Below are positions 1-51,128 of a stretch of DNA of 51,128 nucleotides, one piece after another; position 1 is the stretch's first letter; every line of letters begins with the position of its first letter. The notes beneath the pieces are model-generated. The model did no database searches, had not been told where the DNA came from, and saw only the letters and a program-made list of their open reading frames with translations. The DNA is taken from positions 1 through 51,128 of the forward strand of contig CAYWJO010000023.1 of NCBI GenBank assembly GCA_964458565.1, written 5' to 3'. Source of the DNA: an uncultured archaeon. GTDB taxonomy: Archaea > Asgardarchaeota > Thorarchaeia > Thorarchaeales > Thorarchaeaceae. Made by a program: the position numbers and the translations under genes.

Positions 1-93
1 AGTTTTATTTGATAATCAGCTACTTGAAACCATATAAGTATGAACACATTCAAAAACAGCATCTAAATCAGCACTATCACAATCACGTGAACA

Positions 94-396
94 GTGAAAT
101 CGAATATGCAAAAACAATCGTTTGTCATAATGCTTCGTCCAGCTCCGAAATATGGAGAACCTAAAACTGAGAGAATAGTGTCAGAGCATTTCACTCACCT
201 TCAGAAACTGCTTGCAGATGGGATTTTAGTGTTGGCTGGTAGGTTTTCGGAAGTCCTCATCGGACTTGTCATCATCACTGTCAACAACCATGAAGAGGCT
301 CTTGAAATCATGAATAGTGATCCAGCTGTGAAGGCAGGAATATTTCACGCAGAGCTCTATCCATGGAGTATCGCGCTAAGTTCATCTGAATGGTAA
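94..396 (+). CDS. YciI-family (dimeric alpha-beta barrel) protein
   Basis: EHFTHLQKL..G.LVLAGRF and SDPAVKAG motifs typical of YciI; ATG at 106 is an alternative start. Confidence 0.8.
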   Translation: MKSNMQKQSFVIMLRPAPKYGEPKTERIVSEHFTHLQKLLADGILVLAGRFSEVLIGLVIITVNNHEEALEIMNSDPAVKAGIFHAELYPWSIALSSSEW

Positions 397-1335
397 CTAC
401 TCCTCATCTTGGCAGGTTACTATAAACTCACGTTCATTCACATATTTGTAAGCCTCATACGCTGCATGAACACCTTCACCAACACCGGTGATTGCTTGTT
501 TGAACTCAGTGTCAACTACATCCCCTGCAGCATAGACGCCTTCAAGATTAGTTCTACTAGAGCGATCGATCTTTATCTCTTTCTTTTCATTAAGTTCGAT
601 ACCCATTTTCTCTGCCAGTTGTGAGTAAGGTATTCCACCAATTGCGACAAATATCCCATCCAACCCAAGTGTATCATTACCATTATGTGGCGTGTCTAGC
701 TTCACACCAGTCACTCGCTCACTACCAAGTACCTCTATCACATTGGTTTCAGTAATAACTTCAATCTTGGTTTCCTTCTCCACTCTTCGTGCATTGATTG
801 GTTCGGGTCTAATCTTCTTCTTTCGGTAAATGATATACACTTTGGAGCAATACTTGGCTAGAAGGAGTGCTTCCTTTGCCGCACTATCACTACCCCCAAT
901 AACTGCGACTACTTTACCGCTGAAGAGAGGCGCATCACAGAGAGCGCAATAACTGACACCCTTGTTTCGTAATTCATCATGTCCGAGAACTTCAAGCTCT
1001 CTTTCTTTCATTCCGGTTGCAAATAGGACAGTTTTTCCCAAGAAGGTTTTTTTCTCTGTTACTATATAGAAAAACCCTTGTTTATCTCGAAATATATCCG
1101 TAACTGTATCGTTCTCTATGTGTACAGGATAGTCGAGAGCGTGGGATTTTATATTCTCAGCAAGTTCTTTCCCAGTTAGTTGAATAAAACCAGGATAATT
1201 AGCCACATCATCTGTGAGTGTAATTGTACCACCATCTACATCTCCGATAACAACACATATCATATCCAATCGGGCTCCGTACATAGCCGCACTATATCCA
1301 GTAACCCCAGCTCCAATCACAACGAAATCGTACAT
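397..1335 (-). CDS. trxB: Thioredoxin reductase
   Basis: GAGVTG FAD motif, GVSYCALCD redox CxxC, GGSDSAAKEA nucleotide motif, TNLEGVYAAGD. Confidence 0.92.
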   Translation of the reverse strand: MYDFVVIGAGVTGYSAAMYGARLDMICVVIGDVDGGTITLTDDVANYPGFIQLTGKELAENIKSHALDYPVHIENDTVTDIFRDKQGFFYIVTEKKTFLGKTVLFATGMKERELEVLGHDELRNKGVSYCALCDAPLFSGKVVAVIGGSDSAAKEALLLAKYCSKVYIIYRKKKIRPEPINARRVEKETKIEVITETNVIEVLGSERVTGVKLDTPHNGNDTLGLDGIFVAIGGIPYSQLAEKMGIELNEKKEIKIDRSSRTNLEGVYAAGDVVDTEFKQAITGVGEGVHAAYEAYKYVNEREFIVTCQDEE

Positions 1336-1338
1336 TAA

Positions 1339-1596
1339 TTAACCCTCCAGCGCTCTTGTCAAGCGACGTTCAATTCTCCGGTCTAACCCACCAACAATAA
1401 CATTGCCGTCAATAACAGTCACTGGTATTGCCATAGCACCACTCACTTCTTTTAGTTCTTCTCTAACTTTGGGATCAGTTAGGATGCATTTCTCCTCAAT
1501 CTCGACGTTTTTTGTTTTTAAAAATTCAAGAATTGTTTTTGAATGTGGGCAATCAGGAGCTGTATACACAATGACTTTTTTCAATACAATCACCAA
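1339..1596 (-). CDS. Glutaredoxin/NrdH-like protein, CPHS active site
   Basis: VYTAPDCPHSK, SGAMAIPVTVIDG; directly upstream of trxB. Confidence 0.85.
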   Translation of the reverse strand: MVIVLKKVIVYTAPDCPHSKTILEFLKTKNVEIEEKCILTDPKVREELKEVSGAMAIPVTVIDGNVIVGGLDRRIERRLTRALEG

Positions 1597-1749
1597 TACT
1601 GAATCAATATTTGGTGTTAAACAACTCCAAACTAATTAAGATATAGCTTTTGAAGACGCATATATCAACTAGAATCCAATCAAGATAACCTCTTAATATG
1701 ATATTGCAATCCTAAACAAAGTACCGAACTTCAATATTGCGAGTCATAA

Positions 1750-4461
1750 GTGCGGGGTACAGTGATGACTATATCCATCCTAATGATCTACACGGAAGAT
1801 AACCACCTCAGACAAATAGAACAGGTTCTAAGAGCAGCGGATAACAAATTCGATGTCGAGAGAGAACATGAAATCCGTAATGTAGTATCCAAGCTTAGAA
1901 ATAAGGAGTATAATATCCTAATCATAGACTTCTCATCAGTAGAGAAAGTAGGTACATCATTTATCGAAGATATCAGATTCATCAGAAAAAAAACATCTCT
2001 CGTCATGATTACTTCAAGTAATATTGAAGAGGAAACAATTGTAGCAATGAATTTAGAAAGAATGTATTATCTAAGGAAAAATAACAATCCTGAGCACACA
2101 TACCACGAAATCATCGATATGACTAGGGAAATCTATGAAAAGACAAAATCTGAAGAATTCAGTGATGAGATGCGTGACAAATACACCAGTCTAATAGAAG
2201 AATCATTACAAGGATTTGCGATTATACAGAACAATCAATATGTTTACGCGAATGAGGCATTTGCCAAAGCTGTTGGATTAACAGTGAATGAACTTCTGGA
2301 ATTGAAAGAAGACGAGATGTGGGCAAGAATTCATCCGGAAGACATCCCTGCACTCAAAGAAAGAAATAGAAAACTGCATATTGGAGCAGAAATAGAACCT
2401 AGACATCGATTCAGATATATACATCCTGATGGTTCAATAAGGCATGTTGAAGGTTTCATGAAGGAAACTACATTCGATAATAGACCAGCGACTCAAATTC
2501 TTGAACTAGACATAACAGACTTGGTTGAATCTGAAATTAAGCTGCGAAAGTCTGAAACCAAACATCGTTCACTTGTAGAAGAATCAAGACAAGGAGTCGC
2601 TATTGCCAAAGGGAATTTGTTTAACCTTGTTTACACAAATCCACGTATCAAAGAGCTTCTAGGATATTCCGATGATTATGAAATGGATTGGGATTTGACA
2701 GATTTTCTAAGAATCACGCACATAGAGGACCAAAGTAAAATAAAGGAAATAGCTGCAAATGCGACAAAGGTAACTAAGAATAATTTTGAATTCAACGTAC
2801 GACTCAGGGCGTGTGATGGGAGATATATTGTATTTGAGGTGCACGCAGTCAAAACAGAGTATGAAAGTGATACTGCATTTCAATTAACATTTATCGATGT
2901 GACTGAAAAAATACACTTGGAACAAGAGAGAGAAAAAGAACTTTCTGCTTTCAAATTGATAACTGAAGCAACTGTCCGTGATATGGGCATCAATGAATTT
3001 TGTCATTATGTGATTGTCGGAGTCATGGAGGGCATGAATTTCGATAGGGGGTCAATACGCCTTTTTAATCCTAATGATAATATGCTTGTGCCAGTTGCAG
3101 TCTATGGTTATAGTACGGATGAGTTCAAGAATATTAAACCAGAAGACGCTGGTGATGATTCAATTCTAGTGTCACACATTGCTACTACTGGAATACCGCT
3201 TTTTGCACCTAATGTTAGAGAAAATCAGATGTTTGAAAAATTTAAGCATAGATTTGATACTTTTGAAGCAGAAGCTATAATCAGCTACCCAATATTTGGA
3301 AAAGGGGGCCAATTACTAGGTGTCTTGACAATCTCATCAAAAACCCCTGGTAGGATTACAGACAGAAATCAGATATTCTTTGAAACAATGACCGAATTAT
3401 TGGCATCAGCAATCGAGAAGAAAAGGGCAGAGCATGCCCTAGCTCAAAGTGAAGTACAGTATCGAACATTTGTTGAATCATCATTGGAAGGAATTGTCGT
3501 GCTAAATAACGAAGAATTACTTTATGCGAATTCAAGGGCTCGCGAAATCCTTGAGATTACTCGAGGTGGTGATACACATCTTACGCTTGATGAAGCATTT
3601 GGACTAATCCATCCAAATGATTTAGAGAAAGCAATGAGTCTTTTTACTGAAATTAAGGAAGGGGAAACCAATGGAAAGCGTGCAGAGCTGAGGTTTATCA
3701 CGAATAAGGGGAATCTAAAACTAATCGAAACTTATACAAGAAGTTTAGAATACGAAAGTAAAGCTGCACTAATTGTATTCCTATTTGATATCACAGATCG
3801 CTATGAGCGTGAATTAGACAGACAAAGACATCAACGAGAAATTGAACTCTATGCAGGTATATTACAGCATGACATTGGCAATGAATTACAACTGATCCAG
3901 CAATATAGCGAGATTATTGGTGCTTCTATTGAGGATGATCCTGAGCAAGGTAGAAAAATGATACATTCTCTTGATGGAGTTCTAAATCGCACAGGACATC
4001 TGCTTAGAGTCTTCGTCCTCAGAGAGGAGAGTTCTCATCATGAGCTAGTGAAAATGATTGAGGAAATTGTGAATCAGACAAAACAGGCACATCCAAAAGT
4101 ATCGATCACATTTGAAGTAATATCAGGACCAGAAAGGGTTCAAATTACTGCAGGTAGATTATTACCAATGGTTTTTGAAAATCTCATAAGAAATAGTATT
4201 CAACATGGTTCAGAATCAGTATCTATTGATATTCAGATCACGTATACAAGCGAGCATGTAGAAGTAGTTGTACAAGATGATGGCCCGGGTATTCCTGAAC
4301 ACATTCGAGAACATATCTTCAAGAAGGGGACTACTACAAATTCTGGTGGATTAGGCCTTTACCTCGCAAAACAGGTAGTAAACACCTACAATGGTGAGAT
4401 AGAATACAGAACAACCTCCACGGGAGCCTGTTTTGCTGTTAGATTACCTATTTTGATATGA
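1750..4461 (+). CDS. Sensor histidine kinase (receiver-like, PAS-PAS-GAF-PAS, HisKA-HATPase)
   Basis: IHPED PAS motifs, GAF segment, LQHDIGNELQ H-box, NLIRNS / DDGPGI / GGLGLY boxes; ATG 1765 is the likely start. Confidence 0.9.
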   Translation: MRGTVMTISILMIYTEDNHLRQIEQVLRAADNKFDVEREHEIRNVVSKLRNKEYNILIIDFSSVEKVGTSFIEDIRFIRKKTSLVMITSSNIEEETIVAMNLERMYYLRKNNNPEHTYHEIIDMTREIYEKTKSEEFSDEMRDKYTSLIEESLQGFAIIQNNQYVYANEAFAKAVGLTVNELLELKEDEMWARIHPEDIPALKERNRKLHIGAEIEPRHRFRYIHPDGSIRHVEGFMKETTFDNRPATQILELDITDLVESEIKLRKSETKHRSLVEESRQGVAIAKGNLFNLVYTNPRIKELLGYSDDYEMDWDLTDFLRITHIEDQSKIKEIAANATKVTKNNFEFNVRLRACDGRYIVFEVHAVKTEYESDTAFQLTFIDVTEKIHLEQEREKELSAFKLITEATVRDMGINEFCHYVIVGVMEGMNFDRGSIRLFNPNDNMLVPVAVYGYSTDEFKNIKPEDAGDDSILVSHIATTGIPLFAPNVRENQMFEKFKHRFDTFEAEAIISYPIFGKGGQLLGVLTISSKTPGRITDRNQIFFETMTELLASAIEKKRAEHALAQSEVQYRTFVESSLEGIVVLNNEELLYANSRAREILEITRGGDTHLTLDEAFGLIHPNDLEKAMSLFTEIKEGETNGKRAELRFITNKGNLKLIETYTRSLEYESKAALIVFLFDITDRYERELDRQRHQREIELYAGILQHDIGNELQLIQQYSEIIGASIEDDPEQGRKMIHSLDGVLNRTGHLLRVFVLREESSHHELVKMIEEIVNQTKQAHPKVSITFEVISGPERVQITAGRLLPMVFENLIRNSIQHGSESVSIDIQITYTSEHVEVVVQDDGPGIPEHIREHIFKKGTTTNSGGLGLYLAKQVVNTYNGEIEYRTTSTGACFAVRLPILI

Positions 4462-4474
4462 AGTTGTCTGCGTC

Positions 4475-5311
4475 CTATTCTGGTACAAAGACTCCACTCA
4501 TAGTTGTCACTTCAAGCCCCTCTGTTCTGAGTCTCTTAACAAATGGCGCTATACCTACAGAATCAGAAGCAATATGTCCACTGGCAACAAGATTTCCGGA
4601 TTTGATATATTTTTCAAGCTCTTTCTTGTCTGTTTCTCCGATGTGCATATAGAATACTGTTGAGTAACCAGCATCAAAATATGCCTTTGCTACTCCTGCA
4701 CCGCCATTAGTGCCTCCAGCCATTGCTACAATCCATTTCCCCAAGAGATTTTCGGAGGAGCCAACGTATACGATGGGTTCAGTCATACCAAGTTTGAGTT
4801 CAGGAATTTCTTTCATGGCATTGAGAGCATCTTTAACTTGAGCGTTAGTGATGCTTTTTGTGCCTTGGGAAATTGCGTCTACGAACCTCCGTCTGCAAAT
4901 GAGATCTAATGGCAGATGAATATTCATGAAAGGTAGTTCTAGTAGTCTGGCAGCTGAAATTGTGTGGTCATAGTTACTCACATGAGCATTCATACGAGAA
5001 GAATCCACTCTAGGTTTGATCGCTTTCTCAGCAATGTGAGGAGGAATTCCAGCTTCAATCATCTGGTCAATTTGAGTGAGAACTACTTTGTCGAAGTTCA
5101 TTCGAGATGTCCCACCTGGTGGATGATGAGCGATTACTAAATCGTAATTTAATTGCTTAGCTAGTAATAGCTCAGGAGTTCCCATGTCGATTCCTATCAA
5201 CACTCGATGTACATCTTCACCAGGATAATGAATTCCACTATCACCAGGTATTTCATCTAGGTTAGCCATTTCCAATGCGATTTTCATGATAGTTTCAGTA
5301 TTCATTTTCAA
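4475..5311 (-). CDS. NIF3-like dinuclear metal-centre protein
   Basis: GID, DLVIAHHP, NIHLPLD and GHIASDSVG metal-ligand motifs. Confidence 0.7.
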   Translation of the reverse strand: MKMNTETIMKIALEMANLDEIPGDSGIHYPGEDVHRVLIGIDMGTPELLLAKQLNYDLVIAHHPPGGTSRMNFDKVVLTQIDQMIEAGIPPHIAEKAIKPRVDSSRMNAHVSNYDHTISAARLLELPFMNIHLPLDLICRRRFVDAISQGTKSITNAQVKDALNAMKEIPELKLGMTEPIVYVGSSENLLGKWIVAMAGGTNGGAGVAKAYFDAGYSTVFYMHIGETDKKELEKYIKSGNLVASGHIASDSVGIAPFVKRLRTEGLEVTTMSGVFVPE

Positions 5312-5426
5312 TCAGTCCACTTCAAAAGCAAATTTTGCCACTAATGAATCTCGCGCTTGAGACGTGTAGGGTGCGAAAGACTGAATAGTATTATTGAGCA
5401 AATACTTGAAATGAGGCTCTGCTAGA

Positions 5427-5828
5427 ATGAGCGAGAAAATGTATATTGTCAGTTGTACTCAAGACCTTGAGAAAATGGGACTTGATAGGATTAGAATGAA
5501 GGTTGAAGGGATGGAGGCACGAGACCTGTCCCTCGATTGGACACAGACACGATTAATACCCGTCGTTGCCAATGAAAAGGTTCCATTCAATGTGGGGGAG
5601 ATGAGAATCTTAAATATCAAACCGATAAAAATCCCTGCAAATTCTATCGTCTTGCAATCATTTTTTGGCGTTAATGGGATGGGTCACATAACATGTATTG
5701 GCTCTACTGAGTTCCAAGTAATAGACCAAGACAGAATAGCCGATAAAGCCATGTTTCAATCTCGAATCAAGGCTGCAGTGATGTCTGGTGATATCTTAGG
5801 TCAAGTTCTGATAGTAACGTCAACTTAG
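5427..5828 (+). CDS. DUF22-like archaeal beta-clip protein
   Basis: PVVANE...GE...IKPIKIPANSI...GDILGQV pattern resembles archaeal DUF22. Confidence 0.55.
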   Translation: MSEKMYIVSCTQDLEKMGLDRIRMKVEGMEARDLSLDWTQTRLIPVVANEKVPFNVGEMRILNIKPIKIPANSIVLQSFFGVNGMGHITCIGSTEFQVIDQDRIADKAMFQSRIKAAVMSGDILGQVLIVTST

Positions 5829-5883
5829 AGTAGAAATCTAAGAAGGGGCAAATCATCAAATGTCCCCAATAGACTAAAAGGAT

Positions 5884-6123
5884 CTACTTTGTTCGTTTGA
5901 TGAACCAGACTAGTTTGTCGCCTTCTTCACGAAGTTCAAGGATTTCGTTACCAGTTCGATTCGCCCAAGAGGGAAAATCCTTCTTTGTGCCAATATCCGT
6001 AGCAATCACTTTTAGGATCTCTCCGACTGCAACTTCTTGGATTTCCTTCTTTGTCTTTAAAATTGGCATCGGACATCTAAGCCCACTAGCATCAAACTCT
6101 CTTGCAACTATATGGTCTGTCAT
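5884..6123 (-). CDS. tusA: Sulfur carrier protein TusA
   Basis: DASGLRCPMPIL, GEILKVIATD; 79 aa. Confidence 0.92.
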   Translation of the reverse strand: MTDHIVAREFDASGLRCPMPILKTKKEIQEVAVGEILKVIATDIGTKKDFPSWANRTGNEILELREEGDKLVWFIKRTK

Positions 6124-6298
6124 TGTAAGTCATTTGGTGGCCGACTATAGCTAGATTTATGCATTACTATGTCGCACATCTTTCAAGAAATATCATGATT
6201 AATTTCAAATTGTAATTAATATGGAAGAAATATGTTAGGTTTCAATAGGTTTATAGGTCAGAATTTTGGATTCCGAAAAAAATTGAGAGTGGATTACA

Positions 6299-6691
6299 AT
6301 GGCAGTTTTTGAACTACTATTATTCGTTCTCTTTGCCTTGAACTTTGCTACAATGTTTAGCGGATTCATGTTGGCGAGGAGGATGGGCATGTATCTGATG
6401 ATGCAGGTCATGATGTTGATGTTGGCAATGTTCCTTGGTCTAGGTACACTTATCCTCGGACTAGTTGGATTCTACACGGGAGTTCAATTCGAGATACTAC
6501 ATCTTTTAATCTTGGGTAACTTTGTCTTCATTCTTCTTGCATTCCTTATGGAATTCGCACAAGTTGTACCAATACTGATGAAGACTATGCAAGGTGGGCC
6601 TATACACAGCTCACACATCACCAACCTTATTGTGACAATGTTCTATTCACTAGCGTTAGTCCTCTATTATGCTGGACTAGCCGTAATTTAG
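6299..6691 (+). CDS. Met-rich ~4-TM membrane protein of unknown function
   Basis: Four hydrophobic stretches; MGMYLMMQVMMLMLAM segment; 13 bp upstream of dsrE. Confidence 0.7.
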   Translation: MAVFELLLFVLFALNFATMFSGFMLARRMGMYLMMQVMMLMLAMFLGLGTLILGLVGFYTGVQFEILHLLILGNFVFILLAFLMEFAQVVPILMKTMQGGPIHSSHITNLIVTMFYSLALVLYYAGLAVI

Positions 6692-6704
6692 GAGATGAAA
6701 ATAA

Positions 6705-7070
6705 ATGGCAAGTCTATACATAATCGGACAATGGGGTCCCGAAGCAGCTGAAAGGTGTTACGGTCCTTTTGTAACCGGGACAACTGCTCAGGCACAAGAT
6801 GTTGAGAAAGTCAAGATATTCTTGATGATGGATGCAGTCTGGCTTATGAAGAAAGGCATTGCAGAGAAAATCAAAGCACCTGGTTTTCCACCACTTCCAG
6901 ATCTAATCGAAACTTTTCTTGAAGAAGGTGGCGAAATCGATGTCTGTTCCAATTCTGCTGAATTTAGAGGGCTAACTGAAGATACCCTGAGAGATAGCAG
7001 AATTGCAATAGCTGGTGCAGCTACTATGATAGATGATGTTCTCAATTACGATAGAACAATGACTTTCTAA
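6705..7070 (+). CDS. DsrE-family sulfur carrier/peroxiredoxin-like protein
   Basis: IFLMMDAVWL, GGEIDVCSNSAEFRG, AGAATMID; GGAG RBS upstream. Confidence 0.85.
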   Translation: MASLYIIGQWGPEAAERCYGPFVTGTTAQAQDVEKVKIFLMMDAVWLMKKGIAEKIKAPGFPPLPDLIETFLEEGGEIDVCSNSAEFRGLTEDTLRDSRIAIAGAATMIDDVLNYDRTMTF

Positions 7071-7109
7071 GAGGGGTCCATCCCCTCCTACAATTTCTTT
7101 TTTTTTTTT
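7071..7109 (+). terminator. Hairpin + T-tract terminator
   Basis: GAGGGG-TCCAT-CCCCTC immediately after the stop, then T12 at 7098-7109. Confidence 0.7.
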
Positions 7110-7188
7110 GATAATTTTTGATGAACTGATTTGATACTCGAGCCATAAAAAAACAAGTTCTCGAGTAATAGTTGTTTTTCCAATTCAA

Positions 7189-7488
7189 TCATATGGAGAT
7201 TACTTTGTCATATTTCTCCATGATCAAATCTACAATTTGTGAATAGTCGACTAGCTCCACACCATCAACAAGACGTGATGTAAGACCTCTTTCCTCAATG
7301 TGTTTTTTAGAAGCATGAATCTTGATTCCTTGGGAAAGGAGTATCTTTCCCTCTTCACATCCTTTATCCACCATAAATACGCCATCTTGAATTAAAAGAA
7401 TTCCAGCAGTTTCTCCAGATAGGTGAATGGCTTCAATAGTCTCTTCAAGATTTGTACAATCGCTTGATAACCAGATTAGATATTTCAT
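7189..7488 (-). CDS. tusB: DsrH/TusB-family protein
   Basis: ILLIQDGV, ASKKHIEERGL, VDYSQIVDLI. Confidence 0.85.
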   Translation of the reverse strand: MKYLIWLSSDCTNLEETIEAIHLSGETAGILLIQDGVFMVDKGCEEGKILLSQGIKIHASKKHIEERGLTSRLVDGVELVDYSQIVDLIMEKYDKVISI

Positions 7489-7499
7489 AGCATCATCTC

Positions 7500-7850
7500 C
7501 TAAAATGTTACAACTATCTCATTTTCAGATAATAGATTTCCAACAGATTCTGGGTCCAAAATCTCTACATTGTCTATTAACTCGGACGAATCGATAGACC
7601 GTTCATCCAGAGACTTCTTACTTGCACAGATTTTGCCATCGAAGCTTTCATACGTAGATTTGAACATCCTGATAGGTAGGTCTTTCATCTCTTTAAGCAG
7701 AGCATAGACTCCGTCACCCATAAAGAGAATTGTTGGTTCATGGTCCATTCCGAACATACCAATTGAGGTTCTCCAACCTTCAAAATTGAATATCTTTCCA
7801 TAGGGTTTGCTCCGAATTAAAATCAAAACGTTACGTTCTGTAAATTCCAT
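7500..7850 (-). CDS. tusC: DsrF/TusC-family protein
   Basis: RSKPYG..FEGWR, LFMGDGVYALLK, SLDERSI. Confidence 0.85.
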   Translation of the reverse strand: MEFTERNVLILIRSKPYGKIFNFEGWRTSIGMFGMDHEPTILFMGDGVYALLKEMKDLPIRMFKSTYESFDGKICASKKSLDERSIDSSELIDNVEILDPESVGNLLSENEIVVTF

Positions 7851-7861
7851 ATAATCAACTC

Positions 7862-8227
7862 CTACATCGCAAAAGTGATGAACCGTTCACTCTCTCCAAC
7901 TATCTCAGCTAATTCTGTTAGTCCAGTTACTTCAACTCCAGAAATGAAATCAGAACCTGTCTGATCAAAACCACGAGCAGATGTACACAATCCACATGCT
8001 TGGAATTCAACCCCTAAATTAGCTAGTTCTTGAAATCTATCATTCATCGGCACTTCGGGGTCGGGATCCTGATTCAATTTCGCGTTGTTGACGGCATCGA
8101 CGAAGAGAAAAACTTTAACACCGTATCCTTTCTCTACCGCTGCTTTTGTTAACTCATGGAATGTTTCACTGTTTTGATATGTATAGGGTGAGCTCAGGAG
8201 TAAAACGCCTAGTGTCTTTTTGTCCAA
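7862..8227 (-). CDS. tusD: DsrE/TusD-family sulfurtransferase
   Basis: SSPY, FLFVDAV, ACGLCTSARG with the conserved Cys, TGLTELAE. Confidence 0.88.
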   Translation of the reverse strand: MDKKTLGVLLLSSPYTYQNSETFHELTKAAVEKGYGVKVFLFVDAVNNAKLNQDPDPEVPMNDRFQELANLGVEFQACGLCTSARGFDQTGSDFISGVEVTGLTELAEIVGESERFITFAM

Positions 8228-8347
8228 CCATAACCAACTCCGGATGTGTTTCTCGCATCTAGAAAAAGTTGCATTAAAAAAGGTTGTGCAGTGGAAAACA
8301 CAACCGGAGAGACCCCTAAGTGACTTTGAGGCTATTAGAGAATAATG

Positions 8348-8383
8348 AAAAAAAACAAAGAGGAGAGAGGGGTTAACCCTCTC
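8348..8383 (-). terminator. Hairpin + U-tract terminator of the giant surface-protein gene
   Basis: GAGAGGG-GTTAA-CCCTCTC (8365-8383) and A-tract 8348-8355 on the + strand. Confidence 0.65.
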
Positions 8384-8390
8384 AAATTGA

Positions 8391-11300
8391 CTATTTCCTA
8401 CGTCGTACTACCGCAACAGCAACTATCGCAATGACTGCAACTCCACCACCAATCATGATTAGAATTGCAACATTGTCATCACCAGATGGGGGTTGAGGCG
8501 TGGTTGATGTGAGCTCACCTTGGCCTACTATGTAGTGCTTTGTCTGACTATCGAAGTTACCATCAAAGGTGTATACCCTGATGAAATAGTCTACAAGGAC
8601 TCCATCAGCAGCTCCAGGAATATCAGCATAGTACCAATCTCCAATATTGGACATTGTAATCTGCTGCCATTCACCGCCATCAAATCTGTACCAGAGTTCA
8701 ACATAGTTGACTGTCACTGTTCCAGCGTAGATGTTTGCACTAACCTGGACAGGTTCATCAGCCTGAGGTATATCACCAGATATTCCCAAGCCTGAGAATA
8801 GAACTGTATCTTGAGTTCCAGATGTACCACGACTTGACACGTAACCCACAAATACTGGATCTTGGAAGACTGAAAAGCCATTCCATTCAGGGAATCCAAT
8901 TGTGACATAGTACTGTGTCGAAGCGAAAGCCCATGTTGTTGCACTCACGTACTGTTGATCCTCAGTCTGAGTACGTTCTGACTGATAGGCTGTAGTGAAG
9001 GTACTATATGGGGTGATTTGACTGGACACATTGTAGTAAGGCTGTGCTGAATTAGGACTTCCCCAAGTGTAGTTATCTCTGCCAAGAATCACCTCAGCAA
9101 ATGGAGCATCTTCTAGGAGAAATTCAAAGAAGTCTGAATCGAGGATTGTTAATGGTTCATTGCTGGTTGGAGATCCTGATTCATCATAAACGCTCCAAGT
9201 GTAATCCACAATGGTGACATCAGCATAGTAATTCAGAGCAAGAGATCTATTGGTTAATTTCCTTCTTGCTACCTCATCATCATAATTTGGCAGGTCCCAA
9301 TTACCAACATAGTTGTCTATCTTGATGTCAGCATAGTTGTTGATACTTTCACCGGTTGGATCGATATGTCCTTGGAAGGTCACGTCGAATGATAACTCAT
9401 CAATAGTTGCTCTGGTTGGACGCTGATCGAAGTCTTGGAAATCAGTTCCTGTGGCAACTCCGTCGTACCAGCCCCAATAACCATATGAGCAATAGGGGAA
9501 TAGAGTCCCATTCACATCAGTGAATGCCACACCCCAAGACACCTCTTCTTCAAGGTCCAGTGTTAGACTGTCCTGTAATTCATAGTTATCGAAAGCTTCT
9601 CCAGGTGTTGTGAAAACTATGTCATCTACCGAATCGGGCATGAAGAAGTGAGTTAATTCACCACCACCAAAGTCCTCGATAGACATTTCCATAACAGAGT
9701 TGTTGTTATCGTCATTCCATAACATCAAACCACTGTATTCGTACTGCATACCAAGACCAACCCAATGTTCACCGGTCTCATTGACAAAGGTTGTCCCATA
9801 GCTCTGTGAAATTGCGAAGGTTAACCAAGTCCAGCTCTGTTCCTCTTCAATCCAATCCCAGCCTTCAGCCTGAGCTTGAGCAAGAATATCAGCCCATGAA
9901 ACGTTAACGGCCATCCAAGAAATGTCCCAGTAACCAGGTCTAGGATCATCATCCTCATTAAAGAGTGTGTCCTTGATTGTTTCTAGTTCTGCAGTCCCAA
10001 CTCTAGTGAAATCTGAGGCATGATACCAGAAGAAAGTCTGACTCCATTGTGAACTCCATGAATAAGTCTGTTGACCCATCCATGAATCGATGTTCATCTC
10101 ATCACCATACTGGGTCCGATTTGGATCCCAACTGATATGGACATATAGTCGCTCATATGACTCAGCCCAAGTGTTAGTGGATTCATAGAGTTCCCGTACG
10201 TAGTATTGGTCTTCTTCTGTTTCCAAGTTACCATCCAAGTCAAGAGCACCATTTTCAGGATTTATGGTCCATGCTTTGATACCCCACATACCCCATTCCG
10301 GTGTTCCAACATAAAGGGAATGGAAGTTCTTATAGACCACACTTTGGATAGGTGTGGGTCCATAGACCATCGCATATCCCCAAGTGTTTCGAAGACGATG
10401 GATGTTCTCTAGATGGGGAACAGCAGTCACTTCTTCACCATGGTAGGTGAAATTATAGACTGGCTGAAAACCACTACCCCACATATCAATAAAGAGTTCA
10501 TAACTCGACGTTGAGTTGAATAGGAAATAACCCCATGTATATTGGTAGTCATGATTGAACACATACGATTCACCCATGAAGTCAAAGTTGTAGTAGCTTG
10601 AATTATAATAAGCAACAACTTTGAATGAATCCTCAAGGGGAAGAGGTTGATAGTACTCTAGGTAGATGAATGAACCATCGATAGTTCTGTAATAAAATAC
10701 AGTCTCATTACCTATCATATCTGAATATGGATACTGTTGGCCAGAATAGAATGTTGTCGCATTATAGAAATATTCATAGATTAGGAAGATGTAGGTCTCA
10801 TTTACACTGAATGTTGTGCCATTAGATGCAGTCAAATATGGATTACCATCGATCCAATTAGGATATGAATCCTCAAAGACAACACTTTCGTATTCATGGA
10901 ATTGTAGATTACTATCAAAAGTCCCCACACTGGTAGCAAGCCCAACCTGATATGGATTCCAAATTGCAGTCCCATTCACTTCTGTGTATGAGTTGTACAT
11001 GGCAAGTCCAATATCATAAATTGTCCCTCCAACGTTGATGTAATAGATTCCACCAACATCAAACGAGGGATACCATTTGTTGAGATACTGAACTGATTTG
11101 ATAGTTTGAACCATTCCACCTTCGCCGTCTATGTTCGCTAGGTGATAATATTCCTGAGCATTTGCTCCAGGATAAGGCATCTCATGTTCAACACCATCGA
11201 TTTCAGCAAACCAGAACCGATTAATTTGAGTTGATAACCATGCATCGCTGCCAAGATATTCACCAACAATGTATTCCCTTGGCCAAGACACAAGTCTCAT

Positions 11301-14198
11301 AGCGCCATCGATGTAAGCATGATACTCTCCACCTGATTCAGTAATTGGATAGGAATTCAGATTGATATCTGTCATGTAGTATCGATGAGAATTATAATCC
11401 CAATACCAGAAATCCAGTAAAGGAAGTATTCCATTGGTACCATAACGTACATAATATGAATAGTCCTGGTGGTTTATCTCTGTAATATCATAGAAGACTT
11501 TCGTCACGTATGGCTCTCCATGAGTATACCAATCACCCTGATGGATAGCTCCTTCGAGGTCAATCCAATAATAGAAGGATGTTACTCCATCATACCAATA
11601 GTAGGCGAATTCTTGAGCTGTTAGAAATGATTCACCAGCAGCTGTCACATTGTAGATGTATGCAGCTTCTGAGTAGGTGACATAGATTTTGGTTCCATTT
11701 TCCAACTCATAGAAGTAGACATCACGGTCCGTTACAGAGTCCCAGTGATCATAGAAGAAGAATTCCTTCCATACATTACTAGAGTACGGATCATATCTTT
11801 CTCGAACTTTGAGCGGATACCGGTCTCCATCAATTACTATGTAAGGACGCTCTTCTCCTTTCAGATAGTCAGATCCCTCATTGGTATTCAGAACAGAATT
11901 ATAGAATGAAAGTTTTGAATGATCAATTGAATCGACATACACCTTCTCTGTTTGATAATCAAAAGAGTAGACCCACTCCCGTCCCCAACTTAGGATTTCA
12001 TGATCACCATAACCACTTGTATAGTCTTGATACCAGGTATTATTCATGAAAGCAAAATTCCACCAGTACTCAGTGTCTGGAACAGACTCATCCAAACTCA
12101 CTAAGAAGGATACGTAGAGGTCTCCATCGTCGGTCCAGTTATTGAGAGAACCAATTGTTGCGAATGACGCGGGAATACGAGTGTCAGCTGATCTATACTC
12201 AGGAGAATTTTCTTGCCACTCTTGGGTGCGTTGGTTATAGTAATACCACTGCTCGTGGAATCCCTCAACTTCAGTGAAAACCCAATCCCAGCGCTCACGC
12301 ATTTCTCCTGCTTCGGTATCAAAGTAGGTATAGCTGGTATAAACATACTCATTGTAGGTGCCATATGTGATATTCCATTTTTCCGTTCTATTGAAAGCAT
12401 CTAGTTCATAGGAACCATCCAGATTATAGACAACCTGATAATACACAGTTGACCATCGAGATTCAGTTTCAGTCCAGTAGCCATCCGATGCATCCAATGT
12501 GAATTGAACTGCGTCAATATCATTTGCAATTGATGCACCACCTTGAAGGCGGCCACGAACCATGAAATTCTCTCCTTTATCGACTGAGAATATCCAATCA
12601 TCATGTTCAGAGCCATCTTCTCTGAGAATTCTAGCAATTGTCACAGGTGTGTCAATCGCGATTTGTTTGGCAAGTTGGTACTGTGCTTCAGTTTGACGGG
12701 CGTTATCACCATATGTATCTGGATTATACCACCAATTGTCAGGACCTCTGACTTCATCATTAAACTGAAGATATGAATAAGTTTCAGTCTTTGGCATCAG
12801 ATCTGTGAAGTGACCAGCGAAATCAACAACTAGATTTCCGCCAATTGTCCGCACATTACAAAGAGGCAGATTCAACTCATAAAAGATTTGAGCATCGGTA
12901 ATAGGTTCGAAAACCGTTACTTCTTCGTCCCAAGTATCGGGAATCCAAGTTTCAAAGGGATAGGTATAGAATGAATATCCATAGAATGTGTTGAATGAAT
13001 CAGTAGTGGAATTCCAGATGAACATGAATTCCTTTTCAATCCACATTGTGTCTGTGACTACTTCATAGACGGAGCCGGTCCAGTTCAACCAGCGATGTTC
13101 TACTTCAGCCATTGAACCTGTATCTGTCCCTTGACGAGTCTTGTACGGACCGAATACATCTTTCATGTAGGTTACTTCGACCATTTCATCCCAGACATAA
13201 GTTTTGAGGGTTTCATCAAAAATCCATCCTCCATATGCAGTTACAGGTTCCATGTGCCATCCAGTTATAATTACTTCAGTATCCATCCAAGAGGGAATTC
13301 TGAAACCTAACTTGACATATTCAGGAGTGCTACCAGTTATGTTGAACCGCATGAGGAAATCTTTGTTTCGGCTTACCGAATAAAGTTCATCGCCCTCCAA
13401 GTCTAATTTCTGAAGGGTATAGCTCGAGTCCCATGTGTATTTGAAAGCGTCATCAGGACGCATTCCAACTGATAAGTAATTCGGGGTCCAATCAGTAGCG
13501 TAATTGCGGGAATCATAGTAATTCCATTCGTTATCCATAACATTAAGGTTAACCTCAAAGAGACCTAAAGGTGCGTCACTCGTGAATGAAATTACAAAAT
13601 TGACATAGTTATTAAAATCATCAGAGTTATTGAAGCACTCTGCAGAATAGATATTTACAAATGGATCCTCAGGATAAACGGGTCCTTCTCCACCCATTTC
13701 ATATTGGTATGCATACGCACTCCATTCCTGGTATCCATCATTAGGTCGCCAGCTTACATCGAAAGAGGCGTAGAAATCATCGGGCGATAGGAACCATCCA
13801 TTAAAACGAACTTCCTCAAGGTATAGACCCTTCGGGATCAAATCATTTGGAATGATTGTTGTTATCGTCAATTTCTCATTTATTTCTGCATAATGATTAT
13901 CTTTGAATTGGGTTCCATTCTCATGTGCAATTACATAAGATGGCGTTGGTCCGAACAACCAATGTGAATTATCCGAATCCCATGTTTCATTATGCTGATC
14001 ACTACTCTGCTCCCACCAAACATAAGTTCCGTTAGTAGTTTCTTGACTTGGAACTTGTTGGTTGGGTGCAGGATAAGATTTCTCCAGACCATTGGTAGCA
14101 TTCAAGGGTGCTGTTGAACCTCCATAGCTAAGAGAAATCATGAATAGCAAAACCATGATTACAGACATGGTTTTTGCAAGATTAATCGGGTTATGCAT
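8391..14198 (-). CDS. Giant (1935 aa) secreted, C-terminally anchored cell-surface glycoprotein
   Basis: N-terminal signal peptide, W/Y/D-rich beta-rich body, many NxS/T sequons, T/P linker, TM helix followed by RRRK. Confidence 0.85.
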   Translation of the reverse strand: MHNPINLAKTMSVIMVLLFMISLSYGGSTAPLNATNGLEKSYPAPNQQVPSQETTNGTYVWWEQSSDQHNETWDSDNSHWLFGPTPSYVIAHENGTQFKDNHYAEINEKLTITTIIPNDLIPKGLYLEEVRFNGWFLSPDDFYASFDVSWRPNDGYQEWSAYAYQYEMGGEGPVYPEDPFVNIYSAECFNNSDDFNNYVNFVISFTSDAPLGLFEVNLNVMDNEWNYYDSRNYATDWTPNYLSVGMRPDDAFKYTWDSSYTLQKLDLEGDELYSVSRNKDFLMRFNITGSTPEYVKLGFRIPSWMDTEVIITGWHMEPVTAYGGWIFDETLKTYVWDEMVEVTYMKDVFGPYKTRQGTDTGSMAEVEHRWLNWTGSVYEVVTDTMWIEKEFMFIWNSTTDSFNTFYGYSFYTYPFETWIPDTWDEEVTVFEPITDAQIFYELNLPLCNVRTIGGNLVVDFAGHFTDLMPKTETYSYLQFNDEVRGPDNWWYNPDTYGDNARQTEAQYQLAKQIAIDTPVTIARILREDGSEHDDWIFSVDKGENFMVRGRLQGGASIANDIDAVQFTLDASDGYWTETESRWSTVYYQVVYNLDGSYELDAFNRTEKWNITYGTYNEYVYTSYTYFDTEAGEMRERWDWVFTEVEGFHEQWYYYNQRTQEWQENSPEYRSADTRIPASFATIGSLNNWTDDGDLYVSFLVSLDESVPDTEYWWNFAFMNNTWYQDYTSGYGDHEILSWGREWVYSFDYQTEKVYVDSIDHSKLSFYNSVLNTNEGSDYLKGEERPYIVIDGDRYPLKVRERYDPYSSNVWKEFFFYDHWDSVTDRDVYFYELENGTKIYVTYSEAAYIYNVTAAGESFLTAQEFAYYWYDGVTSFYYWIDLEGAIHQGDWYTHGEPYVTKVFYDITEINHQDYSYYVRYGTNGILPLLDFWYWDYNSHRYYMTDINLNSYPITESGGEYHAYIDGAMRLVSWPREYIVGEYLGSDAWLSTQINRFWFAEIDGVEHEMPYPGANAQEYYHLANIDGEGGMVQTIKSVQYLNKWYPSFDVGGIYYINVGGTIYDIGLAMYNSYTEVNGTAIWNPYQVGLATSVGTFDSNLQFHEYESVVFEDSYPNWIDGNPYLTASNGTTFSVNETYIFLIYEYFYNATTFYSGQQYPYSDMIGNETVFYYRTIDGSFIYLEYYQPLPLEDSFKVVAYYNSSYYNFDFMGESYVFNHDYQYTWGYFLFNSTSSYELFIDMWGSGFQPVYNFTYHGEEVTAVPHLENIHRLRNTWGYAMVYGPTPIQSVVYKNFHSLYVGTPEWGMWGIKAWTINPENGALDLDGNLETEEDQYYVRELYESTNTWAESYERLYVHISWDPNRTQYGDEMNIDSWMGQQTYSWSSQWSQTFFWYHASDFTRVGTAELETIKDTLFNEDDDPRPGYWDISWMAVNVSWADILAQAQAEGWDWIEEEQSWTWLTFAISQSYGTTFVNETGEHWVGLGMQYEYSGLMLWNDDNNNSVMEMSIEDFGGGELTHFFMPDSVDDIVFTTPGEAFDNYELQDSLTLDLEEEVSWGVAFTDVNGTLFPYCSYGYWGWYDGVATGTDFQDFDQRPTRATIDELSFDVTFQGHIDPTGESINNYADIKIDNYVGNWDLPNYDDEVARRKLTNRSLALNYYADVTIVDYTWSVYDESGSPTSNEPLTILDSDFFEFLLEDAPFAEVILGRDNYTWGSPNSAQPYYNVSSQITPYSTFTTAYQSERTQTEDQQYVSATTWAFASTQYYVTIGFPEWNGFSVFQDPVFVGYVSSRGTSGTQDTVLFSGLGISGDIPQADEPVQVSANIYAGTVTVNYVELWYRFDGGEWQQITMSNIGDWYYADIPGAADGVLVDYFIRVYTFDGNFDSQTKHYIVGQGELTSTTPQPPSGDDNVAILIMIGGGVAVIAIVAVAVVRRRK

Positions 14199-14340
14199 TA
14201 TTAATTCTCCCTAGCGCTACCTCAGGACTAGGGCTGCGATTTCTCACACACAAACCATTTCGAGGTAGCGTTATACCTTACGCTAACTGAATATATTCGC
14301 AATATGGTTCGGTGTGTGGCATAGTCCATGAGGCGAATTC
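14199..14340 (-). promoter_or_regulatory. Long structured 5' leader with alternative SD-sequestering helices (riboswitch-like)
   Basis: Inverted repeats 14219-14230/14322-14334, 14245-14258/14304-14318, 14266-14271/14280-14285; competing pairs 14215-14223/14262-14270 and 14209-14214/14228-14233; SD GGGAG at 14207-14211. Confidence 0.6.
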
Positions 14341-14452
14341 AAACCTGTATATTAGAAAATTTCATAATAAGCATTTGTCGTCTGTCCCCGATGAGTGGTT
14401 GCAGGTAAGATTGAAAAGCAACGACCAGATTGAAATATCAAGGTGAACCCAC

Positions 14453-15523
14453 GTGTGTGATGTCGTTCTAAAATACACAATGAAAGATAGAACTGGCGAA
14501 ATAGAGATTGATGAAGATGTAGGAGTTTTAGACCTTACACATAAGGGAATCATCGAAATAGATCTGGCACCTATCACAAAATGTACTCATTTGGAAGGCA
14601 TTCTATTAGATCGTAATAAACTAGAAGAAATTGACCTGACACCCATCCGTGCATTGTCTAACCTGATTGAGATTGGATTGTCAAGAAACCAATTTACTGA
14701 GATCAATCTTGAGCCGCTTTCTAATGCATCAAATCTGGAAGTTCTAAATCTGGGTAATAATGAACTTCAGTCGATAGACTTGGCACCAATCAAAGGCATG
14801 ACGAACCTCAAGCGGCTAAGATTGCTCAACAATGGTTTAACTAAGATTGATATTGGAGTACTCGCGAATTGTGGAAATCTAGAGATTCTAGAAATTGAGA
14901 ACAATGGATTTACATCTATAAATCTGAAACCACTAGAAAATTGTAAAAACTTGACACAACTGAATTTAATGTACAATGAATTATCTTCAATCGATTTAAC
15001 ACCGCTTTCATCATGCTCCGATTTAACCAATCTATATTTACATCAAAACAAACTTGAAGCGATTGATTTGACACCATTATCCTCATGCATCGGTCTCAAA
15101 ATCCTGAGACTGGGAGGAAATCAACTTACCACCTTAGATTTGGAACCATTATCAACGTGTTTGAATCTCAGAAGATTGGGACTCGCACTAAACGGGTTAG
15201 AGGAAATTGATCTTACTCCACTGGGAAATACCAAGCAGCTGATAGCATTAGATATAGCTCGCAATCGATTGAAGGAAATTGACCTAACTCCACTAGGTAA
15301 GTGTAAGGAACTCGAGGAACTCTTCTTATGGAGCGAGCATGATGAAGAGATGAATGAATTCGAAGTAATTGACCTGTCCCCGCTATTTAAGTGTGAGAAT
15401 CTTGAGGATATCAGCGTTCCTAGTTCAGCACGCTTAACTGCCAAAGCAGCTCTAGAGAACAAAAAGGAGATACCTTGGGCAATTGAGGATCTCATTGATA
15501 ATGATAGAATCGACTGGGAGTAA
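14453..15523 (+). CDS. Leucine-rich repeat protein (22-aa internalin-like repeats)
   Basis: About 13 repeats of LxxLxLxxNxLxxIDLxPLxxCxx. Confidence 0.92.
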   Translation: MCDVVLKYTMKDRTGEIEIDEDVGVLDLTHKGIIEIDLAPITKCTHLEGILLDRNKLEEIDLTPIRALSNLIEIGLSRNQFTEINLEPLSNASNLEVLNLGNNELQSIDLAPIKGMTNLKRLRLLNNGLTKIDIGVLANCGNLEILEIENNGFTSINLKPLENCKNLTQLNLMYNELSSIDLTPLSSCSDLTNLYLHQNKLEAIDLTPLSSCIGLKILRLGGNQLTTLDLEPLSTCLNLRRLGLALNGLEEIDLTPLGNTKQLIALDIARNRLKEIDLTPLGKCKELEELFLWSEHDEEMNEFEVIDLSPLFKCENLEDISVPSSARLTAKAALENKKEIPWAIEDLIDNDRIDWE

Positions 15524-15588
15524 TGGGTATTTGTGAACAGTCTTAAGGAAAATAAGCTCTCACTTGCTTAACCCTGGAGGGTACATAA

Positions 15589-16065
15589 ATGGATAAAGAT
15601 GAAACACTTGCGTTCATTGATAAACAAATTGAGTTGGAGAATCGCATTATTGAGATTGTTAAAGAAAATGTTGACAAACTTGGTAATGCCTTTATCAAAG
15701 AACTATTGCTTGGAGTATCAACTGATTCTAAGAAACATGCAATGTTGCTTAAATCCCTCAAGAAGGCAGTTGAAGGACCAACACCATTCATCAGTACGGA
15801 AGAACGTGACAAAATTGCTAAAGGTATTCAAAAGCACATTGAGATGGAAGCTACAGCAATTGAAACCTATGGCGAGCTTGTCAATAAGAGCGACAATGAA
15901 CAAGTGAAAACGATTGCATCAATGATAAGAGAGGATGAAATCCGTCATCATCAATTGCTCAAGGAATTACACACGGTCATTGTTGAACCAGAAACTCTGA
16001 CTGAAGACATGATTTGGGATATGCTCTGGAAAGACTCACCATGGCATGGTAGTCCGGGTGGATAA
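15589..16065 (+). CDS. Ferritin-like (rubrerythrin-type four-helix) protein
   Basis: QIELE..DSKKH / HIEME..DEIRH duplicated motifs; GGAGG RBS. Confidence 0.8.
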   Translation: MDKDETLAFIDKQIELENRIIEIVKENVDKLGNAFIKELLLGVSTDSKKHAMLLKSLKKAVEGPTPFISTEERDKIAKGIQKHIEMEATAIETYGELVNKSDNEQVKTIASMIREDEIRHHQLLKELHTVIVEPETLTEDMIWDMLWKDSPWHGSPGG

Positions 16066-16084
16066 TTCCTATACGAAGAAATAG

Positions 16085-16120
16085 ATGTGGTTAGAATTCA
16101 CTGACCACATTCTTTTTTCT
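16085..16120 (+). terminator. Hairpin + U-tract terminator
   Basis: ATGTGGTTAG-AATTCA-CTGACCACAT followed by TCTTTTTTCT. Confidence 0.7.
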
Positions 16121-16304
16121 ACTCTGCGAACATATCTAATATGTCAAGAAAATCACTATCTAACTTTTGAATACCAACACCTGTCTTTGCAGAAATGAAA
16201 CATATTGTGACTTATGTATTTCATTTTGACACTAAGACAATGCTTATGTTCTATCCAACGAAACCTCTGTAATATCCAATATGCTGAATGGAGAATAACC
16301 CAAG

Positions 16305-18200
16305 ATGACAGTAGAGGATGTTAAGAGGACAGATTCAGGTCGCGCTTTGATGTTGTCAAATGAAGCAGTTGTTCGTGGTGCACTTGAATCTGATGTGAAG
16401 GTAGTTGCGTTCTATCCGGGATCACCAACGTCTGAGATTTTGGATACTTTTGGAGAAGTATTAGAGCACTTTGGAGATTATAAGATGGAGATTTCTGCCA
16501 ACGAAAAAGTTGCCCTTGAAACAGTTGCAGGAGCTTCAATGGCAGGTCTAAGGTCTTTCACATCGATGAAGAGTGTTGGAATGAATGTTGCAAGCGACTC
16601 AATGTTCAGCATCGCTTATACTGGACTCAATGCAGGATGTGTTTGTCTGATTGCTGACGACCCATATGCTCATTCATCACAATCAGAACAAGATGGTCGA
16701 TACTTTGGAGAAGCAGCATATGTACCAATGATAGAACCGGCTAATGCGCAGGAAGCATATGAGATGACGAAGTGGGCATTCGAACTGTCAGAGAAATATA
16801 GGACATTGGTGATGATAAGAACCACAACCCGTGTGAATCATCAACGAGGAATGGTTAAGCTTGGTGAGTTAAAACGTACTCCATTCAAGAAAAATAAATG
16901 GTCTGATGTTAAGGGACAGTATTTTACAGTAGGTGCCATTGCACGGCGACTTAAGGGAGAGTTGCTTCAAAGAACAGATAGAATCAGATTTGAGGTCGAA
17001 GAAAATCAATTTAATTTCGTAGATGATGGTGAAGGTAAAACTGGGATTATCACTGCAGGTGTATGTTATCTACATTCAAAAGAAGCAATTCAGAACCTTA
17101 ATGCTAATCTCCCCATACTGAAGATTGGCACTCTCTTTCCGTTACCTGAAAAGATGATATCAAAATTCATCGGTAAATTAGATACACTGATTGTGGTTGA
17201 AGAACTCACTCCATTCCTTGAAACAAGAATAACAGCGATAGCAAAAGATGTAAATCCCACTCTGAAAATTATTGGCAAGAAAAGCGGCGATTTCTCAGAG
17301 ATGCTTGAGTATAATGTTCAGATTGTAGAGAAAGTCATTGCAAAGACGCTAGGTAAAAAGCCATCTTATGATTATGATGGATTCTTTGAACGAGCGGAAA
17401 AACTCAAGGTTGATCTACCTGAGAGAGTACCGATATTTTGCCCAGGTTGTCCACATAGAGGAACACTATGGGCATTTCGACAAGCTCTGGATAGACTTAG
17501 GATTCGTGACAATATTGTATTCAATAATGACATAGGATGTTATAGCATGGCATTCCTGCCACCAAATGAGTTTAGCGACTCTATGCTAGCGATGGGAGCA
17601 AGTCTTGGAATTTCAGCAGGAATGAGTTTGGCTCTTGAGGACAAGATTATTGCTATGATTGGTGATAGCACAATGTATCACGCCTCGTTGCCTGGAATAG
17701 TCAATCTGATACATCATGGTTCCAATGTCACACTCTTTGTACTGGATAATTCAGTGACTGCAATGACAGGTCAACAATACAATCCGAATAGTCCATTTGA
17801 TGCAGGTGGAACCTCTGCTAAGAAGATAGACATGGAAAAACTCTTTGAAGCACTTGGAGCGGATAGCGTTACCATAATAGATCCGTATGAAACGCGGGAT
17901 TGCGTCAATCCAATTAAGGATGCAATAGAAGCAGATGGATTCAATGTCATCATATCAAGACGGGAGTGTGCTCTATACGGTGACAGATTGAAGAAGAAAC
18001 GTGGGGAGAGAATACCTCAGAGTGAAAATGTAAAAGAAACCTGTCGTGGAATCTATGCATGTGTAAAGGAGTTCTACTGCCCAGCAATCAAGGTGGACGA
18101 AGAAGATCATAAGATGACAATACAGCTCGATCTCTGCGATGGATGCTTGGAATGCAGACAGGTGTGTCCAGTTGATGCACCAAGACACATAGAGAGGTGA
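16305..18200 (+). CDS. iorA: Indolepyruvate:ferredoxin oxidoreductase alpha subunit
   Basis: YPGSPTSEI, NEKVALE, SSQSEQD, FCPGCPHR, DIGCY, GDST TPP motif, C-terminal ferredoxin. Confidence 0.95.
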   Translation: MTVEDVKRTDSGRALMLSNEAVVRGALESDVKVVAFYPGSPTSEILDTFGEVLEHFGDYKMEISANEKVALETVAGASMAGLRSFTSMKSVGMNVASDSMFSIAYTGLNAGCVCLIADDPYAHSSQSEQDGRYFGEAAYVPMIEPANAQEAYEMTKWAFELSEKYRTLVMIRTTTRVNHQRGMVKLGELKRTPFKKNKWSDVKGQYFTVGAIARRLKGELLQRTDRIRFEVEENQFNFVDDGEGKTGIITAGVCYLHSKEAIQNLNANLPILKIGTLFPLPEKMISKFIGKLDTLIVVEELTPFLETRITAIAKDVNPTLKIIGKKSGDFSEMLEYNVQIVEKVIAKTLGKKPSYDYDGFFERAEKLKVDLPERVPIFCPGCPHRGTLWAFRQALDRLRIRDNIVFNNDIGCYSMAFLPPNEFSDSMLAMGASLGISAGMSLALEDKIIAMIGDSTMYHASLPGIVNLIHHGSNVTLFVLDNSVTAMTGQQYNPNSPFDAGGTSAKKIDMEKLFEALGADSVTIIDPYETRDCVNPIKDAIEADGFNVIISRRECALYGDRLKKKRGERIPQSENVKETCRGIYACVKEFYCPAIKVDEEDHKMTIQLDLCDGCLECRQVCPVDAPRHIER

Positions 18201-18832
18201 TTATGTTGGAGAAGACGTTCAATATCCTCTTTGCTGGTGTCGGTGGACAAGGTCTCATGCTCCTCTCTGCAGTTCTAGGCAAGGCAGCTGTAGATTCAGG
18301 TCTTGATGTTATGACTGGGGAAACCCACGGTCTCGCACAGAGAAGTGGCTCAATCTATGTACACTTCAAGATTGGAAACCCAATATCGCCCCTGATTCCG
18401 TATGGAAAAGCTGACATGCTCATCGCAATGGAAGCAACTGAAGCTCTCAGGTACATCGAATATCTCAAGAACAATGGCGTTGTCATCATGAGTAAACGAG
18501 TAATGCCACCAGTTGCAGAAACCAAATCTGTCGCTCTTGATAAGGAAAAGAAGATTAAGTATGTTGCCATTGACTTTGTCGAGGAACAAATCAGACAAGT
18601 CACCAATAAGGTAATCCTTCTTGATTCGCTTGAACTTGCACTACAGGCTGGAAATGCAAGAACTGAGAACTCTGTATTGATAGGAGCGGCAGCGTCATGT
18701 CCGGACTTTCCAATTCCAGCAGAAGAGCTTCGCAAATCCGTATTAGCCCTAGTTCCACCCAAGACGGTAGAGGCCAACTCGAAGGCATTTGACCTGGGAC
18801 GTGAGTCAGGTGGAGCTTGTTTGGGTACGTAG
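18197..18832 (+). CDS. iorB: Indolepyruvate:ferredoxin oxidoreductase beta subunit
   Basis: GVGGQG, ETHGLAQRSGS; overlaps the iorA stop. Confidence 0.95.
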   Translation: MIMLEKTFNILFAGVGGQGLMLLSAVLGKAAVDSGLDVMTGETHGLAQRSGSIYVHFKIGNPISPLIPYGKADMLIAMEATEALRYIEYLKNNGVVIMSKRVMPPVAETKSVALDKEKKIKYVAIDFVEEQIRQVTNKVILLDSLELALQAGNARTENSVLIGAAASCPDFPIPAEELRKSVLALVPPKTVEANSKAFDLGRESGGACLGT

Positions 18833-18871
18833 AGGAGTCAGACTAAAACCTTAAGTGAAAAGATACGAGAG

Positions 18872-19465
18872 ATGGTCTTGGTTGGGTATGCTGTACTCAA
18901 CTCAGTTACCATGTTTTCAAAGATAAGACGAATCAAATCATTGTTGAAACGAGAGTACTCGTTAAACGACTATCTAATTCTCACAATCTACAATTTAGTA
19001 GAGTACTACATTCAAGAGAATGATGAAATTAGAATATCCACAGATTGGAAAGCCGAGATATATGGATGGGAAGAGATATTCGGTACTGGAACAACAGAAC
19101 AAGATGCGCTTAGAAGACTTGAGCAGGAATTTGAAAGATATAGACTAGACCATGGCACTCTACCAAAACCTGCTAGACCTACCGTCCTTCTAAGCACAGT
19201 TCATTATAGTCCCGTTGAAAGAATACATATGTACACACCCCTCATCAAGGACTTTTTTCCACGGATTCTCAACAGAAAGCCAGAAGATTGCTGGATATCA
19301 GAACTTTCCACTATGTGGCATTTTATTCCGGATTATAGGTTTGATGAAATTGTACAGTTGATATACGATGAATATGGAGTGGATATTAGCGATATTGAAG
19401 GTGGGAATCTTCTCTCTATTTTCGATCGACTATCTACTGAAGCAAAGCGATTTTGGAAATCCTAA
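18872..19465 (+). CDS. Hypothetical protein with HicB-like segment
   Basis: WKAEIYGW..FGTGTTEQDALRRL....GTLPKP resembles the HicB partial RNase H fold; ATG 18911 is a possible start. Confidence 0.5.
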   Translation: MVLVGYAVLNSVTMFSKIRRIKSLLKREYSLNDYLILTIYNLVEYYIQENDEIRISTDWKAEIYGWEEIFGTGTTEQDALRRLEQEFERYRLDHGTLPKPARPTVLLSTVHYSPVERIHMYTPLIKDFFPRILNRKPEDCWISELSTMWHFIPDYRFDEIVQLIYDEYGVDISDIEGGNLLSIFDRLSTEAKRFWKS

Positions 19466-19631
19466 CTTGTTCTGAGAGCACCATCTAAGATAATCATTGA
19501 TACAGCAACCTATGAGAGACCCAACAAATTCCTAATTGGCATTGAGTGCGTTATTGTGAATGAAGAGTTTGTGGTGGAAAGGGATATTCAATATCCTGTG
19601 TTTCCTGGAAAAGTCCTGCGTCAAAAAGGAG

Positions 19632-20939
19632 CTAACTCCTGACCTTCATCAGGTTCTTAACTGAATTTTCAATTCCAGTCAATGTAAATTCAATATCTTC
19701 CGCCACATGGGAAAACGATAGCGCACCCAATCCATGATATCCAAAAACGCGCTCCTGCATTAGGTAGCTTTGGAAGATATCCTGCTGATGATGGTCAAAG
19801 AGCTTGCCAAGTTGACCCGGGCTGATCAGTGGCCTATCAAGTTCACCAGAGAGACAGCTGATGAAATTGATTGAACCATATCCTGTACCTATGAGTGGTA
19901 CTTCCATCTCACGCAGCATTTCGTTAAGCCGTTCTCTGAATTCATCACCCATCTTATTCAACCGAGGGAATTCCTTCTTCATATTCTGTAATTGTTCTAG
20001 AACGGCTAATCCTGCAGTCATTGTCAGGGGATGACTTGAGAATGTCCCGCCTCCAACCCATCGACCACCCTTAAAGCCTGGCGATGCTAGATTCATGATA
20101 TCTTCGCGGCCACCATAGACGCCAAGAGGCATCCCTCCGGCTGCAGCTTTACCAAGAGTGACTAAATCTGGTTGCACTCCAAATATCATATCTCCAGCGG
20201 TTCCATACCTAAGACGAAATCCTGTAATTATCTCATCAAATATGAGTATAATACTCCTTGATTCAGTTTCTTCACGTAGATAATTAAGAAATCCAGCTTC
20301 GGGGGGGATACCACCTCCAGCTCCAATGATTGGTTCAACAATCACAGCTGCTAATTCTTTTCCATATGCTTTAAGCATTTTATCAAGACTATCTCGGTCA
20401 TTATAGTCAAACGAAACCCCGTTATAGAAGGGACCATCAGTATATGGATGACTCATGTGATATGTAAGAGCGTCATTCCCTCCATGCCATCCACCAAGTG
20501 TCTTTGCAACCAAATTACGCCCCGTAAACAACCTTGAGAGTCTAACCGCATACATAGTGGATTCGCTACCTGTAGAAGTAAATCGCATCTTCTCAAGGAG
20601 TGGTATTGCTTCTTTGAGTTTCTCACCATACTCCACTTGTGGTTGATTGGGTGCTCCAAAATGAACGCCAGATTCAAGCTGTTCAGAGATTCTTTTCTTC
20701 ACCTCAGGGTTATTATGTCCCAAAATCTGAGAATAATGTGTCATCCACCAATCAATGTATTCGTTGCCATCAACATCCCAGATGTGCCCTCCCTCTCCAC
20801 GAGAGATGTAAGGGGGATAAGCATCATTCGATGTAAGTCCAAATTGACGGATGTTATGACTTACGCCACCGGGAAAAAGGTTCGTAGCTCTATACCATAA
20901 CTGTCTTGATTTCTCTGTTGACTTCAAATATCGCTCCAT
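19632..20939 (-). CDS. Class III PLP aminotransferase (glutamate-1-semialdehyde aminomutase-like)
   Basis: PGGVSHNIR, WDVDGNEYID, FDEIITGFR, DLVTLGK; start placed at ATG 20939 (GGAG RBS), which removes the overlap with the upstream gene. Confidence 0.88.
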   Translation of the reverse strand: MERYLKSTEKSRQLWYRATNLFPGGVSHNIRQFGLTSNDAYPPYISRGEGGHIWDVDGNEYIDWWMTHYSQILGHNNPEVKKRISEQLESGVHFGAPNQPQVEYGEKLKEAIPLLEKMRFTSTGSESTMYAVRLSRLFTGRNLVAKTLGGWHGGNDALTYHMSHPYTDGPFYNGVSFDYNDRDSLDKMLKAYGKELAAVIVEPIIGAGGGIPPEAGFLNYLREETESRSIILIFDEIITGFRLRYGTAGDMIFGVQPDLVTLGKAAAGGMPLGVYGGREDIMNLASPGFKGGRWVGGGTFSSHPLTMTAGLAVLEQLQNMKKEFPRLNKMGDEFRERLNEMLREMEVPLIGTGYGSINFISCLSGELDRPLISPGQLGKLFDHHQQDIFQSYLMQERVFGYHGLGALSFSHVAEDIEFTLTGIENSVKNLMKVRS

Positions 20940-20961
20940 TGGAACACACTCCATGATATTT

Positions 20962-21990
20962 TTACGACTTATAGAAACGTTCTGTATTTCGTGGTACTCG
21001 AATGTCACTCATTGTCTTGAGTCCAAAACCTACCGAACTTATCAGAGGTATAAGATTGAGAATCATACCGACTGTTGCCAAATCACCTTGCACTCCATTT
21101 TCTATTCGTTGATGCATCTTAGGAAGACCTTCAATTATAACTTCATCATATTGTGGAGTTGCTTCAGCATACGCAAGAAAATCAAGTTTGACAATTGTCA
21201 CGCCATTTCGAAGTCCGATTCCTACACTCTTGAGCCCAAGAACATTTCCCTTCCTTATGGTCGTAAACGTATTGGAAACATCATTTTCTGCAATCACCGG
21301 TTCGGTTGGCAATTCTTGGATCGTATCAAGCTCTAGATTAAGAGCTGCATCTATCATTCTTATGGACTCTACAAGACCAACATGCCCTGTGATAATTCCA
21401 TCATCAATATTCTTACGGAATTCCATCTCTGTCATTCCAGTGCCTATCTTCTTCTGAAAAGAAAACCGACGAAGACTAGAGTTCATGTGACGAGTGACAT
21501 GAATAGTTTCTATATGTTGACAGGGTGCTGTGAGAATGATTGGAAGCAAATCCATCAGGTATCCAGGATTTATTCCAGTTCCTAAAACAGTTTTCTCATA
21601 TTCCTCTGCAATCTTGTTGATATCTGCTGATATTCTGGGATGTCGATCGAATGGATAGGATAATTCCTCGCATATAGAAATCACATGCATTCCAGATTTC
21701 AGACAATTCACTATGACTGGAAATACAACCTGTAAAGATGAGGAGGTGGCTATTATGGCAACGTCCGCATTAACCTTGGATTTAGATACAAACGATTCCA
21801 AGTTAGAATAGATGTTCGTTCTAGATTCAAGAGATAAGGATAGCACATCCTCTACTGATTTGTCTAATAGTTCTGGATCTATATCCACAACTCCAATAAG
21901 ATTAAGATTCTCACGTTCAATAATTGCACGAGCTATAAACCTACCAAGAGACCCAAACCCGAATTGCAGAACAGAAAATGGTTGTGACAT
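20962..21990 (-). CDS. DapB-like / 2,4-diaminopentanoate dehydrogenase (Ord)-family oxidoreductase
   Basis: GFGSLG Rossmann motif, VISICEELSYP, LGTGINPGYLMD, GHVGLVES. Confidence 0.8.
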   Translation of the reverse strand: MSQPFSVLQFGFGSLGRFIARAIIERENLNLIGVVDIDPELLDKSVEDVLSLSLESRTNIYSNLESFVSKSKVNADVAIIATSSSLQVVFPVIVNCLKSGMHVISICEELSYPFDRHPRISADINKIAEEYEKTVLGTGINPGYLMDLLPIILTAPCQHIETIHVTRHMNSSLRRFSFQKKIGTGMTEMEFRKNIDDGIITGHVGLVESIRMIDAALNLELDTIQELPTEPVIAENDVSNTFTTIRKGNVLGLKSVGIGLRNGVTIVKLDFLAYAEATPQYDEVIIEGLPKMHQRIENGVQGDLATVGMILNLIPLISSVGFGLKTMSDIRVPRNTERFYKS

Positions 21991-22130
21991 ATACCACAGA
22001 TAACATCGGTGCTATTTAGAATCATGGGCAGACAATTGTAAAGAAAATAAAATATTCTTGAAGTGACTAATCTTAATGCGGACAAGATGGAAGTTTGAAT
22101 TGACCTTTAATACTAGTCCTTCAGGATTAG

Positions 22131-22186
22131 ACAGTTATTAACTGAAGTTCAGTTCTTGCATAACTATACAGTTATTAACTATAGTG
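22131..22186. promoter_or_regulatory. Array of AGTTA/TAACT half-sites (putative operator)
   Basis: Direct repeat ACAGTTATTAACT at 22131-22143 and 22168-22180; palindrome AACTGAAGTTCAGTT at 22140-22154. Confidence 0.55.
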
Positions 22187-22213
22187 AGAATTCTGTTCAA
22201 AGGAGATGCCGCA

Positions 22214-23224
22214 TTGACAGACAAGAGAGTCCATGATACAATAATCATCGGTGGAGGACCCGCAGGCTGCTCAGCCGCACTGCATTTGGCGTATCACCAA
22301 AGAGACGTGCTTGTTCTCGATCGTGGTACAAGCCCAATGCATTTCCATACCAACTCCATAATGAATTATGCAGATGGAAATCTTTACCATGAGGGAAGAA
22401 CACTTCTTAGACAGCTTCAGGGGAGTGCACGTAACGCAGGAGCTGAGTTCAAATCCGCGAATGTTGTAGAGGTTGCAGGACGCTATCCAGAGTTTCGAAT
22501 CACAACTGATTCAAGCTTCAGAACAAAAGATCAATCGATTTACTATTGCAAGACGCTCCTTTATTCTACTGGGACAGCACGAAAGCATCCTAAGGTAAAC
22601 GGTATGTGGAGACAATGGCTACCTGTTGCAAACGTGGGAAATGCAGCATTCTATTGTCCGGATTGTGAGGCACCATTATGTAGGGATAAGGATGTTCTAA
22701 TCGTTACTTCAGGAACTGTAGGAGGTGCACTTCATACCGCAAGATCACTCACAAGATTTACTGATAAAATTCGTATTCTTATGACTGAAGATGCATACAT
22801 GTCTATAGATGACCAAGACCTAACCAAATTAGATGAATCAGGATTCGAATGGATACGAGGTAAAATCACAAACGTGGATTACCCAGCTCCAGGTAAAGTC
22901 CAATCTGTAACGCTTGATTCGGGCGAACGATTGCGAGCCGAGGTATTTTTTGTTGCTCATATAGCTGAAGCACGCTCTGAATTAGCTCAACAGATAGGAG
23001 TTGATGTTGACCAGAGAGGAAACATCATCACCGATAAGAGAGGAAAGACAAACGTAGAAGGTATTTGGGCAGCAGGAGATGTTAGACCCATCACTCAACA
23101 AATCGCGATGGCTGTTGGAACCGGAAATTATGCTGCCCTCATGATTAATCAATTTCTAGGAAACCTATATGAAGTGGAAAGAGAATTTGATCACCCTGAA
23201 ACTCGCGGTATTTTGCATATGTAG
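22214..23224 (+). CDS. Thioredoxin-reductase-like FAD oxidoreductase (CPDC)
   Basis: IIGGGPAG, FYCPDCE, TNVEGIWAAGD; TTG start at 22214 after AGGAG (ORF is open from 22184). Confidence 0.85.
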   Translation: MTDKRVHDTIIIGGGPAGCSAALHLAYHQRDVLVLDRGTSPMHFHTNSIMNYADGNLYHEGRTLLRQLQGSARNAGAEFKSANVVEVAGRYPEFRITTDSSFRTKDQSIYYCKTLLYSTGTARKHPKVNGMWRQWLPVANVGNAAFYCPDCEAPLCRDKDVLIVTSGTVGGALHTARSLTRFTDKIRILMTEDAYMSIDDQDLTKLDESGFEWIRGKITNVDYPAPGKVQSVTLDSGERLRAEVFFVAHIAEARSELAQQIGVDVDQRGNIITDKRGKTNVEGIWAAGDVRPITQQIAMAVGTGNYAALMINQFLGNLYEVEREFDHPETRGILHM

Positions 23225-23228
23225 TATT

Positions 23229-23786
23229 TCAATAATACTCCTGTTGTCCAACTATACCATTTCTATTTCTGTGCTTATATCTCCTGATAATATACCATAA
23301 ACTAGCAATGAATAAGATTGACGCACTTGGAATCAAAATGAGTAATAGAATAAGTCTCAGATCGATATCAAGATAATAATCAGCTTCAGAACGAAGTTCG
23401 AAGGTGATAGTGATATCTTGTGTAATATTATTGTTATTCAAACAGATGAGATACCAAATGGAATCCTCAGGTATTATGAAAATAAAGGAACCCGTTTTAC
23501 CTACAGATCGTTCAAATTTCTGGCTTGGAGCAACAGTCCAGTTTACCCACGTATCAGATGGAAATGCATTTTCATGCACGATAAAAAATTCTACAGGCAG
23601 GTGTTCAGAGAAATAATTACCTGTTAAACGATCACCCTCAGTCGCATTGACTCCTCTGAAGGTTACACCAAAAGGTTCGGTAGTGTGGGAAGTGCTTCCT
23701 GATTCAAAAGCGGGATATAATATAGTAGTAGATTCAAAAAATGTGATTATCAGAAGAAGAAGAATACCTTTGCTCCACATTCCCAT
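23229..23786 (-). CDS. Single-pass membrane protein with GOLD/p24-like beta-sandwich
   Basis: Signal peptide, beta-rich GDRLTG..PVEFFIV..GSFIFIIPEDSIWYLICLN domain, TM helix, short basic tail. Confidence 0.55.
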   Translation of the reverse strand: MGMWSKGILLLLIITFFESTTILYPAFESGSTSHTTEPFGVTFRGVNATEGDRLTGNYFSEHLPVEFFIVHENAFPSDTWVNWTVAPSQKFERSVGKTGSFIFIIPEDSIWYLICLNNNNITQDITITFELRSEADYYLDIDLRLILLLILIPSASILFIASLWYIIRRYKHRNRNGIVGQQEYY

Positions 23787-23988
23787 AACATCTCACCACG
23801 CATTGTATCACCTAATACCAACAGATTATTGAATCTTTCCTTGCACTTCACTCTCTTCTCAAGACGATTGGTACGCAATTTTACGAATTTGTTGGTGAGC
23901 GGTTTGGTAGACATAAGTTTAAATGCTGGAATTAACTATTGTTAATGCACATCATAGATTTTCTTCGTGGAAAAGTGAGGTACGAAAA

Positions 23989-24468
23989 ATGGAAAGTACA
24001 GATGCACAACTGGTTGAAATATTGGAAAAACAGATAGAAGTTGAAGACAACACCCTAGCGAAAATATCTGAAGCAGAATCTACGGTCACTGAAACAGCGG
24101 TAAGACTTGTTTTCCTTGAAATGAGATTAGATTCGTACAAGCATAAGAAATTCTTAGAAGGTTTAGTTGACATCCTAAAGGAAACTCCGTGTGATACATG
24201 GAGTGCAAAAATACAGCGTTACATTGACAGAGTCAAACTCAAACGCCAATTAGAGGAGCTCATCACAGAAGAAAAAGAAATGCTTCACCTAACTCGAGAA
24301 GCAATCAGGTTGATGAATGATAACATAGGAGAGATCCTCCTTACGCATATAATGGAAGATGAGGAACGACATACTAAGGACTTGGCAGAGATAGTCAGGA
24401 TTGTTCAGACTCTACCTTTACAAACTGTAAAAGGTGAGAAGGGTTCCGATATAGTCTGTATAGACTAA
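23989..24468 (+). CDS. Ferritin-like four-helix protein
   Basis: QIEVE..DSYKH / EE..DEERH motifs; GAGG RBS before ATG 23989. Confidence 0.75.
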   Translation: MESTDAQLVEILEKQIEVEDNTLAKISEAESTVTETAVRLVFLEMRLDSYKHKKFLEGLVDILKETPCDTWSAKIQRYIDRVKLKRQLEELITEEKEMLHLTREAIRLMNDNIGEILLTHIMEDEERHTKDLAEIVRIVQTLPLQTVKGEKGSDIVCID

Positions 24469-24521
24469 TAGCCACAAAGTATTATTCGTAGGTAGAAAAT
24501 AGAACACACGCGTGATACACA

Positions 24522-25001
24522 ATGACAAAGCCAACACTCACTGCTGTTAATGATAATTCTCCAAATACAACAGAATACATTGAGAACATGTCAAGTTCGT
24601 ATAGAGTGAACTTCTTGAGATTTGGAGAGAGTTATACTCTAGAAACCGAATCTGTTGAGAAATTAAAGGAGTATAGCGATAAATTCACGTTTGTTGTCCT
24701 ATTTGCTGATTGGTGTGGAGACGCTCGAAGAGCGGTTCCAGTTCTATCGCTGCTTGAAGAAAAGGCTGGTCTCAATGTAAGAGCTCTTGGAGGTATGACT
24801 AAACCGATGGTTAGATCAGAAAAAAATTGGGCAGTTCCTCCGAGTCCAATTGAGGTGGATATCTTTGAGATTAAGAGTAGTCCAACGATAATCGTATTCG
24901 ACAAGGAAACAGGAGAAGAGATTGGCCGAATGAAAACTAAACCGAGAATGACCAGTACTGTTGAAGAGGAGCTTGTGAAGATAATAGAAGACTCACTATG
25001 A
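24522..25001 (+). CDS. Thioredoxin-fold protein, WCGDA active site
   Basis: FADWCGDARRAVP, SSPTIIVFD..GEEIGR. Confidence 0.8.
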   Translation: MTKPTLTAVNDNSPNTTEYIENMSSSYRVNFLRFGESYTLETESVEKLKEYSDKFTFVVLFADWCGDARRAVPVLSLLEEKAGLNVRALGGMTKPMVRSEKNWAVPPSPIEVDIFEIKSSPTIIVFDKETGEEIGRMKTKPRMTSTVEEELVKIIEDSL

Positions 25002-25145
25002 TCTTGAGTTGTTGATGGATATTTTCCTATAATCGTCTGTAGTTGTGTGATGGTTTGATAGAGGAATTCATGTTTTGTTGATCATTTGATACTAACTAGA
25101 TAGATTTCTATAATAGATTCTACAGAAACCAGCTTGTGATGCAAA

Positions 25146-25475
25146 ATGGTTGAATTAGGAATTGAAGATATCGTCGTTGGGTCTGGAGACTCCCCTAAAC
25201 AGGGTCAGACCGTGGTGGTTCACTATACAGGATGGCTTACAAATGGGAAGAAATTCGATAGCTCAGTTGACAGAGGACAACCTTTTGAATTCAAGATTGG
25301 TGTGGGTCAAGTAATCAAAGGCTGGGACCAGGGAGTAATGACCATGATAATAGGCGGAAAAAGAAAACTCACAATTCCGCCTGAACTTGCTTATGGCGAT
25401 AGAGATATCGGTAATGGTTTGATTCCACCAAATTCCACGTTAGTCTTTGAAGTTGAATTACTAGGACTGAAGTAA
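25146..25475 (+). CDS. FKBP-type peptidyl-prolyl isomerase
   Basis: VHYTGWL..GKKFDSS.DRGQPF, VIKGWDQG, IPPNSTLVFEVELL. Confidence 0.97.
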   Translation: MVELGIEDIVVGSGDSPKQGQTVVVHYTGWLTNGKKFDSSVDRGQPFEFKIGVGQVIKGWDQGVMTMIIGGKRKLTIPPELAYGDRDIGNGLIPPNSTLVFEVELLGLK

Positions 25476-25559
25476 TTCTACAAATATTCGATGTCATAGA
25501 TAAACAATCGTGCATCTAGCATTAATATCACGTTCAATGAAAAAACAACAGGCAAGAAC

Positions 25560-25973
25560 TCACTGAGATTCAAATGTTCGAGTCTTGCAACCATCACATT
25601 TCTCAAATCCGACACCCATACAGATTGATGTCTTCTCACCACCGTACTTAGAGCCCCATTGCTGCATCAGTGTTAACACACCGCGCAGATCTTGACCTTT
25701 TATTGTTAGCTTGTAAGAAACCTTTGGGGGTATTGTGGAAGCGTCTACGTTTCGATCAAGAATACCTTCTGTTTCCAATTCGCGAAGACGTTCAGTCAAG
25801 ACTTTGGGACTTATCCATTCAAGATCTTTTTGAAGTTGATTGAATCGCAATCCCAATCTTGCACTCTCTCGCATCAATGATTGAAGTATCAAGATAGTCC
25901 ATCGTTTCCCAAGAATATTGGATGCTATGAAAACCGGACATGATTCAACTGCTACACGGTCTCTTGAATACAT
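25560..25973 (-). CDS. HxlR/DUF24-family redox-sensing transcription regulator
   Basis: CPV..ILGKRWT, RFNQL, ISPKVLTERLRELE, PPKVSYKLT. Confidence 0.92.
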   Translation of the reverse strand: MYSRDRVAVESCPVFIASNILGKRWTILILQSLMRESARLGLRFNQLQKDLEWISPKVLTERLRELETEGILDRNVDASTIPPKVSYKLTIKGQDLRGVLTLMQQWGSKYGGEKTSICMGVGFEKCDGCKTRTFESQ

Positions 25974-25981
25974 ATGAACTC

Positions 25982-25999
25982 ACTTACTTTTAGGTAACT
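25982..25999. promoter_or_regulatory. Putative HxlR-family operator
   Basis: Imperfect inverted repeat ACTTAC-TTTTAG-GTAACT in the short divergent intergenic region. Confidence 0.5.
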
Positions 26000-26042
26000 A
26001 TTATCTTTATAATAGTATTTAATGATTTGTAGATTGATTAGA

Positions 26043-26786
26043 ATGGTTAAGCGACTCATGATCCAGATTGATGAAGAGAAGTGTACAGGTTGCGGACTCT
26101 GCGTCCCAGGATGTGCAGAAGGGGCTCTTCAAGTCATAGATGGTAAGGCGCGGTTGTTTTCAGAAACATATTGCGATGGTTTAGGAGCCTGTCTTGGTGA
26201 ATGTCCTGAAGGAGCACTTACTCTGAGAGAGGTTGACACGGTAGAGTTTGATATGGAAGCAGCTACGAATCATGTCAGAAAGATACGTGGAGAACCTGAA
26301 GCACCTTGTGCTGAAACAAAAGGTGCACCCTTTGCAGGATCAGAAGCGTTTACCTATGCCGCTGGCCATGAAATAGGGCAACATAATGGGGCGGTTCCCG
26401 AGGTGATAACTCCATCTCAACTGAACCAATGGCCTGTAAAACTGAAACTTCTTTCCCCACAGCATCCCGTGTTAGACAATTCAAGACTTCTGATAGTAGC
26501 AGACTGTGCAGGTCCATCCTATGCAGGTCTCCATGAGGATTTCATCAAAGGACATGCAGTTATTCTAGCATGTCCTAAATTCGAGGAATTCGAACCTAAT
26601 CTTCAGAAGCTGACTTCGATTTTCCGGTTGAACAATATACAAGAGATAGATATGGTTCATATGGAAGTACCCTGTTGTGGAGGTTTGGGTAGGCTTGTTG
26701 GTTTAGCTATTGCAGATTCAGGGAAAGATATTCCAATTAGAAAATACATCATTGGTGTAAAAGGCGAAATAAAAGCTGTCTTCTAA
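26043..26786 (+). CDS. 2x[4Fe-4S] ferredoxin-domain protein with Cys-rich C-terminal domain
   Basis: CTGCGLCVPGC, CDGLGACLGECP, QWPVKL, ADC, ACPK, MEVPCCGGL. Confidence 0.88.
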   Translation: MVKRLMIQIDEEKCTGCGLCVPGCAEGALQVIDGKARLFSETYCDGLGACLGECPEGALTLREVDTVEFDMEAATNHVRKIRGEPEAPCAETKGAPFAGSEAFTYAAGHEIGQHNGAVPEVITPSQLNQWPVKLKLLSPQHPVLDNSRLLIVADCAGPSYAGLHEDFIKGHAVILACPKFEEFEPNLQKLTSIFRLNNIQEIDMVHMEVPCCGGLGRLVGLAIADSGKDIPIRKYIIGVKGEIKAVF

Positions 26787-26819
26787 AATAAAGAAAAAGA
26801 GAGGTCTGAAACCTCTCTT
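26785..26819 (-). terminator. Hairpin + U-tract terminator of katA
   Basis: AAGAGAGGT-CTGAA-ACCTCTCTT with an adjacent A-rich tract on the + strand. Confidence 0.65.
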
Positions 26820-26838
26820 AGCACGAGTTACTCTTCAT

Positions 26839-28299
26839 CTAAAGACCTAATCGGTTTTTAACACCTTTTCCATAGTTGGGGTCAGCTTTTGTGAAATGCT
26901 CCACCATCCTCAGCTGAATCTCTTTTGGCACAGTACTAAGTGGTTTGGCTATGTTATCCATGAGTCGTTCCTGTTCCTCTGTTGACATGAGACGGAATAG
27001 ATTCCCAGGTTGGATATAGTCATCATCAACTCCTCGGGGTTGATCATATCTATCAGCATCACCGGATATTTTCAGTGGAGGTTCACGGAAAGCAGGATCC
27101 GCTTTTGGTCCTCCAAAACTATCAGGTTCGTAGTTAAACCGAAACATTGCCCCATTATCATCGCATCGCATGTATCCATCGCGTTGGTTATTAAAAGCCT
27201 CAGCATGCTTTGGTCGATTTACTGGGAGAAGCTGATGGTTAACACCCAATCTGTAACGATGTGCATCTGCGTATGCAAAAATACGTGCTTGAAGCATTTT
27301 GTCTGGCGAGAACGAGATACCTGGTACAATATTTGATGGTGAAAATGCAGCCTGCTCTATATCTGCAAAGTAATTTGTAGGATTGCGGTTGAGTTCTACG
27401 ACTCCTACATCAATCAATGGATAATCTGCGTGTGGCCACACTTTAGTCAAATCAAATGGATTCCAGCGGTAATCCTCTGCCTTTTCCTCAGGCATAACCT
27501 GTATTTTGAAATTCCACTTCGGAAAGTCACCTCTTTCGATTCGCTCAAAGAGGTCTCTCGTTGCCCAATCTGGATCCTCACTAGCCAAACGAGCTGCTTC
27601 GTCAGCTGAGAAATTCTTGATTCCCTGAGCAGTCTTGAAGTGGAACTTGACCCAAAATCGCTCATCTTTCTCGTTCAGGAAGCTGTAGGTATGGCTTCCG
27701 TAACCATTGACATGAGGAAAACCTCTTGGTGTCCCTCGATCAGAGAAGAGGATTGTTACTTGGTGGAGAGACTCCGGAACTAGACTCCAAAAGTCCCATT
27801 GCATAGTATCAGATTTTAGATTTGTCTGCGGCACACGTTTCTGGGTGTGAATGAAATCAGGGAACTTCAACGGATCGCGTATGAAGAAGACAGGTGTATT
27901 ATTACCAGTCATATCCCAGTTTCCTTCTTCCGTGTAGAATTTGATTGCAAACCCACGAACATCTCGCACAGTATCAGCCGAACCTTTTTCGCCTGCAACT
28001 GTTGAGAGCCGCATCAGGAGATCGGTCTTCTTGCCCACTTTTGAAAATAATTTTGCCTTAGTGTACTTCGTTATATCATGTGTTACAGTAAAGGTACCAA
28101 AAGCACCAGCACCTTTCGCATGGACTACTCGTTCGGGAATGCGCTCGCGATTAAAATGAGCTAGTTTCTCAAAAAGATGAAAATCCTCAACTAGTAGTGG
28201 ACCACGAGGACCAGCAGTCACAGAGTTTTGGTTATCTGAAACTGGTATGCCCGATGCAGTCGTGAATTTTTTTGTACTCTTCTTATTAGAATCAGTCAT
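26839..28299 (-). CDS. katA: Monofunctional small-subunit heme catalase
   Basis: [35 protein letters not shown]; ATG 28299 is the likely start. Confidence 0.97.
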
Positions 28300-28321
28300 G
28301 TTCTTGTCCCTCGATTCTATT

Positions 28322-28336
28322 TTAAAATCATTACTA
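28322..28336. promoter_or_regulatory. Per-box-like site
   Basis: TTAAAAT-C-ATTACTA matches 11/14 of TTATAAT-n-ATTATAA and lies between the katA TATA-like box and its start. Confidence 0.45.
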
Positions 28337-28432
28337 ATTACAAACAACTTTTATTTAAGACTTCTGACCTACATTAGATGATAAGGTATAATTTTAAACG
28401 ATATCGTACACCAAAGATAAGATTGTGAAATA

Positions 28433-28846
28433 ATGAAATCTGAAGAACTCATGGATCTACTAAGGAATAAAGGTTACAAGGTCACACCTCAGAGATTGGC
28501 AATCTGTCACGAGGTTCTATCAAGAAATGACCACCCCACGGCAGAGCAGATTTTTGACGTGATTACCAAGGATTATCCCACAATCAGCCTTACTACAATA
28601 TATCACACTCTTGATTTGCTAAAAGAATTAAAATTAATTGATGAACTCCAATTCGATGAACGTACATCAAGATATGATCCCAACACATCAATGCATATTA
28701 ATGTCATTTGTAGGAAATGCGGAAAGATTCGAGACTATGAGTCAGATTCGATAAGACAACATTGGAAAAAAATCATCTCGGAGATAGAATTAGAGCCAAC
28801 AGGTCAACGAATAGATGTCTACGTTGTCTGTGATGATTGTAAGTAG
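28433..28846 (+). CDS. perR: Fur-family regulator, PerR-like
   Basis: KVTPQRLAI, DHPTAE, RYD...H.N.ICRKCGKIRD, CDDC; divergent from catalase. Confidence 0.85.
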   Translation: MKSEELMDLLRNKGYKVTPQRLAICHEVLSRNDHPTAEQIFDVITKDYPTISLTTIYHTLDLLKELKLIDELQFDERTSRYDPNTSMHINVICRKCGKIRDYESDSIRQHWKKIISEIELEPTGQRIDVYVVCDDCK

Positions 28847-28914
28847 ACATGAATAATTAAAGCTGCTAGAGATTCCGAAAAGGTTTTCATAGTTATCTAT
28901 CTACACTTTTCATC

Positions 28915-29802
28915 ATGGTCGATTGGGAGGAGATCCAGACTAAGGCTAAGAAAGATATGGAATGTTGTCTCAGGATATGGTCAGAGTTACTTGAGGACTT
29001 TCTTGGAGACCGTTTAAGCTATGCCTATGCTAAGGGTTCTTGCATAAAGAAATGGGATAATCCGATAGACTATGTACCCATTTTAAGCGATGTCGATGTA
29101 CATGTGAATCTAACAGATGGTGTCAAATTGTTTCCAGAAACAACTGAATCATTCAAGAAAGCGTTAGAAATGAATAAGCTGTACGAACAGATGTTTCTAG
29201 CTGAGCGCCCAGATCATCTTCACCTGCCAAGAATGCAAATCATGACTATCAACGCACTTATTCAATCGACATCCATAGAATATGTACCCCCTCGACTAGA
29301 GGATGTTTATGTCATGAATGGAAAACCGAGTCAGGCTGAAATACCTCCAGTAGAGCGGATACGTGAGATTGATGCAGCAAAAATGGAGGAGCAGGAGGAG
29401 TTCATTCATTCCCTTCCAAATCGAATTTTTGACCGTACAGGTCTTGATTTCTGGGGTTTGATACGATGTGGAGGGCTAGGGTGGCGGGTTTCACCTTCTC
29501 CTGTAAGGCTTATTACACAAAGATATCCAGATCCCATAGAAGCTTGGAACTGGAATAGAACTCAAACCTGCAAAGTGCTTGAAGATATGGGGTATAGAAA
29601 TATTGCGAATTCGTACACCTCATTCTATGAACATGGTTGGGACTTGTTTTTATCAGACTTCAAAAACTCCAATTCATTCAGGAGCATTACATCAGAAGGA
29701 TATAATGTCTTGAAAATGTGTCTGGAGGAGGTAAGGAATATACGAGCATCTCTAAAAAATCATGACCCTCTAGCAATTAATATGCGAGAAGGATTGAGAT
29801 AA
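28915..29802 (+). CDS. Hypothetical protein with Pol-beta-type nucleotidyltransferase motif
   Basis: YAYAKGS...SDVDVHV (GS + DxD). Confidence 0.5.
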   Translation: MVDWEEIQTKAKKDMECCLRIWSELLEDFLGDRLSYAYAKGSCIKKWDNPIDYVPILSDVDVHVNLTDGVKLFPETTESFKKALEMNKLYEQMFLAERPDHLHLPRMQIMTINALIQSTSIEYVPPRLEDVYVMNGKPSQAEIPPVERIREIDAAKMEEQEEFIHSLPNRIFDRTGLDFWGLIRCGGLGWRVSPSPVRLITQRYPDPIEAWNWNRTQTCKVLEDMGYRNIANSYTSFYEHGWDLFLSDFKNSNSFRSITSEGYNVLKMCLEEVRNIRASLKNHDPLAINMREGLR

Positions 29803-29864
29803 TTTTCCTTGAAAGTGAATTGCCAAATCATCGAGAAGAAATAGTGTGGCTAAATTAAACATTC

Positions 29865-29919
29865 AAAAGATAATGTGGAAAGCGGGATTTATTCTTGCGA
29901 AATAACCCACACTTTCCAC
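29865..29919 (-). terminator. Long 3' hairpin after the NIPSNAP-like gene
   Basis: Minus strand GUGGAAAGUG...CGCUUUCCAC, inner UUAUU/AAUAA, then AUUAUCUUUU. Confidence 0.5.
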
Positions 29920-29937
29920 CACTGAACCTTACGAGGC

Positions 29938-30243
29938 TTACTTATTCATCATGGGGAGCAATTTAGTTGATTCGAAGGATGTACGAACTTCTTCAAGATG
30001 TTTACCAAGTCGAAGATATTCATCATCTTTACGGAGACTTTCGATCTTTTTCTTATAGTCGTTCTCGTCCCTATACTTGGACATGTAGAAGACTTCATTT
30101 TCATCCTCAGCATTCACCCAGAAACCTACAATATCCACCTTGTGCTTCTTGTAGATCTCCTCAAACTTCATTCGTAAATCATCCATCTCTTTACCAGATT
30201 TTGATTTTGATCGATATAACATATACATAGACATGATATTCAC
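29938..30243 (-). CDS. NIPSNAP-like protein
   Basis: F..IYKKH.VDIVGFW...EVFYM.KY; about 100 aa alpha-beta barrel pattern. Confidence 0.7.
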   Translation of the reverse strand: MNIMSMYMLYRSKSKSGKEMDDLRMKFEEIYKKHKVDIVGFWVNAEDENEVFYMSKYRDENDYKKKIESLRKDDEYLRLGKHLEEVRTSFESTKLLPMMNK

Positions 30244-30248
30244 TATAT

Positions 30249-30264
30249 ATTAACTATAGTTAAT
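30249..30264. promoter_or_regulatory. Perfect 16-bp palindrome (putative operator)
   Basis: ATTAACTATAGTTAAT between the minus-strand TATA (about 30267-30274) and the start codon. Confidence 0.65.
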
Positions 30265-30358
30265 CACTTATAATAGTTTCTGGAACTATTTAGCGAATTA
30301 AAAACATGTCCAATAAAAGCAATAACATGAATTTGCACTGATTAGACCTAGAACTTCA

Positions 30359-31249
30359 TCAAATGATATCAGAATGTCGTGGTTTCATCGCGGAATATAT
30401 TTCACCTACATCTACTCGTGCAAGAGCTACCGGCATGTGGGGAGTGTCGAAATCAAATCCTACATTCCCCTTATGATCTAACATAATTATACCAGCCTCG
30501 CCACTTGTTTTTTCTCGGAGCTCACGCATTATGAGATTGACTGCATCCTGAACTGAGTGCCCATTTTCATGGTGTAGAACTGCAATTCGAGCCATAACAA
30601 TTCGTAAAATCTGTTCTCCTCTGCCAGTACAACTTGCACCAGCTAATTCGTTAGCAAACAATCCAGACCCAATTATAGGACTATCACCAACACGTCCAGG
30701 AAGTTTTCCAGGCCAACCACTGGTCGAGGATGAAGCCGCTGTTCTGCCATGCTCATCCACTGCAACGCAACCAACGGTATCACAGCCTTGAGCCATCAAG
30801 TTTGTTTGAGTAATGAATGGCTCTATCTCTTTCCGGTACCCAGTCAGTAACATTTCAGAATAGAGTTTTTTTGCACCATCACCAACGACCTGCATTACTG
30901 GGGTCCGCTCGAGAACATATCGGGCTAAGCTAATTGGATGAAATACTTCAGTGACAGCCATTACTGCACCGCAGTCAAGGTTAGACCCATCCATGATAGC
31001 TGCGTCAAGTTCAACAACGCCATCACGATTTGGAGGAGAGGCACCTCCTGCTGCAAATAATCCTGATTCCTCTAAAATCCAAGTTGCAGCTTCCACCCCA
31101 TCAAGGGCTGAACCCCCATTTTCTAGAACACAAAGCCCCTTTTTTGCGGCTGATTTTACAACTTTTAATATTGCTTGATGCTGCTTTATTTTGAACTCCG
31201 TTGCACCTCCATGCACAATAATGACTGGCAGATTCACTCGACTTTGCAC
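30359..31249 (-). CDS. iaaA: Isoaspartyl peptidase/L-asparaginase (Ntn hydrolase)
   Basis: IVHGGA, ELDAAIMDG, D|TVGCVAVD autocleavage site, GRVGDSPIIGSG, CTGRGE. Confidence 0.93.
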   Translation of the reverse strand: MQSRVNLPVIIVHGGATEFKIKQHQAILKVVKSAAKKGLCVLENGGSALDGVEAATWILEESGLFAAGGASPPNRDGVVELDAAIMDGSNLDCGAVMAVTEVFHPISLARYVLERTPVMQVVGDGAKKLYSEMLLTGYRKEIEPFITQTNLMAQGCDTVGCVAVDEHGRTAASSSTSGWPGKLPGRVGDSPIIGSGLFANELAGASCTGRGEQILRIVMARIAVLHHENGHSVQDAVNLIMRELREKTSGEAGIIMLDHKGNVGFDFDTPHMPVALARVDVGEIYSAMKPRHSDII

Positions 31250-31340
31250 CTCCCTTGTGATTGAAAGTTCTTGGCAAAAAGGTTATCGAAAAAAAGTGGT
31301 ATTCTTAAATCAGGCCAAAGAGATACTTTTGGGGAGTTCG

Positions 31341-32380
31341 TTGGAGATAAAAACAGTAGGTAAAGTCGTTCTTGAGTATATTACATCTGATGGACAGAGA
31401 AGAAGAAAAGCGATAAGAAGAAGGGTGAAACAGCTCGATCTTTCCTCCTTGAACATAGTCACTATTGATTTGACTCCACTACGAGATTGTCCGGTATTAG
31501 TAGAATTGGATCTTACAAACAATAATCTCAAGGAGATTGATCTGTCACCATTGCGCCGAATCAAGAAACTTCAAGAAATCAAACTTAGAGATAATCAGTT
31601 CTCGAAAATAGATCTCTCACCATTGTTCTTTTGTGACTCATTGTCGATATTACGACTTGAAAGTGAAATTGATACTCTTATACATCCTATTTCTAGAAAG
31701 GCAAGTTCCAAATGCTATGATCTCATGGACATGCAAATCACACAAATGGTTGATTATACTGAATTGGTAAAGAACTAGGGTTGGGCAAAAGTGTTTGATT
31801 TGATAATGAAAATTCTACAAAATTTGAGGTCGAATCATTGGTACACAGTTCAGAAGGGCCTATTAGAAGGATTTGGCATGAATGAAATCTCAGGATTTGA
31901 TGGAAATCCACTTCATCTTTTCGAGGTTACAAAAGCAGATATGTCCTTCAACGAGGCGAAGGAAATCTTGTATCACAGAACTCTTAATCTCCTAAAGATG
32001 CAATTAGAAAAAAGTGGACCAACGTTTGGATTGGATATCGAGAAAATGGCACAAACACCTGCATCTGTCCTTGTCAAGTCAGTAATTGAAGCAAGGAAGT
32101 GGAAGTTTTAGTGATTTACATAACAGAAAAGAATGCAGATGGAAAGGGTATATGGTTCACGTACTATGGCCAGATAGTTCTAAATGAATTGAGATTCTCG
32201 CCTTATCGGAGCAACAATCCAAGCTTGGAAGAAGTGAAGTACGCTTTAGAAGGAGCTGGAATGAAGGTTAGATTGCAGAGATGTAAAGAACTTCCTGAAT
32301 TTACTCCACCTCATTCTGAAGGGTTGACAAACTATCTAATTCAAACTGCAGCTCGCGTTTCATCGAATTTCAAAGAATAG
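31341..32380 (+). pseudogene. Disrupted LRR protein gene (in-frame TAG plus frameshift)
   Basis: LRR ORF ends at TAG 31776-31778 and the same frame continues to 32111; the third piece 32099-32380 overlaps in another frame. Confidence 0.7.
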
Positions 32381-32415
32381 CAGGACTGAATTCTTCTTAT
32401 GTAAACGCTAAGTAT

Positions 32416-33309
32416 TCAATAACCCATTCTGTGGAGTTCCAGTTCTAGAAACTTACGAGTCTCAGTTAAATTATGCCATCTTTCTGCAAAGGTTTCTGCG
32501 GATATCTTTTGTTCCTTGTAGATTATTTCCAGCTCATCCAATTCAAGATTCGTTTCAGTTAATCTATCCTTGTACATCTGGACTTTAGCAGCTGCTGTAA
32601 CTTCTTCAGTATCGCTAGGTTTCTGTACTGAAATTATCTTCCCGTCCATGATTCTGTAGATTCTATCCGTCTGTCTAGCAATCGCAGGATCATGGGTTAC
32701 CACAATTACTGTCTTCCCCATTTCTTTGTTCACTCGATGCAAGAACTGAACAATCTTTGCTCCGGTGTCTGTATCTAAATCTCCTGTAGGTTCATCACAA
32801 ATGAGAATTGGAGGATCGTTAGCAAGTGCTGCGGCTATAGCAACGCGTTGTCTTTCTCCTCCACTGAGCTCATCAGGTTTATGTTGCTTTCTCAGTTCAA
32901 GACCGACTGTCTGGAGTAGTTCAGTCACGCGCTTCTTTCTTTCACTACTAGGCATCTTGAGTGCCAACATCGGTAACTCAACGTTCTCATATGCAGTAAG
33001 AGTTGGAATAAGGTTGAGTGTCTGAAAGATGTGTCCAACAACTCTCTGTCTAATAAATCCGAGTTGGGCATCAATAGCATTGGTCAGTTCATATTCACCA
33101 ACCCAAGATTGCCCCGCTGTTGCTCTTGTTAGTCCACCTAGTATATTCAGAAGTGTTGTCTTTCCGGATCCAGAAGGGCCAACGATAGCAATCATCTCAC
33201 CCTTCTCGATTTTAATGGATAAACCTCGTAATGCTTGTACTTCCAAATTACCAAGTTTGAATACTTTCAAGAGTTCCTTTGTTTCTATATAGCTAGTCAT
33301 TATATTCAC
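32416..33309 (-). CDS. ABC ATPase, LolD/MacB type, with C-terminal helical extension
   Basis: GPSGSGKT, LSGGERQR, CDEPTGDLD, VTHD. Confidence 0.92.
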   Translation of the reverse strand: MNIMTSYIETKELLKVFKLGNLEVQALRGLSIKIEKGEMIAIVGPSGSGKTTLLNILGGLTRATAGQSWVGEYELTNAIDAQLGFIRQRVVGHIFQTLNLIPTLTAYENVELPMLALKMPSSERKKRVTELLQTVGLELRKQHKPDELSGGERQRVAIAAALANDPPILICDEPTGDLDTDTGAKIVQFLHRVNKEMGKTVIVVTHDPAIARQTDRIYRIMDGKIISVQKPSDTEEVTAAAKVQMYKDRLTETNLELDELEIIYKEQKISAETFAERWHNLTETRKFLELELHRMGY

Positions 33310-36077
33310 TACTCCCTTAGAATGTCAATTCGTTCCTCTGAAAATCGAGCCGCATTTATCACGGGAATCAAGGCGGCAAGAACCACTCCAAAAACGATAG
33401 CAAGCATACTCACGATTGAAATAGGTGTCAGAATAATTTGTGGTCTGATTATTGAGGAAGAACTCTCCACGGTGTTTGATATATCACCAAACAGCTGGAT
33501 GAATCCTGTTGCAGTTCCTAATATCAAAGAAAAGAGAACCAGGACCATAACTTCTCCAGCAAGTACTGTGAGTGTTTGTCGCCAATTGAATCCTCTCACT
33601 CCTAGAAGAGTTGTTTCATACTGTTTCTCTCTCAAAGTCAATGTGATTACAAGCAATGTTCCGACAATGGCTAGAACAGCGGCAAATGTGACCCCAAGCA
33701 ATCTAGCCCTAGTCCCTCCGACTTGATAACTACTCTCTTGAGCTGCAGCGACTCTAGAAGTGAATGAATCGGTACTCTCGACTTGGGGGAACATTGATTC
33801 AACCTCAGATTCAAGAAGTGTTCCATTAACACTTGGCTCAGTGTTGACTAATACATGACCTTCTGCATAATTGATGAGACCTGTATCTTCCAAGAAATCT
33901 ATTGGGACATATGACTGATATGAACCACCGAAGGCAAATTGACCAATAATTCCCTCAAAGAGACTAGGATATCCAACAAATCCAATTATCTCCATTCTAT
34001 GTATATCACTCGCACTTGTACCTCGTAGAGTGATGAAGTTACCAACTCTAAGATCTAGTTGTCTTGCCACACTGAGAGAGAGCAAGATCTTGTTACCAGT
34101 GAAATTGGAAAAGAGTTCATCAAGCGTATCATATGAGAACCATATGTCTTCGTAGTATGCTGAATCTCGCCAATTGGATGTGTTAATACCTCGAACACCA
34201 AGCCCACTTCTTGTACTAGACATGGTGAGTCTATATTCAACAGTCAAACTCTCAACACCCTCGAGGTCTTGGATTGTATCAACCACAGAGGTCAGATTCT
34301 CACCAGATGAGAATGTAGCACTGAAGTCAGCTCCAACTGCGAACAAATGATCACGTTCGAGTCGGTCGTTCTCAGTAAAGAGAATTCCTACACTATAGAC
34401 ACCATAAGAGACTATGAGTGATATCACAAATACTAATGCCGCATTACGTACGGGATTCCGCTTTACATTCCTAGTGGAGAGTTTACCAAAAGCTCCAAAG
34501 ATTCGCACTCCTGCATTCATAACACTTTCTTGGAATTTTTCTGAGCCTTTCAGAAGAATTTTTGTTATTCCATATAAGAAGAGTATTGGTCCAGCAAAAT
34601 TGAGAAATGCATCGATTGGACTCCAAATTGCTACAACAATCAAAAGAATGAAGTTTGTACTTAAAGCAGCAGACAAGAGAGTTGAAATACTTATTCCAAG
34701 TGCCCAGACTATAATCTTGTATGTTCCAAGCACAAGTGCAATCGTAGGTAGTAGACGTTTATACTGTCTTTGTTCCTCAATGTATACGTACTGTTTCAGA
34801 CTATCAAGTGGATCTAATTTTGACGCTCGATCAGCTGGACCTCGTACAGACCAGATTGAAATGATTAGTGAGAAGAGGACCACCACAATTGCATTGACAG
34901 GATTTCGTAAAATTACACCCAATGGATCAGTCAATGGAACATTTACCACGATGTGTCCGAATACAACACCCAACACTAATCCTAGAACTCCACCAATAAT
35001 ACCAATTATCGCACCCTCAAACAATAGCATTCTCTTGATAGATTTTGGTGCAATACCTCTGGTTTGTAATAATCCAAATTCTCTGCGTCTAAGATTGTAA
35101 CTTACGTCACTCAACATTGTTGATGAATACCAAGCCATGAATAGTATTGGTACAGCCTGTACTACAAACGTAAGAACGAGAACAGTGGACGCCAACGAAG
35201 CAAATGTCAGTGTGGTACTCACCAGATTAGTTACCCGTGTGTTATAAGCCGCAGTACGATCTTCTATTTTCGAAACCGCATTAGCAATGTTTGTCGAAGA
35301 CCCTCCAATGTCAAAGGGATTTATCAGGATATCACGATTCAGCTGACAAACAAAACCACTAGTTTCTAACATCCTTGTTGTATTAGCTAAATTCGTGTAG
35401 TATTCGAGTAGAGGTTTAAATGTCAAATCCCAATCAGCTAGAAGTAAGTTGTAATTTCTCCCGTTATCCATCTCGAATTGGATAAAGCCCAAATCTATTA
35501 CAGTAGGTGGATGTAGAAGTCTAGCTGTCTGCTCAGAGATGTCTACATATCCAGCAATAGTAAGATTCACATAAATCGTCTTAGGAAAGGGAGAATCAGT
35601 TGTGAGAATCCGAACAGGAACGTGGATTGTTTCACCACTAGATAATTTTGATGCGTTCACAGAACTTGATACAATATAGGTCTCATTTGCTTGTAGGGTT
35701 AAAGAACCATTGACATGTTGAAGACCTTCCCATATTGCTGTATAAGTTTCAAGTCCTACAATTTCAAACGACTGTCCTAGCGTACTATTGTGAGTATAGG
35801 TGATTTTTGTAAATCTATCAGCAGAATTGACCTCAGGCAACTCCTCAATAATATCTTGTAATGCATCAAACTGAGGAATGGTCCATGTGATGTTATTTTC
35901 TTGAACTCGTGCATCATAATCAATTCCCTCAAGTGCATCACTGAGACTACTTGATGTCAAAACATCAGCTGAAACTAGCATGCTAGCGAAAAAAGTGGAA
36001 GCAATGAGTACACCAATAGTGAGAGACAGGAAAATCTTGTATGAGCGTGCTACTCGTTTTAGCGCGTATTTGAACAT
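33309..36077 (-). CDS. FtsX/MacB-type ABC permease (duplicated)
   Basis: RRREFGLLQTRG and REKQYETTLLGVRG motifs, two large extracytoplasmic domains. Confidence 0.9.
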   Translation of the reverse strand: MFKYALKRVARSYKIFLSLTIGVLIASTFFASMLVSADVLTSSSLSDALEGIDYDARVQENNITWTIPQFDALQDIIEELPEVNSADRFTKITYTHNSTLGQSFEIVGLETYTAIWEGLQHVNGSLTLQANETYIVSSSVNASKLSSGETIHVPVRILTTDSPFPKTIYVNLTIAGYVDISEQTARLLHPPTVIDLGFIQFEMDNGRNYNLLLADWDLTFKPLLEYYTNLANTTRMLETSGFVCQLNRDILINPFDIGGSSTNIANAVSKIEDRTAAYNTRVTNLVSTTLTFASLASTVLVLTFVVQAVPILFMAWYSSTMLSDVSYNLRRREFGLLQTRGIAPKSIKRMLLFEGAIIGIIGGVLGLVLGVVFGHIVVNVPLTDPLGVILRNPVNAIVVVLFSLIISIWSVRGPADRASKLDPLDSLKQYVYIEEQRQYKRLLPTIALVLGTYKIIVWALGISISTLLSAALSTNFILLIVVAIWSPIDAFLNFAGPILFLYGITKILLKGSEKFQESVMNAGVRIFGAFGKLSTRNVKRNPVRNAALVFVISLIVSYGVYSVGILFTENDRLERDHLFAVGADFSATFSSGENLTSVVDTIQDLEGVESLTVEYRLTMSSTRSGLGVRGINTSNWRDSAYYEDIWFSYDTLDELFSNFTGNKILLSLSVARQLDLRVGNFITLRGTSASDIHRMEIIGFVGYPSLFEGIIGQFAFGGSYQSYVPIDFLEDTGLINYAEGHVLVNTEPSVNGTLLESEVESMFPQVESTDSFTSRVAAAQESSYQVGGTRARLLGVTFAAVLAIVGTLLVITLTLREKQYETTLLGVRGFNWRQTLTVLAGEVMVLVLFSLILGTATGFIQLFGDISNTVESSSSIIRPQIILTPISIVSMLAIVFGVVLAALIPVINAARFSEERIDILRE

Positions 36078-36095
36078 CTTGCATCACATGTCCTG

Positions 36096-36124
36096 ATGTT
36101 TGATGTTTTTCAAACATCAAACAT
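36096..36124. promoter_or_regulatory. 13-bp perfect inverted repeat (putative operator)
   Basis: ATGTTTGATGTTT-TTC-AAACATCAAACAT abutting the TATA box TTTAAATA (minus strand). Confidence 0.65.
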
Positions 36125-36290
36125 ATTTAAACATTTGGGAAATTCTAGAACAGCTTACGGTATTGGAAATAGGAGATGGAGTAGAATCTCTGCATAGGTC
36201 ACCTACCAATTAAGCAGTCTAGATTTTCTTATGTTAATGTCATGAGGAACTCTAAAGAATCCGATTCCATAAGAGTAAATAAACTTGTCA

Positions 36291-38462
36291 CTAGGAGCCA
36301 CGCCGCTTATCGTATATGATAGCAACAATTAGAACAACAATCAATACAGATCCAGTCCCAATTACTACAATTGGAGCAGTAACCCAAGGATCAAGTGGGG
36401 GAGGCTCACCAGGTCTCAAGTCGATTGTGACGCTGAATGATTCAGCACGATTCAGTGCCCAATCAAACGCTACAATATAGACTTCGAAGGAAGCGTTCAA
36501 TTGAAGTGCGGGAATCGTAGTTACCCAGAGAGTTCCGTTATATTTCATAAGATGTGATGCTTCGTAATTATTGCGTGTCACGAGGACAGAGGCATTTTCA
36601 ATTCCAGAACCTGTTTCACTAATATTCGCCCATACTACGAAACTCTGATTGATAATCACAGGTCTTGTTATGTCCCATGCAAAGAATTCAGGTCGAAGAG
36701 TGTCTGTGAGTGAAGCGAAAATACGGCGTGTCCAATTATTCATGGAACGAAGAGCATCATAAGCTGATAGTGGATCATGAGCTATGAGAAAATGTGATGC
36801 ATAACGCAAGGTTCGAAGAGCATCCGAGATAATTCCCTGAGTCTTCCCAGGTATTTCAGCGGGTAGTAATGTCAGATTGGCAAGAAACTGATTCCTGATA
36901 TAGGAGTCAAATGGATCGATATAGGTGCGCCAGATCCCAGACTGTTCGAATCGTGAATATTGACCAAAACGAGTAAGTTCACCCATCAATCCGTGACTAT
37001 AGCTAGATATGAAACTATTAGAAAATAGACTCGATTTTAGTCCAAGTAGGTCTCCTACTGCTTGCAGAATTCTCTCACTGATACCGTGCAAAGGAGTACT
37101 ATCCACGATGAGGTCCAGATAATTAGAGCATATTACGCCGTTAGTTCCGTGAGTTAGATAGGTTGCATTCAATCCATTATCTGTTAATTGTAAACCATCG
37201 CCTACAAAGATGGTCATTGCAATCGAGTTCAGGTCTCCAGTTGAGGTGTCAGTAAGAAAAGACGAACCGTTTAGAAGGATACTACCAAAATCTAATGACA
37301 CATTGCTCCAAAATGTGCTATTCAAATCTGCAACATCATCGAGATTGTTGTATGACAAACTCAGCATCATATCATCGAATGGAAGAAGTGAGTTCATTTG
37401 CGCTTCTAAATAAGCATAATTTGTGATCCAAGTGTATTCCGAAATATCACGATCAATTGAGTAAATATCCACAGTCACAGACGGCAGTGTGAAAAATTCA
37501 TCGAATGTGAATGGGTTGAGATACCTCACATTCTCTACTGTATCAGGGATAAACAGTGGTTGTATGATATCTCTGCAGTAGTCAGCAAAATAATCAGCAA
37601 TCTGATTCCGCCCTGATTCTTGAGCTAGGTCTATACTCTCGAGCTTATCAACAATTGTTGTATTGAAATATTCAGGCCATGTGTCCCCAGATGGCAAGGA
37701 GTCATTGTACCATATTTTCGCCCATTCGAGATACCATTGGTCTGCAAATGGATCAAGGATGAACTTGTTGTATGTTCCTCCAAAGCTGTTGAGTTGAATA
37801 CTTTCTGGAGGATTCACAAGGAACTCGTCATACCAGTAAGTTTCGCTCGCTGAGTCAGGATTCTGATAGTCATATTCATACCAATGGAGTCCGTACGGAA
37901 GCTCCGATACAAGCTCAGTTGTATTTAGGATATAGATGACCCATCCTTCATCACCATCCTGAACCAATGGATGTTGATTGAACCATCGTTCGACCTCTGT
38001 TGCGTTGATGGATGTTCCACTTTGAGGTTCAAAGAAATCAGGAGTGCTTGTAACTCCATCTCGGTAATCAATGAGGGCTTGAGTGTCCAACTCAGTGCCA
38101 ATGTCAATACCAGATTGTGAGTTGTTTCTTAGCATGTCCATGGTTCGATTATAATACAGATCGCTTGCAAATCGGACATTATAATCCGCAAAGTGTTCTA
38201 CAGTGAGATTATCATACTCAATCGTGCTAGATGCTGGAAGCTGGTCCACAAAATAGGTCACATTCAAGATATTCGAATCATATCCAACAAAAACAATCTT
38301 GACTGGCCAGTGTCTCTCTAGCGTTGGAAGATCTACAGATAGATTGGATTTCTGAACTAAATCCGGGGCGACAAGGGATTCCATTGTTGATGCAGACGAA
38401 ATCATAAAGAGAACAGTGATTCCAACTGCAAGTATTTGAGTGAGCCTTGTCGTATGATGCAT
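36291..38462 (-). CDS. Secreted, C-terminally anchored surface protein
   Basis: Signal peptide after ATG 38462 (ORF is open from 38516), Ig-like C-terminal domain, PPP linker, TM helix followed by KRR. Confidence 0.8.
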   Translation of the reverse strand: MHHTTRLTQILAVGITVLFMISSASTMESLVAPDLVQKSNLSVDLPTLERHWPVKIVFVGYDSNILNVTYFVDQLPASSTIEYDNLTVEHFADYNVRFASDLYYNRTMDMLRNNSQSGIDIGTELDTQALIDYRDGVTSTPDFFEPQSGTSINATEVERWFNQHPLVQDGDEGWVIYILNTTELVSELPYGLHWYEYDYQNPDSASETYWYDEFLVNPPESIQLNSFGGTYNKFILDPFADQWYLEWAKIWYNDSLPSGDTWPEYFNTTIVDKLESIDLAQESGRNQIADYFADYCRDIIQPLFIPDTVENVRYLNPFTFDEFFTLPSVTVDIYSIDRDISEYTWITNYAYLEAQMNSLLPFDDMMLSLSYNNLDDVADLNSTFWSNVSLDFGSILLNGSSFLTDTSTGDLNSIAMTIFVGDGLQLTDNGLNATYLTHGTNGVICSNYLDLIVDSTPLHGISERILQAVGDLLGLKSSLFSNSFISSYSHGLMGELTRFGQYSRFEQSGIWRTYIDPFDSYIRNQFLANLTLLPAEIPGKTQGIISDALRTLRYASHFLIAHDPLSAYDALRSMNNWTRRIFASLTDTLRPEFFAWDITRPVIINQSFVVWANISETGSGIENASVLVTRNNYEASHLMKYNGTLWVTTIPALQLNASFEVYIVAFDWALNRAESFSVTIDLRPGEPPPLDPWVTAPIVVIGTGSVLIVVLIVAIIYDKRRGS

Positions 38463-38547
38463 GTCTATCTTGAGAAATTGATTCATTTCCTTAATTAAGG
38501 ACGACTCTTCATGCATTCACTTGCTAAAAAATGGAATAAAGAAGAAA

Positions 38548-38725
38548 AGGTGGGCACAGTCTGAAGGCAATGCAACGCTTGCCGCGCCACCACCTAAATT
38601 TTTTCTGCGTCGCATTCCGAAATGACCGTTTTGGATCAATTCGCAAGACTTTCACCGCACGCCAAAGTGAAATAGTCGGCCCGCATATCATACTGTGCCC
38701 TTAGCGTTGAGGTGGATTGCGTGCT
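38548..38725 (-). ncRNA. Unclassified structured non-coding RNA candidate (~175 nt)
   Basis: 9-bp closing stem GGGCACAGT/ACTGTGCCC, three internal hairpins whose G-U pairs fit only the minus strand, TTTAAG box at 38745-38750, U-rich tract downstream. Confidence 0.65.
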
Positions 38726-38877
38726 TTCTCCATAACAACAGTTGCTTAAATGCATTTGTAAGTTTTGGTACCCGCGCGAATGTTGCATGGAGACCAATTC
38801 TTGCAACTAGACATAATAGCAACTATTAGTTCATAATATTATCATCTTCGGTCAATATAAGATATTCGGTGATTTAT

Positions 38878-39273
38878 TCATTCCTTTGGATTCAGTAATT
38901 CGTCGAGCCCCACAAGGACTTCATCCTCTGTGATTGGCCCCCTCTTCAGCAGTGTTCTCAGAGCTGAAAGAAAATTATCACCAAGCTGATAGCCCATATC
39001 CTCTACAATCGATACTACTACCCCATGATTCCAATCAGCATCTTCATCTTTGATATCATGGATTGTGACAATCTGAAATTCACCAGCCATTCCAGAGAAG
39101 AGACGAATTGTAGCAAATGTCAGCTCACTAACATCGTTTCCAGACATGGCTTTCCCGTAGAGTTGAATTGCAGAAAGAAAGGAACCAAAGAGTTGTGTGT
39201 TGTCTTCAAGCTTGTCAAAACCTGCTGAGAATTCCACAATTCCAGCTTTATTGATGACAAGTATTCCTCTCAC
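38878..39273 (-). CDS. Stand-alone longin-like domain protein
   Basis: ILVINKAGI...QLFGSFLSAIQLYG...beta-beta-beta-alpha pattern typical of Asgard longin-like domains. Confidence 0.7.
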   Translation of the reverse strand: MRGILVINKAGIVEFSAGFDKLEDNTQLFGSFLSAIQLYGKAMSGNDVSELTFATIRLFSGMAGEFQIVTIHDIKDEDADWNHGVVVSIVEDMGYQLGDNFLSALRTLLKRGPITEDEVLVGLDELLNPKE

Positions 39274-39406
39274 TCATTGCACCAGCTTTCAGGTCAAGCA
39301 TTGGCCTAATACGATTTCAACTCTTGTAATAGGATACATAGAGAAAAACATTCTGTGTATGCATGTAGTTACAAATGTTATGCCAACATGTACGATTATA
39401 TCAGAT

Positions 39407-40189
39407 CTATAAACCTGGAATTTTGGTATAATCATGGATAATGTCAAGGAACCAAGTGACAAAGAATATGACTATAATAAAGAAAACTGCAACCAGAGAA
39501 TAGACTTGCAAAGTACGAAATGTGGCATTAGCAGTGGATTTAGCCCATGCAAAGACTTCAGCTACTCCAACGATGTACGCCGCTGTGGTGACCTTTGGTA
39601 AATACGATGCTTCGTTTGACCATGCCGGTATCACCCTCCTCAGACTCTGGGGAATAATAATGCGTCTTATTCCCTGCGCTCTAGTCATACCTATTGCTCT
39701 AGCAGCCATCATCTGCCCACCACTTATGGAGGTGATGGAACCTCTGAAGAATTCTGCTTGATATGCAGCACTATTCATCCCCAGGCAAATTGCACTCAAC
39801 AAATAGCGCATGGACCAGGGATCAGCAAATGCAACAAGTATCGTAAAGACATTGGGAAGAAATGTAATAATGATTATCTGCGTAACGACAGGTGTGCCGC
39901 GAATTATCTCAATATATCCGGTCGCGACTCGGGATATTACCCTACCACCATACACACGGGCAATTGCAAGTGTTAATCCAAGAATAAGTCCAAACACAAG
40001 TGCGAAGATATAGAGATTGATTGTGTTAATTGCACCAATAATGAATTTATCGTAGTATGAAACCAGATTAAAAAATTGGAATACTGAGGGAAATATGATG
40101 ATGGAAAGAATTAAAGCTGTGAAACCGACTATGACCTTTAATATCTGAATCTTTGATTTCAAGTATTTTTTTATCTTGTCCAGTTCCAT
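39407..40189 (-). CDS. Polar amino-acid ABC transporter permease
   Basis: YIEIIRGTP, AYQAEFFRG, GQMMAARAIGM. Confidence 0.92.
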   Translation of the reverse strand: MELDKIKKYLKSKIQILKVIVGFTALILSIIIFPSVFQFFNLVSYYDKFIIGAINTINLYIFALVFGLILGLTLAIARVYGGRVISRVATGYIEIIRGTPVVTQIIIITFLPNVFTILVAFADPWSMRYLLSAICLGMNSAAYQAEFFRGSITSISGGQMMAARAIGMTRAQGIRRIIIPQSLRRVIPAWSNEASYLPKVTTAAYIVGVAEVFAWAKSTANATFRTLQVYSLVAVFFIIVIFFVTWFLDIIHDYTKIPGL

Positions 40190-40196
40190 AGGAAAA

Positions 40197-40958
40197 TCAA
40201 CTCTCCTCCTCAGCTTGGCCATACAAAACCTCTAGGCGATGTAGGAATCTTTGAGCTCGTTCTGATTCAGCACCAGCAAAGAAGTGCTGTGGAGTTCCAC
40301 GTTCAACAATTACACCTTCGTCCATGAAGATCATTTCATCAGCTACTGCTCTAGCAAAACCCATCTCGTGAGTCACAACAATCATTGTTGTTCCTTCTTT
40401 TGCAATATCCAACATTACTTGAAGCACCTCACCTATCAATTCAGGGTCTAGTGCTGAGGTTGGTTCATCAAAAAGAATCACATCCGGCTGCATAGCTAAG
40501 GCTCTGGCAATTCCAATTCTTTGTTGTTGACCACCTGATAGTTCAGCAGGATAATGATGAGCTCTATCTGACAACTTAACTCGTTCAAGAGCTTGATGAG
40601 CAATCTCCATTGATACTTCCTTGGAGAGACCAAGAACTCGACGAGGACCTAGAGCTATATTATCTATCGCCTTCATATGAGCAAATAGATTGAAGCTCTG
40701 AAATACCATACCGATTTTAGCTCTAAGTTTGTTCAGATTTGCGGATGGGTCCATGAGACTTTGGCCATGCAACAATATATCACCACTCTGAGGTGGGTCC
40801 AGCATGTTGATACAGCGTAACATGGTACTCTTCCCAGAACCACTAGGTCCAAAAATGACCTTTACTTCTCCCTGATGGACATCGAAAGAAATACCTTTTA
40901 GAACAGCTAGTTCATCAAATGATTTGTAAATATCTTTTACCTCAAGAATCAGCGTCAT
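40197..40958 (-). CDS. glnQ: Polar amino-acid ABC transporter ATPase
   Basis: [36 protein letters not shown]. Confidence 0.95.
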
Positions 40959-40960
40959 GA

Positions 40961-41650
40961 TTATCCACCTCCTAGACCAAGTCTTTTGAGACGTTTTGTC
41001 ATAATTTCACCAGCATATTTTGTGACAGGGTATGTAAAACAAAAATAAACGAGCGTCAGTACGAATAATATGAAGAGCATAAATTCAGGAGATTCAACCT
41101 GTAGGTTGAGTGCAAGTTTATTCATTTCTGCAATACCGACTGCCATAGCAAATGATGTATCCTTGATTACAACCGCATATTCGTTTGACCATCCTGGGAC
41201 AGCAAGCCGAAATGCTTGAGGAAGAACGATAAAGACATTTGCCTGAAGATTAGTCATCCCGATTGCCTGTGCCGCTTGAAGTTGTCCTGGACTCACAGAT
41301 TGGATTGCGCTACGAAATATTCCCGCTTGATAAGCAGAACTCCTGAGGGCGAGAGCAAACGCTACTGCCATGAGAGTTGCGTTTGTACCTGCACCGACAA
41401 AATTGAACAATCCGGGGAATCCAAAAACAAACATGAACATAAGAACAAGGATTGGAATACTTCGCATTATTCGCTCGTAGGTGGATATTGCGACTTTAAT
41501 AGGTCTTGGTGCATATACTCGACCTAAGGCAAATAAAAGCCCTAGAATGAATCCAAATACTAATCCTAAGAAAGTAAGTAGCAGGGTTGCAGGAAGACCA
41601 TTTACAATGATATATTGAAACCATCTTATGACCTCTTGCAACTCCTGCAT
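40961..41650 (-). CDS. Polar amino-acid ABC transporter permease
   Basis: [22 protein letters not shown]. Confidence 0.92.
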
Positions 41651-41657
41651 ATCAGAA

Positions 41658-42479
41658 TCACCCAAACCATTTAGCGATCCATGCGTCAATTAGTCCTTCT
41701 TCAAATGCAATAGCAATTGCATTGTTCACTGCTCTTTGGAAATCTGGATTACCTTGATCCATATAGAGCGCGGTTGGAGGTGCGGTCAATGAGTAAATTC
41801 CCTTTACAGCATAGATATTTTGATAGACAGTCAGTACTGGCTCATCAATATAGATAGCGTCTAAAGCACCGCTGTTCAGGTCAACGAACATTGAATCCGG
41901 GCGAGGATATTCATGTACAACAATTGCCCCACCACCATCGTTGTGGTCAGAGATTTCGTCAGCTTCTACGGTGCCCGTTTGGACTCCCACATCATAGCCA
42001 TCTAAATCATCAAGACCTGTTACATTGAGTACTGAATCGCTCTTAACAACAACCACTTCGTTTGTTCTGATATACCAAACCGAAGGTGTCAAAACATCAT
42101 TTCTATCTGTAGTAATGAATGTTGCAGCAGCGATTAAATCGATGGTGCCAGCGTCACATGCAGGTACGAGCGCATCGAAGTCCATGTCTTGCCATTGAAT
42201 GGTTACATTCAGATAATCAGCAACGTAATTGCATAGATCTATATCAAATCCATAAAACGTACTATCAGTTGTGTTCACCATCTCGAATGGAGGCCATCCA
42301 GAGCTGGTGCCTACAATCATGTACCCTCTAGTTTGAATCACTTCCAGAAGATCCGGGGTGGGTTCGGGTTCCTCAGTTTCTACTGGGGGGTTGACTACTG
42401 GATAAATCAGAAATCCAGAAACCATCCCAATTCCGAGACCAATTATCAAAAAGAGAGCAATCATTCCTTGATTTTCCAT
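41658..42479 (-). CDS. Polar amino-acid ABC substrate-binding protein (family 3)
   Basis: N-terminal anchor, VGTSSGWPPFE, GFDIDL, GVQTGT. Confidence 0.92.
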   Translation of the reverse strand: MENQGMIALFLIIGLGIGMVSGFLIYPVVNPPVETEEPEPTPDLLEVIQTRGYMIVGTSSGWPPFEMVNTTDSTFYGFDIDLCNYVADYLNVTIQWQDMDFDALVPACDAGTIDLIAAATFITTDRNDVLTPSVWYIRTNEVVVVKSDSVLNVTGLDDLDGYDVGVQTGTVEADEISDHNDGGGAIVVHEYPRPDSMFVDLNSGALDAIYIDEPVLTVYQNIYAVKGIYSLTAPPTALYMDQGNPDFQRAVNNAIAIAFEEGLIDAWIAKWFG

Positions 42480-42617
42480 ATTGATTCCTCCTTTCTTACA
42501 CGTGTAGAAAGTAAATAGAAGTAATGTGAAACATCCACAAATAGATTTGGATTCCTAAATAAAAGAAGAATTATCCTATCTCAATAAAAGACTGCATCAG
42601 AGGAGTATTCCTTATTC

Positions 42618-42655
42618 AAAAAAAGAAAGGAGATGGGATGCCAAAGGTGGCATCC
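42618..42655 (-). terminator. Hairpin + U-tract terminator
   Basis: GGATGCCA-AAGG-TGGCATCC (42636-42655) with an A-tract on the + strand. Confidence 0.65.
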
Positions 42656-42667
42656 ATTCTCAAAGAA

Positions 42668-45490
42668 TTATTTCTTCTTCTTAGGTTTTGGTTTCACTTT
42701 TGTGGCGGCTCCGGCTGCTCTTCTTCTACTGCAAACAACTGCACCAATTACAAGAACTGCTGCAACTCCTGCAATGAGAAGTATCAGAGTTAAATCGAAA
42801 CCTGCAGCTGTAACTGTCACCCAGACTCTGTCAGTTGCTACATTTCCATACTCGTCCTCGAAGACCACTGTTACATTATAGACTCCAATCTCGAGACCTT
42901 CTAATGTAATTTCTAAAGACACACCATCCCAAGTACCAGTATCCTCAATTGTTCCATTCAAATATAGAGTATAATTATCGGGATGAAGCTCCGTTGCCGT
43001 CCACTCTATGACAGCAGGTGCTCCTTGAGCAACCTCAAAGTCAAAGGGTTCACTAAGGTTTGGTGAGGTAGTGTCAACCACAGTAGCAATGACAGTATCT
43101 GAAGATGAAAGCCCTAGTTCATTCGTACATGTTAGGATGATTTCAAACACTCCGACATCAGTTTCTATAAAATCAAAGCTAATCGGTGAACCATCCCAAC
43201 TACCACTATCCTCAACAACACTGTCAATTGAGATACTATACGAAGCTGGTAAGTAACTAGTGGGATTCCAATTGATCGCATGAGCATTTGTCGCATCGGC
43301 TTCATGTGTGAAATCAGCTGGTTGATCAATCCAAGCAGCTGTCATCAAAGCTATTTGGTTCAACCAAAGTTCGAAGTTGTCTGAATATCCTGATTCATCA
43401 GTATCTTCAGAGTATTGATCAATTAGGTAACTATTGTAGAGAGTTCGACCTTCGTTTCCAAGTACAATTGATGCATTACCAGGTAAAGCTGTCTGATTGA
43501 AACCAGCAAGTGCAGTTGCATTTTCAAATACGGTAACTGGTTCACCAGTAACTCCATAATCTCTTCCCCCAGCCACATAGCTTGCTCCATAATCAACAGG
43601 ATCGTTGAAGATTGTCTGGCCATCATCCCATATGTAAATAGTCGTTGGTACATAGAACGGTGCAGATTCAGTTTGAAATCCAAGAAGCGGCCAAAGCCGT
43701 GAAGAGGGTTCACTATATGCAAAATGATAAGACATGAGTAGGTACGACCCGGTTTCAACATAATCAGCCACATCATTATAGAAGGATCCTAATGGCCAAG
43801 GAGAATCAATTATGACAAGATCCCAATCATACCAATGTAGTGATCTATTGAGCCAATTACCACCATAGACAATCTGGTATTCCAGACCCAGTAAATTCAT
43901 TGCTTCAGCAGCTGGTGAATTATGGGGATAGGAATAGTGAGCAAGTGGAGGACCCACATATGGATAATTATTCATGTAGAGAATATCTGCATTTGAAGCA
44001 GTAAGCCAGTCTGCTACATTGATAGCAAATAGCTCATTTGTAGCGGATAGCCACAAACGTGCATTATCTAAGATATTCATATCTGAAAAGAGCACTGCAC
44101 GTCCATTACCATATTGTTGGCCAGCAACTACTATATTTCCAAGATATTCCCAGATTGCCTGTGCAGCACCTGAAATTAGAAGGTAGTTACGGTTAGATAT
44201 TGTAAGACCAGAGCATCCTTCAGTTGATGGATGAATTGGGTCGGAGAGAGTTGCTGTTTGTGTGTTTAGGATGTCACTCGTACCTAGAGTCATATCGAGT
44301 TCCTCAATCAAGAAGTTGATGTAGTCATTCCCATCACCTCCTAGATTCGTACGGTCTCCTAGAAGTAGTAAACTTCCACCAGCATCAATCCATTCCATTA
44401 GTGCGTTTCGTTCAGCCTCAGTGAAATTAAGTTCCGGCCAATCAATAACAAGCATGTCATAATTCGCTAGACGTTCGGTTGTGAAATTCCCTACACTCGA
44501 TGGATAGAATTTGTCAAAGGTATACGAGTGGTTGACGTATGCATTTCTTAGCTCGGAAAATGAATTGTCTACGGAATGACTTCCTGTGAATTCATCCCAA
44601 AGATCAACACATAATCTGGGTTGATGGCTGAAATCATACGCAATTCGAGCTTTCGGTCTAGGAGCAAGATAATCAATTGATTCAATGATCATTGACTCAA
44701 ATGCGGTGGGAATCAAATAACCATCCCCAGGTAGTTGAACTACCTTTCCACCCCTGTATGAAGAGTCAATAGCACAAGCTAAACCCCAATCAGGTTGTGT
44801 GAAGTTGGATAGTAGAACCGTTTGGTCACCTTCTATTTTTGAAGAATAAACATTCCAAACTGGAACATAGAATGTTGCCCAATCGTTCGCTCTCTCAGAA
44901 ATACTTTGATTGAATGAGTAATCCTGAGATACAGGATGTATGTTAGTAACCTTCATAATGTCATGAGATAAATAATTCCAATAGATTGGACGTGGATCAA
45001 CTTCGAGTTCAGGAAGCATCATCCCAGCTGTGTATAGATAACTCATTCCAGAGTTGAAACTAAGTACCCCTCCTCCTCCAAGCCAGAACTCCTTGACAAG
45101 ATCAAAAATAGTTTCTCTTGGCAGATTGTTCACCATAACGAACACATCATAGTTGGCTAGTGTGAGTTGATAGTCGAGAATATCAGCTTCAGTGATAGTA
45201 TCCACGGTGTATCCCGCGCCTTCTAGTAATGCAATGACTTCAGAGATATTATTCGTAAGAAGATTTGCAGAGGAATAGTCGGGTATAGTCACATTTGATT
45301 CGTCATATATTGCTACTCGAATCTCTCGTTCAATGAACGCAGACTCGATATAATCTTGAATAACTTGCTGTGATGCTGAATCATCTGGCGTACTTATTGT
45401 AGATGATTTTGTTTCCATGAAAGTGGATGGAACCATCGCAATACCAGAAAGAAACAGCATAACAAACAAAATTGTTTGAATGCGTTTCAT
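42668..45490 (-). CDS. Surface protein with repeated GATase-like/DUF4350-like alpha-beta domains and Ig-like domains
   Basis: Signal peptide; three YDxxVx...FxxxGG-type repeats; two W(x)G Ig-like repeats; TM helix and Lys-rich tail. Confidence 0.75.
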   Translation of the reverse strand: MKRIQTILFVMLFLSGIAMVPSTFMETKSSTISTPDDSASQQVIQDYIESAFIEREIRVAIYDESNVTIPDYSSANLLTNNISEVIALLEGAGYTVDTITEADILDYQLTLANYDVFVMVNNLPRETIFDLVKEFWLGGGGVLSFNSGMSYLYTAGMMLPELEVDPRPIYWNYLSHDIMKVTNIHPVSQDYSFNQSISERANDWATFYVPVWNVYSSKIEGDQTVLLSNFTQPDWGLACAIDSSYRGGKVVQLPGDGYLIPTAFESMIIESIDYLAPRPKARIAYDFSHQPRLCVDLWDEFTGSHSVDNSFSELRNAYVNHSYTFDKFYPSSVGNFTTERLANYDMLVIDWPELNFTEAERNALMEWIDAGGSLLLLGDRTNLGGDGNDYINFLIEELDMTLGTSDILNTQTATLSDPIHPSTEGCSGLTISNRNYLLISGAAQAIWEYLGNIVVAGQQYGNGRAVLFSDMNILDNARLWLSATNELFAINVADWLTASNADILYMNNYPYVGPPLAHYSYPHNSPAAEAMNLLGLEYQIVYGGNWLNRSLHWYDWDLVIIDSPWPLGSFYNDVADYVETGSYLLMSYHFAYSEPSSRLWPLLGFQTESAPFYVPTTIYIWDDGQTIFNDPVDYGASYVAGGRDYGVTGEPVTVFENATALAGFNQTALPGNASIVLGNEGRTLYNSYLIDQYSEDTDESGYSDNFELWLNQIALMTAAWIDQPADFTHEADATNAHAINWNPTSYLPASYSISIDSVVEDSGSWDGSPISFDFIETDVGVFEIILTCTNELGLSSSDTVIATVVDTTSPNLSEPFDFEVAQGAPAVIEWTATELHPDNYTLYLNGTIEDTGTWDGVSLEITLEGLEIGVYNVTVVFEDEYGNVATDRVWVTVTAAGFDLTLILLIAGVAAVLVIGAVVCSRRRAAGAATKVKPKPKKKK

Positions 45491-45684
45491 AAATCTGAAA
45501 TTGAGACATACAGATATAAATGCATCAATTGACAGTTATCGTTTAATTAATAATTGATGATTGTAATTAAAGTGGGAACGCGCTTCATTTATGGGGTCTA
45601 TGACAGAAATATGGAATAGAAGGTCTAGGATTCCATTTATCATTCCATTTCTCTAGACCAGTGAACAATCCTGTTTCAACAATA

Positions 45685-47508
45685 CTAAAGACTTGGTAAC
45701 CAGACCTCAAATTCAACACCTTGAGTATGGTCATCTACAACCCTATCTCTGACTTCTAGTTTTGCACCATATCGTTCTGCAATTCGCTTCACTTGATGAA
45801 CACCGATTCCACCAAATCTCCGATTTGGATTGAACAAGGCTTCTTTTCTGTCGTCTGGTAGACCATTTCCATTATCTGATATCGTAAGGTCGTATCCATT
45901 CGAAGATTCTTTCAAAGAAACCCAGACTTTGCGCTCCCTTCGTGAGTTATGTACGATTGCATTCTCTAGTAGGTTCATGAACAAGTACGTCAAATATTGC
46001 CCCGCTCGAACATAAGCAGATTTCACTGACATGTCAAGATCAAAAATCACATCTGGATATTTATCGGTCATTAATGAAATACTATCGAGAATCGCACTAG
46101 TCAATGACACCTTTGAGAGGGGTTCAGTAAGGAGATCAGGAGTGGCATGTACTTTGGCAATAAGAGCCTTAGCCCGACTGATGACATCTAACATGAACTC
46201 CATCATAGTTGACGCCTCGGGTCCGAGTTCAAGATGTCGTAAAAACTCTACACCAATGATTAAACCTTGCAAGTGATTTCTAATATCATGGCCTAAAAGG
46301 TCAAGATAAAGCATGGAAGTCTCTGCAGCGGTTTTCACCTGTTCCTGAGCTCTATGCTCCTGAGTTACATTACGTATAACTGATACAACCTGCACAACCG
46401 TACCTTCTTTTATTATAGGAATAAGTCTAACATCCGTATGATACTCTTGTCCAGCAAGTGATGTGCGTTCATGTTTTACAATGGGTTCCCCAGTTTCGAA
46501 GACTTGATCATAATCATTACGAGTGGACGCAGGAAGAAAAGGGAAAGCATCCATAACTTTTCGTCCATAGACTTCATTATCAATAGGAATTGAGGATAGC
46601 CATCGAAATAAAGCGTTATTCACAAGTATAATTTTCAGATCCCTATCCACAACGTGTACTGCATCTCCAATTGAGTTTAGAGTCCTGCGATATTGCTCCT
46701 CGGATTCTTCTAGTGCATCCTGTGCTATTTTGATAGAAGTGATATCTTCACCAGAACTTAGTACACCAATGACGGTTCCATCTTCATTCTTCAACATTTC
46801 AGTGCGCCAGCGAATTAATCGCTCCTCCCCGTTTCTATTGATGATTGGATTTTCATATGATTCCGGCGGATTGAGTTCTCCTGAAATCATCCTGGTGAAG
46901 AGTAGACCGACTTCGTTTCGAATTCTTCCCGGTAAAAATTCATGGAACCAGCTTGTACCGATAACATCCTCTTGCTCAACACCCAGAAGCTTACAACCCA
47001 CTTTGTTAAGCATAGTAATTTTCCCATCAGTGTCAAGAGCGACAAAAATGACAGCAGCTGTATTTAGGTACAGCGTTGCTTTATCGCGTTCTTCCCTGAC
47101 CTTCTCCTCGGCTCGTCTCTGTTCTGTGACATCTCTTATTATCGCGAATATCAGCTTCTGATCCCCGATATTTACAAAATCCTCATTTACGAGAGCCAAG
47201 AATTTGGTTCCATCCCGTTTTTGCAATGTCACTTCATGATTTCGCACCATCCCATTTTTACTGATGATGTCGATTATGAGTGATCTATCATTTTTTACCG
47301 CATAGAGATCCATTGCCTTTAGCGATTTGATTTCATTAAGAGAATACCCAAAGAGCGTCAGAGTGCTTATGTTTGCCTCGATAATGTTTCCATCAATGTC
47401 TGTAACGATGATTGCTCCCGGTGCCGAATCAAAGAGTGTTTTATATCGAGCTTTGTAAAAATCACTTGGTTCGATTGATTCTTCTACCTCGTCGCGCGGC
47501 TTATTCAC
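45685..47508 (-). CDS. PAS-PAS-PAS sensor histidine kinase
   Basis: Three PAS/PAC units, LLGHDIRNHLQ, NLLENAIVH, DNGNGL, GGIG. Confidence 0.92.
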   Translation of the reverse strand: MNKPRDEVEESIEPSDFYKARYKTLFDSAPGAIIVTDIDGNIIEANISTLTLFGYSLNEIKSLKAMDLYAVKNDRSLIIDIISKNGMVRNHEVTLQKRDGTKFLALVNEDFVNIGDQKLIFAIIRDVTEQRRAEEKVREERDKATLYLNTAAVIFVALDTDGKITMLNKVGCKLLGVEQEDVIGTSWFHEFLPGRIRNEVGLLFTRMISGELNPPESYENPIINRNGEERLIRWRTEMLKNEDGTVIGVLSSGEDITSIKIAQDALEESEEQYRRTLNSIGDAVHVVDRDLKIILVNNALFRWLSSIPIDNEVYGRKVMDAFPFLPASTRNDYDQVFETGEPIVKHERTSLAGQEYHTDVRLIPIIKEGTVVQVVSVIRNVTQEHRAQEQVKTAAETSMLYLDLLGHDIRNHLQGLIIGVEFLRHLELGPEASTMMEFMLDVISRAKALIAKVHATPDLLTEPLSKVSLTSAILDSISLMTDKYPDVIFDLDMSVKSAYVRAGQYLTYLFMNLLENAIVHNSRRERKVWVSLKESSNGYDLTISDNGNGLPDDRKEALFNPNRRFGGIGVHQVKRIAERYGAKLEVRDRVVDDHTQGVEFEVWLPSL

Positions 47509-47616
47509 AGTCCCATACCACCAAAATATAACGGCTCAATTACATAATTGTAAGATTCATTGCCTTTTTGCCTTTGTTATGGAGGAGATTGTTATCTAAT
47601 AGGGAGAGGGAGGAAC

Positions 47617-47638
47617 AAAGTTAGATTCGTCTAACTTT
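47617..47638. promoter_or_regulatory. Perfect 9-bp inverted repeat
   Basis: AAAGTTAGA-TTCG-TCTAACTTT running into TTTTATA in a divergent promoter region. Confidence 0.55.
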
Positions 47639-47738
47639 TATACGATTGATTTTATTTATGTGATGTGTAATAAGTGGAGTTGGATTTAATTCACTCATCG
47701 AAAACATACTAGTACACGGAACAATTACTGCTATTCTG

Positions 47739-48200
47739 TTGATTGTATACCTATTACCAATAATGAGACTTCTAAGTCCAAGAATCTGGGGATTCAGTGA
47801 TTACCCAGAAGCAATAACAAGTAAGGTTGAACCACAAACAAAACGAGAAAGGCAAATAGGGAGTATAGCTTTCATTCCATTTCTTCTACTCATGATCGGT
47901 ATCCCTCTCATTTCCACATTGATTCTGGAAAGCACCTATACTGGTCAGATTCCATTGATAGATGCATTTCTGAATGCATTTTGTGTTTTAATGTTTGGAA
48001 ACCTCGCAGATCTAATCATTCTCGATCTTCTCATAGTAGGTACAATCACGCCTTCGTGGGTGATAATACCTGGAACTGAAAACTTGAAGGAAACCGAGTA
48101 TAAGGCATTTCGAAAGTCACACACAATTGGACATATTTACGGCACAATTTTCCTCGCTCTTCTCTCCTTTGCAATAGCAGTGGTCATTGTCATCTTCTAG
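47739..48200 (+). CDS. Membrane protein (about 4 TM), start uncertain
   Basis: DYPEAI, NLADLIILDLLI, VIIPGTE; the frame is open from 47664. Confidence 0.65.
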   Translation: MIVYLLPIMRLLSPRIWGFSDYPEAITSKVEPQTKRERQIGSIAFIPFLLLMIGIPLISTLILESTYTGQIPLIDAFLNAFCVLMFGNLADLIILDLLIVGTITPSWVIIPGTENLKETEYKAFRKSHTIGHIYGTIFLALLSFAIAVVIVIF

Positions 48201-48313
48201 GATGAATCAAAGACTAAAATCTTAATTGACATGTTGCGTGTGTAAGTGCTAGGGAGTTATACCTCTCCTTACCGCAGTGTGACAATGGAAGCTTAGTTGC
48301 GCAATTCAATCCA

Positions 48314-48799
48314 TTATGGACGATTTCTAATTATCAGCACTATGAATACAACGATTACAACAGCGGAACCAACGGTTATTAACACACTCACAACCATCCA
48401 AGTTCCACCTTGCGACCACCATGGTTCAGTAGTACTAACATTACTTGTTGTGCTCACTTCAGATGTTTCATGTGCTGTTGTTGTGAAGTTGATTGGAACA
48501 GTCGTATTGGACGGATTTACAGTGAGTGTTGTTGGTGCCGTAGGAGTTGAAGTGCTTTCTGTGATTGAGGTTGGTGGAGTATTGTCGAATCCAAATTCCA
48601 GAGAGATTTCATCTACAAAAACAGGAATGAGAGGGTCAGATCCATATCTTGCATATGCAAGTGCAACATATGCAATTGTGCGGTCCTTCTCACTCTCAGA
48701 AAGCGTTGTAATGAAATTGTGTCCTAATCCCTCAAGGTCTATACGTTGCGGGAAAGCGATGACAAATTGGTGACAAATTATAGAAGTTAAGTATAGCAT
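48314..48799 (-). CDS. Ser/Thr-rich linker + TM anchor; possibly the C-terminal remnant of a surface protein
   Basis: T/S/P-rich stalk, TM helix, RNRP tail; no clear signal peptide. Confidence 0.5.
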   Translation of the reverse strand: MLYLTSIICHQFVIAFPQRIDLEGLGHNFITTLSESEKDRTIAYVALAYARYGSDPLIPVFVDEISLEFGFDNTPPTSITESTSTPTAPTTLTVNPSNTTVPINFTTTAHETSEVSTTSNVSTTEPWWSQGGTWMVVSVLITVGSAVVIVVFIVLIIRNRP

Positions 48800-48951
48800 A
48801 ACACGTCGTTCTTGTTAGATATATCCGCCCTCATTGACCTTTCTTTTCCCCATCTACTTTTTTTCTTCCTCTTTTGGTCCCGACACACATGTCATAATCG
48901 ATGATAATCATCGATTAGATCTATGTATCATGATGATACGTTCAGTGAAAC

Positions 48952-49395
48952 TCAGAGGGAAACTTTCATGTGATTCATGTTGTTACTGTTTTCATCAGCA
49001 AATCTCTCAAAAACGGTTGCTGCTTCGATAAGGAATTCGATTTTTTCTGCCGCGATTTGAAAGAAACTTTGTCGTTTCCCTTCATTATAAACTGCAATTT
49101 CAAGTATCTTCATACTATTGGATTCCTTTTCCATCTCAGAAATAATAAGATAATCATTACTTTCGAGGTCTTTGATTGGTTCAAGAATCATTTCAGTGAC
49201 ATTCTCTCGTCGAACGCGTTCCAGAATTTCTAGTCGTTTGTCAATTCTCTGAACCAATGATTTCAAGGTTGCGTTAATTTCATCATTTTGAATAACACCA
49301 AGCGCAGCCTCATAGAATGTCTTAGAATCTTCTTCAATCTGTATTGCAAATTTCATTACAGCTCCAAAGGTTCCAAGTTCCAACATAATCACCAT
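48952..49395 (-). CDS. Degenerate ferritin/rubrerythrin-like protein
   Basis: FAIQIEEDSKTFYE and IAVYNEGKRQSFF duplicated helices; His ligands are absent. Confidence 0.65.
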   Translation of the reverse strand: MVIMLELGTFGAVMKFAIQIEEDSKTFYEAALGVIQNDEINATLKSLVQRIDKRLEILERVRRENVTEMILEPIKDLESNDYLIISEMEKESNSMKILEIAVYNEGKRQSFFQIAAEKIEFLIEAATVFERFADENSNNMNHMKVSL

Positions 49396-49404
49396 CCTAC
49401 TATG

Positions 49405-50859
49405 TTAGAACCATCGGGAAATGACAACCTTGTTCTCTGTGAAGAAATCAACTGCATCTCTGCCCTGACCATGAAGATCTCCGAAGAAAGAGTCTTTCAT
49501 ACCAGAGAACGGAAATGTAGCAATAGGAGCGGCAACACCAATGTTGATACCAATATTTCCAGCTCTGACTCTGTATTGATAGTCTCGTGCACTCTTGCCA
49601 CTCGATGTGAAAATGGATGAAGCATTACCATAGCGATTAGCGTGTATTATTTCGATTGCTTCCTCTAAATCTTTAACATGAATAATCGGGATGACAGGTC
49701 CAAATATCTCCTCACTTGCTATCCTCATATCTGGTTTGACTTTATCAAATACAGTTGGTCCAACGAAGAATCCGTTTTCATAACCAGGAACCTTAATTTC
49801 CCGACCATCAAGAAGAAGTTCAGCGCCTTCTTCAATTCCGGAGCTTATCATTCTCAAGACATTTTCCATACCACGCTTAGATGCTAATGGTCCCATTTGG
49901 ATACCCTCTTCCAAACCATTACCAACTGATAATTGTTTAGAAGCCTCAACGACAGCATTCTTCAAAGGTTCATAGATATCACCAACAGCAAGGAGGACGC
50001 CTCCTGCAAGACAACGTTGTCCGGTGCATCCATAGAAAGATGTGATAATCGCTGGAACGGATCGCTCCAGATCTGCATCTGGCATGATGGTAAGAAAATT
50101 CTTGGCACCTGCTTGAACTTGAGCACGTTTGCCAAATTCAGCACATTTCTTGTAGACCATTTTTCCAACTTGCGTGGACCCAACAAAAGACATACCAACG
50201 GTGTTAGGATTCTCAATCAATGCATTAGAGACCTCGGCTCCACCGTGCACCATGTTCAGTACACCTTTAGGCAAACCAAGATCGTGTATAATCTCGAATT
50301 GTCGAACTTGACTCATCGGAACCTGAGGAGATGGTTTTACGATGTATGTGTTTCCCGTTCCAACCGCAAAAGGCCAGAACCAAGTCGGCACCATTCCAGG
50401 AAAGTTGAAGGGAGCTAAACAGAAGAACACACCAAGTGGTTGTTTGATGACCATCTCATCAATCCCAGCTGCGATATCTTCGGAGTTGTACCCCATTTGT
50501 AAGGAAGGAATGCTTGTTGCACATTCAATGTTCTCTATGGTACGACGATATTCTCCTCTCGCTTCATCAATGGCTTTACCTTGCTCAGTGGTCAGAACTT
50601 TGCACAGTTCCTCAAAATTGTCTTCGAAAGCTGCACGTATTCTATTTAGGTGGCGTACGCGGCTGAGTGCAGGAGTAGCCCTCCAACGATCGAATGCTTT
50701 CATGCTCGAAGCGATTGCTTCTTGAACCTCATCAGGGGTACTCATAGGAGTCTTTGCAATGATTTCACCTGTTGCAGGGTTGATAACATCACTTGTCTCT
50801 TTGGATTTCGAATCGACCCACTTGCCATTGATATAATTCTTGACAACTTCCACAGTCAC
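49405..50859 (-). CDS. mmsA: CoA-acylating (methyl)malonate-semialdehyde dehydrogenase
   Basis: PFNFPGM, SFVGS, GAKN, GCTGQRCLA, EEIFGPV, FFGDLHGQGRD. Confidence 0.93.
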   Translation of the reverse strand: MTVEVVKNYINGKWVDSKSKETSDVINPATGEIIAKTPMSTPDEVQEAIASSMKAFDRWRATPALSRVRHLNRIRAAFEDNFEELCKVLTTEQGKAIDEARGEYRRTIENIECATSIPSLQMGYNSEDIAAGIDEMVIKQPLGVFFCLAPFNFPGMVPTWFWPFAVGTGNTYIVKPSPQVPMSQVRQFEIIHDLGLPKGVLNMVHGGAEVSNALIENPNTVGMSFVGSTQVGKMVYKKCAEFGKRAQVQAGAKNFLTIMPDADLERSVPAIITSFYGCTGQRCLAGGVLLAVGDIYEPLKNAVVEASKQLSVGNGLEEGIQMGPLASKRGMENVLRMISSGIEEGAELLLDGREIKVPGYENGFFVGPTVFDKVKPDMRIASEEIFGPVIPIIHVKDLEEAIEIIHANRYGNASSIFTSSGKSARDYQYRVRAGNIGINIGVAAPIATFPFSGMKDSFFGDLHGQGRDAVDFFTENKVVISRWF

Positions 50860-50930
50860 ATTTTACACATCCATTCCTAGGGAACTTTGGAGTTACTTGA
50901 ATTCCTATTTGATTGTTACGTATCAGATAA

Positions 50931-51128
50931 TCACTTTGAGTACACAAACTCTATGGCGTCATCAGGGCAAATAACAGCACATAGACCACATCCATCACAC
51001 TTCTCAGGATTGACCAATGCAACTCCATCTCTCATTTGAATTGCTACAAACCCTCCATCAGCACAGGCAACCACACACTTTTTACAGCCTGTACACGCAT
51101 CTGTTACTTTAGCGAAAATTGGGGGTAG
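50931..51128 (-). CDS. C-terminal 2x[4Fe-4S] domain (partial), probably dihydropyrimidine dehydrogenase PreA
   Basis: Manual translation LPPIFAKVTDACTGCKKCVVACADGGFVAI...CDGCGLCAVICPDDAIEFVYSK*; absent from the ORF track because it is cut by the window edge. Confidence 0.7.
   Translation of the reverse strand, partial: LPPIFAKVTDACTGCKKCVVACADGGFVAIQMRDGVALVNPEKCDGCGLCAVICPDDAIEFVYSK

Follow-up and report, generated by a model that had tools for sequence, protein, structure and literature searches.

The spacer upstream of the gene for a 1935-aa surface protein in an uncultured Thorarchaeaceae archaeon encodes what is, judged from its predicted fold and its conservation, an undescribed, Thorarchaeota-specific structured 5' leader of the surface-protein mRNA. 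The leader folds into a long rod that ends just 5' of the Shine-Dalgarno (SD) sequence, and it is conserved in shape and position more than in sequence among orthologous genes of the family. This conservation, established in silico, supports a structured leader or stabiliser. With slightly better than even confidence, the rod is read as a conserved, constitutively folded element of the 5' untranslated region (UTR) that would act as an mRNA stabiliser, as an insulator of the ribosome-binding site (RBS), or as both.

Structure of the leader and its gene

The sequence analysed, referred to here as the window, comprises positions 1-51,128 (51,128 nt) of contig CAYWJO010000023.1 from assembly GCA_964458565.1. 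The host genome is 3.7 Mb in size and belongs to Candidatus Thorarchaeota, as indicated by the source names of its database relatives. On the minus strand, the spacer contains, in order, the TATA-like box CTTATTAT, an A/U-rich segment of approximately 30 nt, 116 nt of self-complementary sequence, AGCGCUA, the SD sequence GGGAG, 8 nt and the ATG (Table 1). The initial annotation of this DNA had described a long, strongly structured leader ahead of the giant surface-protein gene, built from a helix P1, a helix P2 and an apical hairpin, together with GGGAG 8 nt 5' of the ATG at 14198 and a TATA-like box suited to a transcription start near 14340. All of the named helices were recovered at their positions, as was the SD sequence, and the box (TTATTA, 14370-14365) lies where such a predicted start would require it.

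Table 1 Features of the leader and its surroundings (positions in the window; paired strands separated by a slash).
Feature	Position	Strand	Remarks
Intergenic spacer	14199-14453 (255 nt)	minus	between the 1935-aa open reading frame and the divergent leucine-rich-repeat gene
TATA-like box CTTATTAT	14364-14371	minus	counterpart of the orthologues' conserved CTTATATT box
Predicted transcription start and short single-stranded 5' tail	14335-14345	minus	inferred from TATA geometry and box-to-rod spacing
Unbranched rod (P1, 3-bp step, P2, apical hairpin)	14219-14334 (116 nt)	minus	ViennaRNA fold
P1, 5' strand GCCUCA-U-GGACUA	14322-14334	minus	occupies the site of most orthologues' GCGCGCC clamp
P1, 3' strand UAGUCCUGAGGU	14219-14230	minus	ends 7 nt before GGGAG, 8 nt before the GGAG core
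Step UGC/GCA (3 bp)	between P1 and P2	minus
P2, CACACAC-C-GAACCAU / AUGGUUUGUGUGUG	14318-14304 / 14258-14245	minus
Apical hairpin UAGCGU/ACGCUA	14285-14280 / 14271-14266	minus
9-bp alternative helix CGCUACCUC / GAGGUAGCG	14270-14262 / 14223-14215	minus	exact complement
SD-covering alternative CCCUAG/CUAGGG	14233-14228 / 14214-14209	minus	exact complement
SD sequence GGGAG	14207-14211	minus	8 nt 5' of the start codon
Start codon ATG	14196-14198	minus	from orthologue N-termini
1935-aa surface-protein gene	8391-14198	minus	signal-like N-terminus; C-terminal transmembrane helix
Terminator-like hairpin GAGAGGG-UUAAC-CCCUCUC, then UUUG and a U8 run	8348-8383	minus	read from the sequence; directly after the stop codon
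Divergent leucine-rich-repeat gene	14453-15523	plus	LRR_8, E 6e-36
Tandem ~2400-aa paralogue loci in relatives	G019:C10, G009:C3, G023:C130, G013:C108, G008:C6, G011:C80, G041:C1, G004:C31

In the ViennaRNA prediction, a 151-nt stretch covering the leader has a folding energy of -43.1 kcal/mol (z -2.95), and the rod alone reaches -42.0 kcal/mol (z -4.55); in both cases, none of 200 shuffles folded as well. Among 6802 windows of 120 nt taken from both strands of the 51-kb window, the rod ranks sixth in stability. Equally stable 120-nt windows (-41 to -43 kcal/mol) lie at 20079-20198 (minus), 48324-48443 (minus) and 4801-4920 (plus). In this genome, the rod is closed by a 12-bp P1. Downstream of the rod, a T/U run is absent (the sequence there is AGCGCUAGGGAGAAUUAAUAAUG), which rules out an intrinsic terminator or attenuator. 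The leader sequence is single in its own 3.7-Mb genome, with the window itself as the sole full match, and a repeated palindromic element of the MITE-like or REP-like kind is ruled out by the single copy per genome. The rod also contains a 33-codon upstream open reading frame on the minus strand (AUG at 14329, stop codon UAG at 14230-14228); because it has neither an SD sequence nor a counterpart among the orthologous leaders, it is probably meaningless.

Archaeal TATA boxes lie approximately 24-30 nt from the transcription start. With this spacing, the leader is predicted to be ~143-147 nt long, and the rod would lie near the 5' end of the transcript behind a predicted tail of ~6-12 nt. The box-to-rod distance in the window is 37 nt, compared to an orthologue median of 40 nt (interquartile range, IQR, 35-46). 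A second A/T box, TAATATA at 14353-14347, could put a start inside P1. With respect to translation, the ATG at 14198 (1935 aa) is supported as the true start over the Met-11 chosen by the gene caller (P0002, 1925 aa; position 14168). It is preferred because of the orthologue N-termini, its charged n-region and its SD sequence: the orthologues start about 10 residues ahead of the hydrophobic signal segment, and the gene-caller start has neither an SD sequence nor a charged n-region. The anti-SD sequence was taken from two family relatives, whose 16S rRNA ends in ...GGAUCACCUCCU, approximately the complement of the SD sequence seen in the orthologues, as the host genome contains no assembled 16S gene.

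The encoded protein ends in RRRK after its C-terminal transmembrane helix, contains 30 N-X-S/T sequons and is rich in Tyr (9.1%) and Trp (4.2%). A Pfam search with this protein returned no family match and a protein atlas search no usable match; database entries related to it are named as hypothetical proteins from Candidatus Thorarchaeota, the nearest of which is 46% identical. Both the label "S-layer" for this protein and its abundance are unproven. Cultured Asgard relatives from the Lokiarchaeia lack an ordered S-layer and display many surface proteins (PMC9834061, PMC11284389). The gene looks monocistronic because a terminator-like hairpin and a U8 run stand directly 3' of its stop codon.

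No curated RNA family accounts for the leader. An Rfam cmscan search of positions 13700-15000 with E values up to 10 yielded two hits, both noise (one miRNA family and one lncRNA family), the whole window gave none at gathering thresholds, and tRNA and tmRNA genes are absent from the window. Together with the failure to find a paper on it in the literature, this result supports the description of the element as undescribed, in agreement with the initial annotation.

Conservation among orthologous leaders

Of 60 genomes sampled from the family, 46 yielded an orthologue of approximately 1950 aa, as did 22 of the 23 high-quality ones, with identities of 31-49% over the first 700 residues. The collections searched contain no same-genus genome, and a BLAST search with the leader against 40 relatives detected no DNA-level homologue. 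The comparison was made on 38 orthologous upstream regions. In these regions, a CTTATATT box stands at -138 +/- 5 from the start codon in a conserved promoter context, and the rod begins a median of 40 nt 3' of this box. The rods span a median of 87 nt (~29 bp), 82% are unbranched, and the rod in the window is the longest. Their 3' ends fall -3 to +2 nt (IQR) from a GGAG-type SD sequence, which resembles GGAGAUGAU and is of the GGAG(A/G)UGAU type. A hairpin followed by a T-run precedes the TATA box in 21 of the 38 loci, which fits a transcription unit that starts at this box. A JGI contig that carries an orthologue begins 23 nt 5' of the ATG.

The closing helix reads GCGCGCC/GGCGCGC in ~25 of the 38 leaders. 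A closing helix of quite different sequence takes the equivalent place in the window (GCCUCAUGGACUA/UAGUCCUGAGGU) and in six or more further lineages, for example AGAGUGA/UCACUCA, CGCCGCC/GGCUGCG or GGCGCUC/GAGCGCU. The rod interiors cannot be aligned between genera and contain no invariant columns across the 38 leaders, yet they still fold. The distant homologues that occur in a few other Asgard families (26-29% identity) lack a rod, their leaders being short or rich in A, and no comparable rod was found at a ~2400-aa paralogue or at a second, ~1940-aa paralogue. In many relatives, the ~2400-aa paralogue lies in tandem, 6-7 kb 5' of the ~1950-aa gene, with a TATA box and a long leader of its own. 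With this protein as the query, only one copy was found in the genome of the window.

Several tests argue for conserved structure. The strict definition of a rod (one hairpin spanning at least 70 nt, with at least 20 bp and a 3' end -4 to +8 nt from the SD sequence) describes 27 of the 38 leaders, as compared with 16% of dinucleotide shuffles. The mean minimum free energy (MFE) z score is -1.45 in the leaders versus -0.32 in coding windows of the same loci. Furthermore, the 16-nt segment before each SD sequence pairs better with the 5' region of its own leader (-14.9 kcal/mol) than with those of other lineages (-11.7 kcal/mol), a preference that was equalled in 0 of 20,000 permutations. When only lineages that lack the canonical clamp were compared, among them the window, it was equalled in 1 of 20,000, and P1 of the window pairs with itself at -18.1 kcal/mol versus -9.4 to -17.1 kcal/mol with the 5' regions of other genera. 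There is helix-level covariation of the closing helix across lineages. Paired columns are less variable than unpaired columns in all ten groups of close relatives, and within these genera a pair had undergone a double compensatory change in 16 cases, had changed on one side only in 37 and was broken in 41.

When the clamp region was searched for with a covariance model, each genome gave exactly one match, invariably lying immediately 5' of the orthologue, which shows the element to be gene-specific and single-copy. The clamp-only model (R1) recovers 31 orthologue leaders and misses the diverged leader of the window; its weak hits in the window (35912-36017, E 1.3; 6626-6706, E 5.1) were taken as noise. 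Formal column-wise covariation is weak. In the canonical clamp, it is not significant (52 of 500 shuffles reach the observed pairing) because this clamp is both conserved in sequence and palindromic. Consensus folding with MAFFT and RNAalifold predicts no pairs for all 38 leaders and only the clamp for seven same-genus leaders (one of them mis-trimmed); the interiors are unalignable by sequence.

Proposed function of the leader

The preferred explanation is a static leader. Transcription would start ~25-30 nt 3' of the strongly conserved TATA box, and after a tail of ~6-12 nt the RNA would fold into one long, mostly unbranched rod. At its base, the rod would be held by a stable closing helix (the 12-bp P1 here, a G+C clamp in most genera) that would stop within a few nucleotides of the SD sequence. 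Such a static rod would act after transcription: by blocking attack at the 5' side, it could make a presumably heavily used mRNA longer-lived, and it could also isolate the RBS from upstream RNA. The arrangement found is that of a stabiliser, with a stable stem-loop in the leader and the RBS outside it, just 3' of the rod. Classic bacterial 5' stabilisers allow a shorter 5' tail than the ~6-12 nt predicted here. A plain stabiliser would also leave the sequence conservation of GCGCGCC and a CGCCAC-like apical motif unaccounted for, both of which hint at specific recognition.

These same features keep alive the main rival to the stabiliser reading, in which a lineage-specific RNA-binding protein or small RNA would dock on the rod, reading the G+C clamp beside the SD sequence and a C/A-rich apical loop, and would thereby control translation or decay of the mRNA. 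The clamp sequence is kept in ~25 of the 38 leaders despite fully diverged interiors, whereas the window and the other clamp-lacking lineages have replaced this sequence entirely and kept the helix. The central part of 11 of 25 representative rods contains CCAC (p ~0.02), and 7 of 25 contain CGCCA or GCCAC (p ~0.007), mostly unpaired; this enrichment is modest and was found post hoc, and about half of the rods have no such motif. Examples of the C/A-rich apical motif (CGCCAC, CCACC, CCACAC) occur in leaders L035, L041, L044, L062, L064 and L066; the related GCCACACACC of the window sits within the P2 stem, not at the apex. Unpaired positions are poor in G (13%, versus 32% in stems). The binding partner is hypothetical, and we regard the docking platform as a tentative alternative that falls well short of probable. 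An extended form of this proposal is more doubtful. Here, a lineage-specific factor would read clamp and apical loop in a dedicated Thorarchaeota regulatory platform that sets surface-protein synthesis, and in the genus of the window, in which the clamp is replaced and the rod lengthened, the leader could adopt two states by means of the exact 9-bp alternative helix, for instance if transcription also began inside P1.

It is unlikely that the conservation acts at the level of DNA, with GCGCGC boxes or an inverted repeat binding a transcription regulator 3' of the promoter and the RNA fold as a by-product. GCGCGC is its own reverse complement, such that two direct copies mimic an RNA helix, and sliding the clamp partner by +/-2 still leaves 56-60% of the cells paired. 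The sense and antisense strands also fold about equally well (p 0.24). However, lineages without a GCGCGC box keep a closing helix at the equivalent place, and the interior of 70-100 nt is likewise self-complementary in a lineage-specific manner with compensatory changes, which protein binding sites do not need. In addition, G-U pairs are somewhat more common on the sense strand (3.05 versus 2.37, p 0.08).

Quite unlikely is a role as a processing substrate, in which a double-strand-specific or 5' end-dependent nuclease would yield a mature 5' end, a stable leader small RNA, or both. A long, near-perfect 5' helix and a co-conserved strong promoter lend it general plausibility, but the folds contain no bulge-helix-bulge or other known archaeal cleavage motif, and the positions of their internal loops and bulges vary.

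Alternative pairings in the leader

The initial annotation had offered two functions for the leader, a stabiliser and a riboswitch-like translational switch with mutually exclusive, SD-sequestering helices. As described above, a conserved static leader fits the data best, and the first of these stands. For the second, the 3' strand of P1 would re-pair apically (CGCUACCUC/GAGGUAGCG) and CCCUAG/CUAGGG would mask the SD sequence, in response to a ligand-type signal or to temperature. Both pairings do exist as exact complements, and no other uninterrupted Watson-Crick stretch in the leader is as long as the 9-bp helix. These helices, specific to the window, were judged by their energies. The penalty is +8.6 kcal/mol for a fold constrained to the 9-bp helix (pair probability ~0) and +3.6 kcal/mol for one constrained to CCCUAG/CUAGGG (probability 0.004), which makes both energetically negligible, and the rod stays the MFE structure from 15 to 60 C. 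Pairing between the 3' strand and the interior in the window is slightly above that of shuffles (z -1.46), a value that 7% of them equal.

The orthologues likewise show no switch-like feature. In 37-38 leaders, neither the complementarity of the SD sequence to the leader interior nor that of the 3' clamp strand plus SD sequence to the rod interior is enriched (mean z 0.00 for each). Nor is there a conserved outer helix that would join the 5' tail to the SD-ATG spacer (p 0.40). The predicted accessibility of the SD sequence, calculated for the leader with 40 coding nucleotides attached, is 0.30 compared to 0.33 with shuffled flanks (p 0.41). As this accessibility is no higher than in shuffles, exposure of the SD sequence by the rod is unsupported, and selection is apparent neither for masking the SD sequence nor for exposing it. 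The lack of a U-run, of a conserved multi-helix core and of any switch signal argues against a riboswitch or thermometer.

Assignment to a known class of riboswitch or RNA thermometer was rejected on similar grounds. For riboswitches, no curated aptamer matched even at E values up to 10, and the unbranched rod of variable length has no invariant core, no aptamer-type conserved junction or loop, and no conserved SD-hiding or terminator platform. For RNA thermometers of the ROSE or fourU type, the SD sequence lies 3' of the rod, its accessibility equals that of controls, and the rod persists over the temperatures given above. In silico, a riboswitch-like or thermosensing translational switch is thus largely refuted, and we consider it very improbable.

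Comparison with known leaders

To our knowledge, post-transcriptional control in Asgard archaea is almost unexplored, no cis-acting mRNA element has been described from them, and there is no cultured Thorarchaeon. The element described here is a family-wide, gene-specific RNA structure with defined boundaries (promoter, rod, clamp and SD sequence), and the gene that it precedes encodes a conserved giant surface protein without a name in any database. If this protein is a major envelope component, the leader would mark a strongly and carefully expressed gene. At ~100-145 nt, the element is compact and testable in tractable archaea.

Structured leaders of surface-protein mRNAs are already known from bacteria and from Methanosarcina, and the present finding extends this theme. 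By analogy, the closest counterparts of the Thorarchaeota leader would be those of slpA and slmA1. In Lactobacillus, the stem-loop of the slpA 5' UTR is reported to stabilise the mRNA (half-life ~15 min), and truncation lowers expression (PMC10221546). The two leaders share a strong promoter, a long stem-loop, an RBS outside the stem and a surface-protein gene. In contrast to slpA, the Thorarchaeota rod belongs to another domain of life, has no sequence relation to it, is much longer (~87-116 nt), and has a predicted tail of ~6-12 nt and a sequence-conserved G+C clamp. Moreover, stabilisation is reported for slpA, whereas that by the Thorarchaeota rod is inferred, and the predicted exposure of its SD sequence is no better than chance.

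The slmA1 gene for the major S-layer protein of Methanosarcina has a TATA box and a mapped leader of 154-159 nt that is conserved between species, predicted to be structured and of unknown role (PMC3361143). Here too, an archaeal surface-protein gene is combined with a TATA box and a leader of similar length (~143-147 nt predicted in the window). The Methanosarcina UTRs are >91% identical, in contrast to the Thorarchaeota leaders, whose shape and position are kept despite diverging interiors. The slmA1 transcription start was mapped experimentally and that of the Thorarchaeota gene is predicted; homology of either the protein or the leader is not expected. Long 5' UTRs are also described as stabilising the methanogen mtaA and mtaC mRNAs in work cited in PMC5378194. 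With riboswitches and with ROSE and fourU thermometers, the leader shares the property of being a cis-acting structured 5' RNA beside an SD sequence. It differs from them in having no Rfam match, no multi-helix core, an SD sequence outside the rod and no conserved alternative pairing.

Neighbouring features

The divergent leucine-rich-repeat gene probably starts at the GTG at 14453, with AAGGTGA 6 nt upstream. Between the two divergent genes, the A/T box TTCATAATAAGC / GCTTATTATGAA (14362-14373) could serve as a TATA box in both directions. Directly 3' of the surface-protein gene, three small DsrE/DsrF/DsrH-like (TusBCD-type) genes occupy 7189-8227 on the minus strand; the initial annotation lists this trio as a sulfur-relay cluster. 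Finally, among the 16S genes of relatives (L077 in G049, L078 in G019 and L079 in G009), the match spans 2.4 kb in G009, and those of G019 and G049 depart from the model just before the 3' end. This observation suggests the presence of insertions, possibly introns, in Thorarchaeota 16S genes.

Follow-up and report, generated by a model that had tools for sequence, protein, structure and literature searches.

Evidence for a new structured RNA in Thorarchaeota that may pair with the mRNA leader of an unlinked small-protein gene

Introduction

The archaeal small RNA sRNA162 of Methanosarcina mazei acts in trans and pairs with the 5′ region of an mRNA (PMC3510493; review PMC4152357). Judged by analogy, the RNA described here most resembles such archaeal trans-acting sRNAs in its putative working principle: it is an independent small gene, and an unpaired segment of it could pair with the 5′ leader or ribosome-binding region of an unlinked mRNA. 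It differs from sRNA162 in being larger and more rigid, with a four-way junction and 29 covarying pairs, in carrying a second invariant loop without a target, and in being confined to Thorarchaeota. It has no sequence in common with known archaeal sRNAs, and regulation is here a proposal.

A second point of reference is the RalR/RalA pair of E. coli, a type I toxin-antitoxin system with a trans-encoded antisense RNA. The likeness is that the mRNA of a small basic protein is complementary to a small RNA over about 16 nt. In contrast to RalR/RalA, the genes considered here are unlinked, single-copy and vertically inherited across the family, with no sign of mobility or toxicity.

Asgard archaea are the closest prokaryotic relatives of eukaryotes. 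To our knowledge, almost nothing is known of RNA-based regulation in these mostly uncultured organisms. Here we analyse a locus within a window of 51,128 nt, the whole stretch of DNA under study, for which a sequence-only reading had proposed an unclassified multi-stem RNA.

A comparative fold on the minus strand

The core of the RNA occupies window positions 38700-38549 on the minus strand, 152 nt that run from GGGC to GCCC-ACC. It starts with GGGCACAGU at 38700 and ends with ACUGUGCCC-ACC at 38549, after which UUUU...UUUUUU extends down to 38526. The sequence-only reading had seen a GC-richer island here, and the island is present though modest, with a GC content of 0.48-0.51 in the RNA stretch against 0.29-0.36 in the flanking intergenic DNA. 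Folded as a single sequence, the window RNA is no more stable than chance would give: z is -0.81, and as many as 39 of 200 shuffles do equally well. By itself the observation could thus be due to chance and, since single-sequence folding energy is uninformative, the evidence for the fold is comparative.

In most genomes of the same family BLASTN located a single related stretch, with 69-84% identity over window positions 38702-38535, and nothing convincing outside the family. Twenty homologues align with large invariant blocks, and from these RNAalifold predicted 43 pairs, 30 of them with compensatory changes. A covariance model (R1) was built from the 20-homologue alignment and then used to collect 41 sequences; it scores the window core at 153 bits (E 4e-33). 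Across the 41 sequences, 97.0% of pair cells are paired, compared with 81.4% in shuffled controls and 33-44% in slid controls, in which the 3′ partners were moved by 1-3 columns. Compensatory changes on both sides occur in 29 of the 43 pairs, and none of 500 shuffles reached any of the observed pairing measures.

The architecture is that of a 9-bp terminal helix, P1, which leads through an internal loop into P2 and from there into a tight four-way junction bearing P3, P4 and P5, the junction linkers being 1, 3, 1 and 0 nt long (Table 1). P1, P3, P4 and P5 coincide with the four helices proposed in the sequence-only reading, which had placed three hairpins within a closing stem, and covariation supports all four; that reading had missed P2, which closes the junction. 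Its argument for the minus strand from G-U pairs was sound: those at 38666/38656, 38635/38626 and 38611/38574 fit this strand only.

Several elements are invariant or nearly so in the 41 sequences. These are the ends GGGC and GCCC-ACC, the P3 loop U-UGGCGUGCG, the junction pieces G-YCGA, CU-GC and GGAA, the AA-AA of the P4 loop, and GGUGGUGGCGCGGCA in the large apical loop of P5. The invariant P3 loop may be written UUUGGCGUGCG, while the P5 apical loop displays an invariant G-rich 17-mer; the two G-rich loops (UGGCGUGCGG and UGGCGCGGC) have a UGGCG-GCGG motif in common. The 5′ part of the P5 loop tolerates hairpin insertions, as seen in genomes G088, G045 and G011. A two-tier G-quadruplex in GGUGGUGGCGCGG is unlikely to be required, because genome G015 has just three GG runs.

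Taken on this comparative evidence, the locus is almost certainly a real and new structured RNA gene, and the window RNA is among the best-supported new structured RNAs obtainable from sequence alone.

Table 1 Features of the RNA gene and its flanks in window coordinates
Feature	Position	Strand	Remarks
Candidate BRE/TATA ACCAAAACT-TACAAAT	38755-38771	minus	Aligns with the conserved element of homologues; putative promoter
Alternative TATA, TTTAAG	38750-38745	minus	Box noted in the sequence-only reading
Non-conserved 5′ leader	38701-38732	minus	About 20-32 nt here; probable start from TATA spacing
P1, 5′ strand	38692-38700	minus	Pairs with 38552-38560; GGGC invariant; 5 of 9 pairs compensatory; 97.6% of cells paired
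K-turn-like internal loop, 5′ side	38684-38692	minus	Read from sequence
P2, 5′ strand	38679-38682	minus	Pairs with 38565-38568; closes the four-way junction; 3 of 5 pairs compensatory; 96.1% paired
P3 hairpin	38647-38677	minus	Strands 38677-38666/38656-38647; 8 of 10 pairs compensatory
P3 loop U-UGGCGUGCG	38666-38656	minus	Columns invariant in 41 sequences
P4 hairpin	38618-38643	minus	Strands 38643-38634/38627-38618; loop CAAAAC 38633-38628; 5 of 7 pairs compensatory
P5 stem	38569-38616	minus	Strands 38616-38607/38578-38569; 8 of 9 pairs compensatory; 99.7% paired
P5 apical loop	38606-38579	minus	About 28 nt
G-rich P5-loop segment AGGUGGUGGCGCGGCAA	38579-38595	minus	Invariant columns; proposed seed for pairing with the mRNA leader
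P1, 3′ strand	38552-38560	minus	Invariant ACC (38551-38549) directly after
Pyrimidine/T-rich tract	38526-38548	minus	UUUU...UUUUUU; likely archaeal terminator

Distribution of the RNA

The covariance model finds one copy each in 68 of the 86 genomes of the family (Thorarchaeota), across all 16 genera; 21 of the 23 high-quality family genomes carry the RNA, and the window genome (G000) has a single copy. Searched with the same model, none of 113 other Asgard genomes sampled contains it. It was likewise not found in the single genome of the sister family (G025, 96% complete) even with lax filters and a motif scan, nor by these means in four genomes of the family itself that are 97%, 93%, 93% and 86% complete. 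Near-complete genomes lacking the RNA include G009 (97%) and G044, a single contig that is 86% complete, and the RNA is therefore not indispensable.

An anchored pattern was also run on one genome per species, 185,579 species in all. It matched 47 archaeal records, almost all of which carry the label Candidatus Thorarchaeota or Promethearchaeota, and nine high-GC bacterial records, all nine of which fail the covariance model. As far as these searches reach, the RNA family is specific to Thorarchaeota, in which it is single-copy and vertically inherited. The sequence-only reading had considered that many dispersed copies would mark a MITE; the one copy in G000 and the one covariance-model match per genome in 68 genomes set aside a MITE or other dispersed repeat.

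Comparison with known RNA classes

No match was obtained when the whole window was searched at gathering thresholds with the 4227 models of Rfam 15, which include SRP, RNase P, 5S, riboswitches, ribozymes, and C/D and H/ACA sRNAs. At E of 10 or less, positions 38400-38900 gave only two chance matches, on the plus strand and outside the core. The sequence-only reading had called the element a new ncRNA class and had pointed to Rfam and to covariation among homologues as checks; it is genuine, covaries as described above and is absent from Rfam.

The RNA has features reminiscent of tRNAs and tRNA-like RNAs, namely four helices round a junction, a terminal helix of the form GGGC...GCCC-A-CC, a short variable leader and a U-rich trailer. 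Nevertheless, ARAGORN found no tRNA in the window, and the RNA fails every tRNA criterion testable. Instead of a 7-bp acceptor stem, P1 has 9 bp and an internal loop; position 8 is G rather than U; the P4 loop has 6 nt where an anticodon loop has 7; and there is no T-loop. tRNAs in this genome have an encoded 3′ CCA, with which 29 of 32 ARAGORN predictions end, whereas the 3′ end of the RNA reads ACC-U/C.

A second structural likeness is to the K-turn RNAs bound by archaeal L7Ae (C/D, H/ACA, RNase P and SRP RNAs). In the window the loop between P1 and P2 has a 3-nt UAU bulge (38692-38690) followed by G38689 and A38688 facing G38561 and A38560, as a tandem G.A/A.G. The motif fits only the window and G015, and the linkers vary in other genera; a family-wide K-turn was thus rejected. 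There are no C/D or ACA boxes.

Divergent stand-ins for housekeeping RNAs were also set aside. The SRP RNA is encoded elsewhere in this genome on contig C47 (87.9 bits), as is the RNase P RNA on C1 (142 bits), and ordinary 5S genes are found in five family genomes; the RNA is for this reason not a disguised housekeeping RNA. Nor is it a small protein gene: the window sequence has stops in all three sense frames, the homologue L026 has them in all six, and indels among homologues are not multiples of three.

A candidate mRNA partner for the P5 loop

We searched the whole window genome for the complement of the P5-loop 16-mer with up to 2 mismatches and obtained one match besides the RNA gene itself. 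The match, at G000:C3:~154757, is intergenic and lies 28-43 nt upstream of a small ORF on the opposite strand (G000:C3:154552-154731), which is unlinked to the RNA gene. Read on the sense strand of this gene, the matching site is UUGCCGCGCCACCACU, the antisense of the P5 loop. A conserved C-rich block, UGCCGCGCCACCAC, located about 15-40 nt before the start codon, is complementary to the AGGUGGUGGCGCGGCAA 17-mer of the loop through Watson-Crick and wobble pairs. If transcription starts about 25 nt beyond the TATA box, this block would fall within a 5′ leader of about 65 nt.

The layout of this leader is common across genera. Some 95 nt ahead of the AUG stands a TATATA box, followed by a short 5′ hairpin with a covarying stem (AGUCU/AGACU, AGUCU/AGGCU, AGCUU/AAGCU), the C-rich block and GCAUCCGUCGGAG-AUG, where GCAUCCGUCGGAG holds the Shine-Dalgarno GGAG and is followed by AUGGCUGAGACC. 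The small ORF has its own promoter and is present in 63 of the 86 family genomes. In about 20 of 30 loci its neighbours are a DHDPS-Fae fusion gene on one side and an M20 peptidase gene on the other. Its product is basic, has 54 aa here and 54-78 aa in relatives, and mostly starts with MAETC (MTETC here). It has no match in Pfam, NCBIfam or PDB sequences. An AlphaFold model (pLDDT 74.6) has a beta-alpha-beta-beta-beta layout, and the best Foldseek match to the model, a Roadblock protein, is not significant (E 0.25).

To rank the site, we took the 13,131 ORFs of at least 50 aa in G000 and scored the 75-nt region upstream of each for duplexes with the 20-nt loop. The leader of the small ORF takes first place among the 13,131 with -39.2 kcal/mol; the next has -31.7, and the mean is -13.4 (sd 3.5). 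In the 30 genomes with both sequences, the loop-leader duplex has a median of -32.4 kcal/mol, where shuffled leaders have -19.3, and in 28 of these 30 genomes, which are related and not independent, 1% or less of 300 shuffled leaders reach the observed duplex energy. The duplex in G007 attains -43.7 kcal/mol, and in G008 the block is also just upstream of the ORF. An earlier comparison of the whole RNA with the whole leader by duplexfold gave unrealistic long duplexes with a mean z of only -1.0 and was replaced by this loop-only analysis.

Pairing of loop and leader is seen in eight genera (g1, g2, g3, g4, g6, g8, g9 and g16), with matched changes in some of them. G015 has a loop without GGU and with A changed to G; its leader reads UCGCCGCGCCACCU, and 14 perfect pairs result. 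Similarly, the g8 loop has CAGC and its leader GUUGCC, compared with CAAGC and GCU-GCC in g3. Leader substitutions are mostly C to U or A to G, by which G.U pairs with the unchanged RNA are retained, and the leader insertions of one base (g3) and 3 nt (g8) would be tolerable as bulges in a duplex. By our own count about 13 leader substitutions preserve wobble pairing and 2 break it. The excess is statistically not strong: the C-rich block has C or A at 10 of its 14 positions, so that most transitions would be wobble-compatible in any case. As a counterpoint, matched changes of loop and leader are also to be expected if one sequence-specific protein binds both places.

The leader block does not extend through the whole family. 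It is missing in genera g5, g7, g12 and g14, of which g14 has a homologue of the small ORF whose leader lacks the block. In g12 loss is in step, which favours pairing: the leader block is divergent, and the RNA is likewise either absent or rebuilt, with hairpins inserted. In g10, g11, g13 and g15, pattern and profile searches recovered neither the small ORF nor the leader block. The P5 loop is nonetheless invariant in genera where no small ORF was found. Since the loop is kept where the ORF or the block is absent, pairing with this leader cannot be the whole or the original function of the RNA; on the sequence comparison it is probably one function, neither the sole nor the oldest.

Other antisense sites were less informative. 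A second site for the P5 loop, 36 nt upstream of the gene for a 326-aa membrane protein (G000:C26:45468), has -31.7 kcal/mol; it is an unconfirmed candidate, as the gene is confined to this genome and g13, and the g13 site is weak. The motif recurs exactly in G022:C73 and G044:C1, within coding regions and by chance, and in G005:C20 and G069:C30, as part of RNA copies cut by contig ends. For the P3 loop, no conserved antisense partner was found: two near-matches in G000 lie within coding regions, and the P3-loop 11-mer is no commoner family-wide than its control.

Proposed role and competing explanations

Because its invariant loop is antisense to the leader of the small-protein gene, the RNA probably regulates that gene by base pairing. 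Going by the sequences at hand, we consider it an even call whether such pairing is a true function of the RNA. The free-standing structured RNA would act in trans on the unlinked mRNA: its exposed P5 loop would anneal to the leader next to the Shine-Dalgarno GGAG, and annealing would change the translation or the stability of the mRNA, with repression and activation both possible. The junction, the P3 loop and the GGGC...GCCC-ACC ends would probably bind protein or give stability. Since the loop is invariant in genera without the leader block, these three elements hint at a further and older role, and the invariant P3 loop together with the tRNA-like ends suggests a second function.

If pairing holds, this would be the first sRNA-mRNA pair for Thorarchaeota and a way into the study of a small basic protein that is uncharacterised yet conserved in the family. 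The invariant 17-nt loop and the C-rich leader block are a concrete pair of partners, open to bench tests that need two synthetic RNAs and compensatory mutants but no growth of the organism.

With regard to size, we note as a counterpoint to the antisense model that a plain antisense regulator needs no 150-nt four-way junction with a second invariant loop.

The RNA might instead be a stable RNP or tRNA-like RNA whose function is set by protein partners on the junction and the two G-rich loops, the complementarity to the leader being secondary, lineage-limited or unused. We regard this as possible, if on the unlikely side. Consistent with it, the loops and the junction do not vary in any of the 16 genera, even where the leader block is lacking, and the two loops share their UGGCG-GCGG motif. 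The invariant ends next to a variable leader look as if they arose by tRNA-like processing, this genome has the K-turn-like loop, and the RNA is inherited vertically as a single copy. However, its absence from G009 and G044 means that such an RNP would not be essential, and an RNP leaves unexplained why the top antisense site of the genome falls in a conserved mRNA leader.

A further reading is a trans-acting sensor, in which the junction, with its invariant nucleotides and the P3 loop, would bind a metabolite or protein and thereby decide whether the P5 loop anneals to mRNA leaders or pairs with the RNA's own invariant 3′ tail (GGUGG/CCACC). We think this doubtful. Were it true, Asgard archaea would have a riboswitch-like regulator that acts on unlinked genes.

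It is improbable, and slightly more so, that the shared motif of 14-17 nt is the DNA or RNA site of one sequence-specific protein that binds at both loci, with no RNA-RNA duplex formed. The same double-stranded sequence does occur at both loci and changes at both together in G015, and the product of the small ORF is basic and could bind nucleic acid. Against this, the motif lies about 100 nt inside the transcribed and structured region of the RNA gene. The leader insertions of 1 nt and 3 nt would break the register of a protein-DNA complex, whereas a duplex would only bulge, and the substitutions are mostly of the wobble-compatible kind.

Transcription unit and neighbouring genes

Upstream of the RNA, a BRE/TATA-like element, RACCRAAAG-TATAWC, lies 29-45 nt before the GGGC in 28 of 29 homologues scored, and in most homologues the leader would therefore be only about 0-15 nt long. 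In the window the element that aligns with it is ACCAAAACT-TACAAAT, which leaves uncertain a promoter role for the TTTAAG box noted in the sequence-only reading. With either TATA candidate the window leader would be about 20-32 nt, and it has no counterpart in other genomes; both the sequence and the length of the leader differ in every genus, and BLAST conservation starts only at 38702. The sequence-only reading had proposed that a 24-nt leader could form two pseudoknots and a strand-invading alternative with internal segments. All three complementarities exist in the window, but they cannot be a property of the family, because this leader is specific to the window.

At the other end, the U-rich tract noted in that reading is present and the homologues also have a pyrimidine-rich tail: the first 10 nt after ACC are 88% C/T, and a run of T4 or longer occurs within 14 nt in 23 of 53. 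Such a tail fits an archaeal oligo-T terminator, without proving one. From these signals we infer a transcription unit that has a BRE/TATA promoter of its own and stops at the T-rich tract.

The RNA sits 30 nt upstream of an ORF of 741 aa on the same strand, and the sequence-only reading had thought of an attenuator-type switch for this surface-protein gene. In 20 of 41 loci the downstream gene is indeed a homologue of the C-terminal part of the 741-aa protein, together with an FtsX-type permease. In the other loci the downstream gene is unrelated, encoding TyrRS, an M3-type peptidase, a TPR protein, an MFS-like transporter, a HicB-like protein or others, and the upstream neighbours vary among loci as well. 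As the downstream gene varies, the RNA appears to be a free-standing gene and not an attenuator or riboswitch of the surface-protein gene. A cis-acting leader, riboswitch or attenuator of the surface-protein and FtsX-permease genes, which the short spacing and the recurrent cluster would favour, is thus largely refuted by the variable synteny; the pyrimidine/T tract between the RNA and the next gene and the lack of an Rfam riboswitch match also speak against it, and we consider it very improbable.

Equally remote is a self-cleaving or catalytic RNA, raised in the sequence-only reading as a ribozyme, that would trim its own variable leader at the conserved AA|GGGC: a variable leader before an invariant GGGC and a four-way junction with invariant nucleotides would suit it, but no Rfam ribozyme model matched even with the E cut-off relaxed to 10, none of the known catalytic core motifs could be recognised, and the TATA spacing in several genera puts the start of transcription at or within a few nucleotides of the GGGC, so that cleavage would be unneeded.

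Conserved and variable elements of the RNA

In the genome containing the window (G000) and in G015, the internal loop between the terminal helix P1 and the junction-closing helix P2 fits a K-turn, with tandem G.A/A.G pairs following a 3-nt bulge. Given this fit, L7Ae binding is possible, and in these two genomes the loop could serve as a site for the protein. Other genera do not retain the motif.

The apical loop of P5 varies among homologues. In genus g12 and in G088 one or two additional hairpins have been gained in its 5' half, giving RNAs of 188-227 nt. The g12 inserts include CCGUUGG, which is complementary to another conserved part of the g12 small-ORF leader, and CUCCGUCGG, which is identical with another conserved part of that leader.

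Features of the RNA, its homologues and other loci discussed
Feature	Location	Strand	Remarks
K-turn-like P1/P2 internal loop	window 38684-38692 with 38560-38564		fits in G000 and G015
Second P5-loop antisense site	G000:C26:~45504-45521	minus	L257/L260; outside window
Small-ORF gene	G000:C3:154552-154731	minus	L095/L071; outside window
Genes 3' of RNA	window 32416-38516	minus	741-aa, 922-aa and 297-aa products
P5-loop-expanded homologues	L161 (G045), L163 (G011), L155 (G088)
tRNA-Sec gene (ARAGORN)	G000:C1:18648-18738
Partial 5S rRNA match	G000:C55:19270-19352		83 nt, 32 bits

Antisense sites and the small-ORF family

A second site, on another contig of G000, is near-perfectly antisense to the P5 loop (UUUGCCGCGC-ACCACCUA, -31.7 kcal/mol). 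The site is followed, 36 nt downstream, by the gene for a 326-aa membrane protein, which is present in G000 and genus g13 only and whose ribosome-binding region in G000, AUGGAGACC-UCUAAAAAUG, is similar to that of the small ORF in the same genome.

The small ORF itself belongs to a conserved gene family encoding basic proteins of 54-78 aa, which begin with MAETC in the majority of genomes and with MTETC in G000; no entry in Pfam, NCBIfam or the PDB matched the protein. The gene has a predicted TATATA promoter of its own and a strongly conserved 5' leader of ~65 nt, and at ~20 of 30 loci its neighbours on the two sides are genes for a DHDPS-Fae fusion protein and an M20 peptidase.

Distribution and genomic context

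Incomplete copies of the RNA were found at two contig ends, L091 (end of G005:C20) and L092 (end of G069:C30). The former gives G005 a second, partial copy, which probably reflects strain heterogeneity within the bin. A full-scoring copy (154 bits) occurs in JBHLLF010000001.1 (L246), from a MAG deposited as Candidatus Hermodarchaeota. That label is probably wrong, because the MAG corresponds to a genome assigned here to the Thorarchaeota family.

Downstream of the RNA in the window, the 741-aa protein carries a signal peptide, the 922-aa protein has two FtsX domains, and the 297-aa ORF is third. Relatives keep only the ~140 C-terminal residues of the 741-aa protein, within a ~190-aa protein preceding the permease; the window's protein is thus an N-terminally extended form.

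Across the whole of G000, ARAGORN found only 32 tRNA genes, including tRNA-Sec; most contain introns (106-141 nt) and 29 encode the 3' CCA. The sole 5S rRNA match in this genome is partial.
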